The notes beneath the pieces are model-generated. The model had not been told where the DNA came from. It did no database searches and saw nothing but the letters and a program-made list of their open reading frames with translations. From the NCBI GenBank assembly GCA_963792585.1, contig CAWBWI010000003.1, positions 448,001 to 512,000 on the forward strand: DNA of 64,000 nucleotides. Reading direction: 5' to 3'. This stretch comes from Candidatus Eiseniibacteriota bacterium (GTDB lineage Bacteria > Eisenbacteria > RBG-16-71-46 > CAIMUX01 > VGJL01). A program made the position numbers and the translations under genes. Positions 1 through 64,000 of the stretch are shown here, piece by piece (position 1 is the stretch's first letter; the number at the start of each line of letters is the position of its first letter).

Positions 1-443
1 TCGGGCAGATAGCTGTAGATCCGCCCGCCGAGTGACTCGAGAAATGCGCGATCCGCCTGCCCGATCGGTCCGTCGAACTGGACGATGAACGTCCCGCGAT
101 CGCCTCCGGCCGGCGGCGTCATCCGCAGCCCGCTCGGGATCGGTTGATCCGAATCCGGAACCGACGGATCGAGCTCGTAGCCCGCCCCCAGGCGGATCCG
201 CGTCGGCTGGCTCGGCGGCTCGAGGCCGATCGTCCCCCGCTGGGTCGACAGAATCAGAGGGCTCGAAGGAAGGGATCCCTCTCTTCCGGGCGGGACCGCG
301 GAAAGACCCGCAGGCTCCCCGGGGGTCGCCGGACGGGACGCCATCGCGGGCGCGATGGCAAGGAGGGCGACGAGCATGCTCGCCGCCGTGATGGTCCAGA
401 GACCCCTGAATGTCGCGCGGAACCCCGCGCCCTTCCTGGGCAT
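1..443 (-). CDS. Secreted protein, N-terminal part (runs off the window edge); possibly an S8 subtilase propeptide region
   Basis: Read manually; not in the ORF track. ATG at 443 is open to position 1. It has a hydrophobic signal (ASMLVALLAIAPAMA), then IRLGAGYELDP...TFIVQFDGPIGQADRAFLESLGGRIYSYLP, which resembles the propeptide of large S8 proteases. The catalytic domain is not visible. Confidence 0.55.
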   Translation of the reverse strand, partial: MPRKGAGFRATFRGLWTITAASMLVALLAIAPAMASRPATPGEPAGLSAVPPGREGSLPSSPLILSTQRGTIGLEPPSQPTRIRLGAGYELDPSVPDSDQPIPSGLRMTPPAGGDRGTFIVQFDGPIGQADRAFLESLGGRIYSYLP

Positions 444-730
444 TCCTCGATCTAACCTACCCGGCATGTTTCCTCCCACTCGGTCGAAACGAAGGCGTTG
501 GTGGACACGACGTTGCTTGATCAGAGGCGTGCCCGGCACGGCTTCCCGCTGCAACGCGGGCCCGCTGGAGTCCAGGGCACGTATCGGTAACCTAGAATTA
601 TAACGGAAATTGAGGGCAGCGGCAAGGCGACCGGAACGGCAATCGGGCATCGAGGACCCCCTGGGATCCCCCTCTGTGGTCATGGTATCATCGTGTCGGC
701 GCATCTTTGACTCGCGAGAGGAGTTATGCC

Positions 731-2890
731 ATGCATCGTGCCCTTCTGACCGCCATCCTGCTGCTGGCCGCCGTCCACATCACCGTTGCCGCGCCGGCGC
801 CCATGCCGCGCGTGAGCTGCCAGGGCCGTTTCGAGGCGACAAGTCCCGGGCCCTACGGTCTCGAGTGCTCATTCTCCGCGAGCGGGTTCGACCTTACAGG
901 GGCCACGCTCCTCGTGACCGATCCGGCGGGGATCGTCCATCGTCTCGAGGAGATCCCGGGGACGGCCTTCTTCGTCGGGGCCAACGGTAGGATCGCGGCC
1001 ATCGAGCGTGCCCCGATCGATGCGATCGCGAGCCGCCTGGTCATCTACGACCTCGCCGGTCGGAGGCTCTACGCGCGAGAAATCGATGCGCCCATCAATC
1101 CCGCCCTCGCCTCCGACGCCGCGGGCCTCGTTCTCCGCGATGCGACCGGCATCGTGCGGATCGATTTGGGCACCTTCGAGGAATCGCGTGTTCCGGCGCT
1201 GGATCTCTTCGCGGCGGGTCCGGCCGGCCGGTTGGCCGGCGTGCCCTTCGGCGAGGGGAATGATCTCCTCGTCTACGGCCCGAACGGACTCGAGTCGCGC
1301 ATCCCGCTCGACGCCAGGCCGCGCGGGATCGCCTTCAGCGCCGATGGGACGACGATCTACGCGATCGACGCCCGCGCGCTGTACCGAGTCGATTCCGCCT
1401 CCGCACGGCCCATCTACACGGCGCCGGAAGGCGCCGAGATCCAGGACATCCTCCTTTCGGGCACGACGATCTACCTCGGCGAGCGACGCATCGAAGCCGA
1501 AGCCTTTGCGGGATCCATGGTGGAACTCGACCCCAACGGCCGGATCGCACGCCGGATCGCGGGCCCCGTCGCGTCCGTCACCCGCGGGGTGAGCGATCCC
1601 GCCGGCAGTCGTGGGATCCCCTGGCCCCTGCTTCCCGACGCCCAGCACTCGGTCGGCAATACCTGGGGCGAGTACCAGAACTACGGCGGTACGCCCTACC
1701 CTCATCCGGGTTTCGACATCTTCGGAAGCGCCGGGCAGGCCGTCTACTCCGTCAGCTCCGGGGTCGTGAAGGCGGTTCTCACAACCGGCGGGGACCTCTA
1801 CTGGCGGGTTGCCATCGGCGACTCGCTCACGGCGGGGACGTGCAAAGGGTACCTCTATGCCCACCTCGTCCAGTCGAGCATCGCCGTCCACGCCGGCGAT
1901 CTGATCGTCCAGGGCCAGTACATCGGCAATCTGGTCCAGTGGCCGATCTACAACTTCACCCACACTCACTTCGCGCGTATCCAGCAGAGCGGCACGCAGT
2001 GGAACGGGAGCTGGCTGGCGGTCGACAATCCGCACACCACCTTCACGCACCAGAACGACACGCGCCCGCCCGTGTTCGAGCCGGCCCGTGGAACCGACCT
2101 TCTCGCATTCTGCAACAACGAGACCTCGACCTACCAGAGCCCGGCGTCTCTCCACGGCGCGGTCGACATCATCTGTCACGTCGGCGACCAGATCGAATCC
2201 ACCTGGGTCTGCTCGGTGCAGGAGTTGCGCTACACGATCTATCCCATCAACCGCCCACAGTACCCTGTCGTGAACAACAAACTCTCCGTGGTCTTCAACA
2301 TGACGATCGACTACTACGCCGGCGGATCGGATTACCTCTGGCTCAACACTCTTTTGTACAAGAAGGACTCGACCTGCAACACCCAAGGCGATTACGACTT
2401 TCGCGAGTTCTACCACATCTTGAGCAACTCCGACGGAGACGGTCTTTGCGAACAGACGGACGCGCTCGAGGCGTGGAACACGGCGGCGCTGCCCGACGGG
2501 CAGTATGTCGTCAAGGTGGTCGCGGTCGATGCCGCAGGGGGCGCGAAGGCCGACTCGATGGTCGTGGCGACGGTGAACGGGAATCCGTCGGATGTTTCCG
2601 ATGCGGCTGCTGCGCTCGGGGTCCGACCGAACGTCTTCCCGAATCCCTCGTCGGGGATCGTCTCGATCGCCTTCACCCTCGCGCAGGGAGGCCCGACCTC
2701 CTTGAGGATCTACGACCCGGCGGGGCGGCGCCTGCGGACCCTGGTCGATGCACGGCTCGATCCAGGCCTCCACACCATCAACTGGGATGGTCGCGACATT
2801 GAGGGGCATCGGGTCGGGTCGGGAAGCTACTCCTTCGTTCTGGACTCGCCTGGGGGCGCCGCGAACGGGAAGATCACCGTCTCGCGATGA
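731..2890 (+). CDS. Secreted protein: beta-propeller-like region + M23 peptidase-like domain + Ig-like domain + FlgD-Ig/T9SS-like CTD
   Basis: Signal peptide MHRALLTAILLLAAVHITVA. M23-type motifs HPGFD (HxxxD), YAHL and HTH. C-terminal FPNP...LRIYDPAGRRLRTL...WDGRD...GSY. Confidence 0.75.
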   Translation: MHRALLTAILLLAAVHITVAAPAPMPRVSCQGRFEATSPGPYGLECSFSASGFDLTGATLLVTDPAGIVHRLEEIPGTAFFVGANGRIAAIERAPIDAIASRLVIYDLAGRRLYAREIDAPINPALASDAAGLVLRDATGIVRIDLGTFEESRVPALDLFAAGPAGRLAGVPFGEGNDLLVYGPNGLESRIPLDARPRGIAFSADGTTIYAIDARALYRVDSASARPIYTAPEGAEIQDILLSGTTIYLGERRIEAEAFAGSMVELDPNGRIARRIAGPVASVTRGVSDPAGSRGIPWPLLPDAQHSVGNTWGEYQNYGGTPYPHPGFDIFGSAGQAVYSVSSGVVKAVLTTGGDLYWRVAIGDSLTAGTCKGYLYAHLVQSSIAVHAGDLIVQGQYIGNLVQWPIYNFTHTHFARIQQSGTQWNGSWLAVDNPHTTFTHQNDTRPPVFEPARGTDLLAFCNNETSTYQSPASLHGAVDIICHVGDQIESTWVCSVQELRYTIYPINRPQYPVVNNKLSVVFNMTIDYYAGGSDYLWLNTLLYKKDSTCNTQGDYDFREFYHILSNSDGDGLCEQTDALEAWNTAALPDGQYVVKVVAVDAAGGAKADSMVVATVNGNPSDVSDAAAALGVRPNVFPNPSSGIVSIAFTLAQGGPTSLRIYDPAGRRLRTLVDARLDPGLHTINWDGRDIEGHRVGSGSYSFVLDSPGGAANGKITVSR

Positions 2891-3552
2891 TCGGACGGCT
2901 GCTCGCCCGTCTGAAGCCCTCTTCGGGCGATCGATATGGGAGTTTCTCCGAGTTGCTGCGCAATGAGCGCGAGGGACGGGATTTCCTCCGCACCGTCATC
3001 GATCGTGACGCCCCCATCGCGATCGTCGCTCCTCACGGAGGCGGGCTCGAGGCGGGGACGTCGGAGATCGCGCGCGCGATCGCCGGCGGAGACCTGTCCC
3101 TCTACTGCTTCGAAGGGATCAAACTGCGGGGCAACGAAGTCCTGCACGTCACCAGCAGACGCTTCGACGACCCCGCATGCCTCGATCTGCTTTCGCGGGC
3201 GAGGACGGCGGTGACGATCCACGGTTGTTCGGGGCAAGACATGGGGATCCGCGTCGGCGGGCTGGACGCCGGTCTGAAGGCGGTGGTGACCCCGGCGTTG
3301 ATCGAGGCGGGGTTCGTTCCGCTCGAGGATGATGCTGTCTACTCCGGTCTCGATCCGGCGAACATATGCAATCGCTCCGCCACCGGCCGGGGACTCCAAC
3401 TCGAGCTGAGCCGGGGCCTGCGGGGCGTGATGTTCAGCGGGCTCGAGCGAACCGAGCGCGCCTACACGACGCCCGTCTTCCGGCGCTTCGTGACGGCGGT
3501 GCGGGGGGCACTCCTCTCGACGATCGACACGCCTGCGGCCCCGCCGGTCTGA
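2887..3552 (+). CDS. Poly-gamma-glutamate hydrolase family protein (PghP/YjqB, DUF867-like)
   Basis: Motifs APHGGGLEAGTSEIA, LHVTSRRFDDP, TIHG, NICN and GLQLELSRGLR. ATGA overlap with the upstream gene. Confidence 0.85.
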   Translation: MIGRLLARLKPSSGDRYGSFSELLRNEREGRDFLRTVIDRDAPIAIVAPHGGGLEAGTSEIARAIAGGDLSLYCFEGIKLRGNEVLHVTSRRFDDPACLDLLSRARTAVTIHGCSGQDMGIRVGGLDAGLKAVVTPALIEAGFVPLEDDAVYSGLDPANICNRSATGRGLQLELSRGLRGVMFSGLERTERAYTTPVFRRFVTAVRGALLSTIDTPAAPPV

Positions 3553-3670
3553 TGGCAAGGCTGCCGGCCGATATCGCGCATGGGGGTGCGAGCCTATTCT
3601 CAGGGTCTGATATAATTGTGACGGCCTCGTTTCAAGGATCCACGACCGCGGTCCAGCAGGAGTTGCCGGG

Positions 3671-5308
3671 ATGAATCGACCAGCATTCCTCGTCTTCGTC
3701 GTTCTCGCCCTTCTCCCGGCCAGCGCGCCGGCGGAGCCGACCCTCGCCTGGAGCGATCTCTTCGATGGGGGAGGACACTACACGGACATCGCCACCGCGG
3801 CGTTCACTGATCCGTCCGGCAACCTCTATGTAGGCGGCGAGAGCGCCGACGGCGTGCTTGGGGCCGATATGTCGATCCGCTGGATCGATCGCGCAACCGG
3901 GATCTCGATCTGGGAGACCCGGTACTCCGCCTTCGACGGGAACGACATGGCCCTCTCCGCACTGGAAGGAGACGGCTTCGGGAACATCATCGTCGCGGGT
4001 TATATCCGGGGCTGCGCGACCTGAGGCCACGGAGACGACATCATCGTCCTGAAGCTGGACGGTGAGACCGGGGAGTTTCTCTGGTCCCAGCACATCGCGA
4101 GCGGCACGGGCACGAACGAATCGGTTTTCGACCTCGCGTGCGACGCGGCCGGCAATGCATTCGTGACCGGGCGTTGGTACGTGGACGGCTCCGACGACAT
4201 TGTCACGATCAAACTCCGCGCATCGGACGGCGAGCCCCAGTGGCAGCGTCTCATCGGCGGCGGGTACGACGATCGTGGGTGGGCGATCGGCATCGGCCCG
4301 GACGAGAACCCGATGGTCACGGGGATTCTGTCCAACGGCGACGGAACGGCTCAGTTCATCACCTTCAAGCTGCGCAGCTCGGACGGATCGACCGTCTGGA
4401 GTCGCCCGATTCCCGGCGCGCTCGACAATGTGACAGAGAAGATCGGCTGGCTCGTCATATGCGACGACGGCGATGCGATCATGGGCAACCGCGTCTGGTC
4501 CTCCACGACGGGATACGACGTGATCCTGCAGCGATACGCCGCGGCCGACGGCGCCACGGTCTGGGAACGGCAGTACGGCTCGGCCGGAACCGTGGGCGAT
4601 GAGCCGCGGTGCATGGTCCGCGACGAGGCGGGGGACCTGCTCGTGGCGGGCGCGCGGCGGAGCGACTTCATGGCATTGAAGTTCAGTCGGGTCGATGGAT
4701 CCCTGCTCTGGTCGACCGACTACAACGGACCGGCGGGAAGCTACGATGCCGCGAACTGCGTGATCGAGGGACCGGGCGGCGCGGTCGTCGTCAGCGGATT
4801 CACATCGAGCCCGATCTACAGCTGGAACGTGAGCACGGTCGGCCTCGATCCGGTCGACGGCGCCCGAATGTGGGCCGCGCACCATGACGGCGGGGGAAAC
4901 GGGCGATCGGGCGAGGGGAAGGTCCTGGCCGCGGGGCCACTCGACGACATCTATGTCTGCGGCTACTTCTACGGGTTGAGCACCGACAGCGACATGATGT
5001 CGCTTCGCTATACCCTCGGACCGCCCGCCGGAGTGATCGAAAACGGCGTGGTCGCCCCGGTCTCGATCTACCCGAACCCTTCGGCCTCGGCGACGTGGAT
5101 CTCGCTCGATCTCGATTCCACTGAGTCCGTGCGTGTCGTCCTATACGATCCGGCGGGCCGGCGCGGGGCGATCCTGCACGAAGGAGTGCTCGATGCCGGC
5201 CGCCACCGATTCTCGTGGGATGACGGTGCCGCGGCTCCGGGTGTGTACCTCGTGCGGATCGAGACCTCCCGCGTGTCAGTGGTGAGGAAGTTGATCCGCC
5301 TTCCTTAG
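3671..5308 (+). CDS. Secreted beta-propeller (SBBP-like repeats) with T9SS-like CTD; in-frame TGA at 4022-4024, candidate selenocysteine
   Basis: ORFs 3671-4024 and 4163-5308 are in the same frame with a single TGA between them. The repeat pattern continues across it: GNIIVAGYIRGCAT*GHGDDIIVLKLDGETGEFLW. Signal peptide present; C-terminal YPNP...GVYLVRI...RKLIRLP. Confidence 0.75.
4041..4065 (+). promoter_or_regulatory. Candidate bacterial SECIS hairpin
   Basis: TCATCGTCC-TGAAGCT-GGACGGTGA forms a 9-bp stem with one G-U pair. The 7-nt loop has G at its second position and starts 25 nt after the UGA. Identified by eye. Confidence 0.45.
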
Positions 5309-5315
5309 GCGGCGA

Positions 5316-5663
5316 TCACCGCTGCTTCGCGTGCCACTCCTCGAGCACGGCGACCGCCCTGCGCAGGTGGGGGATCACGATGCTTCCGCCGACCGTGAGC
5401 GACACGCTGAAGACGTCGTACAACTCGGGATCGGTCACACCCAGATCCTTGCACTGGAGCAGGTGGTAGGTGATGCAGTCATCACACCGCAGGACCATCG
5501 ATGCGGCCAGCCCGAGCATCTCCTTGGTCTTGCGGTCGAGGGCGCCGGTCTCGTAGGTCAGAGTGTCGACCCCGAAGAAGCGCTTGATCGCTCTGTGGTC
5601 GGCGGCCATGATCTTCTCGTTCATCTTCGTCCGAAATTCCTCGAAATCCTCGATCCGTCCCAT
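5316..5663 (-). CDS. Carboxymuconolactone decarboxylase / AhpD-like protein
   Basis: GALDRKTKEMLGLAASMVLRCDDCITYH; CMD family with CxxC. Confidence 0.85.
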   Translation of the reverse strand: MGRIEDFEEFRTKMNEKIMAADHRAIKRFFGVDTLTYETGALDRKTKEMLGLAASMVLRCDDCITYHLLQCKDLGVTDPELYDVFSVSLTVGGSIVIPHLRRAVAVLEEWHAKQR

Positions 5664-5767
5664 CGTTCCTCCCGTTGCGGTGAGCCGCCGCCGGTGCCAA
5701 CATCATCCGATGGGGAGAGACTACCCCAATAGGACCGCAAGGCCGCAACCCAAGGAGTGACCAGCCG

Positions 5768-6997
5768 ATGGATACGTTGCTCGAGCGCTTCCTTCGATAC
5801 GTCAAGGTCGACACCACCGCGGTCGAGGAGACGGATGCCTACCCCAGCTCTCCGGGGCAAATCGAACTCGGCAAGATGCTCGCCGAGGAGCTTCGCGCCT
5901 TGAAGCTCGATAGCGTCTCCGCGGACGCGAATGGCATCGTCATGGCGACCCTTCCCGGGAATGTCCCCGGCGCGCCGACGATCGCCTGGATCGCGCACAT
6001 GGACACCTCCCCAGAATCGAGCGGGGCCAATGTCAGACCGGTCATCCATCCCGGCTATGACGGAAAGGACCTGGTTCTCACGGGCGATCCGACGAAGGTC
6101 ATCCGCGTCACGGAGTCGGAGGGACTCGCCGACCTCGCGGGAAAGACATTGATCACGACCGACGGAACCACGCTCCTGGGCGCGGACGACAAGGCGGGGA
6201 TCGCCGTCATCATGACCGCGATGGCACAACTCGTTGCCGATCCGAAAGTCCCGCACGGGCCGATCCGAGTCGTCTTCACCTGTGACGAGGAAGTCGGTCG
6301 GGGCGTCGACAAGGTAACTCCTGCAATGATCGGCGCAGTGGTCGGTTACACATTCGACGGAGAGGTCGCCGGCGAGATCGAGAATGAAACATTCTCTGCG
6401 GACCTCGCGATCGTGACGGTCACAGGGCGCAATATCCATCCGGGCCTGGCCACAGGGAAGATGGTCAACGCGGTGAGGATCGCGGGAGAATTCCTGTCCC
6501 GTCTCCCGTGGCATCGTCTCGCCCCGGAGACGACCTCGGGGCGGGACGGCTTCCTTCATCCCTATGTGATCGAGGGCGGCGTCGGCGAGGTCAAGATCCG
6601 CATCCTCCTCCGCAGCTTCGTCACCGACGACTTGGCGATGCAGGCGCAGGTCCTCCGGGATATCGCGGCGACGCTGGCCGTGGAGCACCCGCGCGCCAAG
6701 ATCGACGTGAGCGTGAAGAGGCAGTACAGAAACATGGTCGAGGCGCTCCAGAAGGAACCGCGTGCGGCCGGCCTCGCCGCGGAGGCGGCCAGGAAGGCGG
6801 GGCTCACGCCGCGATTCGAGGCGATCCGCGGCGGGACGGACGGATCCCGCCTGAGCGAGATGGGTCTGCCGACGCCCAATCTCGGGGTCAGCATGCACAA
6901 TTTCCATTCACCCCTCGAGTACGCCTGCCTCGAGGAGATGGAGCAGTCGGTGCGGGTCCTCATCGAGCTGGCGCAGCTCTGGGCGAGGGAAGCGTAG
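5768..6997 (+). CDS. pepT: Peptidase T (M20B tripeptidase)
   Basis: ERFLRYVKVDT, AHMDT, LLGADDKAG, DEEVGRG, IRGGTDG, NFHSPLE. Confidence 0.93.
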   Translation: MDTLLERFLRYVKVDTTAVEETDAYPSSPGQIELGKMLAEELRALKLDSVSADANGIVMATLPGNVPGAPTIAWIAHMDTSPESSGANVRPVIHPGYDGKDLVLTGDPTKVIRVTESEGLADLAGKTLITTDGTTLLGADDKAGIAVIMTAMAQLVADPKVPHGPIRVVFTCDEEVGRGVDKVTPAMIGAVVGYTFDGEVAGEIENETFSADLAIVTVTGRNIHPGLATGKMVNAVRIAGEFLSRLPWHRLAPETTSGRDGFLHPYVIEGGVGEVKIRILLRSFVTDDLAMQAQVLRDIAATLAVEHPRAKIDVSVKRQYRNMVEALQKEPRAAGLAAEAARKAGLTPRFEAIRGGTDGSRLSEMGLPTPNLGVSMHNFHSPLEYACLEEMEQSVRVLIELAQLWAREA

Positions 6998-7000
6998 ACA

Positions 7001-7345
7001 TTGGACCGTCTCGTCTATTCCACCCGGGAGGGTAAGATCTGTCCCGGATGCGGGAAGCCCGTCGCCGCCTGCATGTGCGCGAAGAAGGGGGGCGCCCCGG
7101 CCGGTGACGGGATCGTTCGTGTGCGGCGCGAGGTCAAAGGCCGTGGAGGGAAGACGGTCACGGCGCTGATGGGGCTTCCCCTCGATGCCGACGCGCTCGC
7201 CGACCTCGCGACGGAGCTGAAGAGACGCTGCGGCACGGGGGGGACGGCCAAGGACGGAGTGATCCTGATCCAGGGTGACCATGTCGGTCTGCTGATCGAC
7301 GAGCTGGAGAAGCGCGGATATCGCGTCAGGCGTGCCGGGGGGTAG
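7001..7345 (+). CDS. yciH: SUI1/YciH translation initiation factor-like protein
   Basis: LVYST...CPGC..C.C, DGIVRVRREVKGRGGKTVT, CGTGGTAKDG..IQGDH. Confidence 0.9.
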   Translation: MDRLVYSTREGKICPGCGKPVAACMCAKKGGAPAGDGIVRVRREVKGRGGKTVTALMGLPLDADALADLATELKRRCGTGGTAKDGVILIQGDHVGLLIDELEKRGYRVRRAGG

Positions 7346-8035
7346 GTGCGGATCCACTATTTCCAGCATGTGCCCTACGAGACCCTCGGTTCCATCGAAG
7401 GATGGGCGGGGACAGGCGGCCACGACCTCACATGTACCCGCTGGTTCGCGGATGAGATTCCACCAGGGCCGGAAGGCGTTGACCTGCTCATAGTCCTGGG
7501 CGGTCCGATGAGCGTCTACGACGAGGCGGAGCACCGATGGCTGGCCGCCGAGAAGCGGTTCATCGACCAGGCGATCGCCGCGCGCGTGAGGATCCTCGGG
7601 ATCTGCCTCGGCGCCCAGTTGCTGGCCGACCGTCTCGGCGCATCCGTCACGCGGATGGCGCACAAGGAGATCGGTTGGTTCCCGATCCGGAGAGCGGCAG
7701 GCGCGAGTCCGTTCGCAGGTCTGATTCCGGATGGCGCGTCTGTATTCCACTGGCATGGCGAGGCATTCGACGTTCCGCACGGGTCATTGCCCATCGCCGC
7801 GAGCGACGCCTGCGCGAACCAGGGTTTCTCCTTTGGCGACCGGATTCTCGCTCTGCAATTCCATCTCGAGATGACGCGTGAAGGCGCCGCCGACATCATC
7901 AATCACTCCGGCGGGGAACTCCGCGCGCGGCCGACGGTCCAGTCGGCCGGGACGATCCTCGCAGAGCCCGGTCGCTTCGAGGCGACCCATCCGATCATGG
8001 CCGCGCTGCTCGATCGCCTCGCGGCGATCGCCTGA
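7346..8035 (+). CDS. Class I glutamine amidotransferase (GMP synthase-like)
   Basis: QHVPYE, LGGPMSV, GICLGAQL, WHGE, QFHLE. Confidence 0.9.
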   Translation: MRIHYFQHVPYETLGSIEGWAGTGGHDLTCTRWFADEIPPGPEGVDLLIVLGGPMSVYDEAEHRWLAAEKRFIDQAIAARVRILGICLGAQLLADRLGASVTRMAHKEIGWFPIRRAAGASPFAGLIPDGASVFHWHGEAFDVPHGSLPIAASDACANQGFSFGDRILALQFHLEMTREGAADIINHSGGELRARPTVQSAGTILAEPGRFEATHPIMAALLDRLAAIA

Positions 8036-8056
8036 AAAGAGCGTACGGAGGCGCAC

Positions 8057-8605
8057 ATGAAAGAAGTTCGGCGCGTGGCGGAATTGATCGCGAGCGTGGA
8101 CCATGGCGATCCCTGGCATGGATCTTCGACGCGCGGCGTCCTCGAAGGAGTCACGGCGAGGGATGCCGCGGAGCGGCCGATCCCGAACGCCCACACGATC
8201 TGGGAGATCGTCCTTCACATGACGGCGTGGACCCGGGAAGTCCGCAGGCGCGCCATCGGCGGCGCGCCCGGGATGCCGGAGGAGGGGGACTGGCCCGAGG
8301 CGCCCGGATCGTCGGGTCCCGCAGGATCGGACGGCGCGACCCCGAGGCAGGGTCCAACCCCAGCCCCAAACGAGGGAGCCTGGGCGAGCTGTATCGCCGA
8401 CCTCGCCGCCGCCCACGCCGCCCTCGTTGCCGCCCTCGAGGGCTTCCCGGGAACCAAGCTGGACGAGATTGTCGGGCTCAGGCGGGATCTAGCCACCGGC
8501 ACCGGAACGAGTTACGGGGCGATGTTGTACGGGGTCGTGCTCCATGACGCCTATCACAGCGGCCAGATCGCCTTGCTCAAGAAGGCGATCGCGCAGCGCG
8601 CATGA
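8057..8605 (+). CDS. DinB family protein
   Basis: PWHG, HTIWEIVLHM..W, HDAYHSGQI. Confidence 0.85.
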   Translation: MKEVRRVAELIASVDHGDPWHGSSTRGVLEGVTARDAAERPIPNAHTIWEIVLHMTAWTREVRRRAIGGAPGMPEEGDWPEAPGSSGPAGSDGATPRQGPTPAPNEGAWASCIADLAAAHAALVAALEGFPGTKLDEIVGLRRDLATGTGTSYGAMLYGVVLHDAYHSGQIALLKKAIAQRA

Positions 8606-9339
8606 CCTCGTCCGACTGGAGCTCCTTCCCGACGGGCGGATCCCACCCCGATCCCTTTGAACGGGGAGAGGCGGATCCGCGTCCTACTCCCCGAACGGAC
8701 ACGCCAAGTTCGGGAGGAGGGTGGTTGAAGTCGCTCACGGACGCACAACTGGTTGCCATGACGCAAGAAGGCAACATGGGTGCGTTCAACAGCCTCGCGG
8801 CCCGCTGGGAAACGAGCCTCTACCGCTTCGTCCACCGCTTGATGGGCGACCAGGAAGAGGCGCGGGATGTTTGCCAGGAGGCGCTCCTCAAGTCGTACCT
8901 GAACATCGCCAAGTTGCGCGAAGGTGAGAAGTTCAAGGCTTGGGTCCACCACATCGCCCTGAATCTCTGCAGGGATCGGTTCCGTTCTTCGCGTTCCCGC
9001 GCCGAGGTTCGCTCCTATGAGGAGGAGGGCCTGGACGAACGGCGCCTGGCCCTGGAGACGGCGGCGGGCACCTCGCCCCGTCGTCATGCCGAACGCGCCG
9101 GCCTGATGGCCGTCCTCGAGCAAGTCTTCGCCTGCATCCCGGTCGAGCAACGCTCGGCCATCCTGCTTCGCGAGTACCACGGATTCACGACGGAGGAGAT
9201 CGGCGAGATCACCGGAGTGCCCGCCGCAACGGTTCGGACCCGGATCTTCTACGGACTTCGCGCCGTGAGAAAACTGCTCCGAGAGCGGGGGATCGAGACT
9301 CCGCAGTCTGCCTCGATGGAAGGAGGCGCATCCCGATGA
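8602..9339 (+). CDS. ECF sigma-70 factor
   Basis: Region 2: AFNSL...ARDVCQEAL...FKAWVHHIALNLCRD. Region 4: ILLREYHGFTTEEIGEITGVPAATVRTRI. Start codon uncertain. Confidence 0.9.
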   Translation: MTSSDWSSFPTGGSHPDPFERGEADPRPTPRTDTPSSGGGWLKSLTDAQLVAMTQEGNMGAFNSLAARWETSLYRFVHRLMGDQEEARDVCQEALLKSYLNIAKLREGEKFKAWVHHIALNLCRDRFRSSRSRAEVRSYEEEGLDERRLALETAAGTSPRRHAERAGLMAVLEQVFACIPVEQRSAILLREYHGFTTEEIGEITGVPAATVRTRIFYGLRAVRKLLRERGIETPQSASMEGGASR

Positions 9340-10184
9340 AGAATGAATCGATCGATCCGCGTATCGAAAGGCTCGTCGCCCTGCTGTATGGCGAACTTCC
9401 GGAGACGGAAGCCCAGGCGTTGCGCAAGGAGATCGAGGGGGACCCCGCACTGCGGGCCGAATGGGAGGAGCTGACCGGCGCCCGTTCGTTCCTCGGCGCA
9501 TGGGAGGTGCCCGAGGAGTCCCCCGGCTTTGTTTTCGTGAACGAGCCGGCGAGCGCCCCGCGTCGCCGGGCCGGCTTTCGGGAGCGCCTTCGCGGGCTCG
9601 TACCCGCCTGGTCCTATGGACTCGCAGCGGCGGCGGTGGCCGTTCTCGTTCTGGCGATCGGTGGATTCCGGGTCGAGAAGATGGACAACGGGATCGCGTT
9701 CCGCATGGGTTCCGAGAAGGCCAAGACCCCGGCGATCGCGGAAAACCTCCGGGCCGACGGCGGGACCGGCGTGCCCCTCACCAGCCCGCCCGTTCAGGCG
9801 GTATCGACCGAGCCGGTCTCGTCCAATCCGGCCACGACGCTCCAGGGGATGGAGACGGCGACCCCGTATCTGACCAAGCAGGAATTCCAGGCCTACGCGG
9901 CGGGGATGACCCAGACCATGGTCGCCCTCCTGAACGAGTACGGCCGCGAACGCGATCAGGAGGTCGGATCCGCCCTTCAGGTCGTTCTCAGGAACATTTC
10001 GGAGAAGCAGACGGAAGACTATCGCGATCTGCGCGGCCGACTCGACGCCTTTGCGAGCGGTCTATCGGAAGAGCAGATGACAACGAGAGCACAGCTCGGC
10101 TATCTGCTCGAGCAAACCCGCTCGACGTCGCCCGGATCGGTTCATCCGTCGCCCGCGATCGAGACGAAAGGAGACCAACAATGA
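9336..10184 (+). CDS. Putative membrane anti-sigma factor
   Basis: Overlaps the ECF gene (ATGA). N-terminal LVALLYGELP..E, one TM helix (YGLAAAAVAVLVLAIG), helical periplasmic C-terminus. Confidence 0.75.
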   Translation: MKNESIDPRIERLVALLYGELPETEAQALRKEIEGDPALRAEWEELTGARSFLGAWEVPEESPGFVFVNEPASAPRRRAGFRERLRGLVPAWSYGLAAAAVAVLVLAIGGFRVEKMDNGIAFRMGSEKAKTPAIAENLRADGGTGVPLTSPPVQAVSTEPVSSNPATTLQGMETATPYLTKQEFQAYAAGMTQTMVALLNEYGRERDQEVGSALQVVLRNISEKQTEDYRDLRGRLDAFASGLSEEQMTTRAQLGYLLEQTRSTSPGSVHPSPAIETKGDQQ

Positions 10185-10942
10185 ACCAGGAAACCAACAT
10201 CGTTGCGCCGTGGAAGCGGCACCTTCTGACCGCCCTGGTGATCGTCGTGACCCTCGTCGGATTCGCCGGGCTCGCGTTCTCCGCTCCTCCCGAGGGATCG
10301 GTGAAGATCATGCGCCAGGTTCGCATCATGGAGGGGATCGTCGACAAGGTCCTGCTCGACAGCCCCAATTTCCTCGTCCATTCGGGGGGGAACACGCATG
10401 GGCTGTACATTCCGGAGTATGGAGCGATCTTCACATTCGAGGCCTCTCTGACTTCAGGAATGTTCGGAATCGGCAAGCTCGACATCAAGATCCCGCAGTT
10501 CGAGATCCAGACCGACGAGAACGGCGACAAGACGATCGTCATGAAGAACATGGAGAAGTCCAAGCAGTATACAAAATCGAAGAATGGAAAGGACTCCGCC
10601 CCGGAAGCGTCGGCCGACACGGACCCGCCGGAGCCTCCGGACACGCCCGAACCACCGACCGCCGTGAGTTCTTCCGGCGACGAGAAGGACAGCGCGGAAC
10701 TGTATCAGAAGGGAAAGGGCGAGCTGATTCAAGCGCTGCTCGATTACGGCGAGACGCTCACCCAGCTGAAGTCGGGACAGTGGATCGTGATCGCGGCATT
10801 CCTTCAGAACGACAGCTACTTCGAGAAGAACAAACTCTCACGTCTGGTCGTGAAGGCGAAGATCGACGATCTGCGGGGATTCTCGGACGGGAGTATCGAG
10901 GAGAAGGCGATGCGTTCGAAGATCCAGGTGGAAGAATACTAG
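10181..10942 (+). CDS. Hypothetical exported protein in the ECF operon
   Basis: GGAG RBS and ATG at 10181. Signal-like LLTALVIVVTLVGFAGLAFS; Pro-rich linker. Confidence 0.7.
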   Translation: MNQETNIVAPWKRHLLTALVIVVTLVGFAGLAFSAPPEGSVKIMRQVRIMEGIVDKVLLDSPNFLVHSGGNTHGLYIPEYGAIFTFEASLTSGMFGIGKLDIKIPQFEIQTDENGDKTIVMKNMEKSKQYTKSKNGKDSAPEASADTDPPEPPDTPEPPTAVSSSGDEKDSAELYQKGKGELIQALLDYGETLTQLKSGQWIVIAAFLQNDSYFEKNKLSRLVVKAKIDDLRGFSDGSIEEKAMRSKIQVEEY

Positions 10943-10964
10943 AAGTTCGGGTTGGGAAGAAGGA

Positions 10965-11000
10965 GCGCGGCCGGGGAGGAGTGAACCCCCGGCCGCGTTT
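10965..11000. terminator. Probable bidirectional intrinsic terminator
   Basis: Inverted repeat GCGCGGCCGGGG...CCCCGGCCGCGT between convergent genes. Confidence 0.65.
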
Positions 11001-11018
11001 CGCTGCCCCCGCCGGTGG

Positions 11019-11300
11019 TCAGCCGTCCATCCCGATCGAGAACATCCGCTCGAGGTCGTATCGCGAGTAGGCGCGGAAGGCGATCAGCGTCTCGGTCGAC
11101 GCGACGCCCGGGACCTTGGAGAGGTTGGTCGTGATCAGGTCTGCGAGATCCTCGTTACGCTTCACGCGGACGATGGCGACCAGGTCCCACTCGCCGGCGA
11201 CCGAGTAGACCTCGGCGACACCATCGAGCCGGGCCAGGCCCTCGGCCGCGTCGGTCACGGTGCCGGGTTCGGTGTGGAGCAGGACGATTGCGGTGACCAT
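11019..11300 (-). CDS. Lrp/AsnC ligand-binding domain protein
   Basis: MVTAIVL...EVYSVAGEWDLVAIV...TETLIAF. Confidence 0.85.
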   Translation of the reverse strand: MVTAIVLLHTEPGTVTDAAEGLARLDGVAEVYSVAGEWDLVAIVRVKRNEDLADLITTNLSKVPGVASTETLIAFRAYSRYDLERMFSIGMDG

Positions 11301-11321
11301 GAACTGCCTCCTTGGGAAAGG

Positions 11322-12077
11322 TTAGACGAGGACGGCCCCGCCGTTCACATTCAGGATGGCGCCCGTGATGTGGCGGGCGAGCGAAGAGCAAAGGAACACG
11401 ACCGGGCCCGCGACGTCCTCCGGTTCTCCGGGGTGGCCGAGCGGGATCGGCTCCTTCAACGATTCCTCGATCCGATCGGGGGAGAGATCTTCCGCCGTCA
11501 TGTCGGTCCGGATCCATCCGGGGGAGACTGCGTTCACGCGGATCCCGAAGGAGGCCAGTTCGAGGGCGAGGGACTTCGTCATCGCGATCATCCCGCCCTT
11601 CGACGCGGAGTAATGGGAGTAGCCCGCCTCGCCCCTCTGTCCCGAGGTGGATGCGATATTGACGATGCTCCCGCCCCCGCGCTGCTTCATCGCCGGGACG
11701 GCGACGCGGCAGGTGTTGAAGATCCCCGTCAGGTTGACGCCGATCATCCGCGCCCAGTCGGCGTCGGTCATCGTGTCGATCGGTCCCGCCGTCCAGATTC
11801 CGGCGTTGTTGATGAGAAAGTCGAGGCCGCCCAGCTCCTCGACGACGCGGCGGACCATCACCTCCACGGTGAATGGGTTCATCACGTCGGCGCCGACTGG
11901 AAGGGCGCGACGTCCCATCGATTCGATCTCGGTCGCGACCGCCTGGGCGCGATCGGCGCGCATCCGGTAGTTCACGGCCACGTCGCACCCCGCGCGGGCG
12001 AGTAGACGGCAACATGCCGCGCCGATCCCGCGGGAGCCTCCGGTGACCAGGGCGATTCTGCCTTCGAGCGAGATCAA
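11322..12077 (-). CDS. Short-chain dehydrogenase/reductase (FabG-like)
   Basis: TGGSRGIG, NNAG, YSASK, VNAVSPG. Confidence 0.9.
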   Translation of the reverse strand: MISLEGRIALVTGGSRGIGAACCRLLARAGCDVAVNYRMRADRAQAVATEIESMGRRALPVGADVMNPFTVEVMVRRVVEELGGLDFLINNAGIWTAGPIDTMTDADWARMIGVNLTGIFNTCRVAVPAMKQRGGGSIVNIASTSGQRGEAGYSHYSASKGGMIAMTKSLALELASFGIRVNAVSPGWIRTDMTAEDLSPDRIEESLKEPIPLGHPGEPEDVAGPVVFLCSSLARHITGAILNVNGGAVLV

Positions 12078-12086
12078 GCGTCCTCC

Positions 12087-13184
12087 TCAGATGGCGTGTG
12101 ACTGGATGGCGGAAGCGAGGAGCAGCCGCTCCCGCTCGTAGAGCCTTCGCAGGGCGGCGTTCGAGAGACATGCCCCAAGGGCTTCCCGCGTCAGGGTGCG
12201 AACCTCATCGCGGCCGATCCTCACCCGCCGCTCCAGGACCTCTTCGTTGGAAGCGATCCGTGCGAGGGTTCGCATCGCAAGGAGCAGAGGCCAGAGGCAG
12301 AACAGCCGGATCCGCGGTGCCCTCCGCGGGAGAAGAAGTACGAACTCGAATCCGTCGTCGAGATTGCGGGCGGCGCGCTCGACCATCTCGATGACCGCCC
12401 CCATCGCGGCGTCGCGCTCATCGGGGTCTCCCAGGCCGCGAGTCCGCGTGCCGTGCCGCTGCGCGACCTCTTCGGGGAGGTACGACCAGCCCCGCGCGCG
12501 ATCGTCGGCCAGATCCTGGATGATGTTCGTCCCCTGCAGACCGAGTCCGAAGGAGACGGCGAGTCGCTTCTGTCGCTCGTCCACGCCGTGCCTACCCAGG
12601 TGGATCGAGATCAGCTCGTGGAGGAGGCAGCCGACCGTCCCCGCGACGTAGTACTCGTACGCATCGAGGTCCTCGAGCGTGCCCAACGCCGTCCAGTCGC
12701 GGACTTCCTCCTCGAGCAGGACGAAGCGGGCCATTCCCAGCGTCAACTCCCGCGACCATCGAACCACCGGCTCGGCGATCCGATCCTCGGTCGCCCGAAG
12801 GAGCCGGATCAGACTCGGAAGGCCAGCGATCAGCCGGACCTCCGGCGAATCGCGATCCAGAACCATCGCGATCTCGTCGGCGAGCGGCTCGCCGGAATCG
12901 GCGGGGTCGCCGAGCAACCCGGCGAAGCGCACGAGCCATCGGTGACGCATTCTCGGGAGGATTCCCGAGGCGTCCTCGATCGTATCGGCCACGCGGCAGA
13001 GCAGATAGGAGAGGCGGACAGGGTCCGCGAGCGGATCCGGCAGAACATCGATCGCGGGGGCGAAGGTCCGGGAGACGAGGGGGAGCATCGTCCGTGCGAA
13101 ATCGAGATCCTCGGCGCGGGCGATCACGGCGCCTCCACCCCGACCGGCGGGATCTCCCATCCGGCGTCCCTCAGAAGGCGGCAT
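12087..13184 (-). CDS. Squalene/phytoene synthase family protein
   Basis: VSRTF, YLLCRVADTIED, YYVAGTVG, GLQGTNIIQDLADD, YLP. Start uncertain (possibly GTG at about 13127). Confidence 0.85.
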   Translation of the reverse strand: MPPSEGRRMGDPAGRGGGAVIARAEDLDFARTMLPLVSRTFAPAIDVLPDPLADPVRLSYLLCRVADTIEDASGILPRMRHRWLVRFAGLLGDPADSGEPLADEIAMVLDRDSPEVRLIAGLPSLIRLLRATEDRIAEPVVRWSRELTLGMARFVLLEEEVRDWTALGTLEDLDAYEYYVAGTVGCLLHELISIHLGRHGVDERQKRLAVSFGLGLQGTNIIQDLADDRARGWSYLPEEVAQRHGTRTRGLGDPDERDAAMGAVIEMVERAARNLDDGFEFVLLLPRRAPRIRLFCLWPLLLAMRTLARIASNEEVLERRVRIGRDEVRTLTREALGACLSNAALRRLYERERLLLASAIQSHAI

Positions 13185-13723
13185 ACGGAGATCAGGGGCA
13201 GCCCCTCGATCGCCGTGGGATCATCGCACCGCATCGAATCGAACAGGGCGATGCCGAGCGATTCGGTCTTGTAGGAGCCCGCGCAGTCGAGCGGGGTGTC
13301 GAGGCGGACGTATGCGTCGATCTGGTCGGGGCGAAGCGGGCGCACGCGCAGGCGCGCCACGACGAGCTGCTCTCTCTCGGACCCGTCCGGCACACGCAGG
13401 ACCACGCAGGTGTGGAGGGTGTGTTCGCGCCCGGCCAGCCATGCCAACTGTTCGCGGGCAGTCTCCGGGGTCCCCGGCTTCTCGAGGATCCGGCCCGCGC
13501 ACCAGCCGACCTGATCGCTCGCCAGGATCGCCGCCTCGGGCCGGATCGCGGCCGCAGCCCGCACCTTTCCGAAGGTGTTGGCGCGCACCGTGCCGTCCGG
13601 ATCGCCGAGCCGGACCTCTTCCCACGCCGGGGCCAGCGTCTCGAACGGCACCCGAAGACGCTCGAGCAGCGCCCGCCGGTAGCGAGACGTCGAGGCAAGG
13701 ATCAGACGGGGAAGTCGCAACAT
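13124..13723 (-). CDS. maf: Maf-like nucleotide pyrophosphatase
   Basis: LILASTSRYRR, SDQV, LEKP, DCAGSYK, IEGLPL. Confidence 0.9.
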   Translation of the reverse strand: MLRLPRLILASTSRYRRALLERLRVPFETLAPAWEEVRLGDPDGTVRANTFGKVRAAAAIRPEAAILASDQVGWCAGRILEKPGTPETAREQLAWLAGREHTLHTCVVLRVPDGSEREQLVVARLRVRPLRPDQIDAYVRLDTPLDCAGSYKTESLGIALFDSMRCDDPTAIEGLPLISVCRLLRDAGWEIPPVGVEAP

Positions 13724-13861
13724 CCGGAGCCAAGTCTAGTCGATCCGCTCGGCGGTTGCGACCTGGGGGGTGGGGGCCTTACCATCCCGGCGAGAGTCCC
13801 CCCAGGCTCCCGCCCGACTTCATGGGCCTCGCGGCCCCCGCACAAGAAGGAGATGCCGGCG

Positions 13862-15463
13862 ATGAACATCTCGCTGAAGAAGCCAGCGAACCAATCCGTG
13901 ACGCCTTACACGACCGATGACGCCCAGTGGAAGACGTTCCAGGAGGCCGCGTCGCGCACCCCGAGGGGCTTCGATGTCCCGATGATCATCGACGGCCGGG
14001 AGGTCCGATCATCGGAACGAACCGAGTCGATCGATCCGACCACGGGGGAGGTCTTCTGCACGGCGCAGAAGGCGACGGCGGACCACGCGAAGGCCGCGGT
14101 CGAAGCCGCCCTTCGGGCGAAGGAATCCTGGGCCGCGGTGCCCCCCGAAAACCGGATGCAGAAGTTCCGGGACCTCGAGCAGCTCCTCTTCGAGCGCCGC
14201 CACGAAATCTGCGCCGTCGCGGCCATCGAGTGCGGCTATACCGCTCCCGAGTGCGCGGGAAGCTGGGCCGAGATGATGGACTTCATCCGCTTCAACCCCT
14301 GGTTCTACCTCCAGTTGATGCGGACCGACATGGGGGACGGCGACCGGGAAACCAACCTGATGACGTTGCGCGCGCTCAAGGGATTCACCTGCGCGATCAC
14401 CCCGTTCAACTTCCCCGTAGCGATCGGCTACAACCTCCCCACGGTGATGGCCCTTTGTGGGAACACGGTCGTTTGGAAGCCGTCGAGCGACGCCCCAATG
14501 ACCTCGTGGATGCTGATGCGGGCGATCCAGGATGCTGGTTTCCCGCCGGGCGTCTTCAACATGATCACCGGCCCCGGCTCCGTTGTGATGCCTCCCGTCC
14601 TGAAGCATCCCGAACTGATGTGCGTCAACTTCACCGGTGGGTACGACACGGCCCGCTCGATCGCCTACGAGCTCTTCCGGCCCGACACGCCGCGTCCCCA
14701 CTTCCCGCGCTTCGTCGCCGAGACGGGGGGGAAGGACTTTCTCTACGCGGACAAGAGCTGCGATGCATGGGATGTGGCGGCCTGCATCATCGCGGGCGCC
14801 TTTGGCCGTACCGGTCAGAAGTGCTCGGCGAACAGCCTCGTCTTGGTGGACAAGAGGGCCTGGCCGGACATTCGCTCGGCGCTGCTCGAGCAGATGGCCG
14901 GATTCAAGACCGGCAATCCGCTCGAGAAGACGACCCACATGGGACCCGTGATCAACCGGGGCGCATACGAGAGCATTACAGGCTTCATCAAGCGGGCGAA
15001 GGCCAACCCCAAGGCGAAGCTCGTGCTGGGCGGCGAGTTCTCCGAGGAGAAGGGCCTGTTCGTCCAGCCGACCTTCTTCGAGGTCGATGCCGACCAGGAC
15101 GAGCTGATCAACGTCGAGATCTTCGGACCGGTGGTCGCGATTCGGGTCTGTGAGGACGTCGAGCACGCGATTCGGATCATCCGGAGCAACGCCTATCGTC
15201 TGACCGGGGCGGTCTGGTCGAGCGATGAGTCGTTCCTGGCGCGCTGGGTCCCGGTCCTCGCGGAATATGCCGGCAACTTCTACGTCAACCGGAAGACCAC
15301 CGGGGCGATCGTCGATCAACAGCCCTTCGGCGGGGATGGCGCCAGCGGGACGAATTACAAAGCCGGGGGGATCTGGTACTTGCTCCAGTTCATCTCGCAG
15401 GGCTCGACCACCCGCCGTCACTTCCGGACGGCCAAGCGACCCGGAATCTGGAACTGGATGTAA
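13862..15463 (+). CDS. Aldehyde dehydrogenase, 1-pyrroline-5-carboxylate dehydrogenase-like
   Basis: ITPFNF, WKPS, FTG, ETGGKDF, GQKCSA, EIFGPV, GNFYVNRKTTGAIVDQQPFGG. AAGGAG RBS before 13862. Confidence 0.88.
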   Translation: MNISLKKPANQSVTPYTTDDAQWKTFQEAASRTPRGFDVPMIIDGREVRSSERTESIDPTTGEVFCTAQKATADHAKAAVEAALRAKESWAAVPPENRMQKFRDLEQLLFERRHEICAVAAIECGYTAPECAGSWAEMMDFIRFNPWFYLQLMRTDMGDGDRETNLMTLRALKGFTCAITPFNFPVAIGYNLPTVMALCGNTVVWKPSSDAPMTSWMLMRAIQDAGFPPGVFNMITGPGSVVMPPVLKHPELMCVNFTGGYDTARSIAYELFRPDTPRPHFPRFVAETGGKDFLYADKSCDAWDVAACIIAGAFGRTGQKCSANSLVLVDKRAWPDIRSALLEQMAGFKTGNPLEKTTHMGPVINRGAYESITGFIKRAKANPKAKLVLGGEFSEEKGLFVQPTFFEVDADQDELINVEIFGPVVAIRVCEDVEHAIRIIRSNAYRLTGAVWSSDESFLARWVPVLAEYAGNFYVNRKTTGAIVDQQPFGGDGASGTNYKAGGIWYLLQFISQGSTTRRHFRTAKRPGIWNWM

Positions 15464-15666
15464 AAGAATAAGTTAGAAGGGCGACTCCACCCAATGCGGC
15501 GGGGTCGCCACATTTATGCGCGGCGCCAAATCCGCCCCACAACTCCTTACGTTGTGAATTAGGCTTTGTGATGTATACTCTTTACACGTTGCATGGCCGC
15601 TGCAGCGGATCCCGATCATTGGCAATTGAATCAGACTGAAACACTGTTTTCTTCGAGGAGGTTGCA

Positions 15667-15969
15667 ATGCGCAAGTGGTTCCGCAGCGTCGCAGCGACCG
15701 TCGCCCTATGTGCGTTGGTCGCCGTCGCAACCAGTGCTCTGGCCGCAACCTCTGTCGACCTGAAGCTCGTGAACAACGGGCAGCCGGTTGGCGGGGCGCA
15801 GATTGAAATCCTGGGATCGGCCGGTATGACCGAGTCCACCACCGACGCGAATGGGATGGCCCACTTCGAGTTCAGTGGCAAGTACTTCCGTGTCCACTAC
15901 AACGGTCAGATCCTGAACGCCGTCTACCAGGCGGGCCAGGGCCTCGTTGTCGTCGACATCAACAACTAA
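15667..15969 (+). CDS. Small secreted beta-sandwich (carboxypeptidase-regulatory/prealbumin-like) protein
   Basis: GAGGAGG RBS, signal peptide, NGQPVGGAQI...TTDANG motif. Confidence 0.7.
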   Translation: MRKWFRSVAATVALCALVAVATSALAATSVDLKLVNNGQPVGGAQIEILGSAGMTESTTDANGMAHFEFSGKYFRVHYNGQILNAVYQAGQGLVVVDINN

Positions 15970-15994
15970 CCGCAACAGAGGGAGACTGATAACC

Positions 15995-16759
15995 ATGAAG
16001 AAGTTTGCTGCTCTTCTGGGTGCTCTCGCTGTCGCGGGCATCCTTGCGTCGCCGGTTCAGGCGGCGGACGACGTTCTGTTCTACTACGGACACGGCGGCC
16101 TCAACGAGGGTCACACGAGCCTCGCGGCCATCTACACGGGCCTCGGCGCCAACTGGGTCGAAGATGCCGGCGCCACGCTTCCCGCTGATCTGAGCGCGTA
16201 CCGACTCATCTTCATCAGCGTCCCGGGTTGGCTCGACCCGAACGCCTACTTCTCCGCTGCCGAGACCGCTGCGCTCAACGCCTTCCTTGCCGATGGCGCG
16301 CACCGCATCGTTCTGATCGGTGAGTGGGATGGGTTCTACGGTCAGGGACAGCAGGTGCTCGAGCAGCTGGCGTCCGATCTCGGTGGCGTCATTTCGTTCT
16401 TCCCGGGCGTCTTCGACCAAAGCTGCTATGCCTACAACTGCGCGGCCACGAACACCACCGATCCCCTCGTCAACGGACTGAGCGGCCTCTGCAAGGCGGC
16501 CACCGCGGTTTGGGACCTGGGAACGGCGGTCTCCTATCCGGTCGAGAACACGGTCCAGCCGTGGGTCGTGAGCAACGGGACCGACGTCCCGTGCATCTGC
16601 GGAATCGGTGACTCGAACACCCTCTCCGATCCCTGCGCTCACTTGGGTGATGCCAACACGGCCGAGTTCGCCAGCCGTCTCTACCTCATCACGTGCGCCG
16701 GCGAGCCTTCGCCGACCGTTCGGACGACGTGGGGCAACGTGAAGGCGACCTACCGGTAG
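15995..16759 (+). CDS. Secreted Cys-containing hypothetical protein with C-terminal TTWGNVKATYR motif
   Basis: GGAG RBS; signal MKKFAALLGALAVAGILASPVQA. Alpha/beta core (LSAYRLIFI...ALNAFLADGAHRIVLIGEW) is reminiscent of GATase-like folds. Confidence 0.75.
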   Translation: MKKFAALLGALAVAGILASPVQAADDVLFYYGHGGLNEGHTSLAAIYTGLGANWVEDAGATLPADLSAYRLIFISVPGWLDPNAYFSAAETAALNAFLADGAHRIVLIGEWDGFYGQGQQVLEQLASDLGGVISFFPGVFDQSCYAYNCAATNTTDPLVNGLSGLCKAATAVWDLGTAVSYPVENTVQPWVVSNGTDVPCICGIGDSNTLSDPCAHLGDANTAEFASRLYLITCAGEPSPTVRTTWGNVKATYR

Positions 16760-16779
16760 TCGGGTCCTCCTCGAACCGA

Positions 16780-16826
16780 ATGAAATCCGCGCCCCTCCGG
16801 TAATCGCCGGTTGGGGCGCATTTCAT
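16780..16826. terminator. Probable bidirectional terminator
   Basis: ATGAAAT..GCGCCCC.CCGG loop CCGG..GGGGCGC ATTTCAT inverted repeat between convergent genes. Confidence 0.6.
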
Positions 16827-16902
16827 GTGCGCCCGTCAACTCTGTGGCGGGGTGGAGTTCGGCCAATCGCGCGCGATCGGTGATCCCGGTCGGTGGGCGA
16901 TC

Positions 16903-17799
16903 TCAGGCGGCCGGTTCGAGCCGCACCCGCACGTTTCCGCCGAGCGTGTCGATATTGATCTCCGCCCCGCCGTCTCCGATCACGCACACTCCGCGTCGTC
17001 GAGCCTTGCCCTGCATCTCCCGCTCGGTCCCCGGCGGAAACTCCATCGCACCCCCAAGGGTGGAGACGTGGATCGTCATTGATGCCCCCTCCGCAACTTG
17101 CAGGCTGACCTCTCCACCCGCGGAGGAGACGGCGGCGCTCCCCTCACGCAGATCGAGGTCGGCGATCCTTACGCGTCCGCCCAGTGAGCGGAATCGGAAC
17201 GGAGACCGTGGACCCTGCACGCGAAGTTCTCCGCCCGCTGTGTCGAGCGTCATCGGGCCGGGGAACCGCTGGATCTCGAGATCCCCACCCAAGCAGCGAA
17301 CATCCAGACCCGCGAGATTCGGCGGCACCTCGAGCTCGAGGTTCCCCTTCGCCCAGGTCAGGACGTAGTCGCTACCGTTGCGGTGCACCTCGATCGCCTC
17401 GCCGCGAATGATGCGCGCTCCCCCCTCGCCCGCCGCCCGGAGGATCACGTTGCCGCCCTTCGACCCTCCGCCGAAGCTCACCCGCATCGCCTGCTGAACC
17501 CGCAGCCGGCTTCCGGCGGGGAGGTCGAAGCCGCCGGCTCCGATCTCGACGCTTTCCGCATCCGCCCGCGTTTCCTCGAAGACCCGCTGCGCGGTGCCGA
17601 GCGCGTCGTCGACAGCCCGGCGGACCGTCTCGCCGACTTCCTCCAGAATCTGGCCCATGGCCTCGCCGAAGCCGGCGGGCCGACCCGTTTCCGCGGCTTG
17701 TTCCCGCTCGTCAAGCGCGCGCAGCATCCGATCTCCCTCTTCCGGCGACACCTTTCCCTCGGCAATGAGTCTCAGGATCTCGATCCGTGCCTGCGACAT
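16903..17799 (-). CDS. SHOCT-like/YvlB-type N-terminus + DUF4097-like beta-helix repeat protein
   Basis: MSQARIEILRLIAEGKVSPEEGDRML. Repeated (T/S)(L/A)GG(D/E/R) motifs. GGAG RBS. Confidence 0.75.
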   Translation of the reverse strand: MSQARIEILRLIAEGKVSPEEGDRMLRALDEREQAAETGRPAGFGEAMGQILEEVGETVRRAVDDALGTAQRVFEETRADAESVEIGAGGFDLPAGSRLRVQQAMRVSFGGGSKGGNVILRAAGEGGARIIRGEAIEVHRNGSDYVLTWAKGNLELEVPPNLAGLDVRCLGGDLEIQRFPGPMTLDTAGGELRVQGPRSPFRFRSLGGRVRIADLDLREGSAAVSSAGGEVSLQVAEGASMTIHVSTLGGAMEFPPGTEREMQGKARRRGVCVIGDGGAEINIDTLGGNVRVRLEPAA

Positions 17800-18072
17800 G
17801 ATCTCCCCTCCGCGATCCCCGCGATTGACTTCGACCCGCGGGGATCCTATCATCGAGAGCGGCGAATCCACAGGGCCGGGACGGGCGGAGATTCCGTGCG
17901 CCCGACCCCTCATCAGCGGCCGACACCGTCGATGGACGGCGCCAGGAATGGGTCCCCCCCCATTGGTACGTGCGGATCTCGCGTATTCCGTGAACCTATT
18001 TGCGCGGGGTTCCGTGATGCGAGGGCGAGCGCGCCCCCCCATTCGAGCCATGGGACAAGGAGGCCGATTCCC

Positions 18073-21000
18073 ATGAAAGCAAAGGCGTTCCGTCTCCAGT
18101 TCTTGCTGCTTCCAACGATTCTGCTCGCGATCTCGGGGAACGCGATCGCATCGCACGCCCCGAGCCGTTCCGTGCTTGGCAATCAGTATCTCGCCCCGCA
18201 GGCGACCGATCTGCGACAACCGGATCGGTCCGGGGTTCCGACGAGATCCGACACGACCTGGTTCGGCGGCTACACGATCGTGGGCGGCGAGTACCACGCC
18301 CTCTCCGGACCGAACAAACAGGACGTCATGTGGACCTTCGACCGCGGGATCGGTCCCCACGGGGACCCGAACCGGATCGAGGATGGCGAAGGGTGGCGGT
18401 CGATCGACGAGACCGCCAACGACCAGACCTTCTTCCGGCGGATCGACGGCACACTCGATCTCGGCGATGGCGTCGCGCCCCCGATCATCACGGGCCAGGG
18501 CAGTCTGTGGGTCGGCGCGGACGCGCCACAAGCCGCCGCCTTCTGCTGGATATGCGGCCCGGGGTATGGAAACGACTGGTGCCAGAGAATCACGACCGAG
18601 CCGCTCGCCTACGACGGGTCGGGGGCGGTCACCCTCTCCTTCAAGTATTTCAGCGACAGTGAGCAGTGCTTCGATGGGACGCAGGTCTACCTGAAGCGCG
18701 CGGACAATACCGAACTGCTGCTCAACCCATATCCGGGCGACTGCCCGGAGAATGTCTGGCATGACGGCTTCACCGGAACGATCGGGAGCGCCTCGGCCCC
18801 CGCGACCTACACGCGCGTCGTGACCGCCGGGGAGATCGGCGCGGCCCAGTCCATCCGCTTCGTTATCGAGTTCACCTCGGACGACGGTTGGTCCGACGAG
18901 GACGGCGAGTTCTGCGAGACCTACGGTCCCTTCGGCGCGGACGATGTGACGATCGACGGCGGGGGAATCCATGCGATCCAGGATTTCGAGACGGGCATCA
19001 CCCCGTGGGTCGCCTCATTCTGTCCCGGGATCGGCAGCTTCGCGGGCATTGCCCCCCTTGGCTGCTATGGGTATATCGATCCCTGCCAGTGCCGCCTCTC
19101 AGGGAACGTCCTCGAGATGCACGAGGGAGACTGCCCCGCTGGGACCCATCCCCAAGGACAGCTCGAGTCGATCGAAAGCCCGATCTGCGACATCGGTTCG
19201 GGAGAACCGCACAGCATCCTGCTCGACTTCGACATGTTCGCGGACATGCCGTTCGAGGATGGGGTCCTGTTTCGCGTGATGTGGAAGTACTACCCGTGGA
19301 CTTGCCCCGTGACGGGCGCGACCGGCTGGTCGCCCGCCATGGGGAATACTTTCGAATCCACCGGTTCCACGCCGGGTTGTTTCAGTCTGCGCTACTCCGC
19401 GACCGGCGGACCGAACGGCGTGCCCATCCCCCAGACCTCGCAGAAGGTGAAGGCGATCATCGAGCTGGTCTCGGACTGCTCGGCCTTCACCATCGATCCC
19501 TGTTCCGGCGAGACGAACGCGAGCCCCCTGTTCGACAACATCGCCGTCGGCGCGACGGCAGGCGTGTACGCACCGATCGTCGCGCTCGACACCGGCTGCG
19601 CGTTCCAGGACGTCGGATCGTACCCGTCCACGGCCTTCGATCCGCGCGGGACCGGTCCGGCCAACGTGACATTCGACAAGTACCTGGACAACCCGTCGAA
19701 ACCACGCCTCTGCGGCGATAGCCTCGTCGTGGCCGGCCCCCTGCCGTCCCCCACCGATCCGAACACCCGCTGGGAGGCGCGGCTCTGGTGGCGGGTGGCG
19801 CGCAGGGCGGTCTTCAACGCGGACAACAACAACGGGGTCCCAACGCGGTACAAGATCTGGCGTGACCGGGTCGCGGACGGTCGCGCGATCGACCGCGTCT
19901 ACAGGCCGGAGTTCACCTTCGGCTGGATGGACTCCGCCCAGATCGGATCTAACCCCAGAAAGGACAAGTTCATCTCCTCATTCCGCGAGGACGACGACGA
20001 TTTCGTAAGCGAGTCGAGTCCCGAGAACGAGATGATCTGGGACGACGTCCTTTATCCGGGGACCCGGATCGAGTACTTCGTCACGTCGAACTACAGAAAC
20101 AGCCCGGCACTGCTCTACTACTATCCCGACACCACGGGTGGGAATCTCCTCGAGTTCGAGGTCCTGCCCGGGCTCCTTACGGCGAACGTGCCGGGGTGCG
20201 GGGGGACGGGCTTCAATTACTGCGCCTTCATGCCGGCCACGCTCTACATTGACGCTTTCAACGCCGGCGCACAGATCTTCATCGAGAATGCCCTCCGCAC
20301 CGTGCTCAATGGGGAGCCGGTCTGCATGAACCCGATGGGGTGCCCGATTCCGGCCGATCGGAACTGGGACCGGTACGACTACGCGGACGCCGCCTCGAGT
20401 TGGGTCGCGCCCTTCGGCCGCGGAGCGATCGCGGGGAGCAACAACGGCATGACCCTGCAGCAGATCCTCGGCTATCGGACGATCCTCGTGAACACAGGGT
20501 CCTACACCAGCGGTGCGATGGACGACAAGGACTTCGCCCTGTTCGACCAGTGGCTGGTCACTCCCTTGTGCGAGTCGAACGTGAACCGGCAGGCGTTTCT
20601 CATGAACGGGGACGGAGTGGGTCAAGTCCTGGAGAACTTCCCCTCCACCGGCGTGCCCTTGATGCGCAACACGCTCGGCGCCGCACTCTTCTGCGACGCG
20701 TTCAACGGTGCGTCGAGCGACCCCGACTGCGGTCCGATCGACACGTCGTATTGCGTCCGCCTTCTTCCTCCTGACGCCGCCGTTTTCGGATCCACGGAGG
20801 CGATCGATGCCTTCGGGAACGGTTGTCCCAGTCTCTACGGCTTCAACGTCCTCTCTCCCAACGGCACGGGAGTGGGCAACCGCGGCTACTGGAGCGAGGA
20901 AGGTCCGAAGCAGATGGACTTCTCGCAGATTGCGAACGAGGACCTCTCCACAGGCGCGAACTACCGGACCGTGCTCGATGGTGTGAGCTGGCACCACATG

Positions 21001-21498
21001 ACGCTGCGCAACAGCGGCGGGCAGGGGAGCGACCGATGCCCGCGCGACCTCCCCTCGGTCTCCGGGGCGATCGCCGCGGAGATGGGCTCGGCGCTGCGAT
21101 GGGCCTACGACGCGCAGACGAACAACGGGATCCCGAAGCTCACAAGCGCGGAAGTGCTCGCGACATGTCAGTCTACGTGGACTCTAGGGGGCGCGGGGGC
21201 CGAAGATGCCGCCGACGTCCGGGTCAACCGTCTCTGGCAGAACGATCCGAACCCCTTCAATCCACGCACGACGATCAAGTACAGCCTGGCCCGAAGCGGC
21301 GCCGTGAAGATCCTCGTCTATGACGTGAGCGGGCGGCTCGTCCGCACGCTCATCGATGCGAAGGAGGAGGCCGGGGCGCATGCGGCGGTATGGGACGGGA
21401 CGAACGACCGGGGCGACAAGGCCGGGTCCGGAGTCTACTGGGTTCAGATGCGCGTCGCCGACTTCGTCTCCAACAAGAAGATGGTTATCTTGAAATAG
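18073..21498 (+). CDS. Large (1141 aa) Cys-rich secreted protein with FlgD-Ig CTD
   Basis: GGAGG RBS, signal peptide, roughly 29 Cys. C-terminal QNDPNPFNPRTTIKY...VYDVSGRLVRTL...WDGTND...SGVY...KKMVILK. Confidence 0.8.
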   Translation: MKAKAFRLQFLLLPTILLAISGNAIASHAPSRSVLGNQYLAPQATDLRQPDRSGVPTRSDTTWFGGYTIVGGEYHALSGPNKQDVMWTFDRGIGPHGDPNRIEDGEGWRSIDETANDQTFFRRIDGTLDLGDGVAPPIITGQGSLWVGADAPQAAAFCWICGPGYGNDWCQRITTEPLAYDGSGAVTLSFKYFSDSEQCFDGTQVYLKRADNTELLLNPYPGDCPENVWHDGFTGTIGSASAPATYTRVVTAGEIGAAQSIRFVIEFTSDDGWSDEDGEFCETYGPFGADDVTIDGGGIHAIQDFETGITPWVASFCPGIGSFAGIAPLGCYGYIDPCQCRLSGNVLEMHEGDCPAGTHPQGQLESIESPICDIGSGEPHSILLDFDMFADMPFEDGVLFRVMWKYYPWTCPVTGATGWSPAMGNTFESTGSTPGCFSLRYSATGGPNGVPIPQTSQKVKAIIELVSDCSAFTIDPCSGETNASPLFDNIAVGATAGVYAPIVALDTGCAFQDVGSYPSTAFDPRGTGPANVTFDKYLDNPSKPRLCGDSLVVAGPLPSPTDPNTRWEARLWWRVARRAVFNADNNNGVPTRYKIWRDRVADGRAIDRVYRPEFTFGWMDSAQIGSNPRKDKFISSFREDDDDFVSESSPENEMIWDDVLYPGTRIEYFVTSNYRNSPALLYYYPDTTGGNLLEFEVLPGLLTANVPGCGGTGFNYCAFMPATLYIDAFNAGAQIFIENALRTVLNGEPVCMNPMGCPIPADRNWDRYDYADAASSWVAPFGRGAIAGSNNGMTLQQILGYRTILVNTGSYTSGAMDDKDFALFDQWLVTPLCESNVNRQAFLMNGDGVGQVLENFPSTGVPLMRNTLGAALFCDAFNGASSDPDCGPIDTSYCVRLLPPDAAVFGSTEAIDAFGNGCPSLYGFNVLSPNGTGVGNRGYWSEEGPKQMDFSQIANEDLSTGANYRTVLDGVSWHHMTLRNSGGQGSDRCPRDLPSVSGAIAAEMGSALRWAYDAQTNNGIPKLTSAEVLATCQSTWTLGGAGAEDAADVRVNRLWQNDPNPFNPRTTIKYSLARSGAVKILVYDVSGRLVRTLIDAKEEAGAHAAVWDGTNDRGDKAGSGVYWVQMRVADFVSNKKMVILK

Positions 21499-21529
21499 GG
21501 CGCTTCCCCGCCCGGACGGAGGTCGACGA

Positions 21530-21558
21530 GGGGCCGACGGCAGGATGCCGCCGGCCCC
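21530..21558 (+). terminator. Hairpin / possible terminator
   Basis: GGGGCCG-ACGGCA-GGA-TGCCG-CCGGCCCC downstream of the large gene. Confidence 0.45.
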
Positions 21559-21605
21559 ATCCTTGTTCTATAGTGGTCCCAGTCCACGAGGCAAAGGAGG
21601 CCGGG

Positions 21606-23809
21606 GTGCGCTACGTACGTTCGGGGTGGATGCTGGCGGCGTTGTTCGTGACGGCCGTGGGGGCGGCTCCGGCCGTCGAGATTCCCGACAACCCGTCGGG
21701 CGGGATGATCGCGCGCCACGGCCTGCGCGCGACGATCGATCCGGCGACGGCCGCGCTGACGGTCGTCGACACCTTGACGATCCTGCACCGGCCGGCGATC
21801 CCCGCCTCGCGGAAATTCCCGTTCATGCTTTCCCGCGCGCTCGAGATCGATCGGGTGGAGGGGATCGGATTCGGCGTGACGGGAGCCCCGGGCCGCCTCG
21901 TGCCGCGCGAGTACTGGCGGGAGCCCCCCTACGACGAGCTGGGGGGCTACGAGCGCGCGCGATCGATCGGCATCGTCCCGGCGCAACTCGACGGGAACTG
22001 GCCCGAGTCGCTGCGGGTCATCGTTCGGTATCACGGAACGGTCTACGACTCCCTGCGGGCGCCCAAGTCGGCCTATGCCCGAAGCTTCGAGACCACCACC
22101 GGCCTGATCGATCGTCGGGGGGCTTACCTGAGCGGCGGCACGTTCTGGATCCCATCGCGTCCGGATGAGCGATTCACCTTCCGCTGCGCGCTCGAAACCC
22201 CGGCAGACTGGCATGGGATCTCGCAAGGAACCCTTCTCGCGACGGACGACGGCGCGACGGCGCGCGTCGACACGTGGGACTGCCCCCAGTTGATGGAGGA
22301 GATCTATTTCATCGCCGGACCTTATACATTGCGACGGGAAATGCCGCCGGCGTCGACGTGCAGACATTCACCTACGCGGATACCGACAGCGCCCTCTGCC
22401 GGCGCTACATCGACGGAACGGAGCGCTACCTCAAACTCTACGGCGAGAAGATCGGCGCCTACCCGTTCGCGAAGTTCGCCCTCATCGAGAACTTCTGGCA
22501 GACCGGCTTCGGAATGCCGTCCTTCACCCTGCTCGGGAACCAGGTCATCCGCCTGCCGTTCATCCTCGACACATCGTATGGCCACGAGATCCTGCACAAC
22601 TGGTGGGGCAACGGTGTCTTCGTCGACTACGCGACGGGGAACTGGTGCGAAGGGCTGACGACTTACGGCGCGGACTACCTCTACAAGGAGATGCAGTCCG
22701 CCGACGAGGCGCGGGATTCACGCCGCACCTCGCTTCAGGGCTATCTCGACTACGTGAGCGGGAACGAGGACTTCACCCTGCGCCTCTTCCGCGAGCGGGA
22801 GGACTTCGCGACGCAGGCGGTCGGCTACGGCAAGTCGATGATGGTCTTCCACCAGGTCCGCCGGCTGCTCGGGGACGAGGTACTTTGGGGCGCCCTGCGC
22901 GAGTTCTACTCGACCCATCTGTTCCGGAGGGCGAGCTGGGACGATCTCTTCGAAGCCTTCGGTGCGTGGTCGCCCATTCCGCTCGCGGGATGGAAGGCGC
23001 AGTGGATCGAGCGAACCGGGGCGCCCCAACTGCTCCTCGGGCCGCACTCGGTGAAGGGCTCCGCGAAGAGCGGGTTCACCGTGGAGGTCACGATCCGCCA
23101 GACCCAGTCCCCGCTCTATGACCTGCGCGTGCCGGTGCGGATCGGGTGGGACGCCCCGGCGGCGGAGTCGACGATGGTCGTGGCCTTGAGTGGAGAAGCG
23201 GCCGGCTGCGGCTTCCGCGTGAACAAGGCGCCCGACTGGGTCGCCGTCGATCCTGATTTCGACGTGCTCCGCAAGATCGATCCCACGGAGATCCCGGCGG
23301 CGCTTTCGCGGGTTTTGGGAGCGGATACTGCCGTCGTGGTGATCGCCTCCGGACTGCCCGCCGAGGTGAGCGCGAGCTACGAGAAGGTCGCCGCGGAGTG
23401 GGCCCAGGGGGCGAAGCTCGGAATCCTGCACGAAGTCGATCTTCCGGGAGGGATGTTGCCCGATCTGCCGACGTGGCTCTTCGGACGCGGGCCGCTCGCC
23501 GAGAGGCTCGTCGCCGAACGGGGAGACCCGAACACGGTTCCCCCGAGTTCCGGGCGCCCCGGCTGGAAGATCGCAGGCGTCGAATACGGGCCCGGGCGGG
23601 ACTTCGTCCTCGCCGGAGGAGATCCACCCCGGATCTGGACGCTGATCGATGCGGGCGATACGCGACAGATCAGCGTGGTCGGCCGGAAGGTCCCGCACTA
23701 TGGAAAGTACAGCTACTTGGTCTTCGAGGATGGGAAGAACATCGCGAAGGGATCCTGGGATGTCCTTTCGTCGCCGCTCCGTGACCGCTTCGCCGCCAAG
23801 GGTCGATGA
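21606..23809 (+). CDS. Secreted M1 family aminopeptidase (one frameshift near 22340)
   Basis: AAGGAGG RBS with GTG start and signal peptide. GFGMPS, HEILHNWWGN...WCEG (HExxH-x18-E). Split between ORFs 21390-22658 and 22274-23809. Confidence 0.85.
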
Positions 23810-23819
23810 AGGGAGAATC

Positions 23820-25064
23820 ATGAAGATGCGCCACGCATCCGCCGTCGTCATACTCCTGCTCGCTCTCACGAACGTCGGTCTCCCCTCGGCGGCCGCCGGT
23901 CCGCTCGAGTTCGTTGCCGCGCTGTGCGACACGTCTCTGGGGGGCCGCGTCGTCGGGGGCGCGGGATGCGACCGCGCGGCGGAGATGATCGCGGGACGCT
24001 TCGAGAAGGCCGGTCTCAACCCGGCCGGCGACGGGGGCACCTGGTATCAGAGCTTCAAGCCCGATCGTCCGGCAATCGCGGATGCCGTCCGCCTCCCGCC
24101 CGGGGCGCGCTGGGGCGAGATGACGCTGCGCAATGTGGTCGGGATCGTCAAGGGAACCGGAGACGGATATGTCGTCGTCGGCGCCCACTACGACCATCTC
24201 GGGCGCAGCGCGGCCGGCGAGATCTTCCGTGGGGCGGACGACAACGCATCCGGCGTGGCCGTCCTGTGCGAGATGGCCTCCAAGCTGGCTGCCGAGGCGC
24301 CACACCGGCGCTCGATCGTCTTCATCGCCTTCTCCGGCGAGGAGGTGGGGTTGCTCGGCTCCCAGTGGTACGTCGATCATCCCGTGGCGCCGCTGGAGAA
24401 GACGATCGCGATGATCAACTTCGACACGGTGGGCCGTCTGTCGCCCGAGAAGCGGTTGTTCATCCTCTCCGCCGCGAGCGCGCGCGAGTTGCCGGAGATG
24501 GTCAAGGGGATCAACCTCGATTTCGAACTCGACCTCGCCGTGCCGGAGAAGAGCCCCTTCGGCTCGGACCAGGTCTCCTTCCTTGCGAAGAATGTCCCCG
24601 CAATCCACTTCTTCACCGGCCCCAACGCCGACTACCACCGTTCCTCCGACACGCCCGACAAGGTCAACTACGAAGGGCTCGAGACGATCGCCGCCTTCGG
24701 CAGTGAGGCCGTGCGATTCCTCGCCGACCGGGAACGCCCCCTGACCTTCGTGCCGCAGGGGATCGAGAAACCGAAGCCGGCGCAACCGACCGCGCCGCGC
24801 AGGGTCAGTCTCGGGACGATTCCCGACATGGCCGACCAGGGAGACGGGGTCCTCGTTTCCGGAGTGCTTCCCGGAAGCCCCGCGGAGAAGGCGGGCATCA
24901 AGACGGGGGATCGCATCGTCTCGGTCGACGGGGAGAAAATCGGGGGGCTGGAGGACTACTCCGGCGTCCTGAAGAGCCACCAGCCGGGCGACAGGGTCCA
25001 GGTGACCTTCCTCCGGGGCGGGAAGACGGAGACCATCGAGGCCGCGCTGGTGGAGAGGAAGTGA
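23820..25064 (+). CDS. M28 family peptidase with C-terminal PDZ domain
   Basis: GAHYDHLG, GADDNASG, GEEVGLLGS, YH..SD. PDZ: SLGTIPD...GSPAEKAGIKTGDRI. Confidence 0.9.
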   Translation: MKMRHASAVVILLLALTNVGLPSAAAGPLEFVAALCDTSLGGRVVGGAGCDRAAEMIAGRFEKAGLNPAGDGGTWYQSFKPDRPAIADAVRLPPGARWGEMTLRNVVGIVKGTGDGYVVVGAHYDHLGRSAAGEIFRGADDNASGVAVLCEMASKLAAEAPHRRSIVFIAFSGEEVGLLGSQWYVDHPVAPLEKTIAMINFDTVGRLSPEKRLFILSAASARELPEMVKGINLDFELDLAVPEKSPFGSDQVSFLAKNVPAIHFFTGPNADYHRSSDTPDKVNYEGLETIAAFGSEAVRFLADRERPLTFVPQGIEKPKPAQPTAPRRVSLGTIPDMADQGDGVLVSGVLPGSPAEKAGIKTGDRIVSVDGEKIGGLEDYSGVLKSHQPGDRVQVTFLRGGKTETIEAALVERK

Positions 25065-25084
25065 GCCGGGTCGAGCCGATTGGG

Positions 25085-25121
25085 CAAAACAGCGGCGCCG
25101 GCGATTGTCCCGCCGGCGCCG
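25085..25121 (-). terminator. Intrinsic terminator for pckG
   Basis: 11-bp stem CGGCGCCGGCG/CGCCGGCGCCG followed on the minus strand by CTGTTTT. Confidence 0.6.
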
Positions 25122-25148
25122 TCGCGTCAGGGTGAGAGCCCCGTCGGG

Positions 25149-26906
25149 TTACGCTCCCAACCGCTTCTCCAGTCCGTCGACCTGACGTTGCATCTCCGCG
25201 GGGAGCTTCGACTCGAACTTCGCGAAGAACTCACGCATCCCCGCGATCTCTCCCTTCCAGTCGTCCTTGTTCACGGTCAGAAGCTCCTTCATCGTCGCCT
25301 CGGAGACGTCGAGGCCGGCGCGATCGATGCCCTTCGGCGTCGGAACGTAGCCGATCGGCGTCTCGACCGCATCGCCGCCGCCCTGGCACCGCTCGAGCGA
25401 TCCAGCGCAGCACGCGCACGTTCTCGCCGAAGCCGGGCCACAGGAACTTCCCGTCGGCGTCGAGCCGGAACCAGTTCACGTGGAAGATCTTCGGCAGCTT
25501 GTCGCTGCGCGTCCCCATCTTGATCCAGTGCGCCCAGTAGTCGCCCATGTTGTAGCCGCAGAAGGGGAGCATCGCCATCGGATCGCGGCGGACGACGCCG
25601 ACCGCGCCGGTTGCCGCCGCGGTCGTCTCGCTGGCCGCGGAGGCGCCGACGAAGACGCCGTGGTTCCAGTCGAACGACTGGTAGACGAGCGGCGCGACGT
25701 GCGCGCGGCGTCCGCCGAAGATGATCGCGGAGATCGGCACGCCCTGCGGGTCCTCCCAGTGCGGCGAGATCGAGGGGCACTGGCTGGCCGGGGCGGTGAA
25801 GCGCGAGTTCGGGTGCGCGGCCTTCTCGGTGCTGCCCGGCATCCAGCGATTGCCCTTCCAGTCGGTCAGGCCGGCGTCGGGGGCCGGATAGCCGATCCCC
25901 TCCCACCAGGGGTTCATGTCGTCGGTCAAGCCGACGTTCGTGAAGATGGCGTTCTTCCGCACGGACGAGCAACGCGTTCGGGTTGGTCTTCATGCTCGTG
26001 CCCGGCGCGACGCCGAAGAAGCCGTATTCGGGGTTGATCGCGTAGAGGCGACCGTCGGGTCCGAACTTCATCCAGGCGATGTCGTCGCCGACGGTCCAGA
26101 TCTTCCAGCCGGGGAGCGAATCGGGCGGGACGAGCATCGCGAGGTTCGTCTTGCCGCAGGCGCTCGGGAAGGCGGCGGCGATGTAGGTCACCTCGCCCTT
26201 CGGGCTCTCGAGGCCGAGGATCAGCATGTGCTCGGCGAGCCAGCCCTGGTCGCGCGCCATCACGCTCGCGATGCGCAGCGCGTAGCACTTCTTGCCGAGC
26301 AGCGCGTTGCCGCCGTAGCCGGAGCCGATCGACCAGATCTCGCGCGTCCTCGGGGAAGTGCATGATGAAGCGGCGGTCGGGGGAGAGGTCGCCGAGCGAG
26401 TGGAGGCCCTTGCAGTAGTCGGTCGAGTCGCCGAGCTGGTCGAGGGCGGCCGTTGCCCATCCGCGTCATGATCCGCATGTTCTCGACGACGTAGAGGGCT
26501 GTCGGTGATCTCGACGCCGACCTTGCTGATCGGGGAGCCGAGCGGTCCCATCACGTAGGGCAATCACGTACATCGTGCGCCCCTTCATGCAGCCGTCGAA
26601 CAGCGGGCGGACCTTCGCGCTTCCGCCTCGGCGGGCGCCATCCAGTTGTTCGTCGGGCCGGCGTCTTCCTTGTTCCGGCTGCAGATGAAGGTGAGGTGCT
26701 CGGTGCGCGCGACGTCGGTCGGATTGCTCCGATGGAAGAAGCAGTTCGGGTAGCTTCTTCTCGTTCATCCGGCCGAAGACCCCGTCGGCGATCGCCTGAG
26801 CCATCAGCCGTTCGTGCTCCTCCTGCGAACCATCCGCCACACCACGCGGTCGGGCGTGTCAGAGCCGCTCGCACTCGGCGACCCACTTCTGGAGATCGGC
26901 GTTCAT
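25149..26906 (-). CDS. pckG: Phosphoenolpyruvate carboxykinase (GTP); multiple frameshifts
   Basis: [67 protein letters not shown], spread across several frames. Confidence 0.9.
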
Positions 26907-27064
26907 CGTTCTTGATTCCCCCTGTTCCGATTGCGGCCGGACGGCAAATTCTAGACCGGCGTCACTTCTAGGGGGCGAGCGGGGCTGGACGGGGGAGCAG
27001 GAGGCTGTCAGGATGGTCGAGCCGGTCTCGAATGCCGAGCGGGCATCCGAGGAGGGACGGCGGG

Positions 27065-28199
27065 TTGACGAAGCGCAGAAGATCCGGCTCGGGCTGCTGT
27101 TTGGTGGGCGGTCGCCGGAGCACGAGATCTCGATCACGACGGCGGCCTCGATCGCCAGGGAAGCCGATCCGGAGCGGATCGAAATCGTCCCGATCTACTC
27201 ACGCGGGAGGGCCGCTGGTTGGAGCTTCCGCAAGGGGAGCTGCTCGCCGCGCTCGCGGGGAGCTCTCGGGGAGCGGGAGCTCGGTGGGATGCCCAGGCGC
27301 GAGGTTCTCCTGAGCGCCGCCGCAACGACCCTGGTCCCGGTCGCGCGGGTGGGGGGCGGATCCAGTCGCGGAGCCGATCGACGTCCTCTTCCCGGCCCTT
27401 CACGGGCAGGGAGGCGAGGACGGCAGCGTCCAGGGGCTTGCCCGGCTGGCCGACCTTCCGTGCGTCGGCGCGGGAATCCTCGGTAGCGCGCTGGGGATGG
27501 ACAAGGTCTCGCAAAGCGGATCGCCGCCACGCACGGGCTGCCCGATCGTCCCCTTACGTCGAGTTCACGCGCGCGGATTGGGATCGGACGGCCGAGCGAG
27601 ATCCGCGACGAGATCGTGGAGCAGCTGCACCTTTCCCGTCTTCGTGAAGCCATCCGGGGCCGGATCTTCGGTCGGGATCACCAAGGTCCATCGATCGGGG
27701 CGGGCTCAGCGACGCGGTGCGCGAGGCGGCGCGATACGACTATCGGATGCTCGTCGAGCAGGGTATCGACGCGCGCGAACTCGAGGTCGCCGTGCTCGGC
27801 AACGACGAGCCGCAAGCCTCGGTCGTGGGTGAGATCGTTCCGGGCGCGGGAGTTCTACGACTATCGAGACGAAGTACCTGCAGGAGGGAAGCCGGGCGAT
27901 CATACCGGCGGAGATCCCGACGAGAAGCTCGAGGACGCCGTGCGCGGAATGGCGATCCGCGCCTTCCGCGCCCTCGACTCGCCGGAATGGCGCGCGTCGA
28001 CTTCCTGCTGGACCGGGGGAACGGGGACATCTACTTCAACGAGGTCAACACGATCCCCGGATTCACCCCGATCAGCATGTACCCGATGCTGTGGCAGGCC
28101 TCCGGAATCGGCTACCGCGACCTGATCACCCGCCTCGTCGACCTGGCGATCGAGCGGCACGGCGCGACCCGCGTGGAGACGAGGGCGCCGGGAGCCTGA
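27065..28199 (+). CDS. ddl: D-alanine--D-alanine ligase; multiple frameshifts, start approximate
   Basis: LFGGRSPEHEIS, LHG..GEDG, FVKP..GSSVGI, RELEVAVLGN, EFYDY, ARVDF, NEVNTIPGFT..SMYP. Confidence 0.88.
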
Positions 28200-28205
28200 C
28201 GGGCC

Positions 28206-29159
28206 CTACGGCTGAGGTTCGACCCACTCCCTCCACATCGGAGGCTTCGACGGCCCGCCTCGACGGTCGCCGTCCCATTGCGAAAGTGGAACGTCAGATC
28301 GAGCGAGCAGGGCACGCCGACCCCCATTTCCCCGCCGACGACGAGCGAGCTGCGATACGCGGCGATCAAGGCCGCCTGGTCGATCTCCGGTTTGCCGCTT
28401 CCGCTGATCCGATTGACCCGCAGGACGGCGCCCGTTTCCTCGATACGCGCCCGCAGGACGACGTCGACCGAGTCGTGCATCGCCGAGGCGGGCACCGTCG
28501 GCGTGGCGAGACGCATCGACCTGTGGTTGGGACCGCGGAAGACGAGGGTGCTTGCCCGTCTCCACCTCGCGGATGAACCGGATGCGGGCGGAGTCGCGAA
28601 CGGCTTTGCTTCGCGCGACGATGAAGACCGCAGAGAGTTCTTCCTCCCGCGTTTCCGAGGTCACCCTGTAGCCCTTCGAGAAGTCCCCGACGCTGTCGGT
28701 GACCGTCACGATGAACTTCGGGGGTTGCATGCACTCGGGACCCCGCGCGTAAGGGGTGCCGAGTTCCGCGCCCGAGGTGAGACGGAGGATCCGCTGGCGT
28801 GGGATGTAGTAATCGACCGCGCTCCACGGCACCCAGAGCGGCTTGGTGTCGCCGTAGGCAAGCAATCCGTCGTTCCTGAAGATGCCGCACTCCGGCACGA
28901 GGTTCCAGACGACCTCGGTCGGACGGGTGCGCACGCTGATGTAGGCGATCGGAATCCGCAGATCCGCCTCGGCGAGGGTCAGCTTGCATTGAGGGCAGGT
29001 CAGGGTGGAGTCGTCCAGGGCCCGCTCGACCTTTTGAACCTGGCAGACGGGGCAGAGCCACGTATCGGCAAGCGCGACGGTGCCGGCCGCGATGAGGCTC
29101 GCCGCCGCCAACAGCAATGCAGGCAACAAGATGCGCGTGAGTTTTCGAAGTGCCGGCAC
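28206..29159 (-). CDS. Exported protein with N-terminal double-CxxC and C-terminal TonB_C-like domain (frameshifted)
   Basis: GAGGAGG RBS with GTG start and signal peptide. CPVC...CPQC. After a shift near 28515: VVLRARIEETGAV...SGSG..EIDQAALIAA...GVPCSLDLTFHF. Confidence 0.6.
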   Translation of the reverse strand: MPALRKLTRILLPALLLAAASLIAAGTVALADTWLCPVCQVQKVERALDDSTLTCPQCKLTLAEADLRIPIAYISVRTRPTEVVWNLVPECGIFRNDGLLAYGDTKPLWVPWSAVDYYIPRQRILRLTSGAELGTPYARGPECMQPPKFIVTVTDSVGDFSKGYRVTSETREEELSAVFIVARSKAVRDSARIRFIREVETGKHPRLPRSQPQVDASRHADGARLGDARLGRRRPAGAYRGNGRRPAGQSDQRKRQTGDRPGGLDRRVSQLARRRRGNGGRRALLARSDVPLSQWDGDRRGGPSKPPMWREWVEPQP

Positions 29160-29196
29160 GGAACCTCCTCGGATGGGGGACCCTCTCAGCGTAGCG

Positions 29197-29222
29197 GCGG
29201 GGGTGCCCGTCGGCACCCCCGC
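29197..29222 (-). terminator. Intercistronic hairpin
   Basis: Perfect 11-bp stem GCGGGGGTGCC-CGTC-GGCACCCCCGC; no clear U-tract. Confidence 0.45.
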
Positions 29223-29241
29223 GCCCTACTACCCCTGCGCG

Positions 29242-31271
29242 CTACCGCGGTTTCCGACCGCGAACGAGCCACCGATCGAACCAGCCCGAGATTCGCTCGA
29301 GGCGCTCGATCCTGCGATCCGGGCGGCCGCCGCGGCTCATGCCGTGCGACTCGTCCGGATACCGATGGAATTCGACAGGAACCCCGCGCGCCTTGAGCGC
29401 GGCGAACAACTGCTCCGCTTGCTCGATCGGGCAGCGGTCGTCCCGCTCCTGGTGCTCGATCAAGGTCGGCGTGCGAACCGCGTCGATGTAGCTGATCGGC
29501 GACATCGACAGGTAGTGGGCCGGATCACGCCACGCGATCTTCCCGCCGAAGACCCGCCACCATGCGTACCCGAAGTCGCTCGATCCCGCGAAGCTCGATC
29601 AGGTTCACGACGCTGCGGCTGCGTGATGGCTGCGCCGAACCGGGTCGTGTGTCCGATGATCCAGTTGGTCATGTAGCCGCCGTAACTGCCGCCCGCCACG
29701 CCGATCCGATGCCGATCGACGCGGGGCGCCTGCCGGAGGGCCTCATCGGTGAATTTCATCAGATCGTCGTAGTCGACCGTGCCCCACGCGTCGAAGATCG
29801 CCGCGAGGTGCTTCTGGCTGTATCCGGTTCCTCCTCGAGGATTCGAGTAGAAGACGGTGTAGCCCTTCCCGGCGAGGTACTGGAACTCGTGGAAGAAGAC
29901 CCTTCCGTATTGCGTTGCAGGGCCGCCGTGAATGTACAAGATCGCCGGTCCCTTGGATGTCGCGCGGGTCCTTCCGGGGAGGATCCACCCCTGCAGCTTG
30001 TGACGCCCCTTGCCTTCGAACCAGAACTCCTCGGGCTGGACGACGATCCGATCGTCGAGCCACTTGTTGAAGCTCGTCATGGTCTTCATCGTCATCTCGG
30101 GACCGCTGAATGCACGAACCTCCCCGGGGGTGTGCGTGTCGGCGAAGGATGCATAGGCGGTGCGCGTCGCGAAGTGGATGTCGTAGTCGACGATCACGCC
30201 CAGGCGTGTGATCACAGGGGTCGCCTTGCGCCGGCGGATCTGGCTGCGCCAGAGCTGGGTGCTCCCCTCGCTGCTGACGACGAAGTAGACCCACTGGCTG
30301 TCGGGCGACCAGATCGGCGGCGGTGTCGACCCCGTGCCGAACGTGTCGTTGATCGTCGAGTTGTCGCACCCGCGATCCAGGTCCGCCGCGAGTTCGACGG
30401 GACGCCCGCCTCCAGCCGGCACGAGCCAGAGCTTCGTGTGCCGCGTGTTCCATGGAGCGTCCGCGTCGTCGTGGCCGAGGAATGCGATCCACTGCCCGTC
30501 GGGGCTGATCGAGAAGTTGGTCGACGGTCCATCGAAGGTGCGAACGCGCTCCACATCTCCACCGCGGGCGCGGACCTTCCAGATCGACACCCGCTCGAGG
30601 TCGAAATCGGGATTGGCGGTGCGATTGCTGTTGAAGTAGATCCACCGGCCGTCGGGAGACCAGGTGGGCGAGGACTCGTCGTACCGATCGTCGGTGGTCA
30701 GCGGCTTTGCCTTGCCCGTCTCGACGTCGACGATCCAGATGTGGAAACGTCCTTTGGGGATGAACCCCATGCCGTCGAGCTTGTAGAAGAGTCTCGTGAT
30801 CGTTCGTACCGCCGGGGCTTCGGCGCCGGGCTCGCCGCGCTTCTTCTTCTCCTCGCGCTCCTTCGCATCGGGATCCTGCGGAACGTGCACGATCGCGAGT
30901 TTGCGCCCATTGGGGGAGAACTCGAACTCGGTGATCAAGCCGCCGAGCTTCGTGAGCTGCTTCGCCTCGCCCCCGTCGGTCGGCATCGTCCAGATCTCGG
31001 ATTTGCCCGAGCGGGCGGAAAGGAATGCCAGCGTGCGGCCGTCGGGGGAGAAGCGGGGCCGGCTGTCGCCGCCCTTGCCCTGCGTGAACGGGCGCGCGGG
31101 TCCTCCGTCGGTCGGGACCATCCAGATGTGGCTCAGGTTCTTCAGCGTCTCCTTGTCGGGACGGCTTACCACGACCGCGACGTTCCTTCCGTTGGGAGAG
31201 AGACGACAGGTGGTCGGCTGCTGGATCTTGTAGATATCGTCTGCCTGAATCGGCACGGGCTTGCGTGGCAT
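29242..31271 (-). CDS. S9 family peptidase (acylaminoacyl/dipeptidyl peptidase); frameshifts near the 3' end
   Basis: PD40-like SPDG repeats, IHGGP, NPRG, GGSYGG, DDRCP, ESHG catalytic triad motifs. Confidence 0.9.
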
Positions 31272-31489
31272 CGCGATCCTCCTTATCGATGCGAAAGTGT
31301 CACCCGGGCACTCTACGCCCTTCACCGGGCGGCGGCAAAGGGGCGCGCGACCGGGCCTTCCCCCGGCGTGGGGTCCGCTGCATAATCCGACCCGGAGGCG
31401 ACAGACACGGGAGGCGCGATGTCGATGCACGGGATCCGACCGCCGCGAGAGCGGCGGAGCGCGCGGCGGCCGCCCGCCCGGGAGAGCTC

Positions 31490-32737
31490 CTGAGCGCCGG
31501 TGAAGAGAATCTGAAGGGGTTTCGGGCGCTCGTGCTGGGCGGCACGGGGCTCATCGGATCCCACGTCGTGCGATCGTTGCTCGCCCGGGGGGCTTCCGTC
31601 CGCGTTCTATCCCGCCGGCCGGACGCGACACCGGCGTTGAGCGGCCTCGATGTCGAGATCGTCGGGGGAAATCTCGATCGCCCGGAATCGCTTCGCGCCG
31701 CCCTCGAGGGGGTCGATCTTCTCTTTCATGCCGCCGCGCCTTACCCGACGCGCCACTTCGGCATGGACGGGATGATTCGCCGCGCGGAGACGGACATGGA
31801 AGCGCTCCTTGCGATCTGCAGGGAGATGACCCCGCCCCAGCTGCTCGCATTTCGACCCCGTCATGCCGACCAGGTGGCGATCGAGCAGGCCGAGATGGCG
31901 GCGCACGTGTTGCGCGTTCAACCCGAGCGATCCGGAGAGATCCGCGCGAGCGTGCGTGATCCCTCCTTGCTGCCCCTGGCGGAGAGGGGAATGTTGAACG
32001 CCTCCTTGCACCCAACGTTGGATGCTTGCCGTTCCGTGCCCGGATTGAAGCGGATCGTCTACACGAGCAGCGTCACCACGATCGGCAAACCAAGGGGGAG
32101 CGAACCCGGCCTCGATGCGCGCCGCCCGGCGCGTGAGAGTGATCGTTACGATCTCGCGCCGGACCCGTCTCCGTATTTCGCCCTGAAGAGGATCCTCGAG
32201 GCGGCGGTCGCGCGTGCCGCGAACGAAGGTCTGCCCGCCGTGATCGCGAACCCGACCCTCGTCATCGATGGGGGAGATGCCCACATGACGACGGGGCGGC
32301 TGGTCGTGCCGATCCTGCGTCGGCGCATGCCCTTCTTCGTCCCCGGTCGCGTGAACGTGATCGCCGGCCGCGACGTCGGCGAGGGACTCGTCCTTGCCGC
32401 GCTCCGCGGTCGAACGGCGCAGCGCTACATCCTCGGAAACGAGGAGATGAGCTTGCGGGCCTTCATGTCCATGATCGCGCAGGAGGCGGATGTCCCGGGC
32501 CCTTGGATCCCGGTTCCCTATGTGGTGGCCGAGCCGTTGTCGCTGACGACGGAACTGGTGGCGAAACTGACCCACGCGACATGGGCGGCGATGCCGACCC
32601 ACGGACTGCGGATGCTCCGCTTCACGCGCAGGGTCGACGCGACCCTCGCGGTTCGCGAGTTGGGACTCGTCCTGACGCCCGTTCGCTATGCGGTGCGCCG
32701 CGCCGTGGCCTGGTTTCGGGCGCAGGGGATGGTCTAG
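31490..32737 (+). CDS. NAD-dependent epimerase/dehydratase (HpnA/DFR-like); start uncertain
   Basis: GGTGLIG, FHAAA, VYTSS, YFALK (YxxxK), RYILG. Confidence 0.8.
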   Translation: MSAGEENLKGFRALVLGGTGLIGSHVVRSLLARGASVRVLSRRPDATPALSGLDVEIVGGNLDRPESLRAALEGVDLLFHAAAPYPTRHFGMDGMIRRAETDMEALLAICREMTPPQLLAFRPRHADQVAIEQAEMAAHVLRVQPERSGEIRASVRDPSLLPLAERGMLNASLHPTLDACRSVPGLKRIVYTSSVTTIGKPRGSEPGLDARRPARESDRYDLAPDPSPYFALKRILEAAVARAANEGLPAVIANPTLVIDGGDAHMTTGRLVVPILRRRMPFFVPGRVNVIAGRDVGEGLVLAALRGRTAQRYILGNEEMSLRAFMSMIAQEADVPGPWIPVPYVVAEPLSLTTELVAKLTHATWAAMPTHGLRMLRFTRRVDATLAVRELGLVLTPVRYAVRRAVAWFRAQGMV

Positions 32738-32743
32738 CGGCGT

Positions 32744-33691
32744 TTACACCAGATGCGGCGTTTCGCGCCGGAACCGATCCACCTCTTCGGCGCCGCGCGG
32801 GATGCCCTCGCGACCGCCGAGTCTTCGGCATTTCATCGCGGCGACCGCGTTGCTGAAGTCGATCGCCTCGCGAAGCTCCATACCCCGGAGAATGGTCCAC
32901 GCGAATGCGCCGTGGAAGACGTCGCCCGATCCGGTCGTGTCGACGGCCTCGACGGCATAGCCGGGGAATCCCTCGACGCGTCCGTCGATGCGGGCGATCG
33001 CCCCGCGGGGGCCTTGGGTCACGATGACGAGCGCGCCCCCCGAACGATCCTCGAGCAACTCCATCGCGCGGGGGAGATCGTCGACGCCCGTGGCGATCGA
33101 GGGGAAACGCGCGTCGGAGACCAGCAGATCGACCATCGGAAGGAACGCGTCGTGGCCGGGGCGCACTGCCTCGAGATCGGCCAGGACCGGCATGCCGGAC
33201 TCTCTCGCGATCGCGGCGGCGCGCGCGGCGGAGTGAGGGTTCTGCGCGTCGGTGTAGAAGAGCCTTCCCGAGACGACCAGCTCCGGAACGACTTCTTCGG
33301 GTTCGAGCGGGATTCCGGGTCCGCGTCCCCAGACGATCGTCCTCTCCCCCGTCTCCTCGTGGACCAGTATGAATGCCCGCTGCGTGAAGGCGTGCGGACG
33401 GACCAGGACCCCTTCGACGTCGACCCCTTCGTCCCGCAGTGCGCGGACATTGGCCCGACCGTCTTCGTCATCACCGACACCGCCCATGTAGCGCGACCGC
33501 CCGCCGAGTCGGCTTACGGTGACCATCGCGGTCGCGGTGCGGCCGCCGCCCTGTCGGGACCAGCGGGAGAAGGAGACCTTCTCTCCAGGTTCCGGGAACC
33601 GAGGGATCGTCACGATGGTGTCGGCTGCGTTTCCGCCCAGGCCGACCACATCGAAGGGACGATGCGCGGGAAGGGCTGGAGGAAAGCGCAT
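32744..33691 (-). CDS. PfkB family carbohydrate kinase
   Basis: QGGG..AT, VGDD..G, TQGPRG, VDTTGSGDVFHGAF. Confidence 0.9.
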   Translation of the reverse strand: MRFPPALPAHRPFDVVGLGGNAADTIVTIPRFPEPGEKVSFSRWSRQGGGRTATAMVTVSRLGGRSRYMGGVGDDEDGRANVRALRDEGVDVEGVLVRPHAFTQRAFILVHEETGERTIVWGRGPGIPLEPEEVVPELVVSGRLFYTDAQNPHSAARAAAIARESGMPVLADLEAVRPGHDAFLPMVDLLVSDARFPSIATGVDDLPRAMELLEDRSGGALVIVTQGPRGAIARIDGRVEGFPGYAVEAVDTTGSGDVFHGAFAWTILRGMELREAIDFSNAVAAMKCRRLGGREGIPRGAEEVDRFRRETPHLV

Positions 33692-33696
33692 CCGTC

Positions 33697-35127
33697 TCAG
33701 TCGTCCCAACGGGCGATGTCGAACGAGTCGTGACCTCCCGCCTGCAGGAAACGGCCGCCGACGAAGAGGCTTCCCTGCGCCGGAACCAACGCGAAGACGG
33801 TCGGGGACGCGCCGGTCAGGCCGGATCCCATCGCAGACCAGGATGCTCCATCCCACCGTGCGATCCGTTCCACGGCGGCGCCTCCGGCCAGGGTGAAGTC
33901 GCCTCCGGCGATGAGGCGGTTCCCGTAGATCGTCAACGCGCGAACGCCGAAGCCGTTCATTCCCGAGCCGAGCGCACGCCATGAGGTCCCGTTCCAAGCC
34001 GCGACGTTCGACACCGAAACGCCGCCCGCGAGATTGAAGGTCCCGCTTGCGATCAACGAGTTGTCGAAGACGGCCAGGGCGGCGATGGTGCCGCCGATTC
34101 CGGTTCCGACGTTGCTCCAGGTCGATCCGTCCCAACGGGCGACACGGTTGACCTCAACATCCCCTGCGAAGCGGAAGACGCCGCCGGCGTAGAGCGAGCC
34201 TTCGTATATGGCCAGGGCGAGAACGGCTCCGTCGAGTCCATCGCCGAGGGCCCGCCATGTCGCTCCGTCCCAGCGGGCGACATAGAATACCTCTTCGCTC
34301 CCGGCCTGCGAGAAGATCCCGCCGGCGATCAGGTCTCCTTCGAAGGTGGTGAGGGCATAGACATCGTCGTTGAGTCCGGTCCCGATCGGTAGCCAGATCG
34401 TTCCGTCCCAACGGGCGACGTGTCCCATCGACACGGAGCCGGACGCGGTGAAAAGGCCCCCCGCGACGAGGTCGTCTTCGAAAACGGTGAGACAGGAGAC
34501 ATCATCGTCGAAGCCTTCGCCGAGCGCACTCCATGTCGTCCCGTTCCAGGAGGCGACATGCTCCGCGGGCGTGCCCCCCGCGTAGAGGAACTTGCCGCCC
34601 GCAACGAGAGCGCCGTTGAACTCGACCAGCGCGTTGACGGGCGCCTCCGTCCCTGCCCCCTGTGGGGGCAGACCGAAGCGGTCCGACCAACGGACATCGG
34701 GGAGGTCCTCGGGCGTTCGGCAACTCGCGAGATTCGAGAGAGCGGACCAGTTGTTCGCCTCGTCGGCGGTTCTCTGCGCAAAGTACCAGGTCGTATCGGC
34801 AAGCACCCCGGTCAGGCGCAGACTCTGCTGCGTACCGGCGGCTCCAGGCGCAGGGGGCGCGGCAACGAGCTGAGCCGTTGTCCGGTTCTGCTCGGTGATC
34901 GGGAACAAGGCATAGCGAATCTCATAGCGGTTCGCCGTGCCCGTGGCGCCGTCGTCGCCCGGCGCCGTCCACGCGAGGCGGACTGTCGTCGGGGAGACAG
35001 GCGTCGCGACGAGTGTGGTGACCGCCGCGGGCGGCGCGACATCCGCCGGCGCCGACGGCTTGTCGCCCTTGCCGCAGCCGGCAATGAGCATGGTCACGGA
35101 TGCCAGGACGGCACAACGCTTCATCAT
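33697..35127 (-). CDS. Lipoprotein with FN3-like domain and WDG-repeat beta-propeller
   Basis: Lipobox IAGC; LAWTAPGDDG..GTA..YEIRY; about 7 repeats of L.AGG.F..AGG....VARWDG..W..LG.G. Confidence 0.8.
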   Translation of the reverse strand: MMKRCAVLASVTMLIAGCGKGDKPSAPADVAPPAAVTTLVATPVSPTTVRLAWTAPGDDGATGTANRYEIRYALFPITEQNRTTAQLVAAPPAPGAAGTQQSLRLTGVLADTTWYFAQRTADEANNWSALSNLASCRTPEDLPDVRWSDRFGLPPQGAGTEAPVNALVEFNGALVAGGKFLYAGGTPAEHVASWNGTTWSALGEGFDDDVSCLTVFEDDLVAGGLFTASGSVSMGHVARWDGTIWLPIGTGLNDDVYALTTFEGDLIAGGIFSQAGSEEVFYVARWDGATWRALGDGLDGAVLALAIYEGSLYAGGVFRFAGDVEVNRVARWDGSTWSNVGTGIGGTIAALAVFDNSLIASGTFNLAGGVSVSNVAAWNGTSWRALGSGMNGFGVRALTIYGNRLIAGGDFTLAGGAAVERIARWDGASWSAMGSGLTGASPTVFALVPAQGSLFVGGRFLQAGGHDSFDIARWDD

Positions 35128-35331
35128 GGGTCGCTCCTCCTCAGGTCGTTGCGCGTGAGTTTCGCATCGGTGGAGAGCGGGCCGGATGCGTCGGCACGGA
35201 GATCGGTGATGAGCCCGATCGGGGCGCAGCAAAGAAGGAGGGCGGCAAATGTGCGCCGTGCGACAGTCGGGGGTTCGGCTCGGGTCATCGAGGGGGGATG
35301 GTACCACAGACGGCCCGAGCCGGCCTTCCCC

Positions 35332-35793
35332 CTAGGAACTCAGGTCGACTCCTTCGAGCCGCTTCACGACGGCGGTCAAGATCCCGATCGGCAAGGATAC
35401 GTAGACCTTCTCCTCGATCGAGGTGATGTCCACCACCAGCTTTCGGTCGTGCTTCCGGATATCGACCGTCTCATGCGGGGAATCGACGCGGACGAGCAGG
35501 AAGTCGGGAGAATCCGCGAGGGCTTTCGCCACCGCGTGAATTGCGGGGGTCCAGCTCGCCGCTTCCCGGGCCGCGTTGCGCAGCGGCGCGTCGGGCACGG
35601 CCCGGAGGGCGATCGGGACGAGGATGGCCGGGATCCGGATCGCGAGATCCGTCCCGTGCGGGCCCGCCTCCTGGACCCGGACGACGAGCATGCCGGCGCG
35701 GTATGCATTGACCCCGAATGTGGTGACGGCGACCGTGAAGAGGATCACCAAGCATCCCAGGACGATCCATAAAGGTCGCGTGCGCGGGTTCAT
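35332..35793 (-). CDS. Hypothetical membrane-anchored protein (paralog of 35811-36380)
   Basis: N-terminal TM helix; shares V(D)SP.E.V.I.K and I.(I/L)P..LV motifs with its neighbour. Confidence 0.7.
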   Translation of the reverse strand: MNPRTRPLWIVLGCLVILFTVAVTTFGVNAYRAGMLVVRVQEAGPHGTDLAIRIPAILVPIALRAVPDAPLRNAAREAASWTPAIHAVAKALADSPDFLLVRVDSPHETVDIRKHDRKLVVDITSIEEKVYVSLPIGILTAVVKRLEGVDLSS

Positions 35794-35810
35794 TCAATCC
35801 TCTCCTTCAA

Positions 35811-36380
35811 TCAGTCGGCGGTCGCTTTGCCATCCACCCAGATCCGAACCGTCTCGTCTTCTTCGTGGACGGTGACCAACTCGGCCTCGTCCGACCCTAG
35901 GACGGCGACCGCCGCCGAAACGTTCAACTGCCCCGGAGGGCCCGACAGAAGAGCCTCCAGAATATCCATCCGGACCTTGACGTCGACCGTCTCCGGCTCG
36001 GGGCCGGTATTGCGGACCTTGATGAGGAGCAGGCCCTTCTCCTTGTTGATCCGGACCTTCTCGTCGGGGCTGTCGACGGTCACGTATTCGCCGTCCGGGG
36101 CGTCCTTGAGGGCCGCCAACATCCCCCGGAAGTCCATATCTCCATGTGTGTCAAGGCTATCCAGGTGTAGATAGCCGCCGTGGAACCGGCCGTCCTTGAT
36201 CATGGGGAGGACTTCCGCAACCAGGCGGATGGGGAGGTTGATACGGACCGTCTCGGCCTCGGGCCCCTTCTGATCGACCTTCACATGGAGCCAGTGGGTG
36301 TCGGCATTGGGCGTGCCCGCGGTGGCGAGCGTCGTGAAGCCGGCCAGGGCGATCAGAGCGGGAAGAAATCTGCGCATCAT
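35811..36380 (-). CDS. Hypothetical secreted protein
   Basis: GGAGG RBS; signal MMRRFLPALIALAGFTTLATA; WLHVKV...VRINLP. Confidence 0.75.
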   Translation of the reverse strand: MMRRFLPALIALAGFTTLATAGTPNADTHWLHVKVDQKGPEAETVRINLPIRLVAEVLPMIKDGRFHGGYLHLDSLDTHGDMDFRGMLAALKDAPDGEYVTVDSPDEKVRINKEKGLLLIKVRNTGPEPETVDVKVRMDILEALLSGPPGQLNVSAAVAVLGSDEAELVTVHEEDETVRIWVDGKATAD

Positions 36381-36443
36381 GGCGTCACCTCCGGGGTTGC
36401 CCGTCTCGGGGACGGGGCTGCGGGTCAAATGCGATGGATGCCA

Positions 36444-36470
36444 TACGCGCGGAGGGGGAGGGGGGTTGCA
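36444..36470 (-). promoter_or_regulatory. Candidate ECF-sigma promoter
   Basis: Minus-strand TGCAAC-N17-CGTA upstream of 36380; resembles SigW-type -35/-10 elements. Confidence 0.4.
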
Positions 36471-36515
36471 TTCCGGGTGGGACGAAGGTCCCCCGATCGG
36501 GGTAGGCTCGATGTC

Positions 36516-37640
36516 ATGGCTTCCGACCGCCCCCGTCGCCATGGACTCTGGAAAGCGCTGCTCATCTGCGGGCTGTGGGCGGCGTTCGCCGCCTTCTATT
36601 CCGCGCAGTCCTACTATTTCCGGATCGCCGTCGGACGCCCAGAGTCCCTCGGACACCTGCTGCCGAGGGAGCTTTTCTATGTGGCGTTGTGGGGCCTGGC
36701 CACCCCCTGGATCCTGAGCATCGCGCGACGCCTGCCGGTGGACCGACGCAACTGGCACGTGCGGATTCCGGCACACGTGGGGCTCGCGTTCGTCTTCGCG
36801 ATCGCGCAACGGATCATCTATGACGCGACCCGCATGGGGCTCCGCGCGCGGGGCGAAGGCGTCTTCGACGGGAGCGCCTTTGGTCAGTCGGTGATCGGTT
36901 CCTTCGACTACGGGATGTTCCTCTACTTCATCGTGCTCCTGATCGGCTTGGCGCTGGGCTACTACGAGCGATTCCAGAGGGAGCAGGAGGGGACTTCGCG
37001 GCTGCGTGCCGATCTGGCCGCCGCCCGCCTGTCCACGCTCCAGATGCAGCTCCAACCGCACTTCCTCTTCAACACGTTGAATGCGATCGCGGTCCTGATT
37101 CGAACCGACCCCGATGCTGCGGGGAAGATGGTGGGCCGTTTGGGGGACTTTCTCAGGGCGACCTTGGAGAACCGCGACGTGCGGCTCATCCCTCTGCGTC
37201 GCGAGCTGGAGTTGCTGGACACCTACCTCGAAATCGAGGGTGTTCGCTTCGGCGACCGGCTGCGGATCGAGAGGGAGGTCGACCCGCGGGTGCTCGACGC
37301 GACGGTGCCCTTCTTGATCCTCCAGCCCCTCGTCGAGAACGCGATCCGCCATGGAATCGGCGAGAATCCCGGTCCCGGCATGATCGGGATCGGGGCGCGC
37401 CCGGATGGCGGGTTCCTCGTTCTCGAGGTGCGGGACAATGGGGACGCGGCGCCGATGCGCCGGGGGTCGGAAGCAGGTCACGGACTTGGGCTCGCGAACA
37501 CCCGGGCGCGGTTGCGGGAGCTCTACGGTGATCGACAGGACGCGCAGCTCACGACCGATCCGGGAGGCGGCACCGTCGCGACCCTGCATCTTCCCCTCCA
37601 GTCTCTGTCCGCGCCGCCGCCGGCCGGGGAGCCGAGATGA
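36516..37640 (+). CDS. LytS/YehU-family sensor histidine kinase
   Basis: Several TM helices, QLQPHFLFNTLNAI, LQPLVENAIRHG, DNG, GLGLAN. Confidence 0.9.
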   Translation: MASDRPRRHGLWKALLICGLWAAFAAFYSAQSYYFRIAVGRPESLGHLLPRELFYVALWGLATPWILSIARRLPVDRRNWHVRIPAHVGLAFVFAIAQRIIYDATRMGLRARGEGVFDGSAFGQSVIGSFDYGMFLYFIVLLIGLALGYYERFQREQEGTSRLRADLAAARLSTLQMQLQPHFLFNTLNAIAVLIRTDPDAAGKMVGRLGDFLRATLENRDVRLIPLRRELELLDTYLEIEGVRFGDRLRIEREVDPRVLDATVPFLILQPLVENAIRHGIGENPGPGMIGIGARPDGGFLVLEVRDNGDAAPMRRGSEAGHGLGLANTRARLRELYGDRQDAQLTTDPGGGTVATLHLPLQSLSAPPPAGEPR

Positions 37641-38404
37641 AGATCCGCGCCCTGATCGTCGATGACGAGCCGCTCGCGCGTCGCGGCGTCCGGGACCTGC
37701 TCGCCATGGAAGAAGATGTCGAGGTGGTGGGCGAATCGGCCGACGGGCTGCGCGCGATCGAGGATCTTCAGGCCCTCGCGCCCGACCTCGTCTTCCTGGA
37801 CGTGCAGATGCCCGGCCTCGATGGATTCGAGGTCCTGGAGTCGATCGACCCGGAGCGGATGCCTGCGGTCGTATTCACGACCGCGCACGACGCCCATGCC
37901 CTACGCGCGTTCGACGCCCACGCAGTCGACTACCTGCTCAAGCCCCTCGATCCGGAGCGCTTCCGCGCGGCGCTGGCGCGTGCGCGCGAGGTCCTCCTGG
38001 GCCGGACGAGTGGGGCGGTGCACGGCCGCCTCCGCGCGCTCCTCGCCGCGACGAAGAGCGTGCGGCCGCTCGAGCGTCTCCTGGTCCGGTCGGCAGGTGG
38101 GCTCACGGTCGTACCCCTGGAGGAGATCGACTGGATCGAGGCGGACGGCGACTACGCGCGCCTTCACACCCGCGGCCGGCAGGAACTGCTCCGCGAGACG
38201 CTGCAATCGCTCGAGACCCGCCTCGACCCGTCCGCTTGGGCGCGCATCCACCGGTCGTACCTCGTGAGGATCGATCGCGTGAGACAGGTGAGGACGCTCG
38301 AGAACGGGGACGGCGCCGCGATCCTGGATGGAGGCATTCAACTCCCGGTCAGCCGCACCCACCGCGAGGCGCTTCTGCGCGCCCTCCGGGGAACCGAGGC
38401 CTGA
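37637..38404 (+). CDS. LytTR-family response regulator
   Basis: DDEPLAR, FLDVQMP, DYLLKP, RIHRSY, VSR. Confidence 0.93.
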   Translation: MKIRALIVDDEPLARRGVRDLLAMEEDVEVVGESADGLRAIEDLQALAPDLVFLDVQMPGLDGFEVLESIDPERMPAVVFTTAHDAHALRAFDAHAVDYLLKPLDPERFRAALARAREVLLGRTSGAVHGRLRALLAATKSVRPLERLLVRSAGGLTVVPLEEIDWIEADGDYARLHTRGRQELLRETLQSLETRLDPSAWARIHRSYLVRIDRVRQVRTLENGDGAAILDGGIQLPVSRTHREALLRALRGTEA

Positions 38405-38617
38405 AGCCGACCCCCGCGGGGGGGAGCTCCTTTCTGGGCTCCCCCGTTCCGCCGCACCGTTCCCTCGGTCCGGCGCGCCCCTGCAACCGCCTGCCGCTTC
38501 TCCATGGCGCTCCCCCTAAACCTAACAGAACATTGTAGTTACGATACGGTCCTGCCGGGGACCAACCAACCGAACGGGTCGCTGTCCGGATGTCCGGGCG
38601 CCGACCAGGGGGTCAAG

Positions 38618-40465
38618 ATGATGAAGAGAGATCGTCGTGCGGCAGCGATACGGGCGGTCCGTCGCGCCCGGGTGTGCCTGTTCGTGGTTCTCGCGCTTCC
38701 CGCCGTCGCGCGGGCTCAGTCATTCACCCGAATCACAGATGGAATCCTCGTGAACGACGGGGGTGCCTCGCGGAGCGTCAACTGGGTCGATGCCGATCGC
38801 AACGGCACGCTCGACCTCTTCGTCAGCAACGGTCCGGCCTCGGGAGAGAGGGCATTCTTCTATCTGAACGACGGGCCCCCCTCCTACACATTCACGAAGG
38901 TCACCAACGATCCGATCGTGAGCGACGTGGCGAAGTCGGACGGGTGCAGCTGGGGAGACGCCGACAACGACGGGGATCCCGACGCATTCGTCGTCACCTG
39001 GTACGGCGACGTCGACATGTTCTACCTCGGCAACGGGGACGGCACCTTCTCCAAGGTCACGACCGGCGAGCCGGTGACGACGGGGGCGTACTCGGAATCC
39101 TGCACGTGGGGGGACTATGACAACGACGGCAACCTGGATCTGTACGTGACGAACAGCGGAGATCAGACGGCCGAGGCGAACTTCCTCTACCGCGGCCAGG
39201 GTGGCGGGACGTTCACGAGGATCCTGACCGGGTTTCCCGTCACCGACGTCACCCGCTCGCGCGGCGCGACCTGGATCGACTTCGACGGGGATGGGGACAG
39301 CGATCTCTTCGTTGCGAACGAATCGAACCAGCCGAACAACCTGTATCGGAACCTGTTGAGACAGACGGAAACGGCCGATTTTGCCCGGGTGAGTTCGGGG
39401 CCGATCGCGAACGACGCGCAGAGTTCCTTCAGCGGGAGCTGGGGTGATTACGACAACGACGGTGATCCGGATCTCTTCGTCGCGAACACGTCGAACCAGA
39501 ACAACGCCCTCTATCGGCACGAGGTCGGCGACGGGTTCACGAAGATCACGACGGGACCGCAGGTCAACGACGGCGGCTACTCCGTCTGCGGCGCCTGGGG
39601 GGATTTCGAGAACGACGGCGATCTGGACCTGTTCGTCACGAACGCGTTCGGAGGCGGGAGGAAGGTGAACTTCCTCTACCGCAACCTGCTCATCGAGAGC
39701 GGGACGGCCGACTTCGAGAAGATCACCACGGGAACGATCGTCACCGAGCTGGGTTGGTCATACGGGTGCGCCTGGGGCGACTACGACGCCGACGGCGACC
39801 TGGACCTCTTCATCGCGAAGACCTGGAACAACACGGAGAACAACGCCCTCTTTCGGAATGACAATGCCAACGGAAATCACTGGTTGGAATTCCGATGCGA
39901 GGGAGGGCTCTCGAACCGGAGCGGGATCGGGGCGGAGGTCAGCGTGAGCGCGACGATCGGAGGCAACCGGATCAGGCAGATGCGGACGATCGAAGGACAA
40001 TCCGGATACTGCGGGCAGAATCTGGTCGCGCACTTCGGTCTCGGAGACGCGGTGGTCGCGGATACCGTGAAGGTGCAGTGGCCTTCGGGGACGGTCGATA
40101 TCCTCACCGCGGTCGCGGTCGATCAGCCGTGGATTCTCCGCGAAGGCGGAGGGGTGGCGGACGTAGGCGGGAGTTTGGTCACGCCGGCGGCCCGCAATCG
40201 AACCTGGTGCGCGCCGAATCCGTTCCAGGAGTCGACGTCGATCGGGTTCGAGCTGCCGATCGCGGGGGAGGCCGACCTTCGCGTCTACACCCCGGGCGGG
40301 CGTCTGATCCGGACGCTCTCGAGCGGTTGGACGCAGGCGGGACGTCATGATGCCGTCTGGGACGGCAACGACGCTTCGGGACGACCGGTGGCGCCCGGAG
40401 CCTATCTCTACAAGATCGTCCGGAAAGGTGCGACCATCGGCGGCAGGGTCGTGGTCGTCCGATAA
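38618..40465 (+). CDS. FG-GAP/VCBS repeat (CRTAC1/ASPIC-UnbV) protein with FlgD-Ig CTD
   Basis: Repeated WGDYDNDG.DL(F/Y)V; SNRSGIGA...HFGLG...WPSG; C-terminal PNPF...WDGND..G. Confidence 0.9.
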   Translation: MMKRDRRAAAIRAVRRARVCLFVVLALPAVARAQSFTRITDGILVNDGGASRSVNWVDADRNGTLDLFVSNGPASGERAFFYLNDGPPSYTFTKVTNDPIVSDVAKSDGCSWGDADNDGDPDAFVVTWYGDVDMFYLGNGDGTFSKVTTGEPVTTGAYSESCTWGDYDNDGNLDLYVTNSGDQTAEANFLYRGQGGGTFTRILTGFPVTDVTRSRGATWIDFDGDGDSDLFVANESNQPNNLYRNLLRQTETADFARVSSGPIANDAQSSFSGSWGDYDNDGDPDLFVANTSNQNNALYRHEVGDGFTKITTGPQVNDGGYSVCGAWGDFENDGDLDLFVTNAFGGGRKVNFLYRNLLIESGTADFEKITTGTIVTELGWSYGCAWGDYDADGDLDLFIAKTWNNTENNALFRNDNANGNHWLEFRCEGGLSNRSGIGAEVSVSATIGGNRIRQMRTIEGQSGYCGQNLVAHFGLGDAVVADTVKVQWPSGTVDILTAVAVDQPWILREGGGVADVGGSLVTPAARNRTWCAPNPFQESTSIGFELPIAGEADLRVYTPGGRLIRTLSSGWTQAGRHDAVWDGNDASGRPVAPGAYLYKIVRKGATIGGRVVVVR

Positions 40466-40623
40466 GGCCATTTGTCCTCCCACTTTGGCTTGAGGGGTGG
40501 GGTGACGGGGGTTGATCCTCAGTCATCCCACTGGCTCGAGCCGAGGAGAAGGAGGGCGGGACGGGTCACTCGCCCGTCCCGGCTCCGGCCGGGCCGCTGC
40601 TCCGGCCGGGCCCCGGCCCCGCC

Positions 40624-41352
40624 TCAGCTGGCTTGAACCTCCGGCACGTCCTTTTTCCGCATTCGCAGGTTCAGCATCTCCACGAAGAACGCGAAGGCCA
40701 TCGCAAAGTAGATGTACCCCTTGGAGATGTGCTGACCAAAACCATCGGCGACAAGGGTCACGCCGATCAGCAGGAGGAACGAGAGGGCGAGGATCTTGAT
40801 CGTCGGGTGACGGTCGACGAAACGACTGATTCCGCCCGAGGCGAGCATCATGACAGCGACCGCGATCACGATCGCCGTGACCATCACGGGAACCCGATTG
40901 GTCATCCCGACCGCTGTGATCACCGAGTCGATCGAGAAGACGATATCGAGCACCGCGATCTGGGCGATGACGCCCGCGAAGGAGTTCGCCCCGCGTCGTC
41001 GCGGAAGGTGATCGGGCGGCCCTTCGATCTTCTCGTGGATCTCGTGGACACTCTTCGCGAGCAGGAAGAGCCCCCCGATCACCAGGATCAGATCGCGCCC
41101 GGAGAACGCGTGCCCGATCAAGGTGAAGAAGGGATGGGTAAGTCGCATGATCCAGGTGATCGACAGGAGCAGCGCGATACGGGTGATCATCGCGAGGGCG
41201 AGACCGATCACCCGCGCGCGACCCTGGTTGTGTTGCGGCAGCCTCCCGGTCAGGATCGAGATGAAAATGATATTGTCGATCCCGAGCACGATCTCCATCG
41301 CCGTGAGGGTCAGGAGCGCAAGCCAAAGCTGGACGTCGGTCATCCAGTGCAT
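40624..41352 (-). CDS. TerC family membrane protein
   Basis: MEIVLGIDNIIFI, DIVFSIDSVITAVG, KGYIYFAM. GAGGAGG RBS before 41352. Confidence 0.92.
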   Translation of the reverse strand: MHWMTDVQLWLALLTLTAMEIVLGIDNIIFISILTGRLPQHNQGRARVIGLALAMITRIALLLSITWIMRLTHPFFTLIGHAFSGRDLILVIGGLFLLAKSVHEIHEKIEGPPDHLPRRRGANSFAGVIAQIAVLDIVFSIDSVITAVGMTNRVPVMVTAIVIAVAVMMLASGGISRFVDRHPTIKILALSFLLLIGVTLVADGFGQHISKGYIYFAMAFAFFVEMLNLRMRKKDVPEVQAS

Positions 41353-41436
41353 ACGAGCGAACCTCCTCGGGCCCCAGGGGTGAGGATGGGACCATCGCCC
41401 CTGAGATTGCACTTCGGGGAGGGTCGTTTCCAAGTG

Positions 41437-41470
41437 AGAAAGCGGCCAACCCTCTGAAGGGGTTGGCCGC
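41437..41470 (-). terminator. Intrinsic terminator
   Basis: Minus strand GCGGCCAACCC-loop-GGGTTGGCCGC-TTTCT after the gene ending at 41505. Confidence 0.7.
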
Positions 41471-41504
41471 CTCTACCGACCGGCGCGTGGCCGATCATCC
41501 GAAC

Positions 41505-42291
41505 CTAGCGATACATACCCTTGATGCGACCCCAGGTCGTCGGCTGGACCGGCGTCTCGCCGAGGGCCTCGAACTCGATGTTCCGCCACTCGGCGTTGAC
41601 CGTCCCACCGTTCGCGATGAAGACCTGCAGATGGGCGCCGGCGCGCGCATCGTTGAGGATGCCCCAGAGGCCGTAGGGAGGATCCTCGTTGGGGTTGCCC
41701 TCGTCGAACGCGAGCGGTCCGCTCGTGTAGGCGACGTTGTTGTAGACGAGCTTGTATTCGATCGTCGCGGGGTTGGTCTGCGTCAGGTCATTCGGGATGT
41801 AGATGATCTCGAGGTGAATCGGGTCGCCCTTCACGTAGTGAAGGCCATAGGTGCCGGTGAAGCTGTAGAAGGGGAGCCGGCCGCCGAAGCAGGCGATCTC
41901 ACCGTCGGTCGTGCGGACGTTGAACCGCCCGTCGACGTTCTGCGACCACCAGGGAGCGATCTGCAGACCGGACTCCGCCTCGCCCGTGCCGCTGACGACG
42001 AGATCGGCAGCGAAACGGAAGCCAGGAGTCGTTCGTGAACACAGCATCGTTCACGCCGTCCTCCGAGAAATGCCAGTTGTGGAGGTTGGCGTAGCCGTTC
42101 TCGCAGTTGATCTCATCCTGGATGGTGATGAATGCCGGATAGCTGTTGTTGGTCGCAAGAATCGACGTCGGGCAGTCGTTGAAAACGCGCTCGTGGATGA
42201 TCGCGCTGTTGACGTTGGGCGTGGCCAGCGCCGATGTAGCGATGAGGCCCAGGGCCATCACCGCGAATAGGCCGATGAACATTCGTCTCAT
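41505..42291 (-). CDS. Secreted hypothetical protein with C-terminal TTWGRIKGMYR motif (one frameshift near 42025)
   Basis: AAGGAGG RBS; signal MRRMFIGLFAVMALGLIATSALA. The two ORFs join at ...FTNDS/GFRFAADL. Confidence 0.75.
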
Positions 42292-42485
42292 GGGTGCGAA
42301 TCCTCCTTCAATCAACAGAACACAGCGAAACTGACTTCTTCCAATTCGAGTCCAAGCCTTTCCGTGGCGGTATAAGTCTACAGGGTCCATCCATACGATC
42401 ACAAGTGCTGGATGCCCGATTCCGGCTGTGTCGGAAGCGCTCTATCGTCGAGCAGCGAATCCGGGAGCGGGCTGGCCACCTCCTT

Positions 42486-44084
42486 TCATCTGACGAGCAC
42501 GCACCGTTTCTGGACTGCTCGACCGTCGAACTGAAGTTTGGAGAAATATGCGCCGCTGGGCAGGGCCTCGGCGGCGAGTGTCACAAAGTGTTCCCCGGCG
42601 GACTGCCGGCCATCGACGAGGCGCGCGACCTCGCGTCCCGCTACATCCGCCAGAATGAGCGTGACGTGACCGGACTCCGGGATGCGGTAGGCGAGGGTCC
42701 CGCGTCCCCGGAATGGATTCGGCGTCAAGTCGAGCCGGAGTTCGTCGGCGGAGTCGAAGGAGCCGTTCTCCACGACGTCCGCTGCCAGCACGAAGCCGGC
42801 ATGCTGGAGACCGCGCTGGACGTCGGCATTCTGCATGAAGCGATTCCAGACCCGGCTGTTCAGGTGGTTCTCGATCATGATGATGATCGGGACCCTGGTC
42901 GATGCCCAGGTAGTCCGTGTCCCACCAGTTCGCCGTCAGGTTGAAGGCGTCCTTGAAGCCGTAGGGACCCCAGAGCTGCGCGCGATAGGTGTCGTACAGA
43001 TTGTGCAGCACCGGGAGCGCCTCTCGGGGGCGAAGGGGATCGAACTGGCGGCGCCGTCGGGGTGATCGTGCCGTTGTCGTTCTGCGCCGGCGGCGCGCCG
43101 TGCGCCAGGTAGCCCGGTACGGATCGTCGCAGGCCGTCAGACCCCAGAGGTTCGCCCCGTAGCCGGCGAAGCCGCCGGGATTGACGACGCAGTAGTCGCG
43201 CTGCGCGAGCGTCGCGCGACGCGAGTTCTCGAAGTAGGTGATGCCCTGAGTCTGCATGTAGGCGTCCCGGATGAAGCGGAAGTCGATCCAGCAGTGCGAG
43301 TACTGGTGCCCGAAGAGCGGCGGGAAGCTGACGTAGGTCTGCCCGTAGTAGGTCGAGCCAGTCGTAGCCGCTCGTCCAGGTCGACCAGGCATTGTCGGGC
43401 ACCGGGTGGGTCGGCGAGCCGAGGGCGAGGATGTAGAGGATCATCGCCTCGTTGTAGCCGATCCAGGTGCCGAAGCCGCCGAAGCCGGTGCCCGGCTTCC
43501 AGCCCATCAGGATTCCCTGGTCGCAGTTGCGCAAGAAGTCCCAGTCCGCGCGCTGGTAGAGCGAGTCGGCGAGCTGCGCGCACCTGGATGTCTCCCGGAT
43601 CCGATGTCGAGAAGTACTGCTTCGCGTCGAGGATGCCCGCGAACAGCAGCGCCGTGTCGATGGTCGAGAGCTCGCAGTCCCAGGTGCGCAGCGCCGGTGT
43701 TCATGTCCAGGAAGTGGTAGAAGAGGCCCTTGTAGCCGATGTACCCGCTGGCGCCGCTCCCCTGCGGTCCGGTCCAGAAGGTCTTGAGCGTCGTCAGGAC
43801 GCGGCTCGCGACCGACCGTGCGGCTCACCCAGCCGTGGTCGATGCCGATGCAGATCGCCGAGAGGCCGAAGCCCGGTCGCGGCGATGCTGCACGGCGACC
43901 CCGAGCGTGCTGCGGTCCTTGATCAGGCCGTTGGCCGGGTTCGCCTCGCTCCAGAAGTAGTCGAAGGCGGTGTGCTGGAGCGATGTCGAGCAGCGCCTCG
44001 GTCGTGAGCGCCTGCGCGCTCGGGAGCAGCGCCGCCGAGATCAGCCGCCAGCAGCAAGTGCGCCAGCATGATGCGCGCAGTCAT
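42486..44084 (-). CDS. GH144-type ('glucoamylase'/DUF3131) endo-beta-1,2-glucanase-like enzyme with T9SS-like CTD; frameshifted
   Basis: GLFYHFLD, GYNEAMILYILALGS, PLFGHQYSHCWIDFR, YFENSRRAT, WGLTACD, YGFKDAFN, DYLGIDQG. C-terminal TPNPF...SGAYF. Confidence 0.8.
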
Positions 44085-44123
44085 GTCTCTGCCTCGGTGT
44101 GCGTCCATGATGCGCCGCCGGCT

Positions 44124-45142
44124 CTAGAGCCCGAGAACGAACGTCATGCGGTGCGTCTCCTCGAGCCGGCCGTGGTCGGCCCAGGCGTAGTCGAAGCGGA
44201 ATCGGTATCGCGGCGTACTTCGCCCCGAAGTCCGACGCCGAGCGTCAGGCCCAGCTCCGAGTCGGTCTGGAACAGGTTCTGGTATCCGGCGCGGAGGCCA
44301 GGGCGTCCTTCCAGGTCCACTCCCCGCCGAGGTTCATGCTCTCGGTGTTGTCGTTCGGGTGACAGCGCGTCCGCCGCCAGCAGGAGCCGGTTCGCCTGGC
44401 TCATCCGGTACGGATAGCTGAGCCCGACGCGGAACAGGACCGGCACCGGGAACTCGTCGGTGTACTGCTCGCCCGGCAGCGCGCTGTTGTCGCCGTAGCT
44501 CCGTCGGGTCGTTGTCGTACTGGATCGCGAGGTCGCGGCCGCCGAAGCGGGCTCTCGTGCCGAAGTTCGAGAGGCTGACGCCGAGCTGCGCGCCGCTGGT
44601 CGGACAGCCGGTAGACCGTGCCGACGTTGAAGGTGAACGTCGTGAGGGAGCTGTGCCAGATCGTCTCGTCGACGTAGTTGACCTGAAGCCCGGCCGCGAA
44701 GCGGTCGGTGATCGGCCGCCCGTAGCCCAGGCCGATCGCCAGGTCGCGAACGCTGTAGCGCTCGCCGGTGCCCAGCGGCTTCTCCACCGTGCGCACGTCG
44801 ATGTCGCCCGAGTTCAGCGCGGTCACGCTGGCGAAGAAGTTGCCCGTAGGCGCCCGCGGGGAAGGCGACCGCCGCGTAGTCGTAGCCGATGTCCGCGAAC
44901 CAGTCGCTGTGCGTGAACTGAAGCGGGCGACCGTCGAGCTGCCCGATCGACGCCGGGTTGTAGTAGACCGACTCGATCCCCTCCGGCGAGCGCCACGCCG
45001 GCGTTGCCCATCGCCGGCGAGCCGCGCGCTCGGCTCGATCAGCAGGAACTGCCCGATCGTCGTGCCCGTCTTGCTCTGCCCGACGCCGCACCTGGCGGCG
45101 AGGACCGTCAGGACGGCGAGCAACAGGATTGCCTTGCCTCAT
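44124..45142 (-). CDS. PorV/PorQ (UPF0164)-family outer-membrane beta-barrel; frameshifted
   Basis: SKTGTTIGQFLLIEPSAR..GMGNAG, YYNPA, HSDWFADI.YDY, RTVEKPLGTGE, LRAGY. The C-terminus reads RMTFVLGL. Confidence 0.8.
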
Positions 45143-45157
45143 TTCGATCCTCCGCGC

Positions 45158-48100
45158 TCACTTGATGATCGCGAACTTGCCGATGCTGCTCGCCGTACTT
45201 CGCCGCCGTCGACGTGGAAGACGTAGAGGCCCGGCGCGACATCGAGGTTGTCCTTCGTGCGCAGGTTCCACGCCACGAAGCCGTCGTTGCGAGCCGTCGT
45301 GCTGCAGCGTCTGCGACGAGATCGCCGTGCACGGTGTAGATCCGGATCGTGCAACTGCTGCGGCAGGCCGCGGAACTCGATGCGCCGCTCGCCGCGCCCG
45401 GAGACCGCGAAGCGCTCCGGCTCGAAGCTCGCCGAGCCCACGTACGGATTGGGCACGACGTACGGCTTGAGCGGCGTCTCGGATCGCGCCTGCTCGTCGT
45501 CGATGCGCTGCGCCCGCGTCCGGAAGACGAAAGCATCGTCGGCGCCGAAGGGGCGCGTCAGTCTCAAGTCGATAGACGTCGCCCGCGCCGGCGGATGCGG
45601 GGCAGCGCCGCCCGTGCCGAGGGTGTCGAGCTGCACGCGCCAGGTCGACTTCGGGACCGGCCGGCTCGCCCGGCAGGTAGGTGACGATGTCGAAGCACTC
45701 GTCGGGTCGGCTCAGCGTCCCGTCGGCGTCGAGGTCGCGGAAGCGGAAGTCGAGCTGACGGTCGCCGGTCTCGCGTGTCGGCGAAGACCTGGAACTTGGC
45801 CGGCCGCGGGTCGATCGGACAGAGCTCGATGACCGGTGTCCACGACGGCGTCCGAGAAGACGATCTGACAGTCGTCGCGGAAAGCCGAGCCGGCGCAGGT
45901 TGATCGGAAGCGCGTTCTGATAGGCGACCTTCAGGTGCGCGTTCGTCGGGCTGCCCGGCTCGAAGCCGCGCAAGTCCTTGTCGATCGACAGGGTCTTCGC
46001 GCGTCTGGACGATCGGCAGCAGGCCGCCGCCGACCGGGCCGATGCCCGCCGCCGTCGAAGTCGCGGCCGGTCTTGAACAACACGGTCGCCCGTGGTGCTG
46101 TCGGTGAGCGCGTAGGTCGTGGCGCGGATGCTGTCGGGGGACGGCTCGCGAAGCTCGAGCTTGAAGACGTGGTCGTCGGGCACCAGGTTCGAGTTGACGA
46201 CCTCGCACGCGCGACCGTGCCGACTCCCTCGCCCGACAGACGCGTCACGCTGTCCGTTCGCGCGGCGGCGAAACCCAGCCACCGGGGGTTCCGGGCGCAC
46301 GGCCGACGACGTTGGTCGGCAGGACCACCCCGCCGCGCGGCGTGCGCGAGACGGTGATCGCGTTCTCGGAGGGATAGAACTCGAGCGAGTCGGAGCCGAA
46401 GTCGTACGCGCACACGGCGTAGTAGTACTGCTGCCCGTTGGTCGACGGTCGTAGTCGGTCCAGGTGTGCGGATCCCGCTGTCCTTGCCCAGGTAGTAGGC
46501 GACGCCCTCGACCGTCTGCGCCGAGAAGCCGCTCCTTGCCGTCGACGAGGTCGAACTGCGCGATCGGCTTGCCGTTGCCGATCGGGCCCGATGCCGGTGC
46601 CGGTGATGATGACCTGCGGGTCGCGGAACTCGGGGTCGGTGGAGCGATAGATGCGGTAGCCCTCGAAGTCGTTCTCGCTCGGTCACCGGGTCGACGCCGC
46701 GCTCGGCGACGTCGTCCCACGAGAGGCGCACGTAGCCGTCGCCGGCCTCGGCCGTCACCGTCGGCAGCGGCGGCGGCACGGCGAACTGGTAGTTCGCGTT
46801 GTAGATCTGCTGCACGGTCCGCACGGTGCGCGCGCAGCTCGTCCAGGTCGCGCCGTAGGCCAGGGCCAGGCTGAAGCGCTCGGTCTGCCCGGCCGCCAGC
46901 TGGAACGGGCCCGAGGCGAACAGGAAGCCGATGTTGTAGTTCGCCGCCAGCGGCGGGTCGAAGCGCGCCGTCGGGATTCGGGTCGGTGAACTGCTCGTAC
47001 AGGCGCTGCGGCCAGTTGTTGCGCGATCGGTGAAGAAGACGATGTCGTCGACGTCCTGATTCGGGTTGCCCTGGCCCGGCGCTGATGCGGTTCATCTTGA
47101 AGCCGGTCAGGCCGATCTGGTCCGACTCGTTCAGGTCGGTGCGGTCGAAGTTCGGCTCGCCGGCGGTCGGCATGCCGTCGCCCTCGCCGGCGTCGCCGGT
47201 GTCGGCCACGCCGTCGGCGCCCGCGTCGTGGAGCTCCGCGGTCCAGTCCATGTCCTCGTCGCCGGTCCACCAGCGCGCCGGCGCGGTAGGCCGGGCGCTT
47301 CTCGAGCGGGCCGTACGTCGGCCTCGAACTGCGCGCATGTCGTAGTGCGGCGGTCACGTAGGCGCGGATCTCGTCCTGGCCCGTCGATCAGCGTCGCCCG
47401 GCCCGCCGTCGCGCTTCTCGTCGGTGATGCCGTCCTCGTCGTTGTCGATGCCGTCGGTGGAGTTGCCCGGCGTCTCGAGGTAGGCGTAGCCGAGGTAGCC
47501 GGTCGTGCCGCAGTTGCCCGAGAGATCGCGGCCGTGCCCGTCGCTTGTCCCAGGTGTAGACCAGGTTGATCACGTTCTGGTCGAACGTCCGGTCGAAGTA
47601 GGCGTTGTCGTCGTCCGACTCGTAGATGCCGTCGCAGGACAGCGCCGAGCCGCCGACGCCCGAGTCCATGTAGAGGCCGAAGATGATGTTGTCGTCGTAG
47701 TCGGTCGTGCTCTCGTTGGTGATGTCGTAGTGCCAGAAGATCACGTTGCGCGGCCTGCGGGTTCGCCCACTGGAAGCCGCGCACCTCGATGCGCAGGCCC
47801 AGCCCGCGGCGCGTGGAGTCGCGGCTGTCCGGGATCGAAGTCCCAGGCGTCGTAGTAGTCGTCGTCCATGACCATGAAGCTCTCCTGGTCGGCCGACGGC
47901 CCGCTTGCCGAAGTAGCCGTTCCAGCTGCCCGCCCAGCCCGGATCGTCGGGGTCGTCGAGCTGGTCGGGCCAGAAGTCGGGCCAGGTGCGCGGGTCGTTG
48001 CTGATGGCCGGGCGAGCGGCCGGGGTTGAGCGCCGGGTCGGCCTGGAAGTAGCCCGGGCCGCGGCTCGAAGCGCATGATCGCGGTTGTAGTACGGGCTGA

Positions 48101-48517
48101 TCGCCCTGCCGCTCGCGGAAGCCGGTCTCCATGATGTACGCGTCGACGCCGTTCGCCTGCGTGATCTTCGCGAGCACGAACGGCGTGATGCCGTCGCTGT
48201 AGTTCATGCCGCTGCCCTTGGGCACCTCGACCGAGTGGAAGACGCTCAGGTCGACGTTGCCCGGGTCCGGCGGGTAGTCGCCCACCATGCCGTAGTTCCA
48301 GAAGACGGTGCGGATGTTGGCCGCGTCGTGCAAGCCCGAGCGCTCGGCGTCGAGCTGCCCCGCTGATCCGGCGGGACGCGGCGTTGGCACGTCCTGCGCG
48401 TGCGTGGTCGCGGCCGCACGCACGGCGGCCACGAACGCCACGCAGAGGCCGATCCGGCCGATCGTCATGCCGCGTCCCGTCCGCAGATCCCGCCGGCGCG
48501 CGAAACGACTCGACCAT
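45158..48517 (-). CDS. Giant (about 1100 aa) secreted hypothetical protein with Asp-rich Ca-binding-like repeats and a variant CTD; frameshifted
   Basis: AAGGAGG RBS, signal peptide, HDAANIRT.FWNYG, DGIDNDEDG, DGVADTGD..EGDG.PT.GEPNFD, FEGYRIYR. C-terminal YVVPNPY...IRIYT..G...WNLRT...APGLYVFHV...GKFAIIK. Confidence 0.7.
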
Positions 48518-48533
48518 CTGGATCCTCCTTGCC

Positions 48534-51167
48534 CTAGAGCTCCGAGCCCAGGCGGAACCCGATCTCGATCCGCCGCGGCGGGTAGAACCGGGTCGGGTCT
48601 GGCGAGCGCCACGGCGTCCGTCGGCCGGGAAGCGCGAGTAGTAGGGGCTGCCGGTGCTGCCGAACACCGCGCCGTTGAAGTAGCGGGTGTCGAACAGGTT
48701 GAAGACCCGCCCGAAGAGACTCATGTCGAGACCCATCGAACGTCAGGAGCTTCTCGGCCCGCAGGTCCACGACCATCGCCGGTCGGCTTGCGCCCGGAGT
48801 TCGTCTCCAGCCCGCCGCCGAAGCCGGAGTCGAGCGGCCGGCGTGTACGGCTGGCCGCTGGCCACGCGCAAGATCAGCGCTGGCCGTGTAGTCGCTCGGC
48901 GTCGGCCAGAGACGGTCAGGTTGAGCGTGTGGCGCTGGTCCCAGTTGAACGGAATCAGGCGCGGCCGCGGATCCTCGCCGGCCTCGGCGCGCGTGGCCGT
49001 CTCGCGCGGGTCGCTCGAGTTGCCCTGCGCCTGCTGCCAGGTGTAGTCGAGCGACGGTGCTGACCGGACCGCAGTCTGCCGGTGGTCGAGCGCCAGGGTG
49101 AAGCCGATCACGTTGCCGAAGTCGACGTTGGTGAGCCGCGCGTACTCGGCGTCGTTGTAGGTCGCGATGAACTCGACGCCGAGCAGGTCGCGGATGTCCT
49201 TGTAGAAGACGGTGAGGTCGACGCCGAGGTCCTCGCGTGAGCGCCTGCTTGTAGCCGAACTCGTACTGGACGGTCTTCTCCGGCTTCACGTCGGGATTGC
49301 CCATGACGCCGAAGCGGCTATCCGCGCTCGCCTGCAGGCGAGCTCAGGATCGAGTAGTTCGCATTCGTGAAGATGTCCCCGAGTCCGGGGAACTGATAGA
49401 AGTGACCGTACGCGAAGTGGATCGCCGGCCCGGTCCGCGATCGGATAGGCGACGCCGAGCCGCGGCGCGAAAGAGACCTTCTTGGAAGTCGTGCGGAGGT
49501 GGGACTCCGGGGCGCCGCCGATCGCTGTTGGCCGGGTTCGCGAGGTCGCTCGGGACCCGGGCGCGGGCGTCGAAGTACTCCACCCGGGCTCCCAGCGCGG
49601 ACGGTGAGGTCGCTCCACTCGATCTGGTCCTGTGCATAGGCGGCGGCCATGATCGGCTCGTAGGTCTGCACGCCCGGGAAGTCGGGCGGTTCATTCATGT
49701 GGCGGACCAGGGATCCGGTCGTGTAGTCGAGGTAGCCCGGAACGCCGAAGGTGATCCTCGGGAACTGCACCTCGCCCCCGACCTTGAGGAGGTGGTGCGT
49801 GTTCGCCTGCGTGGAGAGGGCGCCCTTGACGACCAGCGCGTTGGTCTTCTGCTCGAAGCGGCCGAGGTCCACCCCTTGGATGTAGACCCCCTGCCGGAGC
49901 CAATCCTGCAGCGGCGGGCCGGCCTCGTCGTAGCGGGCGTCGTAGAAGTCGTCGTAGACCATGTCGGTGTACCTGAAGTAGTTCTGCCGGACGCTGAGGT
50001 TGTAGAACGTCCTGTCGCTCAACGTGTGTGTGACAGTCGATTCCGTGGGTGATCGACCAGGTGTTCTGCTGGGTCAGGCCGTCCGGGTTCTCGGAATATG
50101 CGTAGGTGCTCCGGCGCCCCTCGACATCGTTGACGATGGCCTGATAGCTCAGGCTCACGTTCGGAATCGAGCGGTTCGTGATCTTCGCGACGCCCGACCA
50201 CTGCGCGGTCCTGCCCGAGCGGCTCACGCTTTCCGTCGCCGGTGGGGTAGTGGACGCCGTGCTCGAAGTCCGCCGAATCGGTCGGCGTGTAGGTGCGCGT
50301 GGCGATCACGTGGTCGTCCTTGACGCGCCGCTGCCCGCTCAAGAGGAAGTTGGTCTTGGCGAACGGCGTGGGACCGCTGACGTTCAACTGGTAGTTCTGG
50401 ATCCTGCCGGGTTGCACGCGATCATCGATGAGCCGACTGCTCTTGCCGGGGAAGAAGAAGCCTCCGGAGGTGATCTCGGCGCCCCACTCGAACGTATCGG
50501 TGCCATCCTTGAGGACCGCGTTGACGACGCCGCTCATCGCCTGGCCGTACTCGGCGTCGAACGTGCCGCTGATGACCTGCACTTCCTGCAGGAGCGATCG
50601 ATCCAGACGGAGACTGGACTTGTTGTCGTAGGCGTTGTTCACGCTGACGCCGTCGACCTGGTACTGCACCTCGCCGAGGCGGCCGCCGCGGAAGTGGCCG
50701 TCGACGACGCCCGCCTGCAGGTTGACGACGTCCTGGAGCTCCTGGACCGGAAGGGAGGCCATCATCTTGTTGCTGATCGTCGAACGGCTGCTCGTCAGGT
50801 TCACGTCGACGAGGGGGCGCTCGGCCTTGATCTCGATCTGCTCCATCGCCACGGCGGTCTCCTCGACCGATATGTCCTGGCGGGTCGTGTTGTCGGCGGA
50901 GACCTGAACGCCGGTGATCAGGAGGGGTTTGTAGGCGACATGGCTGATCTTGAGGTCGTACGTCCCCGGTGGGACGTTGAGGATGTTGTATGCGCCCTGA
51001 AGGTCCGTGAAGGCCCCGAGCTTCGTGCCGACCACCATGACCGTGACGCCCGGGACCGGCTTCTGACTCCTGTCCACCGCAGAGCCCGTGATCTTTCCCG
51101 TCGTCCCCGCCAGCACGCCGCCGGGGAACAGGAATAGCAGAAGCCACGGGACGATCCATGTCCTCAT
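48534..51167 (-). CDS. TonB-dependent receptor with N-terminal carboxypeptidase-regulatory-like domain; frameshifted
   Basis: AGTTGKITG...Y.ILNVPPG.Y; plug RGGR..EVQYQVDGV...GTFDAEYG.AMSGVVN; GNPDVKPEKT..YE.G; C-terminal PRRIEIGFR. Confidence 0.88.
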
Positions 51168-51294
51168 GTGCGCCCGCCGGACATCGCGTCGCTTCAAGTT
51201 CGCGTCTCCTTCATCCACACCCGGTAATCCGACTGGCCCGGCGGGGCGGCCATGCAAATGGAACCGCCCCACCCGGGTTCGTTTTCCTCACTCG

Positions 51295-53181
51295 CTACTT
51301 CAGCAGGACCATCCTCCCGAATGGGCCGGAGCGCTCCGCGCCCGTCCGGGGATCGATGATGCCGAGGCGGTAGAGATAGATGCCGGCCGCCCAGTTCGTT
51401 CCATCGAACGAAGCGGTGTGCTCGCCCGCCGGCCTCAGGCCGATCTCTTCTTTTGCCACCAAGCGCCCCTGCACGTCGAAGATCTCCAGGTGGACATCGC
51501 TCGCCTGTGCGAGGGAGTACCGAATGGACGTGGACCCCTCGAAGGGGTTCGGATGCGCGTCACCGACCAGCAGAGGCTTCACGGACGGTTCGGCCACGTC
51601 CGCTACGAACAGGTTCGGATCGAGGTACACCCAGGCGGGGCAGCAGTAGCCCTCGTGCTCGCGGAACCACCAGGTCTTCGTGCCGTAGCTGTCGCTTGGA
51701 GGATCGAAGGAGTCGCCGTCCAGCAGGTCGACTCCAAGGAACATGGACCCGTCGCCCAGGTTCACCGGATATCCGAGTCTGGTCAGATCGACGGTCATCT
51801 CCGCCTGGTACCCGACATCGGGAGAGGTTCCCAAGGTGTCGACGGTCGTCCCGGGCTTGAGGTAGAGGGCGACCTGCGCCCCGCCCTCCTGCACGAGGGT
51901 CGCGAGGTAGTCTTGAGGAAGCGCCGTCCCGTCCTGGTTGACCTGGAACGTGAGCCGGCGCCCCAGCAGGACATGATCGGGGCTCCGCTGGACCACATCG
52001 TTGAGGCTTACGATGAAGCCGTCCCACCGGTCCACGTTCGCGTGGTACTGCACCACCTCGTCCCGAACGTCGAAGCCCATGTAGAGGGTGTTGCCCTTGA
52101 AGAACATCTTCACCGTGGCGTTACCCGGATCGAGCACCGCCGCCAGGCCGCCGTTGACGGTCGGCTGGTACTGCCCCGCGCGCCACGGACCGACGCCGGG
52201 ATAGGTTTGCCGCAGGGCGGCGTCCCCGAAGCGGATATCGAAGCCGCGGATGCGCGACCAGATCTGGTCGTCCAGGCGCCCGTTGATGACCGGTGTGGTC
52301 TCGTTCGCGCCGTTCGGGATCCGGACTTCGGGGCCGATGACCGGAAGTTGATTGTAGAGACCCACGCTCGGCTTCGCGAAGACGTGGACCTCGTCGTACC
52401 ACATCGCGTTGCCCCAGGGGCTCTGCCACCACACGCGGTTGGAGCTCATGCTGGCCTGGAAGGGCCAGAACCAGTCGCAGTCGTAGATCGAGATGTTCCA
52501 CTCGATGATGTCGCCGTCCGTCTTGGTGACGTCGTAGCCCATCGGCGTGAGGTTGAAGCGCATCTCGACCGTGTAGCCGGTGTCGGGAACGCCGTCGTTG
52601 TTCGACTGGCCGTGGACGACGGTCACCGCGTCCCACGCGTCGATCTGTTCCGGCGTCCGCGGGGTACCCGGAGGCCACGTCGCCCAGCGCCCGACGAAGG
52701 CGGGAGACTGTCCGGGCGGCTGAGGATCGTCCAACGTCGGATACCACCAAAGGTAGACGTACTCCGAAGGCGGCTTCGGGGCGTACGCATCCGCGTGGTC
52801 CTTGAGCGCCATGATGAATCCATCGAATCGATTGAAGTCTTTCGAGCCTCCGACCGACTTGTCCCGGACCACGGCGCCGAGGTACATCTGGTTGCCGTGG
52901 ACCAGGAGTTTCAATGTCGCATAGGTCGAGTCGGATGGGTTCGCCCCCGCCTCGCCCTTCCACCCGCTGCCGGGGATCCCCGCATCGAGGGGGTAGCGGA
53001 CGATCATCGACTCGGCAAACGCCCAGGCAGGCTCGGACAGGATCCCATTCAAGGTGATCGTGCCCCCATCGGTCGCGTTTCGGGCCCAGATGGTATCCTT
53101 CCGCGGCGCCTCGCCGAGCGCCGGCGAAACGGCACCAATCGCCAATCCGACCAGCACGACGGTCAACAATCCTGCTCTCAT
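51295..53181 (-). CDS. Secreted tandem CBM9/DOMON-like sugar-binding protein with T9SS-like CTD
   Basis: Two units beginning I(T/N).(N)G.L.(E/D)..W, each with (M/L)Y.G..VRD, DGFI and GY..EM. C-terminal HPNPF...IFDVQGRLV...AGIY.Y. Confidence 0.7.
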   Translation of the reverse strand: MRAGLLTVVLVGLAIGAVSPALGEAPRKDTIWARNATDGGTITLNGILSEPAWAFAESMIVRYPLDAGIPGSGWKGEAGANPSDSTYATLKLLVHGNQMYLGAVVRDKSVGGSKDFNRFDGFIMALKDHADAYAPKPPSEYVYLWWYPTLDDPQPPGQSPAFVGRWATWPPGTPRTPEQIDAWDAVTVVHGQSNNDGVPDTGYTVEMRFNLTPMGYDVTKTDGDIIEWNISIYDCDWFWPFQASMSSNRVWWQSPWGNAMWYDEVHVFAKPSVGLYNQLPVIGPEVRIPNGANETTPVINGRLDDQIWSRIRGFDIRFGDAALRQTYPGVGPWRAGQYQPTVNGGLAAVLDPGNATVKMFFKGNTLYMGFDVRDEVVQYHANVDRWDGFIVSLNDVVQRSPDHVLLGRRLTFQVNQDGTALPQDYLATLVQEGGAQVALYLKPGTTVDTLGTSPDVGYQAEMTVDLTRLGYPVNLGDGSMFLGVDLLDGDSFDPPSDSYGTKTWWFREHEGYCCPAWVYLDPNLFVADVAEPSVKPLLVGDAHPNPFEGSTSIRYSLAQASDVHLEIFDVQGRLVAKEEIGLRPAGEHTASFDGTNWAAGIYLYRLGIIDPRTGAERSGPFGRMVLLK

Positions 53182-53306
53182 GGTGGGCTCCTCCTACAGG
53201 CTCGTAGATCTATACGAGGCTGCGGTCCGAGCCGGGCATCCGCTCCGGCTCCTCCGTTGCGGTGATTTCATCCACGGTTGATCGGTATCCATGACTCTCA
53301 TCCACG

Positions 53307-54440
53307 TCACTCCCCTGTCCGTCTCGCGGTGCCGCTCGCGGGTGCCCTGGCTGGTGGGGCCGCAGGGTGGGGATAGGGCTCATCAGGCGGCGTTTCCGGA
53401 TTCCGCAGCCGGTGCCGGGGACGCAGGTCCATCTCTCTCGGCTCCGTGGATCCGCAGGAGTTCCGCACGACGAGGCGAGCCGGAAGCACCTCCTGCGTCT
53501 GCCGGGCCGGATGTCCCGGCTGGGTCGCCATCAGCCACTGACGAACGGCGTGCTCTCCCAGCTCATAAGCATCCACGCGGACGGTCGTGAGCGGCGGGTT
53601 CAGATATCGGGCGATCGCGATATCGTCGAATCCGGTCACGGCGATGTCCTGCGGCACGCGAAGTCCGGCCTCTCCCAGGGCGCTCATGAGACCCACGGCC
53701 ATGTAGTCGTTGGCCGCAAAGACGGCCGTCGGCCGGGGAAGGCACCGGAGGATCTGTTTGGCGCAGCGATAACCGGAGGACTCGGTGAAGTCCCCCTGAA
53801 GCTCGAGAACGGGTGACGTCTCCTTGCCCGCCTCCTGCAGGGCGGCCCGAAAGCCGCGCAATCTCTCCTCCGCGTCGATGTTCCCCGACGGACCCTTGAT
53901 GGTGGCGATCGACCGGTGGCCGATCTTGAGGAGGTGCCTGACCATGCCGTACGCGCCGTCGAAGTTCGCGATCGAGATCGTGCTGCAGGTGGCGACGTCG
54001 AACCGAGGGTTCAGTAGCACCACGGGGAAGTTCCCCGTCATCTGGCTGATGGCGGCCGCCGTTGCCTCGTCCGGAGCCATCACGATCAGTCCGTCGACCC
54101 GACCGCGGAGGGACCGGGCGACCAGGACCAGAGCGTTCGTGTCGGCATGGGAACTCGAGACCAGGATCTGAAAGTGCTCCTGACGGGCGGCGTGGTCGAT
54201 CCCGCGGATCACTTCGGAGAAGAACTCGCCATATAGATCCGGAAGGAGGACGCCCAAGGTGTGCGTTCGGCTGGTTGTGAGGCTTCGCGCCGCTTCATTG
54301 GGCCAGTAGTCGAGTCGCGAGGCCGCAGTCCGAACGCGCTCACAGGTTGCGTCGGTCACGCGCGTGCTTCCATTGAATACGCGCGAGACCGTTGCGATAG
54401 AGACACCTGCGGCCCGAGCAACGTCGCGGATCGTCGTCAC
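53307..54440 (-). CDS. LacI family transcriptional regulator
   Basis: TIRDVARAAGVSIATVSRV, NDYMA, GFDD, PPLTTV. Confidence 0.95.
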   Translation of the reverse strand: MTTIRDVARAAGVSIATVSRVFNGSTRVTDATCERVRTAASRLDYWPNEAARSLTTSRTHTLGVLLPDLYGEFFSEVIRGIDHAARQEHFQILVSSSHADTNALVLVARSLRGRVDGLIVMAPDEATAAAISQMTGNFPVVLLNPRFDVATCSTISIANFDGAYGMVRHLLKIGHRSIATIKGPSGNIDAEERLRGFRAALQEAGKETSPVLELQGDFTESSGYRCAKQILRCLPRPTAVFAANDYMAVGLMSALGEAGLRVPQDIAVTGFDDIAIARYLNPPLTTVRVDAYELGEHAVRQWLMATQPGHPARQTQEVLPARLVVRNSCGSTEPREMDLRPRHRLRNPETPPDEPYPHPAAPPARAPASGTARRTGE

Positions 54441-54506
54441 GAACGACTCCTACGAGAGGAAACCCAGTAGATCCCGACCTACGGTCCTGTGCCCCCCCCG
54501 GAAGCA

Positions 54507-54524
54507 CGTGTAAACGGTTACATG
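54507..54524. promoter_or_regulatory. LacI-type operator
   Basis: Near-palindrome TGTAAACGGTTACA (54509-54522) with the central CG typical of LacI sites. It lies just downstream of a minus-strand TTGACT (-35-like, 54538-54543). Confidence 0.7.
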
Positions 54525-55103
54525 AATTCGCCGAAAAGTCAAGGCATCATTGCGATTCCGGGTGAGGATGATAACCATTTCTGATTCTTCTTATACGGCA
54601 TAGTACGCGCATTCCTGCACTGGGCATATCTATCTGAATATTATATAAGGGGTTATGCGAGAGCAGCTCCTGCCTCGATGTCCTTGACAGGGTGGTCTCG
54701 CGGTTGGAGTTCCGTCCACCCGTTTTCGCCCGCGACCCGCGACCCGCAGATCGATGAAGCGCAAGGAGGTTCATTCGCGATGACGCCCCGTGGGGACTGC
54801 GGCAAGGGCGATGCCGCGCGGACGGGATCCGCCACCCGAGACGCGGGAAGCGACGGAGCCGAGCGCTCCACGGTCGGGTCGTCGACCTCGATGCGGATAC
54901 CGCGCCGCCGGCGAATCCTCTAAGCAACGCGCCCGCGGTGATCGAGAGCCAGGCTCCCGATCGCCACGGCGCGAGAAGGCGGATCGGGCGCTTCGAGCCG
55001 TGGTCGGATTGTGATCCCATCGGCCAGCGTGTATGCTGCCGCGATGTCGATGAGAGACTCGATCGGCGATGTGGCGCTGTTTCACGAAACGGTCGGTCCG
55101 GAA

Positions 55104-56588
55104 GTGAATCGGACGCCTCTCACGGTGCGGAGCGCACCCCGCCCTCCCGCACGAACATCCATTCGATTCGTCTGCTCCGTCTTGTTCACTTTCCTTGTAC
55201 TTTCAGGTTGTCACGCACGCCCCGCACTGCCGCCCGCCCCGACGCAACTCACGCTTCGCGAAACGGCATTTCTCGACTCTCTGGAGCAGCGGACGTTCCA
55301 CTATTTCTGGGACCTGAGCGATTCGACGACCGGGTTGACGCCCGATCGGTGGCCGACCCGTTCCTTTGTCAGCGTCGGCGCGATCGGCTTCGCGCTGACG
55401 GCCTACCCGATCGGTGCGGAACGTGGGTATGTGACCCGCGAGGCGGCCGCCGCGCGCGTTCTCACCACGCTTCGTTTCCTCTGGACGGCGCCCCAGGACT
55501 CGTCCGTCGCCGGGAGCACCGGCTACCGCGGTTTCTACTACCACTTCCTCGAACCGGAGACCGGTCATCGATTTCGGGACGTCGAACTCTCGACGATGGA
55601 TACCGCCCTTCTCGTCGCGGGTGCGCTGTTCTGCCAGAGCTACTTCGATCGAACGAGCGCCCGGGAGGACAGCATTCGCGTCCTCGCGGGAGCGATCTAC
55701 GATCGCGTCGACTGGCGGTGGGCCCAGGTCCGGCCGCCGACCATCGCCCTCGCCTGGACGCCGGAGAGAGGATTCCCGCCATACGATTGGCGGGGCTACA
55801 ACGAGGCGCTGATCCTGCACCTCCTCGCGCTCGGTTCGACGACGCACCCCGTGTCCCGCGATGTCTGGCCGGCCTGGGTATCCGGTTACCGGTGGGGGAC
55901 CTTCGAGGGCCAAGAGCATCTCGGCTTCGCGCCCCTCTTCGGACATCAGTACACGCACGGGTGGATCGACTTCCGCGGGATCCAGGACGCGTACATGACG
56001 CAGCGGGGGATCGACTACTTCGAGAACTCGCGGCGGGCGACGTACGCGCAACAGGCATACGCGATCCGGAACCCACTTCGCCTTGCCGGCTACGGGGAAC
56101 TCTGCTGGGGGCTCACGGCCTGCGACGGCCCGGTGGACGGCTCGTATCCGATCAATGGCCGCTCCCGCGATTTCCACACGTACTGGGCGCGGGGAGCCTC
56201 GTTCACCGAGGTCAACGATGACGGTACGATCTCCCCATCCGCCGCCGGCGGGTCGATCGCCTTCGCTCCGGAGATCGTCATTCCCACCCTCATGTCCATG
56301 CGCGACACCTTCGGGGAGCGCCTCTTCTCGACCTACGGATTCGTCGATGCCTTCAACCCCACGCTGAAGCTACCGGTCGACGTTCAGCACGGCGTCGTCG
56401 ATCCGGTCCTCGGATGGTTCGACACGGACTACCTCGGGATCGACGAGGGACCGATCCTCATCATGATCGAGAACTTCCGAACCGGACTGGTATGGAACAC
56501 CATGCGCCGTAATCCCAACATCGTCCGGGGGCTTCGGGCCGCCGGCTTCCGCGGCGGGTGGCTCGACCAGCCGGTGGCGCCACGATGA
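55104..56588 (+). CDS. GH144-type endo-beta-1,2-glucanase-like lipoprotein; start uncertain
   Basis: Lipobox LSGC; GFYYHFL, ELSTMDTALL, GYNEA, PLFGHQY.H.WIDFR, YFENSRRAT, WGLTACDGP, DDGTI, DYLGIDEGP. Confidence 0.88.
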   Translation: MNRTPLTVRSAPRPPARTSIRFVCSVLFTFLVLSGCHARPALPPAPTQLTLRETAFLDSLEQRTFHYFWDLSDSTTGLTPDRWPTRSFVSVGAIGFALTAYPIGAERGYVTREAAAARVLTTLRFLWTAPQDSSVAGSTGYRGFYYHFLEPETGHRFRDVELSTMDTALLVAGALFCQSYFDRTSAREDSIRVLAGAIYDRVDWRWAQVRPPTIALAWTPERGFPPYDWRGYNEALILHLLALGSTTHPVSRDVWPAWVSGYRWGTFEGQEHLGFAPLFGHQYTHGWIDFRGIQDAYMTQRGIDYFENSRRATYAQQAYAIRNPLRLAGYGELCWGLTACDGPVDGSYPINGRSRDFHTYWARGASFTEVNDDGTISPSAAGGSIAFAPEIVIPTLMSMRDTFGERLFSTYGFVDAFNPTLKLPVDVQHGVVDPVLGWFDTDYLGIDEGPILIMIENFRTGLVWNTMRRNPNIVRGLRAAGFRGGWLDQPVAPR

Positions 56589-57909
56589 AGGTGCAGGGAG
56601 GGCGCGCCGCGATCCTCTGCGCGGTGGCGCTCGCCCTTCTCGTCGGCGGACCGGCGGGCTGCAATGGACCGACGCGCGGCGCGCCGACCACCTTGCGGTT
56701 CTGGGCGATGGGGCGCGAGGGCGAAGTGGTCCAGGAGCTGCTCGCGGACTTCGAGCGCGAGAATCCGGACATTCGCGTGCGGGTCCAGCAAATCCCCTGG
56801 TCGGCCGCGCACGAGAAACTGCTGACCGCCTATGTCGGTCGCTCGACCCCCGATCTGGCCCAACTCGGCAACACGTGGATCTCGGAGTTCTCCGCCCTTC
56901 GCGCCCTGGAACCGCTCGACACCTGGGTCGCCTCGTCCCGGCCGATCGATCGAAACGACTTCTTCCCGGGCATCTGGGACACGAATGTCATCGACGGCGT
57001 CACCTATGGCGTGCCTTGGTACGTCGACACGCGCGTTCTCTTCTACCGCAAGGACGCCCTCGTGCGCGCGGGCTATGCGGAGATGCCGCAGAGATGGGAT
57101 GACTGGCGGACGGCGATGGAAAAGGTCAAGGCAGTCGTCGGTCCGGACCGATATGCGATCTTCCTTCCGCTCAACGAATGGAATCCCCTCGCCATACTGG
57201 GACTTCAGGCCGGTTCGCCTCTTCTTTCGGACGACGCGACGCGCGGCGCCTTCCGAACGGCCGCATTTCGCCGGGCGTTCGGTTTCTATCTGGATCTATT
57301 CGGAGACCGGCTCGCGCCGTCGGTGAGCAACAACGAGATCGCGAATGTCTATCAGGAATTCGGACGGGGTCTGTTCGCGATGTACATTACCGGTCCATGG
57401 AACGTCGGCGAGTTCGGCCGGCGGCTCCCCGCGGAACTCCAGGACGCCTGGGAGACGGCGCCCCTCCCGGGTCCCGAAGGAGCCGAGTCCGGGATCTCCC
57501 TCGCGGGCGGGTCGAGTCTCGTCGTCTTCCGCGGGTCGCGAACACAAGGAGGCGGCGTGGCGGGTCATCGCGTTCCTGTCCCGGCCGGAACAGCAGGTGA
57601 AGTTCAATCACCTGACGGGCGATCTACCCGCGCGCCGGGCGGCGTGGCAGGATGACGCGCTGGCCCGGGATCCGCACATACGGGCGTTTCGAACGCAGCT
57701 CGAGCGCGTCGTGTCGACCCCGAAGGTGCCGGAGTGGGAGTTGATCGCCACCCGGTTGCAGGAGCGCGCGGAGTCGGCGGTACGCGGGGCGGCGATTCCG
57801 GAGTCCGCGCTCGCCTCTCTCGATCGCGACGTCGACAGGATCCTCGAGAAACGCCGCTGGTTGATCGAACGTGAGAGGCGAAAGCTCCGACCCGGAGGCC
57901 GACCGGTGA
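56585..57909 (+). CDS. Sugar ABC transporter substrate-binding lipoprotein; frameshifted
   Basis: PAGC lipobox; LRFWAMGREGEVV, QQIPW.AAHEKLLT, VPWYVDTR, GGSSL. Confidence 0.85.
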
Positions 57910-58798
57910 GGAACTCGATCGAGAAGCGCGAGACGCGGGCGGCCTGGCTCTTCCTCGCCCCGGCGCTGATCCTCTTCGGCGTCTTCTTCCTCGTGCCGGT
58001 GCTCGTCGGTCTCTTCCTGAGTTTCACCGATTTCGACATCTACGCGATCGCCGCGCCGGCGACGGCCCGGTTCGTGGGTCTGCGCAACTATTTTCAGGTC
58101 CTGTCGAACCCCGTCTTCTGGACAGCGCTGAAGAACACCCTCTACTTCGTCGTCGTCGGCGGACCGCTGTCCGTCGTCGTCTCTCTCGGCGCAGCGCTGC
58201 TCGTCAACGCGCGCCTCGTCCGCTACAAGGCGGTCTTCCGAACAATCTTCTTCGCGCCGGTCGTGACGACCCTGGTGGCCGTGGCGATCGTCTGGCGCTA
58301 CCTCTACCACCCGCATTACGGCCTGCTGAATCAGGCTCTCGGCGTCGTCGGGATCGGGCCGATCGACTGGCTCGGCGATCCTCACTGGGCGATGCCGGCG
58401 ATCATCCTGCTCGCGGTGTGGAAGAACTTCGGCTACAACATGCTGATCTTCGTCGCGGGACTGCAGAGCATTCCCGAATGAGCACTACGAGGCGGCCGCG
58501 ATCGACGGGGCGGGCGCGTGGGGTCAGTTCCGCCACGTCACCCTGCCCGGACTCGGCCCGACGTTCCTCTTCGTCGGGGTGACGACGATGATCGGCTACT
58601 TCCAGCTCTTCGCCGAGCCGTACGTGATGACGCAGGGCGGCCCGCTCAGGAGCACGACGAGCATCGTCCTCCTGATGTACGAAGAGGGATTCCGGTGGTG
58701 GCGAATGGGGATGGCCTCGGCGATCGCCTTCCTCCTGCTCGGGATCACGCTCGTCGGGACGCTCGTGCAGATGCGGCTGCAGAGGGAGCGGTCGATGA
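57906..58798 (+). CDS. Carbohydrate ABC transporter permease 1; frameshifted
   Basis: AWLFLAPAL, FVGLRNY, WKNFGYNM..F.AGLQ.IP..YEAA.IDGA. Confidence 0.85.
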
Positions 58799-59620
58799 GG
58801 CGCCGGCATACGCGTTCCGTCCTGCTGCACGCGGCGCTCGTCGGGGCGGCGTGATCACCCTCACGCCGTTCGTCTGGATGATCGCCGCGTCCTTCATGCG
58901 GCCGGGGGAGGCGAATGCCATCCCGCCGCACCTGCTGCCGCACAAGGCGACGCTCGAGCACTACGTCGCCCTCTTCACGCGCCTGGACCTTGCCCGGCAT
59001 TTCGTGAACAGCGCGGTCATCACGGTCACCGCGACGATTCTGTCGCTCCTGATCAACGCGATGGCCGGCTACGCGTTCGCGAAGCTGCGCTTCGGCGGGC
59101 GCGAGCGCATCTTCCGCTCCTTGATGCTGGCGCTCGTCATCCCCGCGCAGGTGGGCATGCTGCCGCTGTTCCTGCTCCTGCGCGAGATGGGCTTCGTCAA
59201 CACCTACGTGGGCGTGATGATCCCGTACCTGTCGAGCGTGCTCGGCATCTTCATGATCCGGCAGTACGTCCTCGGCGTTCCCGACGAGCTGCTGGACGCC
59301 GCGCGGGTCGACGGCGCCGGGGAGTTCCGGATCTTCTGGACGATCGTGGTGCCGGTCGTCGAAGCCGATCCTGGTCACGCTCGCGGCCTTCACGTTCCTG
59401 AGCGCCTGGAACGACTTCATGTGGCCGCTGATCGTGCTGAGCGACAATCGCGAAGTACACGCTGCCCGTCGCGCTCGCCAACCTGGTCGGCGAGCACGTG
59501 CAGGACACCGAGTTGATGATGGCGGGGTCGGTGCTGACGTTGCTGCCGGTCATGATCGTCTTCCTGTTCTTCCAGAGGGCCTACATCCGGGGGATCATGT
59601 CGGGGAGCGTCAAGGGCTGA
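58795..59620 (+). CDS. Carbohydrate ABC transporter permease 2; frameshifted
   Basis: NS...AMAGYAFAKLRF.GR, PDELLDAARVDGA, WNDFMWPL, GIMSGSVKG. Confidence 0.85.
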
Positions 59621-59627
59621 GGCGCGG

Positions 59628-62600
59628 ATGATCGAGCGTTGGGTCATCGGGTGTCTCCTGGCGCTGGCCGCCGTGGCCACACCGGTCTCGGCGACGATGA
59701 TCGATGACTTCGCCACCACGAACGGCTGGACGCCGAATCCGGCGGATGGCGTGGAGCTGGACATCCGCCCGGATTCCGGCGCGATGCGCCTCGACTTCCG
59801 CTTCACGAAGGGGAGCGGCTACGCGGTCGCCCACAAGGACCTCTCCCTCGACCTTTCCGACAACTATGCGTTCACCTTCAGGATCCGGGGCGAGAGCCCG
59901 CCGAACCATCTCGAGTTCAAGTTGATCGACGCGACCGGTGAGAATGTCTGGTGGTGCGTTCGTCGGGACGTCCAGTTTCCCAGCCGCTGGGAGACCTTCA
60001 AGATCAAGAAGCGACAGATCGGATTCGCGTGGGGTCCGCTGGGCGGTGGGGAGATCGCGCGACGTGGCGGCCATCGAATTCGCGATCACCGCCGGCGCGG
60101 GCGGGACGGGATCGGTCTGGATCGACGATCTGGAAGTGACGCCGCTGCCTCCCGCCGCGGCTGCGCCGCCCGCACCGACGGCGACGGCGACGTCCCACGC
60201 GGAGGGCGGGGATCCACGGTTCGCGGTGGACGGCGATTCGACGACGGCGTGGGTGAGCGCGGCGCGGGGATACCCTGCCCGCCCTCCGTCTGGACCTGGA
60301 GATCGAGCGGGAATACGGAGGACTGGTCGTGGATTGGGGGCGCGACCGGGGGGCCGGAGCCTATGTGGTGGAGGCGTCGGTCGACGGAGACGACTGGCGG
60401 ATCCTCCGTGAGGTACGCGACGGCAACGGTGGGCGCGACTACCACTTCCTGCCGGAGACCGAGTCCCGCCACCTACGAATCCGCGTTCTGAAGGAGGCGG
60501 GTTCCTCGGGGTGCGGTTGCGATCGACGGGGTGACCTTGGAGCCGCTGGCGTGGGGCGCAACGCAGGAGAGCTTCTTCGCCGCGATCGCCAAGGACGCGC
60601 CCCGCGGCTGCTACCCGCGGTCGATCGCGGGCGAGCGAATCGCCTGGACCGTTCTCGGGGACGATGCGGGCGGATCGCGAGGAAGGACTGCTGAGCGAAG
60701 ACGGGGCGCTCGAGACCGGGAAGGCGTCTTACTCGATCGAACCGTTCCTCTTCGCGGGCGGCCGCCTCATCACCTGGAATGACGTAGCCACCGTCCGCTC
60801 CCTTGCGGAGGGCGGGATGCCGATCCCCACGGTTGCGTGGATGCGGGAGGATGTCGAACTCCGGATCACTGCGTTCGCTGTCGACGGCGGCACCGCGCTT
60901 CACCTGATCGGGCGCGACGGGGACGGCACGACGAGCGGAGGCGTCCTCGTCGCCCGTTACTCCGTGCGCAATCCGCAGAGCACGCCGCTCAAGGCGACGC
61001 TCTATCTTGCCGTGCGGCCCTTCCAGGTGAATCCACCCACGCAGTTCCTCAACACCGCCGGGCGGCACGGCCGCCGTCCGGGATCTCGAACGGGTTGGAC
61101 CGGTGATCCGCGTCAACGGCGATCGCGGCCTCGTGAGCATGACGCCCATCGACGCTTTCGGCGCCTCGACCTTCGACGCGGGTGACGTCGTTACCGACTA
61201 CCTGCGCTCCGGGCGCCTGCCGGAGCGGGCGAGCGTGAGCGATCCGTTCGGACGGGCATCGGGCGCCCTCGCATACGAAATCGATCTGCCGCCGGGGGGA
61301 GAGCGGGAGATCGCCCTCATCGTCCCGCTGCACGAGCCGCCGCAAGCGCCGGCGATCTCAGGCTGGGATCATCTCGCCGGCCGCAAGCGGAGACGCGCTG
61401 CCGTGACCGTTGGCTCGCGCATCGACGGGGCATCGAGATCTCCGTGCCCGAATCCGCGCGGGATCTATTCGACACCATGTGGGCGCAACTCGCCTACATC
61501 CTCATCAACCGCGACGGCGCCGCCATCCAGCCCGGCTCGCGCTCCTACGAGCGCTCCTGGATCCGGGACGGCGCCCTGACGTCTTCGGCGCTCCTGCGCC
61601 TCGGGCACCCCGAGATCGTTCGGGCGTTCATCGAGTGGTTCGCGCCGAACCAGTACGCGAACGGCAAGATCCCGTGCGTCGTCGACACGCGGGGTCCGGA
61701 TCCGGTGCCCGAGCACGACAGCAGCGGCGAGTTCATCTACCTCGTCGCGGAGTACGACCGCTACGTTCACGATCGGCCGTTTCTGGAGAGCATGTGGCCC
61801 CGCGTGGATCGTGCGGCCGCCTATCTCGACTCGCTGCGCGGAACGCGCCGGACTCCGGAGTACCTCGGGCCGGACACGAAGCGCTTCTATGGACTGCTGC
61901 CCCCATCGATCAGCCACGAGGGGTACTCGGCCAAGCCGATGCACTCCTACTGGGACGATCTCTTCGCGCTGCGCGGGTTCAAGGACGCGGTCTACGTGGC
62001 GGGGACGCTCGGCCTGGAGCGCGATCGGGCGCGTCTGGAAGCGATTCGCGATGAGTTCGCGCGCGATCTCTCCGCGTCGATCGAGGCCGCCATCGCCTAC
62101 CACGGGATCGACTACATGCCGGGATGCGCCGATCTCGGGGACTTCGATGCGACCTCGACGACGATCGCGCTCGATCCGGTCGGCGCGCAGGGGGTCGTTC
62201 CCGGCGCGGCGCTGCGGCGGACGTTCGAGCGCTACTGGGAGTTCTTCACCGGCAGGCGCGACGGGCCCCAGACTTGGGAGGCGTTCACGCCGTACGAGAT
62301 CCGCAACGTCGGCGCCTTCGTGGAACTGGGATGGCGCGACCGGGCGCAGGATCTCCTGCGTTTCTTCCTCGATCACCGGGATCCCCCCGCCTGGAAGCAG
62401 TGGGCGGAGGTAGTCTGGCGGGAACCGCGGCTGCCGCGTTTCATCGGCGATCTTCCCCACACATGGGTGGGATCCGACTATGTCCGGTCAGTATTGGACA
62501 TGCTGGCGTACGAGCGGGACGCGGACGGCGCCCTCGTTCTCGGGGCGGGGATTCCGTATGCCTGGCTGAGCGAGGGCGACGGCGTTCGTCTGCGCAATCT

Positions 62601-62826
62601 GCCGACGCCTCACGGTGCCTTGTCCTACGCGCTCCGCGCCGAAAACGGCGCGACGGTCCTCCGCGTGGAGGATGGACTGACAATCCCGCGCGGGGGCGTC
62701 GTCCTCCAACTGCCGACTTCCGGCCCGATCACGCAAGCCACCGTCAACGGAGGCGCGGTCCCGATCGGACCGTCGGGTGAGGTGGTGTTGCGGAATCTGC
62801 CCGCCGACGTCGTACTTCGTCCGTGA
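59628..62826 (+). CDS. Large secreted putative glycoside hydrolase: CBM-like + discoidin (F5/8C) + (alpha/alpha)6-barrel; frameshifted
   Basis: Signal peptide; IDDF...LEFKLID; ATATS...AVDGDSTTAW. C-terminal QPGSRSYERSWIRDG, EHDSSGE, SISHEGY, HSYWDD, QWAEV, GDLPHTW. Confidence 0.7.
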
Positions 62827-62839
62827 ACTTGCGGGATGG

Positions 62840-64000
62840 CTAAGAGAGCCGGGGGGATGCCGGGTCGTTCAAGGCCGTCCCGTGCGTCCGAATGACATCC
62901 CTGTAGAAGAGGGCGCTCGCCTTGAGCGTTCGGGCCTGTGTCTCCGGGTCGACCGCCACGATGCCGAAGTGCTTCGAATACCCGCTGCTCCACTCGTAGT
63001 TGTCGAGCAGGGACCAGACGAAGTAGCCCCGCAGGTCGACACCGTCCCGCATCGCCGCATAGGCTTCCCGGATGTGATGGCGGAGGTAATCGATTCGCAG
63101 GGGATCGACAATCGGGCCCCCGGTTGCAGGCGGAGGATCCGCGAATGCGGCGCCGTTCTCCGTAATGTACAAGGGTATCGGGCCGTACCGTTCCCGGATC
63201 CAGCGGAGGGTGCGTCCGAGACTTTCGGGGTGGACTTCCCATCCGGTCTCCATGTAGCGCCGGTCCTCCGGAAAGATCTTCGCCGCGCGCGGCGGCGGTC
63301 CGGCGGGATCGTTCTGCATGATTCCGCGCGTATAGTAATTGACGCCGAGAAAGTCGATTGGCTCGCGAATTTTCCGGAGGTCCTCCTGCGAGAAATCAGG
63401 CCAGGCCTCTCCGTAGATCTCGGGCATTCTCTCGGGGTATCGGCCCAGGAATACGGGATCGAGGTACTGGCGGTTCATGTACTGGTCCGCCCGCTCGCAG
63501 GCGTCGATATCCTCGGGCGCATCGGACGCAGGGAGCTTCGGTTCGATGTTGACGACCAGACCGACCCGGACATCGGCCACGCTCCGGCATGCGCGCACCG
63601 CGGCGGCGTGGGCGAGGAGCAGATGGTGGGTCGCGTGCGGGGCCTCGAAGACATTCGCGCGTCCCGGCGCGTGGACGCCGTGAAGGTAGCCCGCATCGAC
63701 CACGACCCACGGCTCGTTCAGCGTCGTCCAGAGCAAGACGCGGTCGCCGAGCGCCCGGACGGCGATCCGCGCATACTCCGCGAACCAATCCGCGATCGCC
63801 GGATTCAGCCAGCCGCCTGCATCGTCGATGGCCGCGGGCAGATCCCAGTGATAGAGGGTCGGCACCGGCTGGATCCCGTTCGCCAGAAGCAGATCGACCA
63901 GCCGGGCGTAGAAATCGAGTCCTTTGGAATTCACGGCGCCCCGTCCCTCGGGCAGGATCCGTCCCCACGCGAGACTGAAGCGATAGGCGTTCAAGCCGAG
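62840..64000 (-). CDS. GH1 beta-glucosidase (5' end outside the window)
   Basis: YRFSLAW.RI, TLYHWDLP, acid/base NEP, nucleophile YITENG, WSLLDNYEW. Confidence 0.95.
   Translation of the reverse strand, partial: LGLNAYRFSLAWGRILPEGRGAVNSKGLDFYARLVDLLLANGIQPVPTLYHWDLPAAIDDAGGWLNPAIADWFAEYARIAVRALGDRVLLWTTLNEPWVVVDAGYLHGVHAPGRANVFEAPHATHHLLLAHAAAVRACRSVADVRVGLVVNIEPKLPASDAPEDIDACERADQYMNRQYLDPVFLGRYPERMPEIYGEAWPDFSQEDLRKIREPIDFLGVNYYTRGIMQNDPAGPPPRAAKIFPEDRRYMETGWEVHPESLGRTLRWIRERYGPIPLYITENGAAFADPPPATGGPIVDPLRIDYLRHHIREAYAAMRDGVDLRGYFVWSLLDNYEWSSGYSKHFGIVAVDPETQARTLKASALFYRDVIRTHGTALNDPASPRLS

Follow-up and report, generated by a model that had tools for sequence, protein, structure and literature searches.

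A predicted exported beta-propeller gene with a conserved in-frame TGA, very likely selenocysteine, and a probable displaced two-hairpin SECIS

The window analysed here (the whole 64,000-nucleotide stretch of DNA) carries at 3671-5308 of the forward strand a reading frame of 545 codons whose sole internal stop is a TGA at codon 118 (4022-4024), in the context GYIRG-C-A-T-*-GHGDDIIVLKLD. An earlier note on this DNA had described a single frame broken by one TGA at codon 118 of 545, with a Cys three residues before it (C-x-x-TGA), and both observations were reproduced by translation of 3671-5308. Open reading frame calling with table 11 divided the same region into two ORFs, 3671-4024 and 4163-5308. 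No promoter- or terminator-like sites were seen in 3450-5500. The features of the locus are:

3658..3662, + strand: AGGAG, ribosome-binding-site-like, 8 nt 5' of the ATG (from the sequence)
3671..5308, + strand: gene of 545 codons read through one TGA, terminal TAG (translation; 11 full-length orthologs at 43-50% identity)
3671..3733, + strand: likely Sec-pathway signal peptide, residues 1-21 (translation judged by eye; N-termini of 35 fragments similar)
3740..5014, + strand: predicted eight-bladed beta-propeller, residues 24-448, with SBBP/PQQ_2-like blades (AlphaFold2, Pfam, fold matches)
4013..4015, + strand: Cys115 of the CxxU motif (Cys in 58/58 family sequences spanning the position)
4022..4024, + strand: in-frame TGA, likely Sec118, in the b-c loop of blade 2 (TGA in 27/27 distinct loci)
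4041..4065, + strand: proximal mRNA hairpin, 8-9 bp with a 7-nt loop, likely a spacer and not the SelB site
4066..4086, + strand: distal mRNA hairpin, 9 bp, likely the SelB-binding SECIS (99.6% of cells paired)
5060..5299, + strand: FlgD-Ig / T9SS type A sorting-like C-terminal domain, residues 464-543 (TIGR04183, FlgD_ig, model)

In the window this gene is flanked by genes for an M23 peptidase with a FlgD-like tail (707-2890), a poly-gamma-glutamate hydrolase (2887-3552) and a convergent CMD/AhpD-family protein (5316-5663), and 17383-21498 encodes a 1371-residue protein with the same tail as the propeller gene. None of the three adjoining genes recurs beside the orthologs. Clustering of the unannotated neighbour proteins revealed no conserved neighbourhood, as each neighbour family was limited to three loci at most, with the exception of proteins that share the tail.

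Conservation of the internal TGA was surveyed in 60 related genomes, where matches at E <= 1e-20 were obtained in 14 genomes at 15 places. These comprised 11 close orthologs (44-52% identity) with one TGA apiece, in each case the same codon after C-x-x, and four distant propellers (29-31% identity) with none. A phylum profile search of 206 genomes returned the same 12 TGA genes, our own included, at approximately 770-870 bits, as well as two stop-free paralogues at about 210 bits. The source genome (G000) itself contains a full-length paralogue with 23% identity, at G000:C3:1066911-1068485 (-). A further 28 loci, 14 from metagenomes and 14 from genomes, were obtained by pattern scans, and the site was covered in 27 of them (14 metagenome, 13 genome), all 27 with TGA; the patterns came from the conserved motif region and the scans are therefore biased towards the TGA form, diverged Cys forms not being findable by them. 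The 28th locus (L057, Myxococcota) was a generic propeller lacking Cys or TGA in the loop and was set aside. TGA was thus found in 39/39 ortholog loci spanning the site, or 27/27 distinct loci once 12 had been removed by eye as duplicates, and the assorted non-Cys residues that the earlier note had named as a refutation of its proposal were not seen.

Database proteins provided a view of the site that is independent of the scan patterns. C-x-x forms the C-terminus of all 35 proteins that match the upstream ORF. None of the 47 close database homologues begins before profile position 118; their 'starts' scatter over positions 118-264, with no conserved start among them. A phmmer search of 1.84 billion representatives gave no full-length close relative in its best 150. 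A single-protein query of genome contigs gave no match and an alignment query did. The earlier note had also raised sequencing error at the TGA, on which contigs from two other samples bear: X4 has 34 differences over 761 nt and keeps the TGA, none of the 32 differences listed falling in 4001-4088, and X1 keeps the TGA with one unlisted change, C>G, both being contigs of related strains and not raw reads of the source. Contigs from two RNA runs (X16 and X18) also span the codon; their differences are partly unlisted and they prove neither expression nor the codon. Judged from these sequences, conservation of the TGA is not dependent on the source assembly alone.

It is important to note that annotation pipelines call two ORFs here, as would be expected if the TGA were a true stop or an error, that is, a nonsense allele, a sequencing artefact or the end of a 117-residue peptide followed by a separately started propeller. 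Indel errors elsewhere in the assembly are also possible, since a sprA-like gene at G000:C4:17198-21309 (-) gave six separate matches spread across several open frames, which suggests either such errors or a decayed gene. We consider a true stop or error very improbable, as the codon is always TGA and never TAA or TAG in 27/27 loci across several families, the downstream 'starts' are scattered and unconserved, and the TGA is kept in the X1 and X4 contigs from other samples. A split at this codon would moreover halve blade 2 and separate the signal peptide from the sorting domain.

Of the two outcomes that had been anticipated for relatives, a conserved TGA or a Cys in its place, only the first was observed. 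No Cys ortholog was found in the 206-genome profile search, among the database homologues or in phmmer's best 150 representatives, so that the Sec/Cys pairing by which selenoproteins are commonly tested is missing from this family; nearly all selenoproteins have Cys orthologs according to the accessible part of PMC13188914. Cys was present at the two aligned positions in 4 and 2 of 184 other proteins, and CxxC in the equivalent loop was confined to P0171 and P0105, distant repeat-protein singletons. Both are large SBBP-repeat proteins with CxxC in the b-c loop of one blade (CLSC and CGNC, around residues 612 and 324, respectively), which possibly represent independent loop origins or remote Cys counterparts.

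Machinery for selenocysteine insertion, on which the earlier proposal depended, was located in the source genome, where selA, selB, selD and tRNA-Sec are all present, the tRNA-Sec scoring above the Rfam cut-off and the selD gene itself containing an in-frame TGA. The ortholog genomes possess tRNA-Sec in 11/11 cases and selA in 10/11 (not found in G058, which is 81% complete), selA co-occurrence being non-discriminating because 52 of 54 relatives tested have this gene. Wholesale recoding is excluded, since TGA is the commonest stop of the genome (372/725 long ORFs) and 4/12 orthologs terminate in TGA. A more restricted alternative is that, under an alternative code or with a suppressor tRNA, the TGA would specify Trp, Gly or Cys, and a Cys reading would generate a plausible CxxC. 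There is very little probability in this alternative, given the predominance of TGA as a stop, the tRNA-Sec structure of the sole UCA-anticodon tRNA found, and the occurrence of one internal TGA per gene alongside many TGG codons. Long ARAGORN calls for tRNA-Cys(GCA) and tRNA-Trp(CCA) had poor folds, carried no UCA anticodon and were set aside. From the sequence evidence, the internal TGA is very likely decoded as selenocysteine.

The region immediately 3' of the UGA has a consensus fold of two abutting hairpins (4041/2-4064/5 and 4066-4086), and in 27 sequences, which are related and not independent, 98.7% of cells were paired across both in comparison to 37-58% when the pairing was slid. Only the first of these hairpins was described in the earlier note; the second, at 4066-4086, is the better conserved. 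The proximal hairpin has the loop UGAAGCU, 25 nt 3' of the UGA, and although single-sequence folding was not significant (z -1.0 to -2.0), 97.7% of its cells were paired in the 27 relatives. It also covaries, with an A-U/G-C swap at one pair in 11/27 that couples an Ile/Val change with a Gly wobble, and cells changed on both sides were as frequent in 0/500 shuffles. Its loop showed G[G/U] in 0/27 and any G at the first two positions in 13/27, and this G falls at an unconstrained wobble position of a Leu codon (G, C or T).

The distal hairpin presents a G-[G/U]-Y loop at 4075-4077, closed by A-U, with G[G/U] in 27/27 and always 50 nt from the UGA. Its 99.6% paired cells include one double change (86/500 shuffles as high), and this covariation is not significant because the hairpin is too invariant. 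Codon identity at shared residues reached its peak of 0.84 in codons 131-140, in comparison to 0.28-0.64 outside codons 111-140. The distal-loop codon was T-ending in 27/27 (GTT 21, TTT 4, TCT 2) and was preceded by a Glu codon that is GAG in 27/27; in the source genome GTT, TTT and TCT make up 9%, 8% and 4% of the codon use of their amino acids. On these sequences, support for the distal hairpin is from codon fixation rather than covariation. The stem contains G-U pairs and would therefore function on the sense strand. Of 3000 TGA triplets taken at random, 10 had a comparable distal hairpin after them.

The published bSECIS loop pattern is N1-G[G/U]-N-N2 at a spacing of 16-37 nt (PMC13188914, accessible part). 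The distal loop, A-G-[G/U]-Y-U, fits that pattern, and its spacing of 50 nt, roughly double the usual distance, falls outside the range; a G[G/U] loop at the canonical 16-37 nt was found in 0/27 loci. Fourteen control genes, probable selenoproteins of the same genome, all carried a G[G/U] loop at 16-26 nt and lacked a distal one, a comparison that is partly circular because the controls were picked from our own scan, in part for showing hairpins. A family cut-off was exceeded by just two of these controls, SelD and the TUGYCR protein, and most other labels come from motifs. In SelB, winged-helix domains 2 and 3 are joined by a hinge that is stated to accommodate differences in spacing (PMC4605307, accessible part).

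This can be interpreted as SelB probably binding the distal loop, with the proximal hairpin looping out the extra distance. Alternatively, SelB would bind the proximal hairpin as a SECIS whose loop is atypical, and the distal hairpin would serve as an accessory pause or stabilizing element. Such an arrangement would place the SECIS at the canonical 25 nt in the hairpin with the clearest compensatory change (A-U/G-C in 11/27, 0/500 shuffles) and with G within the first two loop positions in 13/27. We regard it as unlikely, since that G is a free wobble, G[G/U] occurs in the proximal loop in 0/27 but in the distal loop in 27/27 with fixed rare codons, and 14/14 control genes of the genome use G[G/U] loops. 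The hairpin at 4041-4065 that was originally proposed as SECIS-like therefore exists, is conserved and covaries, but the SelB loop is more likely that of 4066-4086.

Our scan of the source genome identified further candidates. Eight probable selenoprotein genes with canonical hairpins were located at G000:C1:242644 (-), C3:1081711 (-), C2:244034 (-), C4:299833 (+), C1:1644338 (+), C1:1449638 (+), C3:350819 (-) and C6:270789 (-), including a TUGYCR redoxin (NF053656, above cut-off) and TlpA-like genes, and the group contains what we take, from their motifs, to be rhodanese, Prx, AhpD, HesB and redoxin genes. L089 at G000:C1:1777540 (-) and L090 at G000:C5:107461 (+) are two short paralogues whose N-termini resemble signal peptides and whose in-frame TGA codons coincide in position (PGxGV[S/G]-U), each with a hairpin at 20 nt that bears a GGUC loop. 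They gave no NCBIfam match and are possibly another uncatalogued selenoprotein family. At G000:C6:198400 (+), L097 combines a signal-peptide-like start, GGCG-TGA and a canonical hairpin at 18 nt, followed by a 313-residue beta-barrel-looking protein with no NCBIfam match, and is a candidate CxU selenoprotein. Two long UxxC proteins predicted to be exported, L086 at G000:C6:900851 (-) and L087 at C6:968110 (-), weakly resemble NF045500 below its cut-off, and L087 carries a T9SS tail. L091 at G000:C2:49171 (+) has an in-frame TGA (RT-U-TCGG) flanked on either side by sequence that looks coding, and no clear hairpin. The genome is probably rich in selenoproteins and seems to export several of them.

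The read-through protein was modelled with AlphaFold2 from a 12-row alignment in which Cys stood in for Sec, giving a mean pLDDT of 83.9 and a propeller at residues 24-448 (32 strands), a linker and an Ig-like tail at 464-543. The eight-bladed model spans the TGA, in agreement with the earlier view that the blades continue through the stop. In this model the CxxU motif is predicted to sit on an exposed loop of the propeller, the b-c loop of blade 2 (loop 114-122, pLDDT about 67). Fold matches were generic (WD40 propellers Z 36, BamB Z 32, CylK Z 31) and therefore allow no functional transfer, and a PDB sequence search returned weak matches to FlgD, tetrathionate hydrolase and a single T9SS-tail protein. 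Pfam assigned PQQ_2 in 10/12, SBBP in 5/12 and FlgD_ig in 11/12 family members. Across 96 family sequences and fragments, C115 was invariant in the 58/58 covering the position, and no other Cys was invariant. Beyond the blade motif, R168, W204, W260, W276, Y358, W385 and Y432 were conserved in the family, at strand ends. The topology of a propeller determines which strand ends share a face, and from this topology and the secondary structure these seven residues would face the same side as the CxxU loop.

Export of the protein is suggested by both termini. The signal peptide proposed upstream of the TGA is likely as judged by eye, from a hydrophobic stretch and an A-x-A. A secretion domain had likewise been placed downstream of the TGA, and the C-terminal tail indeed matched TIGR04183 at 33.6 bits against a cut-off of 23, with PF18962 below its cut-off and a weak Pfam FlgD_ig match in the query protein. 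The source genome contains eight PorV-family genes and a PorU sortase above cut-off, as well as a fragmented SprA-like gene below cut-off, and dozens of its proteins carry the same tail.

In summary, we have high confidence that the locus is one gene, with a TGA that is very likely Sec, encoding a predicted exported propeller whose Cys-x-x-Sec loop is likely to perform thiol/selenol exchange at the surface. Every relative found retains the TGA, a Cys three codons 5' of it and the pair of adjoining hairpins, and the genome contains selA, selB, selD and tRNA-Sec. SelB would almost certainly deliver Sec-tRNA to the UGA at 4022-4024, and would probably do so while bound to the distal G[G/U] loop 50 nt downstream, where the proximal hairpin would remove 23-25 nt from the path and leave an effective distance of about 27-30 nt, within the usual 16-37 nt. 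The signal peptide would then direct inner membrane crossing and the C-terminal domain a type IX-like export, which we consider quite likely. The last step, to which we assign roughly equal chances of being right or wrong, is that Cys115 and Sec118 would cycle between selenolate/thiol and selenenylsulfide at the rim of the propeller top face, where aromatic and charged side chains conserved specifically in this family would hold a substrate that carries a disulfide or sulfur. Of the redox-active Sec loop on an exported propeller that had been proposed, the Sec, the propeller and the tail are supported, and redox activity stays conjectural.

Two other roles for the loop were weighed. If the protein were a surface receptor or scavenger that binds soft metals or metalloids (Hg, Cu, As), and not a redox catalyst, the exposed C-x-G-U-G-H-G-D-D loop would offer several ligands; the protein contains no second invariant Cys elsewhere, and the catalogue includes several selenoproteins with links to metals (PMC13188914, Table 1, accessible part). 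The residue after Sec is however variable (His 16, Gln 6, Glu 3, Ser 1, Ala 1; n=27), the Asp pair belongs to the generic blade motif and no neighbour family recurs across loci, making a metal site doubtful. Less probable still is a permanent Cys115-Sec118 selenenylsulfide whose sole role is to stiffen a binding loop, in a propeller that acts as a surface adhesin or binds a ligand. Predicted export to an oxidizing compartment, the closeness of the fold to binding scaffolds (WD40, BamB) and the occasional CxxC in the same loop of distant repeat proteins are consistent with a structural bond, but Cys could make such a bond, yet 27 distinct loci and 35 fragments yielded no Cys form, and the pair of RNA hairpins has been kept at the expense of protein sequence. 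The motif and residue model, the export genes and the lack of a conserved neighbourhood lead us to favour, at about an even chance, a stand-alone surface protein whose Cys/Sec pair exchanges on a top-face ligand.

The family may, with somewhat better than even probability, represent surface propeller selenoenzymes that exist only as Sec forms and use a two-hairpin SECIS, the spacer hairpin bringing the 50-nt loop within reach of the ribosome. If so, this SECIS would be a bacterial architecture outside the current model, and neither standard discovery route would detect the family, as no Cys ortholog was found and the SECIS loop lies outside 16-37 nt; this would explain its being missed by SECIS-based and Cys/Sec-pair searches and would imply that more selenoproteins are hidden. 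Protein databases hold the propeller family cut in two, and the bacterial selenoproteome would gain a fold and a location, a predicted exported beta-propeller. The hosts are uncultured bacteria, with named relatives labelled Candidatus Eisenbacteria and Krumholzibacteria. The tandem hairpin would provide a direct test of SelB reach, with bearing on selenoprotein prediction and on the placement of Sec in designed proteins, where the codons right after the UGA would be left free.

Comparison with catalogued families placed the architecture outside the selenoprotein families checked, as had been suspected from the sequence: NCBIfam 20.0 gave seven matches at E <= 1 with no selenoprotein family among them, and the accessible part of the 119-family selenoprotein catalogue of 2026 (PMC13188914) does not list the propeller family or any propeller entry. 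In BSepDB (PMC13326102), no propeller, T9SS or Eisenbacteria term appears in one supplement, which is possibly incomplete. Canonical SECIS elements are given for 87.4% of BSepDB entries in the accessible part of that source, so non-canonical cases are known. No description was found in full-text literature, and an unnamed listing is possible in subscription papers or a groundwater deep-Sep survey. We conclude that this is very likely an uncatalogued family of predicted exported propeller selenoproteins, and that its SECIS is probably a displaced, two-hairpin one.

Among characterized systems, the SelB/bSECIS genes (archetype E. coli fdhF) share with the propeller gene an in-frame UGA, a hairpin within the ORF with an N1-G[G/U]-N-N2 loop, and selA/B/C/D; in the published model (PMC13188914, Fig. 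2A, accessible part) the loop lies at 16-37 nt, in contrast to 50 nt and an extra abutting hairpin here. CxxU is common to the propeller family and to selenoproteins that include SelW-like, AhpD-like, GrdA and BtuF-like proteins and the FCYXU TonB-dependent receptor (NF049945), with names as in PMC13188914, Table 1; some of these are extracytoplasmic. These have no sequence match to the propeller protein, no entry of the accessible table is named a propeller, and Cys orthologs are described in that review as nearly universal among selenoproteins, whereas none was found for the propeller family. SBBP-repeat (PF06739)/PQQ_2 T9SS cargo proteins share the blade motif, the eight-bladed fold and the C-terminal sorting domain at 25-35% identity, but differ from the propeller family in that their frames are free of internal stops and the loop lacks a conserved Cys. 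The Omp28-related selenoprotein NF045500 (GOS_C), a catalogued family, has a thioredoxin-like UxxC domain unrelated to the propeller. Its weak relative L087 carries the same T9SS-type tail, so that selenoprotein export through such a tail would not be unique to the propeller.
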